A stretch of DNA of 64,000 nucleotides from Stegostoma tigrinum. Its lineage: Eukaryota. Position numbers and translations under genes: made by a program. Numbering within the stretch: the first letter of the stretch is position 1; each line of letters starts with the position of its first letter. The stretch spans positions 6,138,001-6,202,000 of the forward strand of contig NC_081396.1 of assembly GCF_030684315.1 (NCBI RefSeq). The letters are read 5' to 3'. Positions 1 through 64,000 of the stretch are shown here, in pieces. The notes below the pieces were generated by a model. That model was not told the origin of the DNA, made no database searches, and saw only the letters and a list, made by a program, of their open reading frames with translations.

Positions 1-255
1 GGAGGTAGATATAGGGGAGACATCAGAGGTAGGTTCTTTACTCAGAGAGTGGTCGGGGCGTGGAATGCAGTGCCGGAGAGGGCAGTGGAGTTGGCCTCAT
101 TAGGGCCATTTAAGTGGCTATTAGATGGGCATATGGATGGTAGTACAAGGTTAGGGGCGGAGGTCAGATAGACCTTAGGTTTGGGGTAAAAGTTGGCACA
201 ACATCATGGGCCAAAGGGCCTGTACTGTGCTGTACTGTACTGTTCTGTGTTCTTC
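1..255 (+). mobile_element. 3' end fragment of CR1/HER1-type LINE
   Basis: Matches the 3' end of the longer CR1 copies here (TTCTTTACTCAGAGAGTGG...GGCACAACATC..GGGCCAAAGGGCCTGTACTGTGCTGT) and ends in a short tandem tail (TACTG/TTCTG). Confidence 0.85.
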
Positions 256-261
256 TGCGTT

Positions 262-375
262 CGAGTGACCCTTCCTCAGAACTGAGGAAAGTCAACTCTG
301 ACTTCTCTCTGCAGACCTGTTGAGCTTTTCCAGCAATTCCCGTTGTTTCTGACTTACATCCGCAGTTGGTTTTTA
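262..375. mobile_element. Short degenerate PLE-derived element (family 2, hammerhead-type terminus)
   Basis: GTGACCCTTCCTCAGAAC (reverse of the CTGAGGAAGGGTCAC core) followed by CAGACCTGTTGAGCTTTTCCAGCAATT; the same motif ends the PLE at 1368-2470. Confidence 0.6.
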
Positions 376-423
376 TCTGGTACTGCAAAGTGTCATTACC
401 GTAAGCCTCCTGGCTGTGGGGGT

Positions 424-897
424 TCAGTCCGGGGTGTGCTCGGTTGAGATCGCTGTCAGTCCGCTGTGTTGCGGCTGGTGGGATAACCGAGTGCACCGCT
501 TCCCGCACGCCGCGCAGCCGAACGGCCTCTCCCCGGTGTGGACCCGCCGGTGCCTCTGCAGGCTGCTGGACTGGGTGAACCACTTCCCACACTCGGGGCA
601 GGTGAACGGCCTCTCAGCGACGTGGACCTGCTGGTGTTTCAGCCGGCGGGACGACTGGGCGAAGCCCTTCCCGCAAACCGAGCAGGTGAACAGCCTCTTG
701 CCGGCGTGGCTGCGTCGGTGGGTCTCCAGCCGAGACGGGTATGTGAAACCTTTCCCGCAATCCTCGCACTTCCACTGCCTCTCCCCGGGTCGGCGGTACA
801 TCGTTACTTCTGTGTGAGACTTTCCGCTCCCTGAAACGCAACGGCGCTCAGCTCGTAACTCCGGCAGCTCCTGACTCCGAAATCCGGCCCTTCTCAT
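424..897 (-). CDS. C2H2 zinc-finger protein (3 complete fingers + 1 degenerate), no KRAB; possibly a truncated paralog
   Basis: CxxC-x12-HxxxH repeats with TGERP-like linkers. Splice acceptor TTTTACTTTCACAG just upstream (AG at 902-901) and an in-frame ATG at 897. Confidence 0.75.
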   Translation of the reverse strand: MRRAGFRSQELPELRAERRCVSGSGKSHTEVTMYRRPGERQWKCEDCGKGFTYPSRLETHRRSHAGKRLFTCSVCGKGFAQSSRRLKHQQVHVAERPFTCPECGKWFTQSSSLQRHRRVHTGERPFGCAACGKRCTRLSHQPQHSGLTAISTEHTPD

Positions 898-934
898 GCC
901 CTGTGAAAGTAAAACAGAGAAAGGTGGTGAAGAG

Positions 935-1128
935 AGAATAACCAGGTGTGGAGCTGGATGAACGCAGCAGACCAAGCAGCCTCAGAGGGGCAGGAAAGGT
1001 GACGTTTCGGGTCTGGACCCTTCTTCGGAAATTCAGCAGTTCCTACTGTCTCTGAGCCGGTTTTTAACCCCACCGCGAAGCCCCTTCTATCTCGGATTCT
1101 CCAGCATTGGCAATTCCTACTATCTCTG
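935..1128. mobile_element. Short fold-back PLE terminal fragment
   Basis: GTGTGGAGCTGGATGAACGCAGC...GACGTTTCGGGTCTGGACCCTTC (inverted PLE 3' end) followed by GGATTCTCCAGCA...TTCCTACTATCTCTGA (PLE tail). Confidence 0.7.
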
Positions 1129-1367
1129 AAGATCATGACAAGGACTTTTGCTGTGCTAGGTTGTCAAGTTGTGCAGTGATTGAATCTGGTCACTCGTGGG
1201 GCCGACATGAGTCACAGAGAAGTCCACAGCATGGAGACAGGCCCTTCGGCCCAACTTGTCCCTGCTGCCCAGTTTTCACAACTCCAACTAGTCCCATTTG
1301 CCCGTGTCTGGTCTATATCCCTCCATACCCGTGCTATCTGTCTACCTGTCTAAATGTTTCTTAAACA

Positions 1368-2470
1368 TAAACAGGAGTTTGCTGGAGAAGCTCAGCAGGT
1401 CTGGCAGCATCTGTAGAGAGAAATCAAGAGCTAGGGTTTCGGGGCCAGTGACCCTTCCTCAGAACTGATGGTGGCTGGGAAAATGTCAGTTTATGTGCAG
1501 AAGATAAGCTCGGGGTAAGGAGTAGATGGTAGGCCGGGATAGAGCCCAAAGAGAGAGAGAACAGTTGGATACTCAAAGGAGTGAGTAATGATCTGGCTAG
1601 GAGGGTGAATGGCTGTTAATGGAGGCTGTTTGTGGCTAACAGTGGGTGGTGTGTAATAACAAATTATAGGATAACAAGGCCTAGAGTGCACAGATTGTTG
1701 GGGTCAGGACATGGGAGAGCTCAAAAACCCTGAAGTTACTGAACTTGATATTGAGTTCAGAAGGCTGCAGGGTCCCCAAGCAGAAAATGAGACGCTGTTC
1801 TCCCAGCTTGCGTTGAGCTTTGCTGGAGGACTGCAGCAAGCCTGAGACAGAGATATTGTCCAGGGAGCAGGGTGGTGAGTTGAAGTGGCAGGCAACTGGA
1901 AGCTCAGCGTCTTTTTGTGGACACAACATAGATGTTCTACAAAGCAGCCACACTTTGTTTCCCCAAGGTAGAGGAGGCCAGGCTGTGGCAGCGAATGCAG
2001 TAAACCAAAGTGTGGGAAGTGCAGGTGAAGTGCTACATCACCTGGAGGGTATGTTTGGGCCGTTTGATACAGAGGAGGTAAACAGATTGGTGTTACACAT
2101 TCTGCGGGTGCAGTGGAAGATGCTATGAGGCTGTGGGGGTTGGTGTTGGGAGTGAAGGAAGAGTGGACCAGGGTGTTCTGGAGGGAATGGTTCCTGTAGA
2201 AGCTGGACAAGGGAGGGGTGAGGAATATTTGTCTGGTGGTGGCATCTCGTTGGAGGTGGCACAAATGGTGGTTAATGATCCTCTACATCTGGATGCTTGT
2301 GGGACGCTAGGTAAGGACAAGGGAGATTCTACTGCTGTTGCTGAAGGGAAGACAGGGTATACGGGCTGAAGTGCAGGAGACGGGTCAGATCCTGCTGAGG
2401 GCCCTGTCAACAACAGTGCTGGGGAATCCTCGATTGAGGAAGAAAGTGGACATGTCAGCGGCCCCTCTGT
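1368..2470 (-). mobile_element. Decayed Penelope-like element (family 2): RT C-terminus + GIY-YIG
   Basis: Minus-strand ORF fragments LYLGETK, ELPVACHFNSPP and RKLGEQRLIFCLGTLQP are homologous to the PLE at 4882-6269; hammerhead-type 3' terminus near 1435-1465. Confidence 0.85.
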
Positions 2471-3189
2471 GAAAGTTTCTTCGGTTGTACTCGCCACCAC
2501 CACTGACCTCTGGAATCCCTTCCCAGACACGCACCAACCTCTGTGCGAAAAAAAAAACTGCCACATCAGACCCTTCTTGCACCTCTTCCCCTCTCACCTT
2601 TAACCTATGCCCTATGAAGAAGAAGTGACCACAAAGTCTGCTGCACTATTGCAAAAAGTCAATTGATTCCCTCATGTCCATCAATGAAGGGCTGAACCGA
2701 CAAAACAGCTGATCTCTTTGAGAGGAGAGGCAGAGAGACAAGACACAAAGGGTGAAGGAGAGATGTCCTCAATCTTCAGCTTGACCAGAATTGACAGATT
2801 CTTCCAAAAGGACTAACTTGCGACTGCTCAAAGGATCAGAGCGGTAGATGTTGGTCAACACTATTACTTCCAAGCACCCTTTTAAGCCAGTCTGCATTCT
2901 TACTTTGAAATGTCCCTCTGTCAGAGCACACTGAGTCTACCTACTGCAGCGATTCCAGAAGGCAGCTTATCACCATCTTCTCAAAGGGGGTAACAAGGAA
3001 GAGACAATAAATGCTGGACCAGCTAGCAACACCACAGTTGAATTTAAAAAAAACTCAGAAGGGAGATGATTCACAGCATAGGGAAGACAGATCCTGACCG
3101 TGGAAGATCCTGTGGGATGAAAAAGCTGGAAAACCTGCAGGACACAGTCAGGGTTGGGCAGCAACTTCATTTGGACGCAGTTGACTGAG

Positions 3190-4400
3190 GAAAGAACGTG
3201 TGGTATTTTGGAAAGGCAAATCAGGGCAGGCCTTATATACTTAATGGTATAGTCTTGGGGAGTTTTGCCAAACAGAGAGACCTTAGGTGCAAGTGCATTC
3301 GTTCCTTGAAGGTGGAGTCACAGGTAGACAAGATTTTCGAAGGGTCTAGGCCCAAAACATTGACTCTCCTACTTCTGTGATGCTCCGTGATCCGCTGCAT
3401 TCCTCCAGCTCCACACCGTATTGACTATGACTTCAGCATCTGAAGTCCTTGCTACCTCATGGTGAAGGACGTGTTAGGTATGCTTGCCTTTAATGGTCAG
3501 TGTGCTGAGTATAAGATTAGGACATCATGTTGCAGCTGTACAGGACATTGGTTAGCCAACTTTTGTTCCAATAAAGATTTTGTTAAACTTGAAAGGGTGC
3601 AGTAAAGATTTATGAGGGCATTGCCAGGGTTGAACAGTGTGAGCTAAAAAGAGAGACTGGATAGGCTGGGCTATTTTCTCTGGAGCGTCGGAGGCTGAGG
3701 AGTCACATTTTAGAAGTTAGTAAAATCATGAGGGGCATAGATAAGGTGAATGGCCAGTGCTTTTCCCTAGGGTGAGAGATTTCAAGAAGTGAGGGCATAT
3801 ATTTTAGGGTGACAGGAAAAAGATTAAAAAGGGCATGAGTAGCAATTTTTTTTCCCCTTATAGAGGTTTATAAAATCATGGGGGTATAGATAGGGTTAAT
3901 GCCAGGTGTAATTCTCGATCTTCGGGAAAGGACAAGACCAGAGGGCAAATTTTAAGGGTGAGAGGAGTCAGATTTAAAAAAAGACATGGGGCAATATTTT
4001 TACGCAGAGGATGGTCCGTGTGTGGAATGAGCTTCCAGAGGAAGTGGTGGATATGGGCACAGTTACAATGTTTAAAAGACAGATGAATAAGTACATGAAG
4101 TGGAAAGGTTTGGAACGATCTGAGCCAGGACCAGGCAGATGGGACTGGTTGAATTTGGGATTATGTTCAGCACGGACTGATTGGATTAAAGGGTCTTTTT
4201 CCATGCTGTATGAATCTATAAGTGATAAAGTTTTGGAACTCCATGCTTACACTCAAAGCCAGTCACAGTGGATTGTGAAATGTTTGGAGGGATATGGACC
4301 AAGTGCAGGGAGGTGGGAATAGTTTAGTTTGGAATTATGATCAGCATGGTCCTTTGATTAGGACCGAAGGGTCTGTTTCTGTATTGTATGACTCGAGTGA
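3190..4400 (+). mobile_element. Several decayed CR1/HER1 LINE 3' fragments, interrupted by a PLE terminal fragment at about 3335-3458
   Basis: Translations WYFGKANQGRPY and VRVWNELPEEVV are typical of the CR1 ORF2 C-terminus. Confidence 0.8.
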
Positions 4401-4589
4401 GGCTATGATTCCATAACTATAACAAGGACCCGATGAATTGGGTCATGCTTTAAAATCTTGATGTGATGTTTAGTTTGAGTCTCCCATCTGCAAACTCTCT
4501 TCTAACATACAATGTTTTAAGAAAAAGTTCACAGAAGCTATCACAGTCAGTTTAGAATAGAAATTCAGGAGAGACAGGAAATTCAGGAC

Positions 4590-4755
4590 AAACATTTCTC
4601 TTGGAGAGACAGCAGGTTTAACATTTCTAGTCCAGTGACATATTTTTGGAACTAGCCTCTTCTGAAAGGGGTCACTGGACTCAAAACATTAACTCTGCTT
4701 TCTCTCCATGGATAATACCAGACACGCTGAGCTTCACAGCAATTTCTGTTCCTGC
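4590..4755. mobile_element. Degenerate inverted pair of family-2 PLE termini
   Basis: TTAACATTTCTAGTCCAGTGAC is mirrored by GTCACTGGACTCAAAACATTAAC, then TCTGCTTTCTCTCC...GCTGAGCTT. Confidence 0.6.
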
Positions 4756-4881
4756 AGGTTTTTGTTTTAATGCTAACCTTCCTTCATGATTTGAGTTTGC
4801 TGTGTGAAATTCCGAACCCCTGAGAAAAAAAATGAGTTTTTAAAATCCATCCCTGCCAGACCAAGGACAGACATTCACCAT

Positions 4882-6269
4882 GCTTGTAACTGATGTCCTC
4901 CATCTCAGGCAACCAGCTTGTAACTGATGTCCATTTCAAGCCCACCGACTCCCACAGCTACCTAGAATACACCACCTCCCACCCACCCTCCTGCAAAAAT
5001 TCCATCCCCCATTCCCAATTCCTCCGCCTACGCCACATCTGCTCCTACGATGAGGCATTCCACTCCCGCACATCCCAGATGTCCAAGTTCTTCAAGGACC
5101 GCAACTTTCCCCCCACAGTGGTCGAGAACGCCCTTGACCGCATCTCCCGCATTTCCCGCAACACATCCCTCACACCCCGCGCCTGCCACAACCGCTCAAA
5201 GAGGATCCCCCTCATTCTCACACACCACCCCACCAACCTCTGGATACAACGCATCATCCTCCGACACTTCCGCCCTCTACAATCCGACCCCACCACCCAA
5301 GACATTTTTCCATCCCTACCCCTGTCTGCTTTCCGGAGAGACCACTCTCCCCATGATTCCCTTGTTCGCTCCACACTGCCCTCCAACCCCACCACACCCG
5401 GCACCTTCCCCTGCAACCGCAGGAAATGCTACACTTGCCCCCACACCTCCTCCCTCACCCCATCCCAGGACCCAAGATGACTTTCCACATTAAGCAGAGG
5501 TTCACCTGCACATCTGCCAATGTGGTATACTGCATCCACTGTACCCGGTGTGGCTTCCTCTACATTGGGGAAACCAAGCGGAGGCTTGGGGACCGCTTTG
5601 CAGAACACCTCCGCTCGGTTTGCAATAAACAACTGCACCTCCCAGTTGCCAACCATTTGCACTCCCCCTCCCATTCTTTAGATGACATGTCCATCATGGG
5701 CCTCCTGCAGTGCCACAACGATGCCACCCGAAGGTTGCAGGAACAGCAACTCATATTCCGCTTGGAAACCCCGCAGCCCAAAGGTATCAATGTGGACTTC
5801 ACCAGCTTCAAAATCTCCCCTTCCCCCACCGCATCCCAAAACCAGCCCAGTTCGTCCCCTTCCCCCACTGCACCACACAACCAGCCCAGCTCTTCCCCTC
5901 CACCCACTGCATCCCAAAACCAGTCCAACCTGTCTCTGCCTCCCTAACCTGTTCTTCCTCTCACCCATCCCTTCCTCCCACCCCAAGCCGCACCTCCATC
6001 TCCTACCTACTAACCTCATCCCACCACCTTGACCTGTCCGTCTTCCCTGGACTGACCTATCCCCTCCCTACATCCCCACCTCTACTCTCCTCTCCACCTA
6101 TCTTCTTTTCTCTCCATCTTCGGTCCGCCTCCCCCCCTCTCCCTATTTATTCCAGAACCCTCACCCCATCCCCCTCTCTGATGAGGGGTCTAGGCCCGAA
6201 ACGTCAGCTTTTGTGCTCCTGAGATGCTGCTGGGCCTGCTGTGTTCATCCAGCCTCACATTTTGTTATC
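4882..6269 (+). mobile_element. 5'-truncated Penelope-like retroelement (Neptune-like): RT C-terminal region, Cys-rich linker, GIY-YIG endonuclease
   Basis: ORF 4893-5480 (TDVHFKPTDSHSYL...SQFLRLRHIC...PCNRRKCYTCPH) is frameshifted into 5426-5947 (NVVYCIHCTRCGFLYIGETKRRLGDRFAEH). The 15-bp TSD ACAGACATTCACCAT lies at 4867-4881 and 6270-6284. Confidence 0.92.
6178..6205 (+). ncRNA. Minimal type I hammerhead ribozyme motif in the PLE 3' end
   Basis: CTGATGA-GGGGTCTAGGCCC-GAAA-C-GTC: conserved core, stem II, palindromic ACGT stem III and a GUC cleavage triplet. Confidence 0.8.
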
Positions 6270-6499
6270 ACAGACATTCACCATATTCTCTCTCCTGGTC
6301 CAGGATGACGGGCGCTTTGGGTCTTCTAGCGACTGAACAGATACATGGGGCATGGTGTGATTGCATGAGGTAGCATGTTCCAGAGCGCAGGAATTGCTTC
6401 TTTCTCTCTCTGCCCCAACATTGACACCTTGGGACCCAGGGCCTGGAGCAGTTTTGATGGACAAGTTGCTCTCATCGTGACATCATAAACATTCCAAAG

Positions 6500-6880
6500 C
6501 TACTGCCCCCTACAAAGATGGCGGACGCCGCGCGAGCTCCCTGTTGTCCATTGCCCCCTATAAAGATGGTGGCCGTTAGCCCAGGGCCTACCGTTGGAAG
6601 GAAGTCCCACTCTATCGCCGCTTTGAAGCAAAGCTGAGGGCCGCAGCTTGCTTATTCGGGATTGGCCGCGTACACAGAGCGTTGACGAAGTCTCCTCAAA
6701 TGCCGACCCGGTCCGCTGCCTCTTCCGCTCCGCCTCAAACCTACCTTCTGTTCTGGTGGAGCCGAGAAAAAGAACCGTCGCTGCTCCACAGCATCATTCA
6801 CTGCGCATGCTCCGGATGTGGGAGGCAATGAGCATGTGCGCGATCCAGTTGGTGGGAGGGGACTGGGCATGTGCAGCTCT
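6500..6880 (-). promoter_or_regulatory. CpG-island promoter and non-coding first exon (cassette copy 1), probably for the ZNF at 424-897
   Basis: NRF1-like GCATGCGCAG, donor CAGAAG|GTAGGT at 6745/6744, YY1-like AAAGATGGCGG at about 6515 and AAAGATGGTGG at about 6561; aligns by eye with 9490-9920 and 23365-23820. Confidence 0.65.
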
Positions 6881-7249
6881 GCAAATGGATAGAGAGGGAG
6901 GAACGTGAGGCGGCCGTTCGGCGAGATCTGTGGCACACCTCCACATGCCTGCCTCTGGCTTTCTTTTTGTTAAGCAATAGGTGCCCATCTCACGTTGAAA
7001 TGTGGGGGTCGAGTGAGAGCAAGAGGGAGAGGATATGGGGTGAGTGAGAGTGACAGAATGGGAGGGGGACAGTAAGAACCACAGCGTGGAAAAAGTCACC
7101 TCAAACCTGCGTATTCTGCCTGATTTCTGGTCATTTGTTTTTTAGCCTTAACCAAGACAGACAAGGATGAAGGCTCTGGTTAAGTGGTTAATGTCAAAAC
7201 TCTCCCCTTCTGTCTGCCTCTGTCTATCTGTCTATCTCACCCCTCCCCC

Positions 7250-8450
7250 TCCCTGCACCTGCACCCCTAGGTCCTTCTGTTTTAAAACACTATCCAAGGC
7301 TCTATCATTCATTGTATAAGCCCTACCCTTGTTTGTTGTACCAAAATGCAATACCTTGATTAAGTTCTTTGATGAAGTGACACAGGCAGTGGCTGAGGTT
7401 AGTGTCACAGAAATGGTATATTTGAACTTACAGAAAGCATTTGATACCATGCCACATGGCATGTTGGTATCAAATTAGAAATCGTTGGGATTGATAAATC
7501 CATGGCAACATAGATTAGAAGTTGGCTAAAAGATAAGAAACAGAGTGTAAACACAGATGGACATTTCTCAGATTTGAGACAGGTTGAAAGTGGCGTTGGC
7601 ACTGGGAGCCTTGCTTTCTTCTGATTTCATTAAATGATTTGAAGATTGGTGTTGAGAGCAAAATATCTAAATTTGCAGATGATTCTAGGCGAGAAAGAAT
7701 AGTGAATTGAGAGGATGGCACTGGGAGAAACCATGACAATTTGGCCAAGTGAGCTGACACTTGGCAGATGAATTTCAATGGAGAGAAATGTGAGGTAATG
7801 CTTTTTGGAAGAAGAAACACGGAAAATACAAGGTCAATGGTACAAATTTGAGGGGAGTACAGGGGCAGAGGGACCTTGGGTTTCACGTGCAAAATCTCTG
7901 AAGGTGGTCAGGAAAGTTGAAACAGTGTTAAGAAGGCTTATAAGATCCTTGGGTTTATAAATAGAGACACTTGTGCTGCTTTTATTCTGGGACGGCAGGA
8001 TGGCTCAGTGGTTAGCACTGCTGCCTCACAGCACTAGGGACCTGGGTTCGATTCCACCCTTGGACAACTGTATGGATGGAGTTTGCATGCTTGCCGCCAT
8101 GTCTGCATGGGTTTTCTCCAACTGACAGTCCAAAGATATGCAGGCAAGTGGATTGGCCATGCTAAATTGCCCATAATGCTCAGGGATGTGTGGCTCAGGT
8201 GGGTTATAGGGTGGGAGTCCACATGGGATGCTCGGAGGATTGGTGCCAACTTGTTGGGCCAAAGGGCCTGTTTTCACACTGTCAGGATTCCATGATACAT
8301 AGAGGATAAAAGCAAGGAAGTGATGCTACATCTCTACAAGTCATCGGTCAGACCACATTTGGAATATTGTGTTCAGATCTAGTCACCGTATTTAGGGAAG
8401 GATGTTGAAGTGCTGGAGAGAGTACAAAGGAGATTTACTAGAATGCTGTT
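7250..8450. mobile_element. Old CR1 LINE fragments (minus 7250-7360, plus 7360-8450)
   Basis: AAAGCATTTGATAC (KAFD), AAATTTGCAGATGA (KFADD) and CCACATTTGGAATATTGTGTTCAG (PHLEYCVQ). Confidence 0.75.
7991..8292 (+). mobile_element. HE1-type tRNA-derived V-SINE
   Basis: Pol III A box TGGCTCAGTGG, B box GGTTCGATTCC, central GGATTGGCCATGCTAAATTGCCC and a CR1-like tail GGGCCAAAGGGCCTGTTT. Confidence 0.85.
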
Positions 8451-9169
8451 TAAGGGGCAGGATATAGCCTCCCTACGTTTCTGTCAGACTATGTTTGGTG
8501 TAATGGTGAAAGAGCAACAACCTGCTGATTTGAATCTGCAGTTGCCACTTTTTTCTGACACCAAGCGATTGGAAAGTGCAGGTTAAAATCCCACTTCTAA
8601 CGCCTGTTTCATTCATTCTGGAGCCTTGGAAAGGAGAATCATTGATGGGCTTGATTCCTTGTCTGAAGTGTGACTTCAACTGACCGCTATTAACAGAGGT
8701 CTCACTGCAGGAGACTTCAATGATCGTTTAATGATCATTAAATGTTCTCTAATGATCTTAATGATCAGAAATACAGGCAGGTTTGAAGACGCTTTCTAAC
8801 AATCAGGGATGAAACAGGAATAAGTGAAAGTTACTCAGTTAGGCTTGTGTACAGACTGTAGAATGAGAGAAAGCATGTTCCACGGTATTGAGTTAAGACT
8901 TAACTTTATCGATACTGCATGAATGGCCAGAATGGTTCCTGGCTAAAATGTCAAACAGTGAACTATTCTTCCATCCATTCCCTCATTCCCTCTTTTCTCA
9001 CTGTTGAATTATCCACTTTTCCACGCTCACTCCTTCACTGACATATCAGAACAACTCCCAGTAACGAATCATAGCGTTATTGATTTTTTTTTTTGCATCG
9101 GGACACTCAGTGGATAGCCATCATCCGCAAAACGAGGGGGGCCTTTATTGGTCAGCACGTTAAGTCTAG

Positions 9170-9333
9170 GATAACAAAGTGTGAGGCTGGATGAGCACAG
9201 CAGGCCAAGCAGCATCTCAGGAGCACAAAAGCTGACGTTTCGGGATGAAGGGTCTAGGCCCGAAACGTCAGCTTTTGTGCTCCTAAGATGCTGCTTGGCC
9301 TGCTGTGTTCCTCCAGCTCCACACTTTATTATC
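9170..9333. mobile_element. Miniature fold-back PLE derivative (about 75-bp arms, 14-nt loop)
   Basis: GATAACAAAGTGTG...GACGTTTCGGG / ATGAAGGGTCTAGG / CCCGAAACGTC...CACACTTTATTATC. Confidence 0.9.
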
Positions 9334-9489
9334 TTCTGTCTATTGTGAACTTAACCGTCGTCAAACACCTTCCTATTTTTGTCCCAAAAGTTTAAAAAGA
9401 ATTATCTTCGCAAAATTGGGCTTAAAAAGTGGCCTACATCGTATTTTAAGGTATAATTTACTGCAGAATGAAAAATACGTTGCATGGCA

Positions 9490-9920
9490 CTGCTTTCACC
9501 CAGCATTCTCCGCGGTTGGGAATGTCCCCTAGCTACAGTATTAGTAATCAATGCGCATGCGTTTTGCGTGACAGGCCGAGGATCCGGAGCTTTTTCTCCG
9601 CCTCGGCTCAAACAAAAGGTAAAGATGAGGCGGCGTGGAGGTGTCGATGCACGGGTATGTAGACCGGGAGGCTTTGTAAATACTTTACTTAGGTGCTAAA
9701 CCACAGGCCCCCTCTCCAGAATTTTAAAAAAAAACACGTTTATCGCGCCAACAACGGGAGGCGCCTGAAAGCTCCTTCGCCGGCAACGGGCGGCGGGTTG
9801 ACGGCCACCATCTTTGTAAGGGGCAAGCGCGCGCGGGCCTCCGCCATGCTTGTCAGGGGCGATGTGCGCCATCTTGGCCGGCGTTGTGAGCGCCAGTGCG
9901 CAGGCGTGGCGGCCATGTTT
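9490..9920 (+). promoter_or_regulatory. CpG-island promoter and first exon (cassette copy 2)
   Basis: Staf-like TCACCCAGCATTCTCCGCG, NRF1-like TGCGCATGCG, donor CAAAAG|GTAAAG (GT at 9619), several intronic YY1-like GCCATCTT/GCCATG sites. Confidence 0.65.
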
Positions 9921-9945
9921 CAAATGGGACAATGGTTTGGGAATT

Positions 9946-10095
9946 CCAAGCTAATAAAGTGTGAAGCTGGATGAACACAACAGGCCCAGCAGCATCTCAG
10001 GTGCACAGAAGCTGACGTTTCGGGCCTAGACCCTTCGTCAGAGCCTCACATTTTATTATCTTGGAATTCTCCAGCATCTGCAGTTCCCATTATCT
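9946..10095. mobile_element. Short fold-back PLE derivative with a minus-strand hammerhead core (10014-10041)
   Basis: Inverted PLE end plus tail; 14-bp TSD ATGGTTTGGGAATT at 9932-9945 and 10096-10109. Confidence 0.88.
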
Positions 10096-10417
10096 ATGGT
10101 TTGGGAATTGATACTTTTTGTGATGTCACAATGGAGGGGCGGGGTGACAACTTGTCTATCAAAACTGCTCCACGCCCTGGGGCCCCCAAGGCCTCAGTGT
10201 TGAGATAGATCCATATCAATGGAGGGGAGAGAGAAAAGCCCTGTTTCCTGCACTCTGCACCACGCCACCTCATGCGTTAAGATCCTTCCCTCTCTGTCCA
10301 TTGACTTGGAGACCTGTCGAGTGGCTGGAAGACCCACAGCGCCGACTCGGGACACTCAGTAGACAGCCATCATCCGCAAACCAAGGGGGTCTTTATTGGT
10401 CAGCACGTTAAGTCTAG

Positions 10418-10620
10418 GATAACAAAGTGTGGGGCTGGATGAACACAGCAGGCCAAGCAGCATCTCAGGAGCACAAAAGCTGACGTTTCGGGATGAAGGG
10501 TCTAGGCCCGAAACGTCAGCTTTTGTGCTCCTAAGACGCTGCTTGGCCTGCTGTGTTCATCCAGCCACACACTTTATTATCTTAGATTCTCCAGCATCTG
10601 CAGTTCCCATTATCACTGAT
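10418..10620. mobile_element. Miniature fold-back PLE derivative with 3' tail
   Basis: Same hairpin junction as 9170-9333, plus tail TTAGATTCTCCAGCATCTGCAGTTCCCATTATCACTGAT; TSD CAC(G/A)TTAAGTCTAG at 10404 and 10621. Confidence 0.9.
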
Positions 10621-11154
10621 CACATTAAGTCTAGGAGTTGGGTGTCTGTTGGATGCGTGCAGGACACTAGTTAGGCCACTTTTGGAATACTGCACTCAGT
10701 TCTGGTCTCCCTGCTGCAGCAAATATGTTGTTAAATTTGAAAGGGCGCAGAAAAGACTTACAGGGACTGAAGGGTTCGAACTACGGGGAGAGGCTGAATA
10801 GGCTGGTGTTATTTCCCTGGAGCATAGGCAGCTCAGGTGGGGACCTGTTGAGGTTCATAAAATGATGAGGGGTATGGATAGAGTGAATAGCCAAGGCCTT
10901 TCTCCCCAGGGTAGGGGAGAAAGTGGTGGAGGCTGGTACAATAGCAAGATTTAAAGGGGAGCATAACTAGAAAGGGATATGGGCCAAATGTTGGCAAATG
11001 GGACAAAATTAATTTAGGATATCTGATCGTCATGGACAAGTCGGAAGAAAGGGTCTGCTTCCATGCTGTATGACTGTATGTGCCACTGGGCAGCCTTGCA
11101 AAGTTAGAAATGTGGACCACCTGTCACCTTGGGCCGGGAGAGAAAGTATTGTGT

Positions 11155-12297
11155 CAGACTTGGTGAACAAAATTAGGGCACATGGTATTGGTAGCAAAAT
11201 ACTGAGTTGGATTGAAAATTGGCTGGCTGACAGAAAGCAAAGAGTAGTGATAAACGGGTCCCTTTCGGAATGGCAGGCAGTGACCAGAAGGTTCGGTGCT
11301 GGGACCGCAGCTGTTTACAATATACATTAATGACATAGACGAAGGCATTAAAAGTAATATTAGCAAATTTGCCAATGACACAAAACTGGGTGGCAGTGTG
11401 AAATGTGAGGAGGATGTTATGAGAATACAGGGTGACTTGGACAGGCTGGGTGAGTGGACGGATGCATGACAGGTGCAGTTTAATGTGGATAAATGTCTGG
11501 TTATACACTTTGGTGGCAAGAACAGGAAGGCAGATTATTATCTCAATGGAGCCAAGTTAGGTAAAGGGGAAGTACAACAAGATCTAGGTGTTCTTGTACA
11601 TCAGCCAATGAAAGCAAGCATGCAGGTACAGCAGGCAATGAAGAAAGCTTATAGCATGCTGGCCTTCATAACGAGAGGAATTGAGTATAGGAGCAAAGAG
11701 GTCCTTCTGTAGCTGTACAGGGCCCTGGTGAGACCGCACCTGGAGTATTGTGTGCAGTTTTGGTCTCCAAATTTGAGGAAGGACATTCTTGCCATTGAGG
11801 GAGTGCAGCGTAGGTTCACGAGGCCAATTCCCGGAATGGCGGGACTATCATATGTTGAAAGATTGGAGCGACTGGGCTTGTATACACTTGAGTTTAGAAG
11901 GATGAGAGGGGATCTGATTGGGACGTATAAGATTATTAAGGGATTGGACATTCTGGAGGCAGGAAGCGTGTTTCTGCTGATGGGTGAGTCCAGGACCAGA
12001 GGACACAGTTTAAAAATAAGGGGTAGGCCATTTAGACCAGAGTTGAGGAAAAACTTCTTCACCCAGAGAGTGGTGGATATATAGAATGCTCTGCCCCAGA
12101 AGGCAGTGGAGGCCAAGTCTCTGGATACTTTCAAGAAAGAGATGGATAGAGCTCTTAAAGATAGTGGAATCAAGGGTTATGGGGATAAGGCAGGAACAGG
12201 ATACTGATTGTGGATGATCAGCCGTGATCATAATGAATGGTGGTGCTGGCTCGAAGGGCCGAATGGCCTACCCCAGCACCTATCGTCTATTGTCTAA
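11155..12297 (+). mobile_element. 5'-truncated CR1 LINE (RT domain to 3' end), with stops
   Basis: WIENWLADRKQRVVING, MQFNVDKC, RPHLEYCVQFWSP, RTRGHSLK; 3' hairpin/tail GGGCCGAATGGCC...TCTATTGTCT. Confidence 0.92.
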
Positions 12298-12691
12298 GAC
12301 AAAACCCTGAGCAGGCGTCACCCTCAAGTTGAGGTGCAGCTGCTGGTTGAGAGGACTAGGGATGTTTCTAAAGTTGCCACCTTCATGGGTGCAAAAGTGA
12401 GAAAGGGCGCTCTGGGCCAAGTAAGTGAATGATATGAATATATCTCCTGGGCAGGTAGGATGGGGTTTATAAAATCCTTTTTACAAAGAGGGGGTGATGT
12501 TAGAAGGAGAAGGATTTACACACAGCAAATTCGAACCAAGAGAAATATTCTGAAGAGGGGTCACACCACTCAGCTTTCTGTCCACTATTTGCTGCCTGAC
12601 CTGCTGAGAGTCTCCAAGTCAAATATTTGCCTTTTCTGAACTTCTATCCTGAACTGACAGTGATGATTTTGTAAACCTTTTTTTTAAACAG

Positions 12692-12802
12692 GATATTGGA
12701 AGAGGATTTGCAGATCGGTAACTGAAACGCCGCACCACATCACGATCTGACAGTGACTCGATTTATTATTCATTCAGCATTGGACATTTTTGACCGTTGA
12801 AT
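12692..12802 (+). other. Putative ZNF leader exon (paralog of 23911-24012)
   Basis: TTTTGTAAACCTTTTTTTTAAACAG|GATATTGGAAGAGGATTTGCAGAT...GATCTGAC...TCATTCAGCA...AAT|GTAAGC. Confidence 0.55.
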
Positions 12803-13469
12803 GTAAGCATTGAATCCCAAGGCAGTCACACATTCTGCATAAAATTACCATCACACCGTACTTCTTGCTCAGTGTTTTAATTATGTACGTAATCTTTTTA
12901 CCATCAGCGAATGGGAACCGCAAATCTTGTTCAGCCCTATATTACCCTGTCATCAATTTGTAAGAGTGAATTCTCTTTGCTGTACAGGGAACATGCTCAG
13001 TTTTTCCAACCTGACCTTAAAACTAAAATTCCTTGAACTTTTCTGCTAAATCTCCTCTGCACCCTCTCAGTTTGTTCTCTGGCGTACTCAGAGCCACGTG
13101 CTCTGTGTGCATTTTGTCCTGGTGTCATGCACAGGGAATTCCACAGTGACATCACCCACCCGCCAGGTAAACCTTTCCTGAACTCTCTCCAGCTTAATCA
13201 TGTCCTGCCTAGAGGAGGCCTCACCAACGTCCTGTACAACTTCAACGCGACGTCCCAACTCCTATACTCAAGGATCTGAGCAATGAAGGCAAGCCTACTG
13301 AACGCCTCCTTAATCACCCTGTGTAGATATGACGCAAATTTCAAAGAATTACGTACCTGAACCCTTGGGCCTGTCTGTTCTGCAACACTAACCAAGGCCC
13401 TACCATGAATTGTGCGAGTCCTGCCCTTGTTTGTTTTATTAAAATGCAATACCTCACTTTTATTTTCTT

Positions 13470-13805
13470 TATTCATTAATGGGATAAGGACGTTGCTGGC
13501 TAGGCAGCATTTATTGTCTGTCCCTAATTGCCCAGAGTCAACCACATTGCTGTGGGTCTGGAGTCACATGTAGGCCAGACCAGGTAAGAATGACAGTTTC
13601 CTTCCCTAAAGGGCATTGGTGAACCAGGTGGATTTTTCCAACAGTAGACAACGGGTTCATGGTCATCATTAGATTCTTAATTCCAGACATTTTATTGATT
13701 ACAAATTCCACCATCTGCCAAGGCGGGATTTGAATCCAGGTCCCCAGAATGTCATCTGGGTCTCTAGATTAATAGTCCAGCGATAATACCAGTAAGCCAT
13801 TGCTT
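13470..13805 (-). mobile_element. SacSINE1/DeuSINE-like SINE inserted in a minus-strand CR1 fragment (13170-14045)
   Basis: Reverse of CCTTACCTGGTCTGGCCTACATGTGACTCCAGACCCACAGCAATGTGGTTGACTCT. Similar copies at 25235-25575(+), 28250-28460(+), 29175-29515(+), 44030-44340(-), 46200-46350(-) and 47100-47300(-). Confidence 0.75.
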
Positions 13806-14259
13806 TCTCCCTTCATGAATCCAAGTTAAACTCCACCTGCCACTCCTCAGTTCATTGACCCAATTGATCAAGATCCCATTGTAATCCTAGATAACCTTCT
13901 TCACTGTCCACAGCCACCAGACATGGTGTTGTCTGCAAACTGACCTGCCATGTCTTCTATATTCTCGTCTAAATCATTGATATAAATGACAAACAAAAGT
14001 CGGCCCAGCAACCGATCCCTGAGGGATACCGATTGTCACAGTCCTTTGAGAATTTTGTCTGTTTCAATAAGGCCTCCTCAATCTTCCTGTTGCAATCCTC
14101 CTGCTGCCCTGCACTTCGTGGGTGGGGGGAAGTTAGATGCCTGGAAGGCTTTCTGGTCTGGTTTTAGAGAAACACGATCCCTCTCCCTCACCCTCACCCG
14201 CCTCTCCCCTGCCCAACCATTTCCCCCCCACCGCCACAACCCAGCTGAAACTTGAGAGG

Positions 14260-14730
14260 GCGCGGTAAAGATTTACAAGGACGTTGCTGGGTTTGGAGGG
14301 TTCGAGCTACAGGGAGAGGCTGATTAGGCTGGGGGCTGTTTGTCCCTGGAGTGTCGGAGGCTTAGGGGGTGACCTTTTAGATGTTTATAAAATCATGAAA
14401 GGAATGGATAAGGGGAGTAGATAAGGTCTTTTCCCTGGGGTGGGGGGAGTCCGAAACAAAAGGGACATGGGTTTAAGGTGGGGGGGGGGGTAAAGATTTA
14501 AAAGGGACCTGAGGGGTAACTTTTTCACGCAGAGGGTTGTGTGTGTGTGGAACGAGCTGCCAGAGGAAGTGGGTGGGGGCTGGCACAGTTACAGCATTTA
14601 AAAGGGATCTGGATGGGGATGTGGATAGGAAGGGTTCAGAGGGATAAGGGGGCCAAATGGGATCAGATTAATTTAGGACATGGGCATGGGCGAGTTGGAT
14701 GGAAGGGCCTGTTTCCATGCTCTACATCTC
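14260..14730 (+). mobile_element. CR1/HER1 3' fragment
   Basis: AGATTTACAAGGACGTTG...TTTATAAAATCATG...GGGCCTGTTTCCATGCT. Confidence 0.8.
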
Positions 14731-14949
14731 TGCGACATTTTCCCTTCTCCGAAGTCCAGGATTTCAGTGACAACCCAGCGGATTGCGTTTTCCTCTTTCT
14801 CATGGCTCCCTGCTCTGAAGCAGTGGCCTCAGTGCCCCCCCCTCTCCCAAAACCTACCTTTGCGTTTATTTTGATGTAGGTTCTCTCTCTCTCTCACCTC
14901 TTTTCTGTGCTGTAGCTCAGTCTGGGAGAATATTATCAAGGATGGCTCC

Positions 14950-15400
14950 TGCTCGAAAGCGAATGAAAAGTCACGCCGGCATTGTACCGTACCTGAACGT
15001 TGTTGGGTTCAGCAGCCACGCCGGGGTTGGGGGTGTTGGGAGAGGGGGGAAGGGGGCCATTCAGTTTGCTGCGAGTGTGGGAAGCGGTTCCCCCCACCGG
15101 CGTTCCCACCCGCCCGGAGGGCGCGCGGCGGCGAGAGGCCGCTCTCCTGCTCTGAGACTCGGAGAGACAAGCACCCGGCCCGCGGCGGGCAACTCGAGGA
15201 TCCTCGGGAGTCAGTCCCCCCGACGCTGCGGAGAGGTTGGTTCACCGGATTGCGGGAAGGGGATTCCAGAAACCTCGTCCGACCCGCTGAGGCGCCGGCA
15301 AATCCGCACCAGCGAGAGATATATGGGAACGCCACCGCGTCTCCAAGTCATTCACCGTCCTGACTCTGAAATACATCGGCGCTGCTGGTTCGAAAATCCT
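14950..15400. promoter_or_regulatory. CpG-rich island of unassigned function
   Basis: Dense unmutated CpGs (GGCGCGCGGCGGCGAGAGGCCGC) in an otherwise CpG-depleted background; no convincing coding ORF. Confidence 0.4.
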
Positions 15401-16086
15401 GGAATTCCCTCCCTCGTGGCACGGTGGGTCCACCCACAACAGGGGGAATGCAGCGGTCCAAGGAGGCAGCTCATCACCACCTCCTCAAGGGCAACTAGGG
15501 ATGGGCAAGAAATGCTGGGCCTGGCCAGTGATGCCCACATCCCACAAAATGAGTAGAAAGAGAGGAGGCTGTTGCCCCCCCCCGCTCTGAGTGTGGCAAG
15601 AGATTGGCTTCTCCCTGCCACCTATTGAGCCGCTCGTGGGTTCACGGGGAATAGCAGTGATTCCGTTTCGCCGGCTTCAACATCCGCTGATTCACCACGC
15701 CTAGTTCTGCTGCTGACTTTATTAAACTCCTCGGCCTCAGTTTTCTGGATGGAAGCCAAATAAATTAGCTCTTTGCGAAGTACAAAGTGCCTTGAGTGTC
15801 TGTCCTGCACGTTGGTCCCACTGGAGTGTTTAGGACTGGGCTCACATTCTCTGGATAAGGTGTGAGTCCGTTAGGGCTGAAGAGACCTGCCAAAGTTGAG
15901 TTTGGGTAAAAGCGAGCTGTCGATAAAACAGGCGAGAGTTGTACATCTCAAAGTCAAACCCTGGATAGTCGTGGAGTCATACAACATCGGAACAGACCCT
16001 TCGGCCCAACCAGTCGTGCCAAACGTAATCCCAAACTAAACCATACCCACCTACCTGCTCATGTTGTAGAATAGCAACACCTGGGT

Positions 16087-16297
16087 ACAGGTATTTCTGC
16101 TATAGTGTGTATTTCGTTAATGCAAATTGGCTGTAAGGAATGAAGAGTGAATGCTGTTTGGATAATGCAAACTTTCCACAGTACAGTATGGAAATTTTCT
16201 ATAGTGATATCCCATAACGTGATTTTCAATGGGGAGTTTCTGTAGTGTGAGATCAGACGAGAACGCAGTTATTGTGTTATCGATGAAATACCCAGTA
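16087..16297. mobile_element. Possible Tc1/mariner-type MITE
   Basis: TA-flanked imperfect terminal inverted repeats TACAGGTATTTCTGCTATA ... TATCGATGAAATACCCAGTA. Confidence 0.45.
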
Positions 16298-17600
16298 GAT
16301 AGTTCTTTGAAATTTGCAGCACACATGGACAGGGAGGTTAAGAAGGCGTGTAGCACGCTTGCCTTCGTTGCTCAGAGCTTTGAGTGTAAGGGGTTGGGAT
16401 GTCACGTTGACGTCGTACAGGATGTTGGTGAGGCCTCTTCTGAAGTCCTGTGTCCAGTTCTGGTCGCCCTGTTATACGATGGATATCATTAAGGTGGAGA
16501 GGGGTCAGAAGAGATGTGCCCGGATGTTGCTGGGAATGAAGGGTTTGAGTTCTAGGGATAAGTGGGGACTTTTAGCATTGAAGCGTAGCAGATTGAGGGG
16601 TGACCTTACAGAGGTTTACAAAATAATGAGGGATAAAGATAAGGCGAATGACAGGTCTCTTTTCATAAGGGTCAGGGATTTCAAGACTGGGGGCAATTAT
16701 TTTAAGGTGAGAGAAGAGAGATTTTATAAAGACATGAGGGATAATTTTTTTTTTACACAGAAAATGATTTGTGTGTGGAATGAACTGGCAGAGGAAGTGG
16801 GTACATTTACAGCGTTTAAAAGATATTTGGATAAGTACATGAGTAAGAAATGTTTGGAGGGATATGGTCCAGGAGCAGGGAAGTGGTACTAGTCTAGTTT
16901 GGGATTATAGTTGGCACGGACTAGTCGGACTGAAGGATCTGTTTCTCTACCGGAAGTGGTGGAGCAGATTGCAAAGATTGTAATGGCTCTCTGCTCCTTC
17001 ACAGCAGCAATAGTGTGAAACAATCATGAGCAGTCATGTTTACAGAGTGGCAGCAACAGGGTCTGGGTTGATGTTCAGAGTCGCAGAGAGAAAAGAAAAA
17101 TAAAGATTGAGGCACATTTTTAAAAAAATTGTATTTTGCCATCTGCTGAATCCTTTTTGCCCCTTTCTCTGTCATTAGATTACAAATACAACACAACCAT
17201 TTTCCCTGCAGTGCCAGAGACTGTGGGGTGATCTTATAGAGGTTTATAAAATCAGGGGTGCATGGATGGGGTGAGTAGCCAAAGTCTTTTCCCTCGAGGG
17301 TAGGCGGAAGTCAAAAACCAGAGAGCCATAGGTTTAAGGTGAGGGGGAAGTTATTGAAGGACCGAAGGGGCAACTTTTCGCAGAGAGACCGGTGCATTGT
17401 ACGGAATGAGATGACAGAGGAAGTGGGTGGGGGCTGGTACAGTTACAACATTTAAAAGGCATCTGGATGGGTACATGGACAGGAAGGGTTTGGAGGGATA
17501 CGGACCAAATGCTGGCAAACGGGATGAATTAATTTAGGATTTCTGATTAGCATGGACTATTTGGACTGAAGGGTCTCTTTCGGTGCTGTAGAACTCTATG
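16298..17600 (+). mobile_element. Two CR1/HER1 3' fragments (16298-16950, 17225-17600)
   Basis: ORF 16314-16892 reads LVRPLLKSCVQFWSP...RLRGDLTEVYKIM...VWNELAEEV. Confidence 0.85.
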
Positions 17601-17799
17601 ACTCGACTCGAACCGAGACTACATTTCAGAAGGACGGTATTGTCAGATGCCAGGGAACCTCTCTCACCTCTACGCTGGGCTCGCTTCCCGAATTGGGCAT
17701 GATCTCCGACTGCCAAAGTCCCAAGCCAGGCAGAAGATGAAGACAGACGAACATTCAAGCCGAGACTTCCACCACAGGAGGGAAAGTCAATTCATAGCC

Positions 17800-17995
17800 A
17801 TCACCGAATCACCCTTTATTTACACAAACAGGGTTTGACTGTAGTATTGCCGCATGCAGAGTCAGGCACCAGAGTGTTGGTATCTCTGACTCTCACCCTT
17901 TTCACCCATCATCCAGGGCTCCCTGACTGGACCAGATTAACAGCTCCAATCAGGGAACTCATATTCCGAGGTCCCGCTATCTGACCACATCACAG
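17800..17995 (-). mobile_element. Fragment of the same solo-LTR family as 21259-23234
   Basis: The reverse complement contains GTGTAAATAAAGGGTGATTCGGTGA and CTGATTGGAGCTGTTAATCTGGTCCAGTCAGGGAGCCCTGG. Confidence 0.6.
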
Positions 17996-18009
17996 TTATC
18001 ATTCATCAT

Positions 18010-18615
18010 TTGTGGTCCCTCACAAATGAAGATGTCTCTCTTCCACTCTCTGGATGAATTTGTTGGTAGCTGTTCAGCCGGGAAGGGTTGGCAATGGCAT
18101 TAGATTCCTTTTGCTGCTTTCTCCTGGTTCCCACTTCCTCCCCCGACGACAAGTCTCCTGGCACTCGACACCCTCCGGGATGCTCCACCTCCACGTTGGA
18201 AAGCCTTGGGCCAGTGATTCCCTGGTGTCGTCGGGAATGCCGCACTTCCCCAGCGAGGCCTCGAGGGTGTCCCAGAAGCACTTCCTCTGCCCACCTGGGG
18301 CTTGCCTGCCGCTTCGGAGCTGGGAGTAGAGCACCTGCTCGGGGGCACTTGTGTCGGTCTTGCGGACGATGTGCTCAGCCCGTTGCAGCCAGTAGAGGGT
18401 GGGCAGTGTCTCAACGCTGGGGATGTCGGCCTGGTCAAGATTGCTAGTGTTTGTGCGTCTTTCTTTTCAGTGGATTCACAGGATCTTGTGCGGGCAGCGT
18501 TGGTAACATTGCTGCAGAGCCTCAAGATGTCTGCTGTAGACAGTCCGCAACTCAGAGCCACGTAGGACGATGCAAAACATCTTCTCAGCCCAACGTTTAT
18601 AGAACTCTCCCAGCC
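18010..18615 (-). mobile_element. RTE-clade LINE 3' fragment
   Basis: Minus-strand translation RSGRQAPGGQRKCFWDTLEASLGKCGIP..WRWSIPEGV is typical of the RTE/BovB-like C-terminus. Confidence 0.75.
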
Positions 18616-19944
18616 TAGCACTTTTTAAAGTCCACAATCACAATAGCAATGAATTGACTTTTCTTCCTATGGTGAAAGTCTCTGTTTGAATGTTTGTCTG
18701 TCTTCATTTTCTGCCTGGATTGGCAGTCGGAGATCAAGCTTAATAGGGGAAGTGAGCTCAACACTGAGCTGAGGGAGGTGCAGGCAACTTGAGGTCTCCT
18801 GGAGAGCATGGTGAAATGGAGGAGAACCCTTGTAGGGAGTGCCAGCCCAGTGTGGCTAAGCAGTTATGAAAGACCATTGAGCTTTTAACTTTATTTCTTC
18901 ATTTTCTATCTAATACTAAGACAGACCGTAACGTTTAACTTTTCACCTTGTTTCTTTATTTTTCTACTTTGTACCTAAGGTTTTGTACCCAGGGACCTTT
19001 GTACCGAAGATGGTACTGGGAATGGAAACATTGAACCATTTTCACTGTGCACATGTACTCCTGTACTTGATTACATGTGGCATTAAAACTAATGCTGATT
19101 CTAATTCATCTCTTCCACTCTGTCAATGTACGTTAATATTTACACAGAGTTGTATCCATTCCTTCTAGTGTCTACCCCACTCTCTAAGTCTATCAGTCTC
19201 TATTTCTATTTCTGCCCCTTCAATTCTCTCAATTTCTCCATGACTTCCTCTTTCCTGCTGTTGCTCTTTGAGAAACTTGATATTCAGTGACATTTTGACA
19301 GAGCAGCTGCTGAAACCCTTCTCTCCCAGCCAGGATGCTTCAAACTGATTTCACAATCCCCAGGTAACGTATCAATCTGTAAGGTCTGAAGTGAGGAGAC
19401 TTTTTTTTTCCAACAAAAGATTAAGAATCCTCACTGTCCCCCAGCTCGGAGGTCTTGGTGAGTATTGAAGACTGAGATTGAGAGAGTGTTGCTGAAGCAA
19501 ATAAATGGCGATTGCAGGAGCTGCTAAAATGGAGGTTAGGACTCCAAGTGTGGTTATGAGCTGGAATTTCAGGACAGGTAGACGGATAAGCTCTGAGACA
19601 CCAAAGGCCTCTTTGGACTACTGACTGAGATCTGACAGCTTTACTCCCTCTCTGACGGGCCACTGCTGCTCAGCCCTCAACTCTGACTGAGGGTCATTTT
19701 CAAACCTTAAAATGCAGCTACCATGGGAAATGATGTAGGAATGACTGGGCTACTGAGATTGGTCTTAAAATTGCATTTGAAGATGGCGATCTGCCATAGT
19801 TTAGTGAAGTGGCAGAGGAACCTGAGGCCAGATTCCTGCTCCTTTTTACACATTCCATTGCAGTGGAAATGGCAATTAAAACAACTATTAACAACACTGT
19901 TAGTGCATAGCATGGCCACACAGTCTGGTACCACTGGTTTCAGT

Positions 19945-20600
19945 GGTAGAGTCAAACAGCATGGAAACAGACCCTTCAGTCCAACTGCTCACCATAATCC
20001 AAAAGCAAACTAGCCCCACTTCCCTGCACTGTTGATTGATTGATTCTGGCCTTTATCCGTCCAAATCTTTCCTATTCATGAACATATCTAAATGCCTTTT
20101 AAATGCTGTAACTATCTGCATCCTTCACTTTCTCTGGCAGTTCATTCTACGCACAAGCCACACTCTGTCCTTTTTAACTGAATCTCCTCTCACCTTAAAA
20201 CTATGCCCCCTAGTTTTGAACTCCTCACCCTGGAGAAACGACCCGTGTCATTCACCTTATCTACCTCCCTCATGATTTTATAAACCTTGAGAAGGTCACA
20301 CTCAACCTCCTACACTCCAGTGAAACAAGTCCCATTTTTCTCAGTCCGTATTTACATCTGAAACCCTCCATTCCTGGCAACATCCTGGTAAATCTTTTCT
20401 GAATCCTCACATGTTTGATTACATACTTCCTGTGACAGGGTGACCTGAACTGCACCTAGTACTCCAGAAGAGGCCTCAGAAATGTCCCGTACAATGTCAA
20501 CATGATGTGCCAAACCCTACATTCAGTGGTCTGAGCAATGAAGGCAAGCGTGCTAAATGCCTTCTTAATAACCCTGTCTACCCGAGGTACAAATTTCAGA
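19945..20600 (-). mobile_element. CR1/HER1 3' fragment
   Basis: [15 protein letters not shown] and KKAFSTLAFIAQ on the minus strand. Confidence 0.8.
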
Positions 20601-21533
20601 TGTTTGTACTTTTTCTCACTGGATGGGTATGTGAATGGCAAGTGTTTTGTGGCTTATGGGCAAAATGTTGGCCAATGGGCCTAGGTCAGATTGGTGATGT
20701 CAGTTTCTGTGTTGTATGACTCTATGAATCTATCAAATGATGGAACATCTTAGAAGGTTACTTGACCCACTGTGTTCATCTTAGGTTTCTTGAAGAGCTG
20801 GCCAATTGTTTTGAATTTTCCTTCCTTTTTCCCCCAACCCTGTGATATGTGTCCTTTCAAGTCTCTGTCCCATTCCCATTCTTGCCCTTTCACACTCTCG
20901 CCCTCCATAACTCTCCTACCCATTCTATCTCAGCAATCACTCCTCCATTCATTGTCCCAGCAGTCACTCTTGCTTCATTCACTCTTGTCCAATACTGGCC
21001 CCCCTACAAATGACCATCTCTGTCTCCTTCATGCCCCCCCAGTAACTCCTATAAATTAACCTCAGTAATTCATATCAACACTATTACCTTCTGTAAACCC
21101 GAGTGAGTTCAGACTTGAGTAATACAATGGTGGCCACAGAAACAGAACTGGCTGGAAAAGCTCAGCAGGCCTGGCAGGATCCCTGGAAAGAAAGCAAAGT
21201 TGAAACATTTTGGGTACAGTTCTGAAGAAAAGTCACTGGATCCAAAACGTTAACGCTGTGCACTGATTGGAATGAGGGCCAGGTGGTTCCCATTGACTCT
21301 GAGATCTCTGATTGGGACTGTTAACCTGTACCAATAAGGGAACCCTGGCTGACAGATACAGACAGGGGATTCAGAGTCTCCTGTCTGCAGGAACTGACTC
21401 TGGACTTGGCCGCAGCCAGTGTCTTGCGCACAAAAAAAAGACGATAGATATCAGATTCAGGGAGTCTCCTGATTTGAGGGACTGACTCTGAGCTGCTTGG
21501 TCAGAGCCCGTGCACTGTACACATGTAAATAAA

Positions 21534-22088
21534 CATAGAACATTACAGCACAGTACAGGCCCTTCGGCCCTCGATGTTGTGCTGACCTGTCATACCGATC
21601 TCAAGCCCACCTAACCTACACTATTCCATGTACGTCCATATGCTTGTCCAATGACGACTTAAATGTACTTAAAGTTGGCGAATCTATTACCATTGCAGGC
21701 AAAGCGTTCCATTCCCTTACTACTACTCTGAGTAAAGAAACTACCTCTGACATCTGTCCTATATCTTTTACCCCTCAATTTAAAGCTATGCCCCCTCGTG
21801 CTCACCGGCAGCATCCTAGGAAAAAGGCTCTCCCTATCCACCCTATCTAACCCTCTGATTATTTTATGTGTCTCAATTAAGTCACCTCTCAACCATCTTC
21901 TCTCTAATGAAACAGCCTCAAGTCTCTCAGCCTTTCCTCGTAAGACCTTCCCTCCATACCAGGCAACATCCTGGTAAATCTCCTCTGCACCCTTTCCAAA
22001 GCTTCCACATCCTTCTTATAACGCGGTGACCAGAACTGTACGGAATACTCCAAGTGTGGCCGCGCCAGAGTTTTGTACAGCTGCAGCA
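21534..22088 (-). mobile_element. Young CR1 3' fragment
   Basis: [21 protein letters not shown]...RGDLIETHKIIRG; 8-bp TSD TAAATAAA at 21526-21533 and 22089-22096. Confidence 0.92.
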
Positions 22089-22108
22089 TAAATAAAGGGT
22101 GACTTGGT

Positions 22109-23186
22109 ATCAGTGATAATGGGAACTGCAGATGCTGGAGAATCCAAGATAACAAAGTGTGGAGCTGGATGAAAACAGCAGGCCAAGCAGCATCTCAGGA
22201 GCACAAAAGCTGATGTTTCGGGCCTAGACCCTTCATCAGAGAGGGGGATGGGGAGAGGGTTCTGGAATAAATAGGGAGAGAGGGGGAGGCGGACCGAAGA
22301 TGGAGAGAAAACAAGATAGGTAGAGAGGAAAGTATAGGTGGGGAGGTAGGGAGGGGATAGGTCCGTCCAGGGAAGATGGACAGGTCAAGGAGATGGGATG
22401 AGGTTAGTAGGTAGGAAACGGAGGTGCGGCTTGGGGTTGGAGGAAGGGATGGGTGAGAGGAAGAACAGGTTAGGGAAGCAGAGACAGGCTGGGCTGGTTT
22501 TGGGATGCAGTGGGGGGAGGGGATGAGCTGGGCTGGGTTTGTGATGCAGTGGGGGAAGGGGAGATTTTGAAGCTTGTGAAGTCCACATTGATACTGTTGG
22601 GCTGCAGTGTTCCCAAGCGGAATATGAGTTGCTGTTCCTGCAACCTACGGGTGGCATCATTGTGGCACTGCAGGAGGCCCATGATGGACATGTCATCTGA
22701 GGAATGGGAGGGGGAGTTGAAATGGTTCGTGACTGGGAGGTGCAGTTGTTTGTTGCGAACTGAGCAGAGGTGTTCTGCAAAGCGGTCCCCAAGCCTCCGC
22801 TTGGTTTCCCCAATGTAGAGGAAGCCACACTGGGTACAATGGATACAGTATACCACATTGGCAGATATGAAGGTGAACATCTGCTTGACTTGGAAGGTCA
22901 TCTTGGGGCCTGGGATAGGGGTGAGGGAGGAGGTATGGGGGCAAGTGTAGCACTTCCTGCGGTTGCAGGGGAAGGTGCCGGGTGTGGTGGGGTGGAGGGC
23001 AGTGTGGAGCGGACAAGGGAGTCACGGAGAGAGTGGTTCCTCTGGAAGGCAGACAGGGGTGGGGATGGAAAAATGTCTTGGGTGGTGGGGTCGGATTGTA
23101 GATGGCGGAAGTGTCGGAGGATGATGCGTTGTATCCGGAGTTGCTGCTTGGCCTGCTGTGTTCATCCAGCTCCACACTTTGTCATC
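22109..23186 (-). mobile_element. 5'-truncated PLE with a short inverted cap (23140-23186)
   Basis: GIY-YIG ORF 22470-22901; hammerhead core at about 22212-22239 (GUC mutated to AUC); 15-bp TSD AAAGGGTGA(C/T)TTGGT at 22094-22108 and 23187-23201. Confidence 0.92.
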
Positions 23187-23289
23187 AAAGGGTGATTTGG
23201 TGACGGGATACCGGCCTCTGTGCAGTTATTTACACTCTGCTTTCTCTGCACAGTCGCTGCCAGAGCTGCTGAGTTTGTCGAACAGTTTA

Positions 23290-23388
23290 TGATTTGCCCC
23301 TTTACTCAGCATTCCCAGCTCTGATTTGCCCCTTTACCCAGCATTCCCAGCGCTGATTTGCCCCTTTACCCAGCATTCCCAGCGCTGA
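23290..23388 (+). repeat. 3 x 32-bp tandem repeat immediately upstream of a ZNF promoter
   Basis: Unit TGATTTGCCCCTTTACCCAGCATTCCCAGCGC. Confidence 0.95.
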
Positions 23389-23389
23389 T

Positions 23390-23820
23390 GAATGTCCCCC
23401 AGCCGCGGCATTGACGATCGCTGCGCATGCTCATTGCCTCCCCCCGACCCCCAACGCCCCCCCGACAACAAAAAAAAGGCCGGGGCATGCGCAGTTTGAG
23501 CGATCCTGAGGAGAAGCCGCTTTTTTTTCTCGGCTCCACAAAAGGTAACAATGAGGCAGAGCGGAGGAGGCGATGGACCGGGCGGTCGGACGCAGAGGCC
23601 TCGTAAACATTTTGTGCATCCGGCGGACCCCGAAAGAGAAGACTAACGACCCCCTTTTGTTCCGAACGGTGCATGAGCTGCGAGCTTCCCCGCGGCGAGA
23701 GGCCGCGCGTTTGCGGCCGCCATCTTTGTAAGGGTCGCGGGGCAGGGCGCGCGTGCGCGGGCTCCATGTTGTCGGCGTCAGCGGGCGGCAGGGCGCGTGC
23801 GTGAGCGTCTCGGCGCAGCC
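23390..23820 (+). promoter_or_regulatory. CpG-island promoter and first exon (cassette copy 3) for the ZNF at 26158
   Basis: TGCGCATGC and GCATGCGCAG (NRF1-like), donor CAAAAG|GTAACA (GT at 23545), YY1 site GGCCGCCATCTTTG at about 23715. Confidence 0.7.
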
Positions 23821-23910
23821 TGGGGTTGACCACAGTGTTCTCTGCAAGGCGGGTGAAGCATTTACAAACTGCAAACTCCAAACGTGGTGACTTTTGTAAA
23901 CCTTTTACAG

Positions 23911-24012
23911 GATAATAGAAGAGAAGTTGCAGATTGGAAGCTCAGCCCAGGCACACTACGCCGAGATCTGACGGTGTCACTCCTTTGCTTCCTCATTCAG
24001 CACTGGAGAAAG
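23911..24012 (+). other. Putative 5'-UTR/leader exon 2 of the 26158 ZNF gene
   Basis: TTTTGTAAACCTTTTACAG|GATAATAGAAGAGAAG...GGAGAAAG|GTAAAG. Confidence 0.6.
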
Positions 24013-24589
24013 GTAAAGTTTGCACTGGACCGTGGGACTGCTGTCTCATTACAGAGCGGTCACCACTGGCGCTGCATTTACCTGATGGTCACCATGCCTC
24101 AGGTGAGCAGAGAGGTTGGGAAGGAGAGTTCCTCACGGTAAGGAATACTTCACGCAATTCTGGTCTGCCTGCATCAGGAAGAGTGTTGTGAAACTTGAAA
24201 GGGTTCAGAAAAGATTTACGGGGACGTTGCCACGTTCGGAGGGATTGAGCTACAGGGAGAGGCTGGGGGCGTCAGAGGCTGAGGGGGTGCCCTTAGAGAG
24301 GTTTATAAAATCATGAAAGGGGTCGATAGGGTGAGCAGACCTGGTCTTTTCCTGTTCCCTGACCCCCTGAACACAGGTGGGACGGTTAAAACCGAGAAAG
24401 CTCAGGAGGTCACAGTCGGAGCAATTGCAGATATCTCTGAGGTTTTGTTTTTATCTCTTTCCTAGCGTGTGGGCCTTGTGAGGCCAGTGGAGCTTAGAGA
24501 GATAAGAGTGGTGTAAAACAGTGAAAAGGTTTGAAAGGAAGAAGAAGAAGAAGAAATTTAAAAACTTTAGATCAGCGAGCATGATTAGG

Positions 24590-24920
24590 TGAGTGAGGTG
24601 GTTAACACTGCTGCCTCACAGCACCAGGGACCCAGGTTTGATTTCTCCTTGACTGTGTGGAATTTGCACATTTTAGCCCGAGTCTGTGTGGGTTTCCTCC
24701 AGATGCAACAGCTTCCTCCCTTGGTTCAAACAGGCTAGGTGGATTGGCCACGGTAAATTGCCCCATAGTGTCCAGGGATGTGCAGGCTAGGTGGATTAGT
24801 CATGGTTAATGCGTGGCTACAGCAATGCAAGAGAGTTGGTTCTGAGTGGGGTGTTCGTTGTAGAGGTGGTGTGGACTCAGTGGGCCAAAAGACCTGCACC
24901 CACGTGGTAGGGATTCTATA
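24590..24920 (+). mobile_element. HE1-type V-SINE. Further copies at 27940-28200(-), 36440-36770(-), 38870-39145(-), 40820-41150(+), 42340-42650(-), 49955-50260(+), 54693-55005(+) and 61310-61490(+)
   Basis: CACTGCTGCCTCACAGCACCAGGGACCC head and GGTGGATTGGCCA core shared among the copies. Confidence 0.8.
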
Positions 24921-26157
24921 ATTCTAAGGCTTGGTGCAATGACGCACATAGGCAACAGCATTTTGAACGGCCTCAGGATTCACTTGGTGGTTGAATAACA
25001 TGTAACTCCTTCCCTTACAGCATTACAGCAGCTGATGTGAGAATATAAACCTACCAAGGCAGCAAAAAATACCTGGGGTAATGGACAAGTAGATAAAGTC
25101 AATGGAAGTAACAATGGGACAGTAAACAGCTCAAATACACCCATAAATAGAGGCAGAGGAAGTTAGACAAGAACATAGAGGGATTGTGAGAACTGTGGAG
25201 ATTGTGTTTGGGCAGTTAACTGTAGAGATCTCAACGGGAGGCACTGGCTTAGTGATATTATGGCTGAACCAGAGACCTAGGTAATGTTCTGGGGACCTGG
25301 TTTTGAATCCTGCCATGGCAGATGGTAGAATTTGAATTCAACAAATGGCCGGAATTTAATGATGACCATGAACCATTGTCGATTGTTGGAAAAACCCATG
25401 TGGTTCACTAATGTCCTTTAGGGAAGAAAACTGCCATCCTTACCTGGTCTGGCCTACATGTGACTCCAGACCCACAGCAATGTGGTTGACTCTTAACTGA
25501 CCTCTGGGCAATTAGGGACAGGCGAAATATGCTGGCCCGGCCAGCGACACTGTCATCCCGTGAGTGAATTTTAAGAAAAGTGACAAAAGGTGAGTGTCTC
25601 AGCAGCAGATGGACTGAGAGTACGAGTTGGACGATGTCATTGAGGTGGAAGTGGACAATCTGAGTGATGACAGGGATGTGTGGTTCATTTCAGAATGAAG
25701 TGTCACGCCGCAGTCATGACATGTTTGGTTCAGCCTCAGACAGTTTGCCAGGGAGTCTGTGGCGAGACTGCGGAGTTGGTTTTGTTGCCGTTATTTAATG
25801 GGAGGAAGCCTCTGCTCCTTCGGGAACTGGATCTCTGGCAAGCCAGGACAAGTGTGTGTGAGACCCGGAGGCAACTTGGAGGTGATGGTATTCAGATCAA
25901 CTCGCAATCCCCTGCTCCCTCTCAGCGATACAGTTGGAAAATTCTGCCAAAGGTCTGCCCGGGTTGCTGGTGTGTAAAATGCCTGTCCTCCAGCCTCTGC
26001 CTTTCCTTTTCCCTCTCCATCTACACATAGATGCCAGAGTGTCACGTTCATGCTCTCACTCTCTTGTTTTTTTTTTCTTGTTGTTGTTGTTTGACGATCG
26101 ATTTCCCAGGGTGTTAGAAAGGGAGGATTTACAGAGCAAACACCATACCATGATCTG

Positions 26158-27450
26158 ATGGAGGCGTCCAGTTTGTCACAAATGGAATGTCATCAGATTT
26201 TGAACATGGAAGGGAAAAGTACCACTCACAGCGGAGAGAAACCGTGCACGTGTACCGCGTGTGGTCAGGGCTTCAGCCAATCTTCAGACCTCACAAAGCA
26301 CAAGTGCAGTCACTCCGGGGAGAAACTGGGGAAATGTGGGGATTGTGGGGAGGAGTTCAGTTCCCCGGCTGAGCTGGAAGCTCATCAGCACAGTCACACC
26401 GGCAACAGGCCGTTCACCTGCTCGGTGTGCGGGAAGGGCTTCACCCAGTCGTCTAACCTGCTGCAACACCAAGTTGTTCACACCGCGGACAGGCCCTTCA
26501 AATGCCCAGACTGCGGAAAATGCTACAAAACCTCCGGGGACCTGATGTCCCATCAACTAGCTCACACGAACGAGAGACCTTTCAAGTGCCCAGACTGTGG
26601 CAAGTGCTACAAAACCTCCCGGGACCTGGTGTCCCATCAGAACGCCCACACGAACATGAGGCCTTTCAAATGCCCCGACTGCGGAAAATGCTACAAAACC
26701 TCCGGGGATCTCATGTCCCATCAGCGTTCTCACTCCGAGGAGAGACCCTTCAAGTGCACGTGCTGTGGCAAGTGCTACAAGACGGCCAGGGACCTGATGG
26801 CCCACCAGCGTGTTCACTCCGAGGAGAAGCCCTTCAGTTGCTCCCACTGCGGGATCGGCTTCCGGCGGTCATCTGACCTCATGGAGCACCAGCAGGTTCA
26901 TACGGGGGAGAGACCGTTCTCCTGCTCCGAGTGCGGGAGGGGCTTCACTCGCTCGTCCAACCTGCTGAGACACCAGCAGGTTCACACCGCGGAGAGATCC
27001 TTCAAATGCCAAGACTGTGGCAAGTGCTACACCAGCTCCTGGGGCCTGACCTGTCATCAGCGCGTCCACACCGGAGAGAGATCTTTCAAGTGCCCGGACT
27101 GCGGGAAATGCTTCAGGAATCCTGTGGAGCTGAAGTCCCACCAGCATGTTCACTCTGAGGAGAGGCCTTTCAAATGCTCAGACTGCGGGAATCACTACAC
27201 AAGTTGCTGGGGGCTGTTCTACCACCAACGCGTTCACATTGAGGAGAGACCTTTCAAGTGCCCAGACTGTGGGAAGAGCTACCGCAATTCCGTGGAGCTT
27301 ATGTCCCATCAGCACGTTCACATGATGAGAGACCTTTCGGGAGCTCTCATCGTGGGGCTGGGTGCGGGCGATCATCTCAACTCTCAGTACCCCAGCGGCT
27401 TCACGCTGGGGAGAGACCATACGCCCGCTCCGTGTGAGAAAAAGACTTAG
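26158..27450 (+). CDS. C2H2 zinc-finger protein, 13 intact fingers, short N-terminus without KRAB/SCAN/BTB
   Basis: 430-aa ORF of tandem CxxC...HxxxH with ERPF linkers; acceptor TTTCCCAG at 26109; the C-terminus is frameshifted out of decayed fingers. Confidence 0.93.
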
Positions 27451-29099
27451 CCCATTCGTCCAGACAGTGGAGAGCTCGCACTGGCGGAAGGGATTCACTC
27501 GAGACATCCCGTCTACCAACACCAGTGAGTTTGTATGTAATTACAGCGATCGGGTTTTGCTATTAATCAAATTGAGGAGGTTAAAAAAGAAAGGAAGTTT
27601 TAAACTTCTGGATTAAAGTCAAATAAATCAGCTTTTGTGTTAAAACATAGTGTGGAGATCGTTTTAATCTGACAGAAAGAGCAAAAACTTGGCCTGAAAG
27701 AACTTTTTCCGAAGGTCTGTTCTCTCCCCTGCAACTACACCTCCAACAGTAAGCGTGGGGAGTTGATGCAGTTCATTATAAATAGGGTTGAGACGATCTG
27801 ATCACGGCTTCCCGTCCACCAGGCCACTCGTTCCTCTCGACCTCCTATTTCTCAACTTTGTTTCTTGTCTCCTGTCCATCAGGCTCCCAGTCCCTCGACC
27901 CCATTCCCACAACTCCAATGAGCGTCCAATCTCCCCATGTCGTAGAACCCCTCTGGCGTGGAAAGAGGCCAGTCGGCCCATTGGGTCAGTGCCAGCCCTG
28001 AAAACAGCATCCCACCCATACCCACCCCCACTACCCTATCCCTGTTACCCTGCATTTCCCCTAACCTGCACATCCTAAGACTGTGGGAGGAAACCAGAGC
28101 ACCCGGAGAAAGCCCCACGCAGATGGTGGGGGGAGAACGTGCAAACTGCATGCAAACAGTCGCCCGAGGATGGAATTGAATCTGGGTCCTCTGTGCCACT
28201 GACATCTTTAAAATTCTGTCCCTATCTGCCTCTCACCTTTCAGTGACCTGGTGATGGCTTAGTGGTATTATCGCTGGGCTGTTAATCCAGAGACCCAGGA
28301 ACGTTCCAGGGACCCGGGTTTGAAACCCGCCACAGCAGTTGGTGGAATTTGAGTTCAATAAAAAGAAATGAAATCTAGAATTACAACAAATCAGTAGCTG
28401 GGGGAGAAACCCATCTGGTTCATTAACGTCCTTTAGGGATGGAAACTACCAGCCTTACCTCTGGTTAAAAATTGGGAAGACCAATCCCTAACTCCCAGGT
28501 CTGTCCCGCTCCTAGGGAGTGGGTCCACAATTTTTGACCACCTGTTTAGTCCTAAAATGAGCTTCTGAACACACACACCTCACAGGGACTGGAGAAGTTT
28601 CTTCGACGGGAGAAGGTTGACCTTTATTGGAAATTGTCAACGACATTGGGTTGGAAATGCTTGCCACTGCAGGACAGTTGGTGACCACAGTGCACAGTTC
28701 CACAATAACCAACAGAAAAAGAATCTAGGGCGAAGACAAGGAGAGATTATTTCACCCAGTGAGGTTTCTGATGATCTCAAGGATGTTGCCTGAATTCCTG
28801 ATGGGAGCTGGTCCAGTGGTAACTTACAGAAGTGATTTGGACTTTTTCCTCAAGAACGAATGAGTATTCACTCAGGGTGAGGAAGAAGGACAGGTTGCTC
28901 AAATTTTCAGAGATGGCACAGACACAAGGGATCGAATGGTCCCCACCAATAATGTGTCTATTGTGCAGTTTTGTGAGAATCGTTAAACTAGAATCTTACA
29001 GCACAGAACAAATGGAGGCCATTCAGCCCCATTGAGGCTGCACTGAGTCTTACAAATCCCACTCCCTCACTTCCCCACATCACCTCGAACAAGTCTCCA

Positions 29100-29720
29100 A
29101 CCGATCATTTGGCCTGCCAGGACAGAGGCACAAGGGATGAACCAGGGAGTGTGGGAAGGGACTCAATTCCCCAATGGGGAGGCAGTGGCCTGATGGTATT
29201 ATCGCTGGACTGTTCTTCTAGGGACCCATATAATATTCTGGGGACCCAGGTTCGAATCCTGCCACAGCAGATGGTGGAATTTGAATTGGATAAATATCTG
29301 GAATTAAAAATCTAATGATGATCGTGAAGACATTGTCAATTGTCGAGGAAAATCCCATCTGGCTCACGAAAGTCCTTCAGGGAAAACTGCCATCCTCATC
29401 TGGTCTGGCCTACATGTGACTCCAGACCCACAGCAATGTGGTTGACTCTGAGCTGCCCTCTGGGCAATTGGGGATGGGCAATAAATGCTGCCCTCATCCC
29501 GTTAATGAATAATAAAACGATTGAGCTGCAAAGTTGTCCCCATGTGTACCGGGGAGAGGCTGTTCACCTGCTCCACATGTGGGAAAGGATGCACTCTGTC
29601 ATCCAGCTTCCCAACACACCGGTGAGCTCGTCCTGGAGAGAGAGAGGATTTAATTGCTCACACCATGACAGTTGTCCTGTCAGTTTGTACCAAACCCAAG
29701 GGGATCGTGAGAAACCTTCG
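29100..29720 (+). pseudogene. Decayed zinc-finger remnant interrupted by a SINE
   Basis: ACCGGGGAGAGGCTGTTCACCTGCTCCACATGTGGGAAAGGA (TGERLFTCSTCGKG); inverted paralog at 48540-49370. Confidence 0.7.
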
Positions 29721-31042
29721 CATTCGGACCTGGGACTGCCAATCCCTGTCTTTTTGTTTTGTTGATGGGCATGGCCTTGTGGACTGACATCTCACGGCTA
29801 CTGGTTTAAAAAAAATCCTGAGAGAAGAAAGGTGTTTCATTTTGGAGAGAGTCAACTTGTACATTACTCAGGATCGTCTTGCCAAGCAGCACTGTAATGT
29901 GTTAATAATCCATTCTTAGATTATCATAGAATCCTTACAGTGTGGAAGCAGGCCATGGGGCGTGAGTCCACACCAGCCCTCTGAAGAGGATCCCACCCAG
30001 CCCCAATCCCGCCAGTCCTATCTCTGTAACCCTGCATTTTCCATGGCCAATCCACTCAACCTGCACATAGTATTACAGCATGGCCAAAGACCCTTCAATC
30101 CAACTAGTCCATGCTGACCACATTACCAAACTAAACTGCCATGCATATCCCTCCAAACCTTTCCTATTCATGTCCTTATCTAAATGTCCTTTAGACATTA
30201 TAATTATACCTGCATCCACCACTTCCTTTGGCAGTCTATTCGACACACAAACCATTCTCTGTAAAAAAGTTGTGCCTGTCTTCTTTTAAACCTTCTCTCA
30301 CCTTTGGGAAAAGACCTCGCTATTCACTTATCTATGCCCTTCATGATTTTGTAAACTTCGCTAAGGTCACTCCTCATCCTCCTCTACTCCAGTGGAAAAG
30401 TCTCAGTCTATCTTTATAATTATAAATCCTCAATTCCCAGCAAATCTTTTCGAGCCCTCTTCTGTTTAATAATATCTTCCCTACAACTGGGGTGCCCAGA
30501 ACTGCACCCAATACTCCACCAGAGACCTCACCAACATCCTGAACAACCTCAACACCACATCCCAACCCCTGTAGCTTCAGACAGTGGGAGTATCTGGAGG
30601 AAACCCACGCAGATATGTGCAAACTCCAAAGAGACAGTCGCCCGAGGATGGGAATGGAACCCGGGTCCCTTGCACAGCAGTGCTAACCACTGAGCCACAC
30701 TCAGAATAAAATCAAAAGCTTATGTCAATAGTGAGCAATCTGTTACATCAATGCTCAGAGTCGACTACATTAATAGTCAGGTTCCTGGTTACTTTCTGAC
30801 ATGTTACAGCACACCTCTGGAACAGGAGAAGCTTAAAGTTGCACCACAAACGCTGTATAGACTGCTGTGCCTGGTATTCCCAGTTGGTCCTCCAAGTGAC
30901 TGGTCTCCAGGATGAACATTTCCAGTGCTAGCCAAGCTTGAGACTGCTTGGTTTCCAAAATCAGCATTTTCAGACCAGTGTAATAAAATGTGAGGCTGGA
31001 TGAACACAGCAGGCCAAGCAGCATCTCAGGAGCACAAAAGCT

Positions 31043-31070
31043 GACGTTTCGGGCCTAGACCCTTCATCAG
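31043..31070 (-). ncRNA. Minimal hammerhead ribozyme motif
   Basis: Reverse complement reads CTGATGAAGGGTCTAGGCCCGAAACGTC. Confidence 0.8.
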
Positions 31071-32334
31071 AGAGGGGGATGGGGGGAGGGAACTGGAATA
31101 AATAGGGAGAGAGGGGGAGGCGGACCGAAGATGGAGAGTAAAGAAGATAGGTGGAGAGGGTGTAGGTGGGGAGGTAGGGAGGGGATAGGTCAGTCCAGGG
31201 AAGACGGACAGGTCAAGGAGGTGGGATGAGGTTAGTAGGTAGCTGGGGGTGCGGCTTGGGGTGGGAGGAAGGGATGGGTGAGAGGAAGAACCGGTTAGGG
31301 AGGCAGAGACAGGTTGGACTGGTTTTGGGATGCAGTGGGTGGGGGGGAAGAGCTGGGCTGGTTGTGTGGTGCAGTGGGGGGAGGGGATGAACTGGGCTGG
31401 TTGAGGGATGCAGTGGGGGAAGGGGAGATTTTGAAACTGGTGAAGTCCACATTGATACCATATGGCTGCAGGGTTCCCAGGCGGAATATGAGTTGCTGTT
31501 CCTGCAACCTTCGGGTGGCATCATTGTGGCAGTGCAGGAGGCCCATGATGGACATGTCATCAAGAGAATGGGAGGGGGAGTGGAAATGGTTTGCGACTGG
31601 GAGGTGCAGTTGTTTGTTGCGAACTGAGCGGAGGTGTTCTGCAAAGCGGTCCCCAAGCCTCCGCTTGGTTTCCCCAATGTAGAGAAAGCCGCACTGGGTA
31701 CAGTGGATGCAGTATACCACATTGGCAGATGTGGTACCAAGCGGAGGCTTGGGGACCGCTTTGCAGAACACCTCCGCTCAGTTCGCAACAAACAACTGCA
31801 CCTCCCAGTCGCAAACCATTTCCACTCCCCCTCCCATTCTCTTGATGACATGTCCATCATGGGCCTCCTGCACTGCCACAATGATGCCACCCGAAGGTTG
31901 CAGGAACAGCAACTCATATTCCGCCTGGGAACCCTGCAGCCATATGGTATCAATGTGGACTTCACCAGTTTCAAAATCTCCCCTTCCCCCACTGCATCCC
32001 TCAACCAGCCCAGTTCATCCCCTCCCCCCACTGCACCACACAACCAGCCCAGCTCTTCCCCCCCACCCACTGCATCCCAAAACCAGTCCAACCTGTCTCT
32101 GCCTCCCTAACCGGTTCTTCCTCTCACCCATCCCTTCCTCCCACCCCAAGCCGCACCCCCAGCTACCTACTAACCTCATCCCACCTCCTTGACCTGTCCG
32201 TCTTCCCTGGACTGACCTATCCCCTCCCTACCTCCCCACCTACACCCTCTCCACCTATCTTCTTTACTCTCCATCTTCGGTCCGCCTCCCCCTCTCTCCC
32301 TATTTATTCCAGTTCCCTCCCCCCATCCCCCTCT

Positions 32335-32362
32335 CTGATGAAGGGTCTAGGCCCGAAACGTC
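32335..32362 (+). ncRNA. Minimal hammerhead ribozyme motif
   Basis: CTGATGA-A-GGGT-CTAG-GCCC-GAAA-C-GTC. Confidence 0.8.
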
Positions 32363-32779
32363 AGCTTTTGTGCTCCTGAGATGCTGCTTGGCCTGCTGTG
32401 TTCATCCAGCCTCACATTTTATTATCTTGGAATCTCCAGCATCTGCAGTTCCCATTATCTCTGATACTATTTTCAGACCAGTATGGCCACTAATCAGTAT
32501 CGTATTACACGCTAGTCTGTCCCACAGGGCGAAAGAACCTCTCCACTTCTACCCTGCGTCTCGCCTTAGAATCCTATCTGATTCAATAAGTTCACCTCTC
32601 ATTCTTTCAAACTCCACTAAGTACAGGCCCAATCTACTTGAGCAGCCCTGCTAGAAAGTCTCTCCAATATCAATGCATCCATCCTATGACATGGGGGACC
32701 TGAACAGTTTGCAGATTTCCCTGTTTTTGTAGTCCATTCCATTTGCCTTCCCTGTGACCTGCTGGAGCTCACAACATCG

Positions 32780-35460
32780 AATATTACAGCACAGGAACAG
32801 GCCCTTCACCCCATCATATCTATGCTGACCATGATGCCATTCTAAATTAATCCCAACTGCCTGCACATGGTCCATATCCCTTTATTCCTGCCTGGTCATG
32901 TGTCTGTCTAAATTCCTCTTAAACTTAGTTATCTGCTTCTACCACCTTCCCTGGCAGTGGGTTCCAGGCACTAACTACCCTCTGTAATAAAAAAAAACTC
33001 ACCTCAGGCATCTTCTTCAAACTGCCCCCCCCCCTCACTTTAAACCTATGCCTCCCAGTGTTTGACATCTGCACCCTTATCTGTGCCTCTCATAATTTTA
33101 TGCACTTCCATGAAGTCACCCTTCAGCCCCGGATGTTCGAACAAAAGCAGCTAAAGGTTTTTCAATCTCTACTTATAACCAACACACTCCAATCCAGTCA
33201 ACATCCTGGTAACCCTCTTCTGCACCCTCTCCACATCCTTCCTGTAGAGTGGAACCAGAAATACACACAAGACTCCAAATGTGACCTGACCAAATTCAGT
33301 GCCCCGACCATTGAAAGTAACCATGCTATATGCCTCCTTTATCAACTTAACCATTTGTACTGTCACTTTCAGAGAGCTATGGACTTGGACTCGAAGACGC
33401 CTCTCAATCAATGCTTCTGAGCATCTGGCCATTTGTAGTATACTGTTGTCTTGCATTTGACTTACCAAATGCATCATCTCACATTTGTCTGGATTAAACC
33501 CCATCTGCGATTTCTCCGTCCAACTTTCCAATTGATCTGCAACTTTTGTTTGTCTATCCTTCCTCACTATCCAGAGCTCCCCCAATCTTCGTGCCATCTG
33601 CAAACTTTACTAATCAGACCACTGATATTTTTATCTGAATCATTTATCGGTCGAGGCACTGATCCTGGTGGGCCACCACACCTCCACTCGGAAAAAATAT
33701 CCCTTTCACAACTACCCTCTGTCTTCTATGGGCAAGCCAGTTTTGTATCCAACTTGCCAACTCACCATGGATTTCATGCCATTTGATCTTCTGGAGCAAC
33801 CTATCATGCTTGACCTTGTCAAATGTTTTAGTGAAGCCCATGTCGACAACATCCATTGCCTTACCCTCATCAATCCTCTCCGTCACTTCCTCAAAAAACT
33901 CAAACAGGTAGATGAGAGTAAACCGGTTGATGTGGTGTATATGGATTTCAGCAAGGCGTTCGATAAGGTTCCCCTCAATAGGCTATTGTACAAAATGCGG
34001 AGGAATGGAATTGTGGAAGATATAGCAGTTTGGATCGGAAATTGGCTTGCTGAAAGAAGACAGAGGGTGGTAGTTGATGGGAAATGTTCATCCTGGAGAC
34101 CAGTTACTAGTGGTGTACCGCAAGGGTCGGTGTTGGGTCCACTGCTGTTTGTCATTTTTATAAATGACCTGGATGAGGGCGTAGAAGGATGGGTTAGTTA
34201 ATTTGCAGACGACACTAAGGTCGGTGGAGTTGTGGATAGTGACGAAGGATGCTGGTAGGTTGCAGAGAGACATAGATAAGCTGCAGAGCTGGGCTAAGAG
34301 GTGGCAAATGGAGTTTAATGCAGACAAGTGTGAGGTGATGCACTTTGGTAGGAATAACCGGAAGGCAAAGTACTAGGCTAATGGTAAGATTCTTGGTAGT
34401 GTAGATGAGCAGAGAGATCTCGGTGTCCATGTACACAGATCCTTGAAAGTTGCCACCCAGGTTGACAGGGCTGTTAAGAAGGCATACAGTGTTTTAGCTT
34501 TTATTAATAGAGGGATCAAGTTCCGGAACCAAGAGGTTATGGTGAAGCTGTTCAAAACTCTGGTGCGGCCGCACTTGGAGTATTGCGTACAGTTCTGGTC
34601 ACCGCATTATAAGAAGGATGTGGAAGCTTTGGAAAGGGTGCAGAGGAGATTTACTAGGATGTTGCCTGGTATGGAGGGAAGGTCTTACAAGGAAAGGCTG
34701 AGGGACTTGAGGCTGTTTTCATTAGAGAGAAGAAGGTTGAGAGGTGACTTAATGAAACATATAAAATAATCAGAGGGTTATATAGGGTGGAGAGGGAGAG
34801 CCCTTTTCCTAGGATGGTGACGGCGAGCACGAGGGGGCATAGCTTTAAATTGAGGGGTGAAAGATATAGGACAGATGTCAGAGGTAGTTTGTTTACTCAG
34901 AGAGTAGTAAGGGAATGGAATGCTTTGCCTGCAACGGTAGTAGATTCGCCAACTTTAGGTACATTTAAGTTGTCATTGGACAAGCATATGGACGTACATG
35001 GAATAGTGTAGGTTAGATGGGCTTCAGATCAGTATGACAGGTCGGCACAACATCGAGGGCCAAAGGGCTTGTACTGTGCTGTAATGTTCTATGTTCTGTA
35101 AATCAGTTTGTGAGACAAGACCTCCCCTGCATAAAGCTATGCTGACTGTCCCTAATATGTACATTCTTTTCCAAATGTAAGCAAATTCTGTCGCCAAAAA
35201 TCTTCCCTAATAATTTTCCTACAACTGATGTAATGCTCACCAGCCTATAATTTACTGCTCTTCTTAAACAAAAGAACAAAATTGGCTATTCTGCAGTCTT
35301 CTGGGACCTTGTCTGTGGCTAAAGAGAATATAAAGATCCCTGTCAGGGCCCCAGCAATCTCCCCGCTTGGCTCCTTCAGTATCCCGGGATAGATCCCATC
35401 TGGCCCTGGCGATTTATTTATCTTAATGGTTTTTGAGAATCCTCCTTCTCAATAGTGACA
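32780..35460 (-). mobile_element. Older minus-strand CR1 (32780-33900, resuming 35098-35460), split by a younger CR1
   Basis: Minus-strand translations [21 protein letters not shown] and MGFNPDKCEMMH. Confidence 0.8.
33903..35097 (+). mobile_element. Young 5'-truncated CR1 LINE (RT to 3' tail), a few stops
   Basis: [16 protein letters not shown]...[22 protein letters not shown]...RPHLEYCVQFWSP; tail TTCTATGTTCT. Confidence 0.93.
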
Positions 35461-36024
35461 TGTTTTAGAGCGTATCAACAAACCCTTCTCTAAACTAACC
35501 ATCAGCATGCCTTTTTCCTTGATGAATAGTAATGCAAAGCCATGAAGGGCCTCACTCACTCCTTGTGTTGACCTAAACCTGGATGCTTGCTTTTTGTGGT
35601 TAATCTATGGGATCCCCAAATCCCTTTGTGTTGCCACTTTCTGCACTCTCCATTTAAATAAGATCCAGCTCCTTTCTGCCAGAGTGCAAAATCTCACAAC
35701 TTAACGCACATATAATATTGCACCAACCAAACATTTTCCCACTCTCTCCATCCGACTATGATTTCCCACCTACAGAGCGTGGCTTACATGTGGAACGAAC
35801 TTCCCGCGGAAGTGGTGGATGCAGCGCAATGACAACATTTAAAAAGCATTGGAAAAGTACATGAGTCGGAAAGGTTTGGAGGGATATGTGACAGGAACAG
35901 TCAGGTGGGGCTAGTTTAGTTTAGGATTATGTTCAGCACAGACCGGTCGGACCCAAAGGTCTGTTTTCGTGATGTATGAGTTCATGTCTCTTTCGAAATT
36001 CTATTGGATCAGCAATGAGGATCC

Positions 36025-36135
36025 TGAAAAGTTAATACTCTTGCTTTCTCTCCACAGATGCTGCCAGACCTGCTGAGCTTTTCCAGTGATTTCTGTTTTT
36101 GTTCCTGATTTACAGCATCCACAGTTCTTTTGGTG
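36025..36135 (+). mobile_element. Family-2 PLE terminal fragment
   Basis: TTTCTCTCCACAGATGCTGCCAGACCTGCTGAGCTTTTCCAG...CAGCATCCACAGTTCTTT. Confidence 0.65.
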
Positions 36136-37359
36136 TTTAAGTCCTATTACTGAAAGATTCAGGAGAGCAATACATTCATAATCTGATCTGATTATTTGCA
36201 CAGATCCTGATCTATTAGTAATAGATCCTATCCACTACCAATCCATCAATGATATGGATCCTGTAACCTTAAAGTCATTTGCTGATTGTGTCTACAGTCC
36301 TAATTAATGAAATGAATAATGAGGATCCTATTGCATGATTAATCAAGGTCTGAATATTAGGAATTAATTTATTAATAAACGTTCCACTGCTCATAATGGA
36401 CAGGTCTTTCTCTTTCTCCATCCCTCAATAACTGCCAGAATCCCTACACTGTGGAAGCAGGCCATTTGGCCCATCACATCCACACTGACCCTCCAAAGAG
36501 CTTCCTGCCCAGACCAAGCTCCATACACTGCCCTGTAACCCCGCTTTTCCCATGGCCAATCCCCTTAGCTGGTATATCTCTGGAGACCATGCGGCATTAC
36601 TAATCCACATAACCTGCACTTCGTTGGACTGTGGGAGGGAACCAGAGCACCTGCATGAAACTCAGACAGACATGGGGAAAATGTGCAAACTCCACACACA
36701 GATACATGGAATTGAACCTGGGTCCCTGGGACTGTGAGGCAGCAGTACTAACCACCGAGCTACCATGCCACCCACCTCTGTGAAAATCTATTCTGGGGTC
36801 ACACAAAGTCTGGAATATTAAAACAGGGCCACACAAAGAAGGAGTGTTTTAATACTATTGTTTTCTGGACTTTAATTGCACTGGTCTCATTACTCATCTC
36901 ATTACTCACTGTCACATCTCCCTGAGAGAAATTATTATTGTTCATGGTCATCAGGGATCGGTGTTGGTTAGGGATTTTGAAGTTGATGCCTGTTTCTGTC
37001 TATTCCTCATCTTGAAGCTGTTGGGCATGGCGCTGTCAGACCATATAATACAGGACATGCTGATCATGAAATTAGAGTCACATTGAGTCATACAGCATGA
37101 AAACAGACCCTTCGGTCCAACTTGTCCATGCTGACCAGGTATCCTGAACCGAACTTGTCCCATTTGCCTGCATTTGGCACATTTCCCTCTAAATCTTTCC
37201 TATTCATGTACCTGCCTGACTATCTTCTAAGTGTTGTAACTGCACTCACCTATACCACATCCTCCGGCAGCTCATTCCATACATCTGCATCGAAAAGTGC
37301 CCCTCGGCTCCTTTTTAAATCTTCCCTCTCTCACATTAAACCCTTGCCTTCTAGTCTTG

Positions 37360-37513
37360 GATAGTAGGAACTGCCGATGCTGGAGAATCTGAGATAACAA
37401 GATGTAGGGCTGGATATACACAGCAGGCCAAGCAGCATCAGAAGAGCAGGAAAGGTAATGTTTCAGGTCGGGACCCTTCTTCAGAAAGGGTCCAGACCCG
37501 AATTGTCAGCTTT
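37360..37513. mobile_element. Degenerate fold-back PLE terminus
   Basis: GATAGTAGGAACTGCCGATGCTGGAGAATC...GGACCCTTCTTCAGAAAGGGTCCAGACCCG. Confidence 0.7.
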
Positions 37514-38612
37514 CATAGAACATAGAACAGTACAGCACAGATGTGCCGACCATTGATCCTCATGTATGCACCCTCAAATTTCTGTGACCATATGCATGTC
37601 CAGCAGTTTCTTAAATGTCCCCAATGACCTTGCTTCCACAACTGCTGCTGGCAACGCATTCCATGCTCTCACAACTCCCTGTGTAAAGAACCCGCGTCTG
37701 ACATTCCCTCTATACTTTCCTCCAACCAGCTTAAAACTATGACCCCTCGTGTTAGCCATTTCTGCCCTGGGAAATAGTCTTTGGCTATCAACTCTATCTA
37801 TGCCTCTCATTATCTTGTATACCTCAATTAGGTCCCCTCTCCTCCTCCTTTTTTCCAATGAAAAAAGTCCGAGCTCAGTCAACCTCTCTTCATAAGATAA
37901 GCCCTCCAGTCCAGGCAGCATCCTGGTAAACGTCCTCTGAACCCTCTCCAAAGCATCCACATCTTTCCTATAATTGGGCGACCAGAACTGGACGCAGTAT
38001 TCCAAGTGCGGTCTAACCAAAGTTTTATAGAGCTGCAACAAGATCTCACGACTCTTAAACTCAATCCCCCTGTTAATGAAAGCCAAAACACCATATGCTT
38101 TCTTAACAACCCTGTCCACTTGGGTAGCCATTTTAAGGGATCTATGTATCTGCACACCAAGATCCCTCTGTTCCTCCACACTGCCAAGAATCCTATCCTT
38201 AATCCTGTACTCAGCTTTCAAATTCGACATTCCAAAATGCATCACCTCCCATTTATCCAGGTTGAACTCCATCTGCCACCTCTCAGCCCATCTCTGCATC
38301 CTGTCAATGTCCCGCTGCAGCCTACAACAGCCCTCTATACCGTCAACGACACCTCCAACCTTTGTGTCGTCTGCAAACTTGCTGACCCATCCTTCAATCC
38401 CCTCATCCAAGTCATTAATAAAAATTACAAACAGTAGAGGCCCAAGGACAGAGCCCTGTGGAACACCACTCACCACTGACTTCCAGGCAGAATATTTTCC
38501 TTCTACTACCACTCGCTGCCTTCTGTTGGCCAGTCAATTATGTATCCAGACAACTAAGTTCCCTTGTATCCCATTCCTCCTGACCTTCTGAATGAGCCTA
38601 CCATGGGGAACC
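37514..38612 (-). mobile_element. Young 5'-truncated CR1 LINE with an uninterrupted 312-aa RT/C-terminal ORF
   Basis: ORF 37574-38512 [13 protein letters not shown]...SKFADDTK...RPHLEYCVQFWSP; the 3' UTR closely matches the copy at 61500-61720. Confidence 0.95.
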
Positions 38613-39464
38613 GTATCACTCTAAGGGAATGGAAGGGAACAGGAAAGACCTCCTTTTAGTCTTGGACTCCCCTACTGTGGAGAACAGGACCTTGGCTTTT
38701 CACCCTATCTATGCCCCTCATGATTTTATAATCTTCTGTAAGGTCACCCCCTCTTCCGCCAATGTTCAAGGGGAGAGAAGTCCCAAATTATCCAGCCTTT
38801 TTATAACTCAAAACTTCCAGTCCTCGTAACATCCTTGTAAAATTTTTAAGTGTTCTTTCCTTTTTTTTAGATTAGATCCCTACAGTGTGGAAACAGGCCC
38901 GTCGCCCAACAAGTCCACACCGCCCCTCGGAGCATCCTACCCAGACCCATCCGCCTATAACCCACACACCCCTGAACACTACGGGCAATTTAGCACGGCC
39001 AATCCGCCCTAGCCTGCACATCTTTGGACTGTGGGAGGAAACCGGAGCACCCGGAGGAAACCCACGCAGACATGGGGAGAATGTGCAAATTCCACACACT
39101 TCCAGTTACCTGAGGATGGAATTGAACCTGGGTCCCTGGCGCTGTGACAATTTAATAACAACATCGCAATAGAAGGGCAACCAGAATTGTATGCATTATT
39201 CTAAGAGTAGTCTCACCAATGTCCTGTACAGCTGCAACATGACCTCCCAACTCCTATACTGAATGCACTGACCAACAACGGCAAGTGTATCAAACACCCT
39301 CTTCACCACCCTGTCTCCGTGTGATGCCACTTTCAAGGAACTAGGAACCTGCACACCTAGGTCCCTCTATTCAACCACAGTCCGCAAATAATGTGTAAGT
39401 CCTGCCCTGGTTCATGTTATAAAAATGCATTAATTAAACGTATGAGTAAAATAAGGGGGTCTTT

Positions 39465-39560
39465 TCCTCTGATGAAGGGTCCAGGCCCGAAACGTCAGCT
39501 TTTGTGCTCCTGAGATGCTGCTTGGCCTGCTGTGTTCATCCAGCCCCACATTTTATTATC
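39465..39560 (+). mobile_element. Solo PLE 3' terminus with an intact hammerhead core (39469-39496)
   Basis: CTGATGAAGGGTCCAGGCCCGAAACGTC...CACATTTTATTATC, flanked by a GGGTCTTT(T)CCT duplication. Confidence 0.85.
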
Positions 39561-39999
39561 CTGGGTCTTTCCTGTTCCCTTCCATTCCCTTAGAGTTATA
39601 GAATCATACAGCACAGAAACAGACCCTTTGGTTGAACCAGCCCCAGTCCATGCCAACCATATTCCCAAACTAAAGTAGTCACACCTGCCTGCACTTGGTC
39701 CACATTCCTTCAAACCCTTCTTATTCGTGTACTTGCCCAAAATCTTCTAAGTTTCGTAACTGTGCCTGAATCTACCAATAACTCTGCCAGTTCGTTCCAC
39801 ATATGAACCAGTCTCTGTGTAAAATGGTGCAAATGTGGAAATAAACTGTTGGAGGAAGCGTCGGATGCAGGTTCAGTTACAACAATTAAAAGGCGTTTAG
39901 ATCAGTCCATAAACAGGAATTGTTTGCAGCGGTATGGGTCACACAAGACAAGGGCCGGTTGAACCGAAGGGTCTGTTTCCAAGCTGTATGAGTCTATAA

Positions 40000-40430
40000 A
40001 CTCTGCAAGTGCGGCTGCAGAACCATGGAGCTGTGCAAAGTGCCCCCAGTCCTGGCGCTGCAGCAAACGCGGCTGCAGGCAGAACGCATGCTCCGCAGAC
40101 GGCGCCGGCGCCGCGCATGCGCACCGGCCTCCAGCGGCGCGGCGCCGGCCGGCTGGCGCGCAAGTGCGCAGGCCCAGGCACGGCGGCGGCCCGAACATGC
40201 GCAGTGCCAGAGTGCGGGCGGAGAAGGTCTGCGGAGGAGCGGAACGGGAACCGGGCCGGTGACGATGGTGAGGTGATGGACGAGGGGAGAACGGAACGGC
40301 TGGGGAGAATTAAGCTCAGGATTATTATAGACGCCCGGAGCGGCGGGGGCCCGGAGCCTGGAGGCATTGAATAAGAGCTCAGTATTTACCCCGCGGCGCC
40401 CTGAAGGGCGGGGGAGGCAAGCCCAGGTCT
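40000..40430 (+). promoter_or_regulatory. CpG-island promoter and first exon of the ZNF at 41529
   Basis: Very high GC/CpG; NRF1 palindrome GCGCATGCGC plus variants; candidate donor GATG|GTGAGG at 40268. Confidence 0.75.
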
Positions 40431-40434
40431 TCAT

Positions 40435-40620
40435 GGCCGCCATGTTGGTGAGGGAAGGCAATTGGGCGGAATCTCTGCACTGACCACCATCTTGGTAAGG
40501 GATAAGCGAGGCGCGGCCTCTGTTCCTTTTGTTATCTCGGCCGCCATCTTGGTAAGGGATAAATGGGGCGCGGCTTTTTTCTGTCCGCTTTGTTACCCTG
40601 GCCACCATCTTGGTGAGGGA
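40435..40620 (+). repeat. Four tandem YY1-like motifs in the putative intron 1
   Basis: GRCCRCCATSTTGGTRAGGGA starting at 40435, 40482, 40539 and 40600. Confidence 0.85.
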
Positions 40621-41528
40621 GTGATGGTCCATTGCTCCTCACCAAAGTTTCTGAACCTCCTAGGTGCTGCGTTATTTGGGCAGCCCATGCTAGGCATAAA
40701 GGGGCAAGTTGTTCTCTCAGATGAGACCTCCACTCATTCATTCTACACCCAGTTGCATGACCTATTAAAGTCCCATGCATTGCTTTCAATATTCAGTTGG
40801 CAATCAATGGGAACTGTTACAGCACAGTGGCTCACTGGTTAGCACTGCTGCCTCTCGGCACCAGGGAACCGGTTTCGATTCCACCTTCGGGTGACTGTCC
40901 GTATTGAGTTTGCACGTTTTCCTTGTGACTGAGAGTTTCCTCCAGGTCCTCCGGTTTCTTCCCACAATTCAAAAATGTACAGTGTAGGTGGATTGGCCAT
41001 GCTGCAGTGCTCCTTAGCTTCCAGGGGTGTGTAGGTTAAGAGGAATAGCCATGGGGAATTGCAGGGTTATAGCATGGGGGGATGCTTTTTGAAGGGCTGG
41101 TGTGCACTTGATGGGCTAAAATGGCATGCTTCCACACTGTAGGGATTCTAGAATTTCCATATTCTACTGGCAGAAGCAACTTTTGCAAACTCTCTTTTTG
41201 ACAGGGTATCGAGAAAGAGGATTCACGGATGAAATATTCAAATTGAGCAGCACGCGGCGGTTGTATAAGAGTCACGCCAATTCCCAGGCATCTGAATATC
41301 ACTGGCCTTTGAGGGCGGATCGAAAGAAAAATGTTTGTCATTGTGTCTGCTGGCTTTCAAACTTTGGTGAGACCAGAACAGCGGGAAGGCATCCAAGTGA
41401 AAGTCTTTCAGTGCAATTACCCAGGTCCACAGCCTTCAGTAGCACTGCACCACTCAGGGTGGTATGTGTGACCTGTGTGTATGTGTGTGAAACTTTAGCC
41501 AGAGAGAGCAACAAGAGCACTTTACACC

Positions 41529-42287
41529 ATGGAGAAGCCATGGAAATGTGGGGACTGTGGGAAGGCATTCAGCTATCCATCGCAGTTGGAAAACCATCGC
41601 CGCAGCCACACCGGGGAGAGGCCATTCATCTGCTCTGTGTGCGGCAAGGGCTTCGCGCAGTCCTTCTGCCTCCAGTCGCACCAGCGGGCTCACACTGAGG
41701 AGAGGCCATTCAGCTGCACGTACTGCGGGAAGAGGTTCCGGTGCTCGTCCAACCTCACAGCCCACCGGCGGGTCCACACGGGCGAGAGGCCGTTCACCTG
41801 CTCGGTGTGCGGGAAGGGCTTCACCCAGTCCACCACGCTGCAGACCCACCAGCGGGTCCACACGGGCGAGCGGCCGTTCGCCTGCTCCGAGTGCGGGAAA
41901 GGGTTCACCAACTCGTCACAGCTGCTGAAGCACCAGCGGGTCCACACGGGCGAGCGGCCGTTCACCTGCGCCGCCTGCGGCAAGGGCTTCGCCCAGTCCA
42001 ACAACCTGCTGCGGCACCAGCGGGGCCACGCCGGCGAGCGGCCCTTCTCCTGCCAGGTCTGCGGCAGCGGGTTCACCCACTCGTGGAACCTGCGGGCCCA
42101 CCAGCGCATCCACAGCGGCGAGAGGCCGTTCGCCTGCTCGGTCTGCGGCAAGGACTTCACCCGCTCATCCCACCTGCAGACTCACCGGCGCATCCACACC
42201 GGGGAGAGGCCCTTTGTCTGCTCGGTGTGCGGGAAGGGCTTTACCCAGTCACAGCACCTTCTGTCCCATCAGCGAGTCCACAAGTGA
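41529..42287 (+). CDS. C2H2 zinc-finger protein, 9 fingers, essentially fingers only
   Basis: 252-aa ORF with canonical TGERPF linkers; good Kozak context ACACCATGG; acceptor TTTTTGACAG at 41204. Confidence 0.93.
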
Positions 42288-43434
42288 CTGCGGGAGGTGG
42301 ATTATCCAAATACTACTGGTCACATCCGGTGGTTGATAGAACCCCTAGCGGGGAAAGGGGCCGTTCGGGCTGTCAAAGTCTGCACCGACCCCTCCAAAGG
42401 GCGTCCCACCCAGACCTGACCCCTTTCCCTGTCTGTAACCCAGCATTTCCCATGACTAATCCACCCGGCCTGCACATCCCCAGATTGCCACGGGATAATT
42501 TAGCACGGTCAGTCCACCCTAACCTGCACGTCTTTGGACTCTGGGAGGAAACTGGAGGAAACCCGTGGCAGGGGCGGGATATCGTGCAAGCCCCACATGG
42601 CCAGAACTGGAAGCGAACCCGGGTCCCTGGTGCCGCGAGGCCGCTGTGCCAGCCCCCTAAGTCTGACAGCGTTTGGTTTGTTTTCCGCTGGCATCGACGT
42701 TCCCCAGTAACCGGCTGGAGTTTCGTATTCTGGAAACGTTGGTGATTTTTGCAACTGCTTTGTTCCATTTAGCATCTTTCCCCTTAATCCGTGAACTCTT
42801 AGCAAGAGCCATAAAGTGTGGAACTCTCACCTCGTCCTCGGGTTCACTTTTAGGACAAAATGAACAGTGCAGTGCTTTAAAGTATCCACCGATTAACATT
42901 TCCAATTAGAAAGCGCTGATTTCTAAGAAATCAAGGGAACGTTGCCACAGTCCTACAGGATCCCTCCAGCTTAATAATATCCTTCACTGGTGAGAGAAGG
43001 GCCAACGCCTTGTGGTGATTTTCGCCTGAAGGTCACTGTACCTCAGGTGAGTTGATAAGAATAATCCTTCAGCTTTTGTGGGGATTGAACCGGCACTGCT
43101 GACATCGCACTGCACCGCAAGCTGGCCAACGGAGCCCCCAGAGTGCCATTTAATCCTTGTCGACACTTCCTTCCGACTCTCACGTTCTTCACAGTCGCAC
43201 CTTCGTTGTGAAATCAAATCGCGAGGGGCTGAAAGTGAAGTGAAGGGCTGTAGCCCCAGAGGTTATCCTCCCTTCAGAGTGAAATAATATGTCGCAGGTT
43301 TAACCTGGTGGCAGGTGGCAGGGGGATCATGGCATTTTGGCCAGAACTGAGAAGGATGGGGTCTTTGCAGAATCGATCCCGCACTGTTGGGGTCGCTCAG
43401 CATCGCAGACCTGCCACTGTACCCAGGGTCATTC

Positions 43435-43910
43435 GTACAGCATGGAAGCAGACCCTTCAGTCCAACCAGTCCATGTGGGGCCTAATCCCAAACTAAACTT
43501 GGCCCATCTGCCTGCGCTTAACCCATATCCCTCCCTTTCTTATTCATGTACCTATCCAGATGTCTTTTAAATGATGTAACTGTACCCACCCCCACCACTT
43601 CCCCAGGAAGTTCACACCACACACGCACCATTCTCTGTGTAAAGAAAATTGCCATTTATGGCTTTTTTACATCTCTTTCACCTTTTAAAAATAGTGCCCC
43701 TTCGTCTCGAAATTCCCAACCCGAGGGAAAAGACACCTGCCACTTGCCTCACCTATACCCCTTATGATTTTATAAATTTCAACCATCTGCACTTCAGTAA
43801 ACATGGCCCCAGCCTCTCCTTCTAACACAAACCCTCTGTTCCCGGCAACATCCGGGTGAATCTCTTCCGAGCCCCCTCTGAATAATATCCTTCCTGTAAA
43901 CAGGGAGGCC
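43435..43910 (-). mobile_element. CR1/HER1 3' fragment; more at 46350-47090, 47330-48110, 51130-51800 (minus) and 48650-49185, 52150-52490, 53970-54670, 55290-55760, 59750-60660 (plus)
   Basis: Recurrent ATGATTTTATAAA / CAACATCCTGGTAAATCT / CAGACCCTTCGGTCCAAC motifs and CR1 translations in the ORF track. Confidence 0.75.
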
Positions 43911-46900
43911 GGAATTGGAAATGTTACAGCTGTGAGTCAACGTTGATGAAGTCACGCTTCAAACTCAGCATCTCCAGCACTTGGTAAAGGCAGAATGCGC
44001 AACAGAGATTTTCTTTTAATAAAGGATCCATTCCCAGCATGAAGGTGTTTCTGGCTAGGCTAGCACTTGGTACCCATCCCTAGTTGCCCAGAGGGCAATT
44101 GAGTCTGGAGTTACATGTAGGCCAGATCAGGTAAGGATGGGAGTTTCCTTCCCCAAAGGGTGCAGGATGAGTTTTCTGCCCCAAAACATCATGATTAGAC
44201 TGTCAATTTTGTTTTTTCTAAAATTGAAGTTGAAATTCCACCATCTGCCATGGCAGGATTTGAAGCCAGGGGGTTCCCCTGGAACATGACCTGGGTCTCT
44301 GGATTAACAGTCCAGTGAAGATACCACTAGGCCATTGCCTCCCCTTGCTGCCATTGGTCTTTGAAGTGAAAAGTGAAACCAACTGGACGCATGACGTTAA
44401 TCCAGCACCGAGAGCAGTGCCAAACCTGGACAGCAACCAACAGAATTATCAACGGGCTGAGAGAGACCATGCAAACAAGCACTGGGTCAGTTATGGCAAG
44501 CAATCCGAGCTGCCCACGACAGTATAGATTGACGTGCTTTGTATGATGGGATCTAGATGGTGCTTGGGCTTTCACCGTTCCCGGGGTTGTCCCTCCCGAA
44601 ACTGGCAAAGCTGCCCTGACTGACAGGGAGCAAAGAGTTGTCCCGTTGGGCTGAACACGGCTGTGCTCCCCGTGAGGTGCCCATCCTCCCAGCGTCTGAC
44701 ACTTTCCCAACGCTTCCTGGTTAAGTCGGACGAGGAGCCCTGAACGTTGGAAAACGGCTGCTAATCGTTCAACCAGCACAGGCGGCGATAGCCTGTCAGC
44801 TGCGCTGCTCAAACATTGCAAAGTCCTGACCACTCCTACTGCTTTGCAGGTTTCGACAATGTGATCAGCTCACATGGGCACTGACAGCGTCACGGGCGTT
44901 TTGAGAGTTAAAACGCTGTGCTGGATAAAACGCTCTGCCTTTTGTGAACTATTCAGGCCGCTTGTTATCTCTGACTCATGAGTGCTTGAGAAAGGGAGAT
45001 ATGAAGTGGAACTCTAAATCAGTGGCAAACACTTCTGTCTCAAATGTAAAAGCACAGTCCAGCACCACCAAAGTAGCATCATTGTTTCTGAATTTGGAGT
45101 TGATAAAATAATTTGATTTGCTGTTTCAATGAGTTGGACCAAAGGGTCTGTCTACTGTCCAACTCTGAGCCTAAGCACGTAAAGGAAATGTTTAAGTGAG
45201 GTTTATTCTTCTGTAAACTTAACAAAACGAGAAAAAAAAAGCAATCTACGTAATTTCTGAGTTGCCAGAGAAAAGTCGGGAAGTCGGATAAGTTCCAGAG
45301 GACATGCCCGATTGAAAAACGCCAACACGGATTACAACACTAGGGGAGATTAGAACAACTTCAGGGGCAGCTCGCTCAGTGTCATGGAAGGAGGCCTTCA
45401 GGAGGGTCAGGTTCGAAAAGTGTCTATCCGCTCACAGACCGAGTGTGGCCAGAGACTCAGCGAGCTTTCTGCACCAGTGGATCGACGGGGAGGACACGGT
45501 CCTCTCTGCAGACCAGCGAGATTGACTTCGGTATCCAAACCGTTGCACGGCGTCAGCAGGTCAGGACTCGGCAAAGGATTTGGAGGAGAATCAACCCACC
45601 CACCAGTGCTCCCCAGTCCTCTCCTTTCACAGCCTGACTGCACAAAGTCGAATGAAGAACGAGTGAAACAAACACAGCATTCGACGATTCGCAGCCACTT
45701 CTGAGCATCAGGAACAAGAATGACGTCTTTCGGAGAGACGGAGCAGGGAGACTTGAAGTGAGGAATGGGAACAGTGCATTTAAAGTCTTGCAAAAAGGAT
45801 CACACTAAATCGCAACTTCCCAATCCTCAATGTTGCAATTCTCCACACCGTGTGTGAGCCTGGACTAATTCTTTCTCGGGAACGAGAAGGGGGAATGTGT
45901 GAGACTTAGTGGTGGGTCGGGGAGTGGTGAATCTTCACCTACTGAGCAAGTAGGGAGATTATTACCTGATTAATTTATCAGGACTCTGATTATCAATGTG
46001 ATCCAATTCAGACCATTCACCTCACAGAGCTGGAACATAAACATGAGGATCCAAATTATTGATGTAATGCAGCTCTGATCATTAATGGAAATGATTGAGA
46101 TTCTTTTTAAAAAAAACAGCTTCTTGATTGTTGGAATTAGTGACTAATTATTTATGCAATAGAAAATGTGTCGTTAATTAGATCCTGATTAATTTTTTTT
46201 CTGTCCATTCAAGGGAAGTTGGTATGGCCGACTCAGCTAGCATTTATTGTCCATTTTTAAATCGTCCAGAGAGCAGTGCTTCTGTAGTTCTGGAGTCACG
46301 TGAAGGCCAGACCAGTGAGGATGGCAGAATTTCTTCACAAAGACATTAAGTGTTGTAACTGTGCCCACATCCACCGGTCCCTCTGGAAGTTCACTCCACT
46401 CACAAACCATTCACAGTGTTTAAAAAAATCAGTTACTCCTCAAGTCGTTTTGAAATCTTTCTCCTCTCAGCTTACAAATATGCCCCCTCAGCTTAAAATC
46501 CCTCACCCTGGACAAAAGACACCTGTCTTATCTGTACTCCTCATGGTTTTATAGACCTCGATATCGTCACGCCCCCCCCCCCCAACCCAACTTCCTATGC
46601 TCCAATGAAAATAGTCCCAGCCTATCAAACCTCTCCTTTTCACTCAAACCCTCCATTCCTGGCAAGATGCTGGTAAATCTTTTCTGAGCCATCTCTGGTT
46701 TAATAGTATCCTTCCTATAATAGGGTGACCAGAACGGCACAGTATACTCTGGAAGAGGCCTCACCAATGCCCTGTACTACCTCAACATGATGTCCCAACT
46801 CCTACCCTCAATGATCTGAGTAACGTAGGCAAGCGTGTTAAACTCTGTGATTACCTACCCGAACCCCTCTGTCTCTCTGTTGTACAATTCTAACCAAGTT

Positions 46901-48539
46901 ACTTTTAATTGTATAAGCCCTGCCCTTGTTTGTTTTATCAAACTTTTTTATACAATACTTCGCATTTATCCAAGTTAAACTCCATCTGTTACTCCTCAGC
47001 CCGTTGACCCAATTGGTCAACATCTCTTTGAAATTTTAGATGACCTCTTTGACTATCCACTAAACCACGTCTGCAAGCTTACTAACCATGCCTTGTGTAT
47101 CGATGAACCACATGGAGCTTGTAACCCCATTTGATGGCAGTTGCATGGTCATCATTGGACTTCTAATTCCAGATTTTTTTGCTTTCACTAAATTCACATT
47201 TCACTAACTGCCACGCTAGGATTTGAACTCAGGACACTGGAACACTACCCGGGGGTCAATGAATTCATCATCTAGTGATAATGCCACGAGGCCGTTACCT
47301 CCCCTGTGCCCTTCTGACCACAATTAATATAGAACTGTACAGCCTAGGAACAGGGCCTTCGGCCCACAGTGTTGTGCCAAACATGACACCAAATTTAACC
47401 GATCCCTTCTGCCTGCCCTGGGTCCATACCTTGCATATTTATGTGCTTATCTAAACGTCCCCTAGACACCTCTATTGTACCTGGTTCCACCCCGGCAGCA
47501 TGATCCAGACTCTTAAAAAAAACCTTGCTCCTCACATCTTTGAAAATTTCCCCCCTCATCGTAAGTGCACATATTAGACATTTCAACTCTGGGAAAAAGA
47601 TTCCAACCATCAGCCCTGTTCTGTGCATCTCATCATTTCATTGACTTGGATCAAGTCTCCCCTGAGCCTCTGGCACTCCAGAGAAAGCAATCTCTGGTTT
47701 ATCGACGCTGTCCCTATAGCTCATACCCTCTAATCCAGGCAGCATTCTCGTAAATCACTCCTGCATCTCCTCCAAAGCCTCCACATCCTTCCTGTGATGT
47801 GGCAACCAGAATCGAACGCAATACTCTCGGTGCGGCCTAACCAAAGTCTTATAAAGCTGTGACATGACGTCCTGACTCTTGTACTCAATATCCTGGCCAA
47901 TAAAGGCGCGTGACATATGCCTTCTTTACCACCCTATCTACTTGTGTGGCCACTTTCAGGGAGCTATGGACTTGAACTCCAAGTTGCCTCTGTAAATTAG
48001 TTTTGCCATTAACAGTATGCGTTTCCTCAACATTTGATCTCTCAAAGTGCAGTACCTCATGCTTACCCAGATTAAACTCCATCTGTCATTTCTCCACCCA
48101 TATCTGCAACTGATTAATGCAATTCAATCTTGAAGTTAAAATAATAGGACACCAGTTATTTGTACAGTTAAATCTTGGTTGTTGAGGCAGTAGGTACTGG
48201 ACATTTAATGTGATCGTCTCCTGAATACTAAAGCAAATAAGATTCTGATCATAAAATGTAGGTGAATTGCAATTCCCAATGCATGACGATGATAGATATT
48301 GACGCAAAAATGATCCTGATGACTGAAGGCGTCGACTCGAAAAAAGGAAATAAACTCCTTCCTTCTCAGGTTATTTTTGTGGTGGCAGTTGGGCATCAGA
48401 GAGCAGTCCACCAGGGCCAGGCCCATCAACAATGAACACATGAGGATTTCAACAGAGCCTGCAGAAATCAGACGTCAGTCTCCGTAACTGCTCTCTGGGA
48501 ACCTGCACCTCCAAAATTTCGTCTCGCGATCCCTCTGGA

Positions 48540-49370
48540 GTTCACGACATTCAGTCTGCAAAGCCATGACTCCCGCTGAGTTTGTAAATTGTCACAGTCT
48601 GAGCAGTGAAATCCTCTCTCTCACTCTCTCTCTCTCTTTGCAGTCGTGAGGCTATACCTGGTGTATCTGTGTACAATCTCCTTACTTGAGAAGGGATGTA
48701 CTGACACTGGGGCGGGGGGGGGGGGTGCAGGGGAAGCTCATGATTATGGAGTTGTGAGGGTTGGCTTACGTGGAGAGAGTGAGTAGATTGGGACTTGTTT
48801 GGAATTTAGAAGAATGGGGGGAATCTTAAAGGAACTTATAAAATTATGAAGGGAATAGGTAAGAGAGAAGCAGGGATATTGTTTCCACTGGGGGGGGGCG
48901 GTGAAACTAGAACAAGGGGGCATAGCCTCAAAATAAGGGAGGAGCAGATGTAGGAATGAGTTGAGGAGGAACTTCTTCACCCAAAGGGTTTGGAATCGGT
49001 GCCCAATGAAGCAGTTGAGGCTACCTGGTTGAATGTTTTTAAGGCAGAGCAAGATTTTTGAACAGTAAAGGAATTAAGGGTGATGGCAGGTAAGTGGAGC
49101 TGAGTCCATGAAAAAGATCAGCCATGATTTCATTGAATGGTTGAGCAGGCTCGAGGGGCCAGATGGCCTCCTCCTGCTCCCTTGTGTGTGAGCTCGCTGG
49201 TGTGTTTGGGAGCTGGATGACCGAGTGAATCCCTTTCCCACACGTGGAGCGGGGGGATGGCCTGTCCCGGTGCACATGGGGCAGTGAGTTTCCAGCTCAA
49301 TGAATCCCTTCCCACAGGTCCACGGTTTCTCCCCGGCACCCGTGTCTCAGAGGCCAGATGACCTGCTGAA
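48540..49370 (-). pseudogene. Decayed zinc-finger remnant split by a CR1 insertion
   Basis: Minus strand reads GGGGAGAAACCGTGG...TGTGGGAAGGGATTC...ACGTGTGGGAAAGGGATTCACTCGGTCATCCAGC; paralogous to 29100-29720. Confidence 0.7.
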
Positions 49371-52300
49371 ATCTTGTTCATTCATTAGCATTGACTGGCT
49401 TGGCCCTTGACTGGGCCAGGGCAGGCGCAATGGGTCAAATAGCTCCCGTTTGTGCTGCAATATAAGATTCGAGAGCAGTCTAATAACTCATCGTAGAGCA
49501 GAGGAAATAGCCAATCAGCCCACTGTACCTATACTGCCTCTGCTAATTTGTCCTGAAAAATCCTCCCTTATTGAGGAATAGTTCACGTCACTATTGGATC
49601 TGATTTCACCAGTGTCCCCCATATCGTGAGAACTCTCTGAGTAAAAACCCTCATCCCCTCATCTTCACCCTGGATTTTTTATTTGTTGATTATTTTACAG
49701 CCCTCTGCTTTCTAACCTTCTGGCCAGTGTGATTAATTTATCTCTACGTAGATGAAAGCTCCTTAAAAATAATTCAACATCACTATTAAATCACTCCCTC
49801 ACTTTTATTGCTCCAAGGAGAACTGTATTGTCAGGCTGAAAGGAGCTAATGGGTTCTTCCGGGTCTGATCAAAATGATATGATTAGAAGAATGCATTTTC
49901 ACTTTGCTATGAAGTGACTGTATTAGTTTAACATATATTAGTGACATTCAGGGCAATAGAGTGGCTCAGTGGTGTGCACTGCTACCTCATAGTGCCAGGG
50001 ACTTGGGTTTGATCCCACCCTCGGGCGACTGTCGGTCTGTGTGGAGACTGCATGTTCTCCAAGTGGCCTGCGTGGGTTTCCTCCCACAGTCCAAAGACGT
50101 GCAGGTTGGCCGTGCTAAATTGTCCCGTAAGTGTCCAGGGATGTGCAGGCTGGGTGGGTTGGTGATGGGAAATGCGGGGTTACAGGGATGGGGTGGGTCT
50201 GGTTGGAATGCTTTTCAGAGGATCGGTGGGCCAAATAGCCTGCTTCCGTACTGTGAGGATTCTAGACCAATGCTAATGAATGAATCTATGAACTTAAACT
50301 CCTTTAGACATGTTGAACGATGAGTCTCCCTGCCTCCTGCCCATCAGGATGTCAGGCCGGGGAACTCAGGGTTCCTGGCACCATCTGTGATCTCAGGCCA
50401 ATGAATGAGGCAAAGTCCCTGATATTAATACTATTCTGAATCTACTATACCGCAGCTGTATCACCAGTTTGTGGCACTTCCTCAGACCTTCCATTTGGCA
50501 GAAAACGCTATCCAGATGGCCCCCTGTTAACTACATAGAAGAATGGTTCCCACAGCCAAGTCAGTGTCACATGTCAGTCAAAACAGGCTGTTTTTGCTTC
50601 AGGCATTTTTAAAATGTACTTTTCCACATTTATATTTCAATTGCTGACTTCTGAAGTGGTGCATGTAGGTACAGTTCAAAATACATTTGCCTAAGTACAT
50701 GAGTAGGAAAGGTTTGGAGGGCAGGAGCGGGCAGGTATGACTGGTTCAGTTTGGGATTATGTTCGACACGGACTGGTAGGGCCGAAGGGCCTGTGTCCCT
50801 GCTGTGTGACTCTATGTCCACTTAATCATTAACGATGAACCCTTTAATGGTCTGGTTTGAAGACATCATGTTTTTAACCTACAAACCCAGCCTCTCCACT
50901 GAACTGAAAACCCGCATCCCTGACACTATTCTGGGAAAATGTCTCTGCAACCTCTGGGACTCTCCTAGGCTGCGGTTGTCAGTACTGAGAGACAGAATTT
51001 CAGCTGAGTCTGAACTGGTGATTGAGAAAGATTCAGCATCAGTTCCTCGCTCTTCCACTCTGTGCTTCCACTGAGAAAGCCAAAGACGCCCATCAGATTT
51101 TTTTTTTCAAACTGTGTGAACAACTTGTCACATAGAGACATACAGCATGAAAACAGGCCTATGGACCAACTCATCCATGCCTATCAGGTTTCCTAAACTG
51201 AACTAACCCCATTTGCCTGCATTTGGCTGATATCCCTCTAAACCTTTCTATCCACATATGTGTCCACATGTCTTTCAAGTATTGTAACTGTACTCACCTC
51301 TACCACTTCTTCAGGCAGCTTGTTCCCATACACACACCATGCTCAGCATTAAAAAGTTGCCCCTCAGGTCCCTTTTAAATCTTTCCCCTCTCACTTTAAA
51401 CCTATGCCCCTCTAGGTTTGGACTCCCCTACCCTGGAGAAAAAGACCTCACCCATTCACCTTATCTGTGCCTCTCATGATTTTATAAATCTCTAAAAGGT
51501 CACCCCTCAGCCTACTATACTCCGGGAAGGAACGTCCCAGCCTCTCCTTCTAACTCAAACCCTTCCATCTCAGTCACATCCCGGTAAATCTGTTTTTGCA
51601 CCACTTCCAGTTGAATAACATTCTTCCGATAGCGGGGTGACCAGAATTGTACTGCAAATGTGGTATTACTATTGTCCTGTACAGCTGTAACATTGTGTCC
51701 CAAGTCCAATACACAACGCTGTGACTGATGACTGCAACCCCTTCTTCACCAACCCATCTACCTGTGACGCCACTTTCAAGGAAACATGTACCTGTACCAC
51801 TAGTTCTTTCTGTTAACTTTGTCTATTTACACTCCATCACTCAGTTTAAAATTGGACCATTTAGTTTGCTGTATCTCTCCTCATTGCTCCTTCTAAACTC
51901 CATCATTGACTGTGAACCACTTTGGGATGTTCTGAAAGTGTGAAAGAACACAAGAACTTTGTCTAAAATCGTGGATTTTCCACCAAAGATTAAATCGATA
52001 TCAAAGTTCAAGTATTCAAAGAAACAACTTCCATTGGGAATCAATGAATGAAGAAGAGAGATCCCAGGCAGCGGTTCTTCAACGTCATAAAATCATAAGG
52101 GAATCTCCCAACCACAGCCACACGTTTGTGACCTGGGCCCTGTTTTGTTTGTAATTTAGATAAATGACTTAGACAAGAATATCGAAGGCTTGTTCAGTAA
52201 GTTTGCGGATGACACCAAGATTGGTGATATAGTGGACAGTGAAGAAGGGTTATCGAAGATTACAAAGGGGTCTTGCTCAACTGGGTCAATGAGCTGGGGA

Positions 52301-52586
52301 GGGGCAGGTGGAGTTTAATTTGGATAAATGTGAGGCATTGCACTTTGCTAAAACAAACAGGGGCAGGCCTTACACAATTAAAAGTACGGTTTCGGGCAGT
52401 ATTGTGGAACAGAGAGACCTAAGGGTTCAGGTGCATAATTCTTTAAAGTTCGTGTCACGTGTAGATGTGGTGGTTAAGAATGTGTTTAGCACTCTTGTGT
52501 TAGAGAATATTAAAAAAACAAATTACTTGACACAAAGCAAATTTGTCTGACCTTTTATTAACATTGAAAACCGAGCTGGGGGAGGG

Positions 52587-52971
52587 TCACAAACAACAGT
52601 GGGCCTTGTCGTGGGTGCGAGTGACAGCAAAGCCCCGGGTCCTGGCAGGTCCCTTGTGGGCCCGCTGGTGTGTCAGCAGGTAACAGGTCCGGGTGAAGCC
52701 CCTGCCGCACTCGGCACAGGTGAATGGCCTCTCCCCGGTGTGGACCCGCCCGTGGGTGGTCAAGTGAGACGACTGCCGGAAGCCCTTGCCGCAGCGGGAG
52801 CACCGGAACGGCCTCTCGTCGGTGTGGGCCCACTGGTGGAGGATCAGCTCGCCGGGGCTCTTGTAGCTCTTGCCACACTGAGGCTACAGGGTGTGGCTTG
52901 CTGTTGTAGAAACTCCTCTGATGGCCATCAGGTCAGGGAACCTGCTACCCAACCCGGACCCTGGCAAGAAC
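52587..52971 (-). pseudogene. Disrupted zinc-finger terminal exon (2 complete fingers + 1 lacking its first Cys)
   Basis: The frame not shown in the ORF track reads [76 protein letters not shown]. An in-frame TAG precedes it. Acceptor CTCTCACAG at 52972; AATAAA at about 52554-52559. Confidence 0.75.
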
Positions 52972-52974
52972 CTG

Positions 52975-53600
52975 TGAGAGACAGAGAGAGAGAGAGAGAG
53001 AGGGGGGGTGAGGGAGAGAGAGGGGTGAGGGGACAGTGAGAGTCAGAGGGAGAAAGAGTTTGAGAGAGACAGAGACAGATGGGAGGGAAGGAGGAGGCGG
53101 GGGAAGCTAGCTAAGGGGAGGGGAGAGATGGACCATTGAAAGAGGGAAGCTGACAGAGAGAGAGAGAGAGATGGTGAGGGGGGATGAAGGAGGAAGACAG
53201 AGAGATGGGGTCGGGGGGGGGGCGAACAGGGAGTGAGGGAAGAGGGCAGGAATGGAGAGAGGTGAGAGAGGAGAAGGCAGGGAGGGGAGGTAGGGAATGA
53301 GCCAGAGGAGGGACGGATTGGAGGAAAGAGGGAAGGAGATGGAGAGGGGAGGAAGAGAAAGAGAAAAAGATGGTGCGGGTAGGGAGGGAAAGAGAGGGGA
53401 AGAAAGAGAGGGGGGAATAAGAAAGAGAGAAGGAAGGGAAAGACAGAGAGAACAGGGAGTGGAATGAGGAAAACAGAGAGGGGAAGGGATGGAAGGAGAG
53501 AGAAGAGAAAGAGAGACAGGAAAGGGGGAGGGAGGGAAAAGGGGGGGAGTGTAACAGTGGGGACGGAGACAAAGAGAGAGGGAAGACAGAGGTGGGAGAA
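52975..53600. repeat. About 620-bp purine-rich (GA) low-complexity tract
   Basis: Nearly pure A/G on the plus strand, including (GA)n runs. Confidence 0.95.
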
Positions 53601-56130
53601 ACAGCTGCGATGAGGAGTCAGGGTCCTCGTACCGAAAATCAACCCCAAAATTTCCACACCCTCAACATCGAGCTGTGAGCGGGATTGGGGAGCAGGAATA
53701 CGTGAGCACCATGGGCTCTGATGTCCCCCCGCCCCCACACCCCCTCCACCCCTCACACTCCATCCTGACTGGACTCACACCCGGAAAATTCTTCTGATTC
53801 AGTACTGGGATGAAGAACAGGTCCGACATACCTTCAATCCTATCTCCAATCCCGAAGAACTGACTGCATCCTTCTCCCTGGCCACTCTCTCCCACTCAAC
53901 CTGACTGTTCACAACCCTGCAGTCATGTTTCACCCCAAAAATGTACAATAGAGTAACAGGATCTGCAGAGAGTAGCGCTATAGAACAGAGAGGCCCAGGT
54001 ACAAAATTATTTGAAGTTTGTGTCACATATAGACAGGCAGGGGGTGGGGGTGGGGTTGGTTAAGAGGGTGTTTAGCACGCTTGCCTTTGTTGATCAGACC
54101 TTTTGAGTTTAGGAGTTGGGATGTCATGTTGAGGTTGTGCATGACATTGGTGAGACCTGTTCTGGAGGACTGTACCCGGTTCCGGTTGTCCTGCTGTAGG
54201 AAGGATATGATTAAGCTGGAGAGGGTTCAGAAGAGATTTACCAGGATGTTGCTGGGCACGGTGGATTTGAGTTATAAGGAGAGGCTGCGACTTTTTCCTC
54301 GGGAGCGTGGGAGGGGTGACCTTATAGATGTTAATAAAATCATGAGGGGCACAGCTAAGGTGAATAGCCAGTTTCTTTTCAAAACTAGGGGCATATTGTT
54401 AAGGTGAGAGGAGAAAGATTTACAAAAGCGGGGCAATTACTATTTTACACAGAAAGTGGTTCGACTGTGAAATGAACAGCCAGAGGAAGTGGCAAATACA
54501 GGTACAATGACAACATTTAAAAGCATTTGGACAAGTACATGGATAGGGCAGGTCTGGAGGGAAATGGGCCCAGCAGCAGCCGGCAAGCACGTAGGACTGG
54601 TTTAGTTTGGGGATTATGGTCGGCGTGGACTAGTGATACTGAAGGGTCTGTTTCCGTGCTGTGTGCCTCTGTAAGTACTCGTGTCTAAAACTGGGGCGGC
54701 ACGGTGGCTCAGTGGTTAGCACTTCAGCCTCACAGTGCCAGGGACCCGGGTTCGATTCCAGCCTCGGACGACTGTCTGTGCGGAGTTTGCACATTCTGCC
54801 CGTGTCTGCGTGGGTTTCCTCCAGGTGCTCCGGTTTCCTCCCACAGAGCAAAGATGTGCAGGCTAGGTGGATTGGCTATGCTAAATTGCCCATAGTGTTC
54901 AGGGGTGTGTGGCTTATAGGGAGATGGGTCTGGGTGGGATGGTCCAAGAGGCGGTGTGGACTTGTTGGGCCGAAGGGCCTGTTTCCACACTCTGGGGAAT
55001 CTAACCTAAATTACATTGCATGGAGAGTATCTGATTAGTAAACTGAGCGGTCTTTTTGACGGTTGTGCATTGGAAATACCTGGGCCTGACTGGGTCACAA
55101 AGGACTTAGGATAAACCCAGTAATTCCTCCTCCATCTCCATTCCAGCATAGACTGATACGAAGTTGGGCACCTAAAGGTGAAAAGAAAATTGGGGGGTGG
55201 GGGGAAGGGAGGGAAGTGCTGGTGGGGGACCAGCTGGTTTGCATTTGCAGACAGTCAACGGTGAAACAACAGCATTTGGAAGATCGCGAGCAGCAGCTTT
55301 GAGCCCTGTACTTAAGGGAGGGTGTGCTGGGCTTGGAAGGTGTCCAGAGGAGATTCACAAGAGCGATCCTAGGCTTGTCATAAGAGGAGCAGTTGAGGAC
55401 TTGGGGCTTGTACTGGATGGAGTTTCAAAGGGTCTCGGTTGAAACCTCTCGCCCTGGATAGAGTGGACGGGGAGTAGATGTTTCCACCAGTAAGAGAGAC
55501 CGAGGGCACAGCCTCAGAGTGAAGGGACAACTGAGATGAGGAGGAATTTCTACAGCCAGAGGGTGGTGAATCTGTGGAACTCATTGCCGTAGAGGGCTGT
55601 GGAGGCCAAGTCATTGAGTGTATTTAAGACAGAGATGGACAAGGTTCTTGATTGGTAAAAGGATCAAGAGTTATGGGGAGAAGACAGAATGGCGTTGGGA
55701 TCGAATGGCGGAGCAGACTCGATGGGCTGACTGGCCGAATTCTGCTCCCTGTATCTGATAAATGCCACCCCCTCTCTGTAGCGCAATCACTCAATGGCAA
55801 CAGGTATGAGAATCCGAACCAGGGCCCAACTTCTGTAACAAACCCACACTATGACACAAATCAGTTCTTCATCAATCCATCTGGGTTTAGTTCTGTGAAC
55901 AGTGAGAGAACGAAAGCCAAATACAGTGGTCGCTGGGCATCTGAAATGAAAAGAGCAAGCTCTGGGGACACTCAGCACCTTAGGCTGTTAACCAGAAAGC
56001 GACAAGAGAGTTGACATCTCGACGTGAGCAGAATTAATTACAATTAGGCTTGTTTTCCTTCCTGTATGGGTACTGTGAGCTCAGAAGTGGAAGAGAAACG
56101 CTCTCTAATGCAGGAAGAAGCAATTCCTCG

Positions 56131-58340
56131 TGTCACGACACTGTGTCTTTAAGGGGTTATTTTGTCCTTTTTTTTGAAAGAGAGGCTTTAAGACTGAGGT
56201 GGGCAGCTATCTACTTAGAAAGCCAGTAAAATAAGCGGCTTATGAGGCCTTGTTTTTTCAGAAGTTTGCAACAATAGAAGCAGCCTGGCTGGATGTGGCC
56301 AGTTCTCACAGACCAGGATTCCTAGTTATTTTTTATTTTTAGCCTTAGTTTTAAGAATTGTTGTTGCAGTCTCAATCGGGCATAAATTGCTGTAATTTTG
56401 AAGGAGTAGAAGCTATCTCTCTCTTTCAGTTACAGCTCGAAGCTGGGGATTCTCTCTGCTGCTGGATTGCCTGTGAGACAAACCTATTTTTCTGAATTTA
56501 CCTTTTTGGCAAGGGGTGTGCATGGGAGATGTTACTGCAATGGAACAGCTAATTAGTAATAGGTGCTGTATCCTAGACACGCCTGTTCCCTCCATCACTG
56601 CTTCAGATGTCAGATCAGCCTTCCTGGGAGTTGACCCAAGGAACGTGATGGGGCCAGATGGTGTCCCTAGCTAAGCACTCAGATCCTGTGTGGACCAGCT
56701 GGTGGAGGTCTTCACCATCATCCTCGAGCACTCCCTCCTACAAGCCAAAGTCCCTACCTGCTTCAAGAAGACCACCGTCATCCCCATACCCAAGAAAGCA
56801 CATGCAGTGTGCCTTAATGAGTACCGCCCAGTGGCTCTGGCCTCGATAATCATGAAGTGCTTCGAGAGGTTGGTCATGGCCCACATCAACTCCAGTCTCC
56901 CAGCCTGCCTCGATGCCTTACAATTTGCCTACCGCTGTAACAGGTCCACAGAGGATGCCCTATCCCTAGGCTTGCACTCATCCCTGGAACATCTAGACAT
57001 CAGAGACACCCATGTCAGACTCCTGCTTGGTGACTACAGCTCCACGTTCAACACCACTATCCCCTTCAGATCTGTCTCAAAACTCTGTAACCTTGGTCTC
57101 GCTGCGCCCTCTGCAACCGCATCCTCAGCTTTCTGAGCCACAGGCCGCAATCACAGAGGATAGGTAACTGCACCTCCTCCATAATAACACTCAACACTCG
57201 AACTCCCTGAGGATGCATCCTCAGCCCCCTACTGTACTTCCCTTTATACCTAAGACTGTGTTACCAAATTCTGAACAAACGCCATCCAGCATTTCGCTGG
57301 CGACATCGCAGTAGTGGGACAGATATCTAACAACGACGAGACAAAATACAGAAGGGAGATAGAGGGCTTGGTGATGCGGTGCAGTGAAAAGAATCTCTCT
57401 CTCAACGTCGGCAAAACTAAAGAACTGATCATTGACTTTAGAAAGAGCGGAGGAGAACACGCCCCCACCTACATCAAGGGAGCTAAGGATGAGAGATTTG
57501 AACAGCATCAAGCTCCTCGGACTGACCTGTCTTGGACTTCCCACGTAGATGCGACAGTCAAGAAGTCACAACAACATCTCTTCTTCCTCGGGCAGTTCAG
57601 GAAATTTGGCCTGTCCATTAGGTCCCCCACCAACTTCTGCAGATGCAACACTGAAAGCACACTGTCCGGGTGCATAACTGCTCTGCCCAGGGCTACAGAA
57701 GAAACCACAGAAGGTGGTGTGCACAGCCCAGACCATCGCGTAAGACAACCGCCCATCCACGGACTCCATTTACATCACCTGCCGCTGTGGAGAGCGCTGC
57801 CAACATCTCCGAACACCCCGGTAATGATTGCCTACAACCTCCTCCATCAGGCAGAAGATACAGAAGCCTGAAGACACACACGAGCAGGCTCAGGAACAGC
57901 TTCTTCCCGGCCACTATCAGATTGATGAATGGACTCTCCAGCCTCAAATGGTGCTGACCTCACTAACATTAATCGTGCCTCACGCATACTCTGTGCAATG
58001 TAACCTGTATGCCTCTGTCTGAATCGTTTTGATCCGCACTTCCTTTGCTTAGTATGATCTGCCTGGACCGCTCGTAAACCAATTTTTTTCACTTTACAAT
58101 TAATCAATCAATCACTCGATTATTCTGTTCAGTTTTCCACAAGAATTAAGTTGCCTTAAGTTCTTCTTTCTTTGGTTGTGTTTTAACTGCAGTGTTTGAA
58201 TAAATGGGTGTTTGACTTAATGTCGGGCAGTTTGCCCAGTTAAGTTGCATGTGGAACTTCACATTTGCCTTTAAAATAAAAAGTTAGGGGTCTAACCTAC
58301 CTTCTTAAATGTTCTGAGGGGGCTTGGCCTGCCCCATAAC
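56131..58340 (+). mobile_element. LTR-like element interrupted by a Rex1/Babar LINE; a related 5' end lies at 62586-62730
   Basis: TGTCACGACACTGTGTCTTTAAG resembles TGTAACGATACTGTGGCTTTAAG (62586); both share AGAAGCAGCCTG; AATAAA near the 3' end. Confidence 0.5.
56570..58095 (+). mobile_element. Rex1/Babar-clade non-LTR retrotransposon, decayed RT
   Basis: PTCFKKTTVIPIPKK...LNEYRPVALASIIMKCFERLV...LQFAYR...DYSSTFNT; LSLNVGKTKELIIDFRK; RLRNSFFPATIRL. Confidence 0.9.
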
Positions 58341-58663
58341 TCGGACCCTGGGAAGACTGCAGCTGGAACATCAACACCGAGGCCTGTTGCCCTTCGGCCC
58401 ACTGAATCTGTACAAGCACCTGGCATTTCTAATCCCAATTACCTGCACTCAGCCGACAGCCTTGCAACGGCAAGGGCTCATATAAACACTTAAGAAGCAG
58501 CACAACTCCAGTTGGAAGCTTCATTTCGATGCGGTGGCAGAAGTTACAGTAAAATCTCAAACATTATCAAAGCCAGAGAGGTGATCACGGAGGGGTGAGA
58601 TGAAACAGAGCGCGGGATGGGTGTGGACCAGATCCCCAGCACAGGAGCTTCGCCGACTCCAAA

Positions 58664-59307
58664 TGTGGAAGAAAAATTTTACATCGCAAGGGTAGATGGG
58701 AATTTAGGCCAAGACGGAAAAGGCCGCCATGGGAGAAACTGATAGCCTAGAGAAAGAATTTTAATTAGTTAGCATGTGGGATTTTGATGAGCTTAGCAGA
58801 AGTCGGGAGGTAGTTACTCAGACTGTGTTATCACTGTATGCATATTATCTTAGCTAGAGTTAGAGATGGATTTTTTGACATATTGTCACTATACTAAGGT
58901 TTTAGGCTGAATTAGAGATGTCCCTTGTATCCCTGAGGAGCCTAGTTACTGATAAGCTAGAGCTTCAATCAAACTGTATATCATTCCCTATGCTAGCTGC
59001 ATGCCGAAGGTCATTTGAAAAAGTAATTATTAGGGTATCTGTAAGACAGCATTCCTGTTACCTCGGGCAGTCTCTGTTTTCTTTAAACTTACAATGAATG
59101 AATCAACTAACACAAGATGTCACAGGAACACTCTGCTCTGAAGATAATGATAGAAAGGAGATTGTTATGCTCTGTGTGGAGTGAATCGGGTGTCGGTGGA
59201 GATCGACACTCACTCTCCTTGGCACCAAGTAAGAAAACAAACTGCTTCGAACAGGAGCTGGAGTCAAGGCTCGTTGTTAGTTAAGTAGAAATAATAAAAG
59301 TTTCTAC
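58664..59307 (+). mobile_element. Possible solo LTR
   Basis: About 640-bp non-coding block bounded by TGT...ACA with AATAAA near the end; no TSD recognised. Confidence 0.3.
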
Positions 59308-59539
59308 AAGACCAAGTCACAGAACTAGAACACAGATCACAAAACTCTAAACTGCAGAAGAATCCTCCATAATACTCACCCCTGAAATAATTTCATTTCC
59401 AAATTTAAAATCTCCTGCTGGTGCCTGTGGTTGGAACGGTGTCAGGAGTACAGCAGTCAGAGAAATGTCTAGTTCCCTGCAAAAGGAATTTGCAAAGTTT
59501 CAGTCGAGGTTAAAAAAAATCAGAAGAGACAAACCTTAC

Positions 59540-59582
59540 TGTCGGTTTGCGTTTGCTGTGAGGAGATCCTCTGCTTCGCATG
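59540..59582 (-). other. Putative 43-nt ZNF leader exon on the minus strand
   Basis: TTTTGCAAAGTCGCTTCACACAG|CATGCGAAGCAGAGGATCTCCTCACAGCAAACGCAAACCGACA|GTAAGG matches the leader-exon motif. Confidence 0.5.
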
Positions 59583-60819
59583 CTGTGTGAAGCGACTTTG
59601 CAAAACGCATCACTGCCAGTTTAGGGTAGAAATTCCCAACATTCTCTCTCCTGTTTCATGGTTTGAGATTCCTTAAGCAGTATCGGAAGCAGTTCAATTA
59701 AGGTTCATTCTTGGAACGAAGGGCTTTGTCCAGTCAACAAAGTTTTAAAACTCTTTGGAGTTTAGAAGAATGTCAGGTGATTATCCTGAAATGTGTGTGA
59801 ATCTGAGGGGAATGACAGGTATCCAGGCACAGTATCTAAATAAAGAGGCCTGCCACTTAAGATTGAGATGAGGTGAAATTTCTTCTCTTGGAGGTTCATT
59901 AATCTTTGGAAGTCTCTCCCACAGGCAGCAGTGGTCATTTAACATATTTAAAGCCGAATTTTTATCTAGCCATGGTCTTAATCAATGGTAGAGTCATACA
60001 GTCAATCAATATGTAGATGGCCCTACTAGAGAAGGGGCAAAATGCGACCTCCTCTTGGGAAATAAGGCAGGGGAAGTGACTGAGGTGTAAGTGGGGGAAC
60101 CACTGATCATAATTCCATTAATTTTAAAATAGTTATGGAAAAGGATAGGTCAAGTCCATAAATTAAAGTTTTATATTTTTATAGTATTAGACAGGAACTT
60201 ATAATGTTGAATGGCGGAAGCTGTTCGCTGGTAAAGGGACATCGAGCAAGTGGGAAGTGAGATAGCGAGAGCATGTTCCAGTTAGTGTGAAAAGGAAGGC
60301 CGGCAGGAGTCGGAAACGCTGGATGGCTAGAGATGTTGAGTCATATAACAAAACAGGCCTATGGTAGGCACTGGCAACAGGGATTGAGTGAATCCCTTGA
60401 GGAGTGTAGTGGGTGTAGGAGTATATTTAAGAAAGAAATCACAAGGGCAAAAAGGGGGCATGAGAGATCTTTCTCAGATAAGGTAAAGAGAATCCAAACA
60501 GATTCTACAAGTATATTATGAGGCAAAAGAGTAACTAGGGGGATAATACGGCTCCTTAAACATTAATGAAGCTGTCTCTGTGTGGATCAACAGCAGATGG
60601 GTGAGATCCTAAATGAACATTTCTTGTCAGTATGTACAGTAGAGATAGACATGGAAGGGTAGGGTCTCCATCCATTCCTCACTAGGTTACTAACACCGTC
60701 TATCATGTGTGCTACACCAGGTCTGAGTTCGTGAACCCACCCTTCTTCATGTTGGGCAGTCAAAGATTAGAAACGTGGGGCTGTAGCGTTCAGCACCTCC
60801 TATAGGAGTTGAAACTACA

Positions 60820-61090
60820 TACACATGACACACAAGGTCCTTGAGAAGAACTCTCAATGCTGTTTCAGACAGATTCTCTGCATCAGCTGGAAGGAAAGGC
60901 GTGCAAACATCAGCACCCTCAGAGGAACCAAAAACCCCAGCTACAAGGCCATGATCATTGAAACCAACTCTGCTGGGCCAGCCACGTGCTGGGAATGTCC
61001 GACTTTGAAAGCAAATCTCGCTCACCCGGCTCAAGGACGGCCCTCGGATGAGAGGACAAAGGAAGCAATTCAAAGGCTCCCCTCGAGAAA
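60820..61090 (+). mobile_element. RTE-clade LINE fragment
   Basis: HKVLEKNSQCCFRQILCISWKER. Confidence 0.6.
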
Positions 61091-61499
61091 TGCAACTGAG
61101 GGGTAACTTTTCCACGCGGGGGTGGTCCGTGTACAGAACGAGCTGCTAGAGAAAATGATGCAGGCTGGTACAATTACAGCATTTAAAGCGTTTACACAGA
61201 TGCGGGCCCCATGCTGGCGAACAGGACTGGATTCATTTAGAATATCTAGTTGGCACGGACAGGTCGGACCAAAGGTTCTGTTTCCATGCTGCACAGAGCT
61301 ACGACTCCGTATTTCACTCTTGGGCAACTATCTGTGCGGAGTTTGCACATTCTCCCTGGGTCTGCATGGGTTTCCTTCCACAGTCCAAAAAATGTGCAGC
61401 TTGGGCTGGATTGGCCGTGCTAAATTGGCCATAGTGTCCAGGGATGTTTAGGCTAAGTGGGTAAGACGTGGGAAATGCAGAGGTCAGGGAATGGGTGTG

Positions 61500-61722
61500 C
61501 AGATGATGTCAGAGGCAGGTTCTTTACGCACAGAGAGTTGTGAGAGCATGGAATGCGTTGCCAGCAGCAGTTGTGGAAGCAAGGTCATTGGGGTCATTTA
61601 AGAGACTGCTGGACATGTATATGGTCACAGAAATTTGAGGGTGCATACATGAGGATCAATGGTCGGCACAACATCGTGGGCTGAAGGGCCTGTTCTGTGC
61701 TGTACTGTTCTATGTTCTATGA
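61500..61722 (+). mobile_element. Young CR1 3' end
   Basis: Near-identical to the reverse of 37514-37700; tail (TTCTATG)n. Confidence 0.9.
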
Positions 61723-61769
61723 TATTGTCCCCAGCGCTAGGACCCAGTGGAGAAGTAAATCAAACCCCG

Positions 61770-62110
61770 AACCCTCACGCATGCGCATTGCTCCCAGCAT
61801 ATTCAAGATGGCGGCCGTTCTGCCGGAGCTGATCCCGGGCAAAGACCCCCTGCCTCACAAATGGGGCAGTTTCAGGTTATTATTCGAGTTTCGAAGTGTT
61901 TATAATCCATCCCAGTTCCCCCGCTCCGGCTCCAGCGCTCCCTCCGCGGTCCCGCATCCTCACCGCCTGCAGGAGACGATAAAAACAGCGCCTCTGACCC
62001 TGGTGGTCACTCACTGCAGATGCGCCGGGTGGAATTGCGCATGCGCGCTGCTCTCCTGTGACCTGCATAGGGGACGTTCTTCACCGTGCGGAATGATGGG
62101 TAAAGACACT
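61770..62110. promoter_or_regulatory. CpG-island, putative bidirectional ZNF promoter
   Basis: NRF1 palindromes at about 61778 and 62036, YY1 site CAAGATGGCGGC at about 61804, minus-strand donor GCG|GTGAGG at about 61963, plus-strand donor ATGG|GTAAAG at 62100. Confidence 0.6.
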
Positions 62111-62819
62111 GCCATTGCTGCGTGACTTTCTGTCCTGCTACGATCTGGTGGTTATGCAATTTTTTTTTGGTGGTGGGGGAAGTGGGCCAATCAATTAAAT
62201 TAGGAACCCAACTGCAAAGGCGCCGTTGCCATAGTTGCAGAGCGCTGCAGTCTCATTAGAGGGAGTGAATGGGTGGTGTATTGAACCTGGGGGCCGGCAC
62301 ACCTCAGGCGAGGGGTGGGTTTGTGAAGACGAAACCTGCACGATGACGTCAGCCAGTGCATGGAATCTGACTTGCTCAGATGATGCCGTACACCACACAC
62401 CAGCCACCTGACCCGTACATGAAATTGTAGTGCAGTAGCGGTGGAGGAAAAGGCAATAGTCCCGTGAATGTATGTAGACAGAAAAAAAATTCTACCGTGG
62501 TAAGTTTATGTCCATTGAAAGAAGAGGGTACTTTTCAACCTAGTTCTTGCGAATTAGGTAGCTCAAGTGTCAATCAGAGAACATTGTAACGATACTGTGG
62601 CTTTAAGACGTTATTGTATCCTGTTTTGTTTTTAAAAGAGCGGTGAAAACTCATTAGGTAAGCAACTTGAGACCTTGTGTTTTTTTAAAAAAGCTGGAAC
62701 TACAGAAGCAGCCTGAATGAGTGTGGTCAATATCGTCGCAGTGTTTGATGATAATTATCGACGTATGTGAAGTTTAAGGTGATAGCTAAAGGAACAAGGA
62801 ACACTCCAGAATAAGGCCT

Positions 62820-63115
62820 TAGAAGGAAACAGCACTGTTCAAAGTGGTGAGAAATCATATACGTGTGTGTGTTGAAGAGGCTTCAGCTGATAGCTGTCCT
62901 GTTGAAGAAAAGCACATCCACACTGGAGAGACTCCATAGAAATGTCAGGATTATGGGAAAAACTGAATTTCTCAGATGAGATGGAATGTCATTGACAGTC
63001 ATATCAGGAGCAAGCATTCACTCGTTATCTGTGTGGGAAGGATTCATTCAGTTATCCGACCTGCCAAGACACCAGCAAGTTCATATTGATGAGAGACCTT
63101 TTAAATTTGTGGGAA
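62820..63115 (+). pseudogene. Heavily decayed zinc-finger pseudogene
   Basis: GAAGGAAACAGCACTGTTCAAAGTGGTGAGAAATCATATACGTGT (EGNSTVQSGEKSYTC, compare [16 protein letters not shown] at about 26206), CACACTGGAGAG and CACCAGCAAGTTCATATTGATGAGAGACCTTTTAAA, with stops and frameshifts. Confidence 0.8.
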
Positions 63116-63669
63116 CTTTAATCAAGTTATTCAGACACATTGTGACACATGACATTCGCTGATAGAATTTGAATCTGGGCCTTTTAGGCAGAATGTAGGG
63201 ACATTATCACTCCATCTGTGTGGAGGATAAAATCTTCCAGAATACTTTAAAATAATGTGGACTTTTCTGATGAAAGTGGATGAAAGTTAAAGCCCAAATT
63301 TGCAGAGCTTAATGTCCAAGGGATTGGGGTGCAGGTAAGTTCGTGTCTCCAATGATAAAAAAAAGTCTCCCTTACTGAGGTTTGGATGGAGATTCTCAGT
63401 TTACTGAGAGTTGTTTCCAGCTGGCTAGTTTCAGCGATTCATTGCCAAAATGATTAATAACAAAAATTACTCGACAGAACAAACATTTCTATCATTACCA
63501 TTAAACAAAAGAGATGCTACTATTTATGCTCACTTGTCCAGGAGGATGTACAACACACTTTCAGCAGTGGCATATCTGTTGTAAAAGTCTCACAGAACTG
63601 ATGTTAAATCAACCTGTTCACTCTGATGACAGACCGAGGGGCCAAGTAGCCTGATCCTGCACCTATGTT

Positions 63670-64000
63670 CCACCCCTTCTCTCATTTCCCTCCCCAATAC
63701 ACATGCGCTCTCTTACTCTTTCTCTTCCGTCTCTTTGCTTCCTCTCCATTTTGCTCACCCCTCTCTCTCATGGTCGCTTGGTATCATGCACTCTCCATCT
63801 ACCCCTTCTCCTGTGCTGACTTTCTCTTGTCCCAATCTCTCCTGTTCTTGTCTTGATTGTAACCTCTCTCACTCTCTTCCCTCCCCCAACTCAAACTCAT
63901 GCTCTTGTGTTTCACGCTTTCTCTTGCCTGCCTCTCTCTTTCATCCTCTTACTTCCTTGCCCCCCCACCACCTTTTTCAGTTACCCCTTCTCTCTCACCT
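63670..64000. repeat. Pyrimidine-rich (CT) low-complexity tract
   Basis: Strong C/T bias on the plus strand. Confidence 0.85.

What the first reader, a model, noticed from the sequence alone, without database searches (positions are those of the whole stretch)
30966..32482. 1.44-kb near-perfect palindrome made by a single PLE insertion, with a ribozyme on each strand
Seen: two apparently identical 689-bp arms, a 66-bp spacer, one tail and a perfect 14-bp TSD. Each arm has the GIY-YIG C-terminal half and a hammerhead pointing outward. The arms share private variants (for example QPYGINV, ASLNQP) that are absent from the copies at 4882 and 22109, so both derive from one template or were homogenised. 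Inference: transcription from either side gives about 690 bp of perfect dsRNA with a potential self-cleavage site near its 3' base, a possible endogenous siRNA source against the family. The DNA could also form a cruciform or act as a rearrangement hotspot within the ZNF cluster. The asymmetric ends and TSD argue against a read fold-back artefact.
Basis: partly seen in the sequence, partly recalled or inferred. Interest (0 to 1): 0.7.

Follow-up and report, generated by a model that had tools for sequence, protein, structure and literature searches.

The report
Head-to-head Penelope retrotransposon insertion
This 1.4-kb mirror-image stretch is one very young insertion of an abundant Penelope-like jumping gene in that family's published head-to-head shape, one of an estimated several thousand in this genome, likely made when both cut DNA strands copied the same element RNA.

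Summary
The anatomy is real: identical 689-bp arms, 66-bp spacer, tail on one arm, exact 14-bp TSD. It is the published 'typical Penelope structure' (PMC3846280, PMC8557442) and common here. An exact 60-mer carrying the supposedly private QPYG variant occurs 18,790 times. Of the first 100 matches, 58 lie in 39 head-to-head units; 38 of 39 have exactly one tail, 19 have arms of 689 bp or more, and one has perfect 1,139-bp arms. Two unrelated copies match the arm with no differences, so perfect arms show youth, not homogenisation. Neither arm contains the other, which favours two cDNAs primed from the two target strands and then joined (inferred). In a read-through hairpin the ribozyme is predicted to be fully paired, so a self-cleaving dsRNA is unlikely. 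siRNA from Penelope inverted repeats is already reported in Drosophila. No RNA data were found; the centre junction was not seen in reads. Side result: 709 mini-palindromes centre on the predicted ribozyme cut, against 23-54 at three control sites. The scan noted this structure and this side result before, on other DNA. Verdict: ordinary.

The parts
30966..30979 (.). Left copy of the 14-bp target-site duplication
   Evidence: Exact match to 32469-32482, not extendable; 34 of 39 sister units have a TSD of 11-17 bp
30980..30980 (.). One extra G between the TSD and the inverted arm
   Evidence: Does not mirror 32425
30981..31733 (-). Inverted, 5'-truncated PLE copy without tail: arm 30981-31669 plus nearly all of the spacer; reference positions 1980-2732 of natural copy L014
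   Evidence: 99.6% identical to L014; minus-strand frame reads TSANVVYCIHCTQCGFLYIG...; Pfam GIY-YIG E 2e-4
31670..31735 (-). 66-bp spacer: further 5' sequence of the inverted copy, holding the VVY-CxxC-YIG motif
   Evidence: Aligns in continuity with the left arm to the copies at 5509 and 22869
31734..31736 (+). Central junction: 2-nt filler GT, with the following A possibly shared; likely templated by a short hairpin at the end of the inverted copy
   Evidence: Junction display; short centre hairpin in the fold; mechanism inferred
31736..32424 (+). Direct, 5'-truncated PLE copy (arm): GIY-YIG C-terminal part, stop codon, 3' region; starts at reference position 2044
   Evidence: 99.7% identical to L014; identical to L054 and L074 over 689 nt
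32333..32364 (+). Hammerhead-like motif: CUGAUGA, bulged A, 4-bp helix II, GAAA, palindromic ACGU, predicted cut after C32362; helix I only 2 bp
   Evidence: Sequence and folds; motif type described in PMC4209133; no Rfam match; activity not tested
31041..31072 (-). Mirror copy of the hammerhead-like motif; predicted cut between 31043 and 31042
   Evidence: Mirror coordinates
32425..32468 (+). One-sided tail; family 3' ends cluster at reference about 2735 and about 2771, 36 nt apart
   Evidence: 3'-end histogram; tail equals the interval between two RT start sites in PMC11167929
32469..32482 (.). Right copy of the 14-bp target-site duplication
   Evidence: run contigs cover 32447 to 32839-32843 with no differences

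Best explanation
The palindrome is one very young insertion of an endonuclease-bearing Penelope-like retrotransposon, made of two 5'-truncated copies set head to head between a 14-bp TSD, and it likely arose when each of the two cut target strands primed its own DNA copy of the same element RNA. Shown: the anatomy, the family, the commonness of the shape, and that neither arm contains the other. Inferred: the element's protein made a 14-nt staggered cut. One strand primed at the outer start site (giving the tail) and ran to reference position 2044. The other primed about 36-39 nt further in (no tail) and ran 64 nt further, to 1980. The two cDNA ends were then joined by microhomology-type repair with a 2-3-nt templated filler. 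The arms are identical because the copy is too young to have mutated. The hammerheads are passengers from the element's terminal repeat. The insertion is most likely inert; if read through from a neighbouring gene it would form a hairpin like thousands of sisters.
For: Shape: 39 head-to-head units among the first 100 matches of a 60-mer; 38 of 39 have one tail, 34 of 39 a TSD of 11-17 bp. Across all loci then held plus the window, 53 of 55 young units have one tail, against 2 tail-to-tail neighbours. Not nested: the tail-less arm reaches further 5' in 21 of 42 long units, the tailed arm in 17, and 4 are equal. Junctions: 21 of 39 show microhomology, 4 are blunt, 12 have fillers of up to 30 nt, 2 have longer inserts; the offsets between arm starts run from 0 to 2,434 nt. 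One template: median arm-to-arm divergence 0.54% against 1.32% between units; 31 variants are shared only within a unit. 12 of 62 units have both arms starting within 5 nt of each other. In vitro, the anole PLE protein cleaves and extends both strands, starts at two RNA sites that bound the tail, and is predicted to be a dimer (PMC11167929). Family: natural copy L014 has a 784-aa stop-to-stop frame with RVT_1 and GIY-YIG hits, both below Pfam's cut-offs.
Against: Twin priming is inferred from end positions only. PMC11167929 saw no difference in start site between the two strands, which does not by itself predict exactly one tail per unit. At this locus there is no variant unique to both arms, so 'same RNA molecule' cannot be shown here. 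A few units have arms no closer than random pairs (L060: 56 of 67 other arms closer). The centre junction was not among the listed run contigs. The outer junctions are covered with only 21-23 nt on the element side, under the tool's 31-nt rule, by runs from one study that may be the assembly's source. The survey of long units comes from the first 12 Mb of one contig and was selected by an exact 60-mer, so it favours young copies.
Confidence: 0.7

Rival explanations
1. Same element, different route: one cDNA self-primes (snaps back) into a hairpin or palindromic intermediate, and the endonuclease trims one end to give the one-sided tail before or during integration.
For: PMC3846280 reads junction palindromes as self-priming on an antisense template, and PMC8557442 attributes the tail to endonuclease resolution. 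This junction has a short hairpin with a templated filler. Trimming of either end would also give the 21:17 split, and identical arms follow naturally.
Against: Offsets between arm starts are often hundreds of bases, up to 2,434, with only 0-6 nt of microhomology in nearly all units, which is hard for a snap-back. PMC11167929 ties the tail to two RT start sites and shows extension of both target strands. A plain fold-back without trimming is excluded here because neither arm contains the other.
Confidence: 0.2
2. A selected host device: the palindrome is kept perfect by gene conversion and serves as a self-cleaving dsRNA or siRNA source against the family.
For: A read-through RNA folds into a 689-bp stem. 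A 13-finger ZNF frame ends about 3.5 kb upstream on the + strand (26095-27447). Penelope inverted repeats coincide with siRNAs in Drosophila (PMC3681739, PMC3136932).
Against: The arm equals two unrelated copies and differs from the column majority at one site, so no conversion is needed. Older units show diverged arms, up to 2.6%. Thousands of like units exist. The sense ribozyme is fully paired in the hairpin. The Drosophila papers say these siRNAs do not silence Penelope efficiently.
Confidence: 0.05
3. Assembly or read fold-back artefact.
For: The centre junction was not among the listed pieces of run contigs. The outer junction contigs come from two samples of one study that may be the assembly's source.
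Against: Exact TSD, asymmetric ends at the family's two known end positions, and a spacer present once. Contigs of X1, X2 and X4 run from the left flank 21-23 nt into the inverted arm; contigs of X1, X2 and X3 run from 22 nt of tail into the right flank; all without differences. Sister units with diverged arms cannot be fold-back reads.
Confidence: 0.03
4. Two independent insertions that landed back to back.
For: The family is very abundant, and two unrelated copies can be identical.
Against: One TSD encloses both copies. 38 of 39 units have exactly one tail. Head-to-head units outnumber tail-to-tail neighbours 55 to 2.
Confidence: 0.02

Closest known systems
'Typical Penelope structure' of endonuclease-positive PLEs (Pen2a_Av and the Pen2 derivative in PMC3846280, passages read; fig. 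2 legend and text of PMC8557442, passages read)
   Same: Inverted 5'-truncated copy adjacent at the 5' end, head-to-head, 30-40-bp tail on one end only, TSD around the whole unit.
   Different: Here both copies are truncated inside the endonuclease domain, so the unit is almost all palindrome; TSD is 14 bp rather than 8-10 bp.
Poseidon PAc of the green anole (PMC11167929, parts 1-2 of 4 read)
   Same: Two preferred ends bounding a tail, a hammerhead near the ends, GIY-YIG after RT.
   Different: This family has a C-x4-C-xx-C linker that PMC8557442 assigns to Neptune and Nematis, not Penelope/Poseidon. The paper gives no model for the inverted copy in the parts read.
Minimal and small-helix-III hammerheads of metazoan PLEs (PMC4209133, parts 1-2 of 4 read)
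   Same: Conserved core, bulged base before helix II, palindromic helix III, short helix I. The paper already notes pairs on opposite strands about 100-700 bp apart.
   Different: The pair here is about 1.3 kb apart; helix II is 4 bp; activity untested.
Penelope copies with long inverted repeats giving siRNA in Drosophila (PMC3681739, PMC3136932; passages read)
   Same: A long inverted repeat inside one insertion that could give dsRNA.
   Different: No RNA evidence at this locus; vertebrate host.
LINE-1 twin priming
   Same: Both target strands prime cDNA; the 5' part is inverted and joined with microhomology.
   Different: In L1 the two cDNAs copy different, adjacent parts of the RNA; here both copy the same 689 nt, giving a palindrome.

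Membership tests
Endonuclease-positive Penelope-like element | Single ORF with RT followed by C-terminal GIY-YIG endonuclease | tested here: met
   Natural copy L014 (99.6-99.7% identical to the arms): RVT_1 E 3e-5 at aa 269-410 and GIY-YIG E 0.003 at aa 644-683, both below Pfam cut-offs. The insertion itself holds only the endonuclease end.
Endonuclease-positive Penelope-like element | [quoted passage not shown] | tested here: met
   VVYCIHCTQCGFLYIG with downstream histidines, read directly from the translation; histidine assignment by eye, no alignment
Endonuclease-positive Penelope-like element | Direct or inverted terminal repeats, 30-40-bp one-sided tail, TSD | tested here: met
Endonuclease-positive Penelope-like element | RT phylogeny with PLEs | not tested
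   No tree was built
Neptune/Nematis clades of PLEs | CX2-5CxxC linker between RT and endonuclease (PMC8557442) | tested here: met
   CNRRKCYTC in L014 and sister frames; does not separate Neptune from Nematis
Neptune/Nematis clades of PLEs | Clade placement by RT tree | not tested
   No reference sequences were held
Type I hammerhead ribozyme (metazoan PLE minimal type) | Core CUGANGA, GAA, NUH with helix II | tested here: met
   CUGAUGA-A-GGGU/GCCC-GAAA-C-GUC at 32335-32362
Type I hammerhead ribozyme (metazoan PLE minimal type) | Stable helices I and III, or a dimer partner | tested here: inconclusive
   Helix I is 2 bp by inspection; helix III is palindromic ACGU (dimer type); the predicted monomer fold pairs the core with itself; no Rfam match. 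Only one sense copy per strand at this locus.
Type I hammerhead ribozyme (metazoan PLE minimal type) | Self-cleavage | not testable with these tools
   Indirect family-level hint only: 709 symmetric junctions at the predicted cut against 38, 23 and 54 at controls
Endogenous hairpin siRNA locus | Read-through transcript and 21-22-nt RNAs from both arms | not testable with these tools
   No RNA holder listed
Fold-back or MITE-type DNA transposon | Symmetric terminal inverted repeats, multiplied as one fixed unit | tested here: not met
   Ends are asymmetric and every long unit has its own centre

The most novel reading that the evidence does not exclude
Taken as a population, these palindromes record the unsolved PLE insertion step: a protein dimer primes both target strands on one RNA molecule, one at each of the two start sites, and re-copies the same RNA stretch twice. 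About 700 stubs centred on the hammerhead cut site would show that the ribozyme cleaves the template in the germ line. This locus would be a clean, unmutated example.
Probability: 0.45. Interest if true: 0.6.

Novelty: new member of a known kind. Interest (0 to 1): 0.24.

Why it matters
As a single locus it matters little: the shape, the paired hammerheads and even siRNA from such inverted repeats are in print. Its value is as one of thousands of near-perfect long palindromes in a vertebrate genome, which together can test how PLEs make inverted copies and whether their weak hammerheads cut in vivo. The papers read here leave both questions open.

Tried and rejected
Rfam at gathering score: 0 matches. 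A DNA search of the genome with the 3' end returned nothing because common words are skipped; uninformative. Run search: no RNA holder listed; no evidence either way on expression. The centre junction was not among the listed contig pieces; 241,778 and 136,685 pieces were not shown, so this is no evidence either way. X9 (another organism) holds the family but gave no depth over the right flank, so no empty site was seen; X5 likewise over the left flank. Twenty planned tiles on C30 and C40 did not exist, so the unselected sample is 400 kb from four contigs. It gave 3 young head-to-head units (one with 723-nt arms) and 11 solo pieces. The bacterial promoter scan was irrelevant. A recalled paper id on Drosophila small RNAs was not held. 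A search for shark PLE papers returned nothing relevant in its listing. Rejected: private variants, homogenisation, simple fold-back, MITE, two independent insertions. Not counted as head-to-head although they show short or interrupted inversions: L041, L044, L055, L064.

Full report
Observation. The window holds an exact inverted repeat: arms 30981-31669 and 31736-32424, 689 nt, 100% complementary, 66 nt apart. A 14-bp word flanks the unit at 30966-30979 and 32469-32482 and cannot be extended. The right arm continues for 44 nt that the left arm lacks. The spacer is not foreign: on the minus strand it continues the left arm and reads TSANVVYCIHCTQCGFLYIG, the GIY-YIG motif (Pfam E 2e-4, just under the cut-off). 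So the unit is two 5'-truncated copies of one element set head to head. The left copy reaches 64 nt further 5', and the right copy about 39 nt further 3' (reference 1980-2732 and 2044-2771). Neither contains the other.

Family. The genome has 3.2 Gb in 835 contigs. I fetched the surroundings of the first 100 of 18,790 exact matches of a 60-mer from the arm. One natural copy, L014, has a 784-aa stop-to-stop frame with RT and GIY-YIG hits, both below Pfam's cut-offs. [quoted passage not shown] No tree was built. The arms are 99.6-99.7% identical to L014.

The variants are not private. The 60-mer holds the QPYG codons and has 9,399 + 9,391 matches. In 400 kb of tiles not chosen by it, QPYGINV was 4 of 14 and ASLNQP 5 of 8 such peptides. 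Of 95 copies covering the arm end to end (the window's four included), two unrelated ones, L054 and L074, are identical to it and four more differ by one base. The copies at 4882 and 22109 are simply older (40 and 51 differences). The perfect arms therefore show recent insertion; homogenisation is not needed.

The shape is common. 58 of the 100 matches lie in 39 head-to-head units. Of these, 38 have exactly one tail, 34 have a TSD of 11-17 bp, 19 have arms of 689 nt or more, and 3 have perfect arms over 500 nt, the longest 1,139 nt in L007. Scaling 19 per 100 matches gives roughly 3,600 units of this size. This is a rough estimate from the first 12 Mb of one contig, where matches are about 1.4 times as dense as the genome average. 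The 400 kb of unselected tiles held 3 young units, one with 723-nt arms. The window itself holds four more head-to-head units of the family. The other 42 matches were solo or partial-tandem copies; four of them show short or interrupted inversions that I did not count.

It is in print. PMC3846280 (passages) calls an inverted pLTR, a 31-bp one-sided tail and a TSD the 'typical Penelope structure' and notes that head-to-head is the usual arrangement. PMC8557442 (passages) says the same for all endonuclease-bearing clades. PMC4209133 (parts 1-2 of 4) reports minimal hammerheads in PLE repeats, including pairs on opposite strands, with no monomer activity and low dimer activity. PMC11167929 (parts 1-2 of 4) shows that the anole protein cleaves and extends both strands and starts at two RNA sites bounding the tail; its hammerhead needs protein, and no RNA reads ended at the cut. 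Its supplementary figures, which I did not read, map genomic ends and may bear on the points below. PMC3681739 and PMC3136932 (passages) link Penelope long inverted repeats to siRNAs that silence poorly. Three passages of the 2026 retrozyme preprint added nothing.

Mechanism. Family 3' ends fall in two clusters near reference 2735 and 2771. In 42 long one-tail units the tail-less arm reaches further 5' in 21, the tailed arm in 17, and 4 are equal. A plain fold-back of a tail-primed cDNA would always nest the tail-less arm, so it fails for half, this locus included. Junctions show microhomology (21 of 39), blunt joins (4), fillers of up to 30 nt (12) or longer inserts (2), with offsets up to 2.4 kb. 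Here the filler is GT, matching sequence just inside the inverted copy. Arms of one unit are closer to each other than to other copies in 35 of 36 units with overlaps of 250 nt or more (medians 0.54% and 1.32%), and 31 variants are shared only by the two arms of one unit, against 158 unique to one arm. This locus has no such variant, and L060 goes against the trend. I infer that both target strands prime cDNA on the same RNA, one at each start site, and that the two ends are joined by repair. The rival is a self-primed hairpin trimmed by the endonuclease, as the older papers suggest; it is not excluded. A search for Penelope with 'twin priming' listed two papers, neither on PLE mechanism by title and abstract start (listing only).

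The ribozymes. Each arm has CUGAUGA, a bulged A, a 4-bp helix II, GAAA and a palindromic ACGU, with the predicted cut after 32362 and its mirror at 31043/31042; helix I is 2 bp. Rfam has no match, and the motif folds no better than shuffles. In a read-through RNA the antisense arm is made first, and the folded molecule pairs every base of the sense ribozyme region, so self-cleavage of the hairpin is unlikely. Whether the locus is transcribed is unknown: no RNA holder was listed. A 13-finger ZNF frame ends about 3.5 kb upstream, so read-through is possible.

Reads. Contigs of runs X1, X2 and X4 cover 30600 to 31001-31003, and contigs of X1, X2 and X3 cover 32447 to 32839-32843, all without differences. 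They reach only 21-23 nt into the element, under the tool's 31-nt rule for bridging, and come from two samples of one study that may be the assembly's source. The centre junction was not among the listed pieces, which shows nothing. An artefact is unlikely given the TSD, the family-typical asymmetric ends and sister units with diverged arms.

Side result. Short units whose two arms both start at the first base after the predicted cut number 709 genome-wide by exact 24-mer, against 38, 23 and 54 for symmetric joints at three other four-base palindromes 5, 27 and 16 nt away. Of 20 fetched, 18 have one tail and 13 a TSD of 11 bp or more, in 10 shared-variant classes, so they look independently made. 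Two controls contain CpG, a fourth nearby palindrome was not tested, and pausing at RNA structure is not excluded. A search on in vivo cleavage gave a listing that I did not read beyond titles and abstract starts. Earlier notes of this scan report the same structure in at least 30 genomes and the same cut-site stubs in this one; one disputes the cleavage reading. I had reached both readings before those look-ups; the Neptune lead came from them.

Verdict. Real, well formed and ordinary: a new member of a known kind, interest 0.24. The open questions it touches belong to the family as a whole, not to this locus.

Noticed in passing
G000 genome-wide; examples L028:5789-5954, L008:5947-6090, L006:2431-2593, L119-L138: 709 mini-palindromes have both arms starting at the base after the predicted hammerhead cut, against 23-54 at three control palindromes; possible DNA record of in vivo cleavage. 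Noted before by this scan.
   Followed up: partly
window 9170-9335, 9943-10098, 10418-10618, 22111-23186: Four more head-to-head units of the same family. 9170 and 10418 share the same centre and left flank, suggesting a local duplication; the 9170 copy lacks the tail.
   Followed up: partly
loci L001-L118, reference positions 2639-2648: 5' ends of short copies cluster just before the hammerhead core, a possible RNA start site.
   Followed up: partly
L007:694-3013; L009, L010, L018: Perfect 1,139-bp arms in L007; in L009, L010 and L018 both long arms start within 1 nt of each other, as if both ran off the same RNA end.
   Followed up: partly
L032:769-3247; L033:2788-3077: Tandem arrays with a period of about 50 bp, derived from the element's 3' end downstream of the hammerhead; in L032 a young copy sits inside the array.
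   Followed up: no
L022, L036:3741-4168, L067, L024: Units with 89-152 nt of other sequence between the arms, or an inverted internal piece; possible template capture.
   Followed up: no
window 26095-27447 (+), 41499-42284 (+), 427-981 (-), 52590-52883 (-): C2H2 zinc-finger frames with 13, 9, 3 and 2 fingers; the palindrome lies about 3.5 kb downstream of the first.
   Followed up: partly
window 21532-22091 and 34537-35095: Two inverted copies of another repeat, 93-95% alike and about 12.5 kb apart, bracket the ZNF exon and the palindrome; likely LINE fragments, not identified.
   Followed up: no
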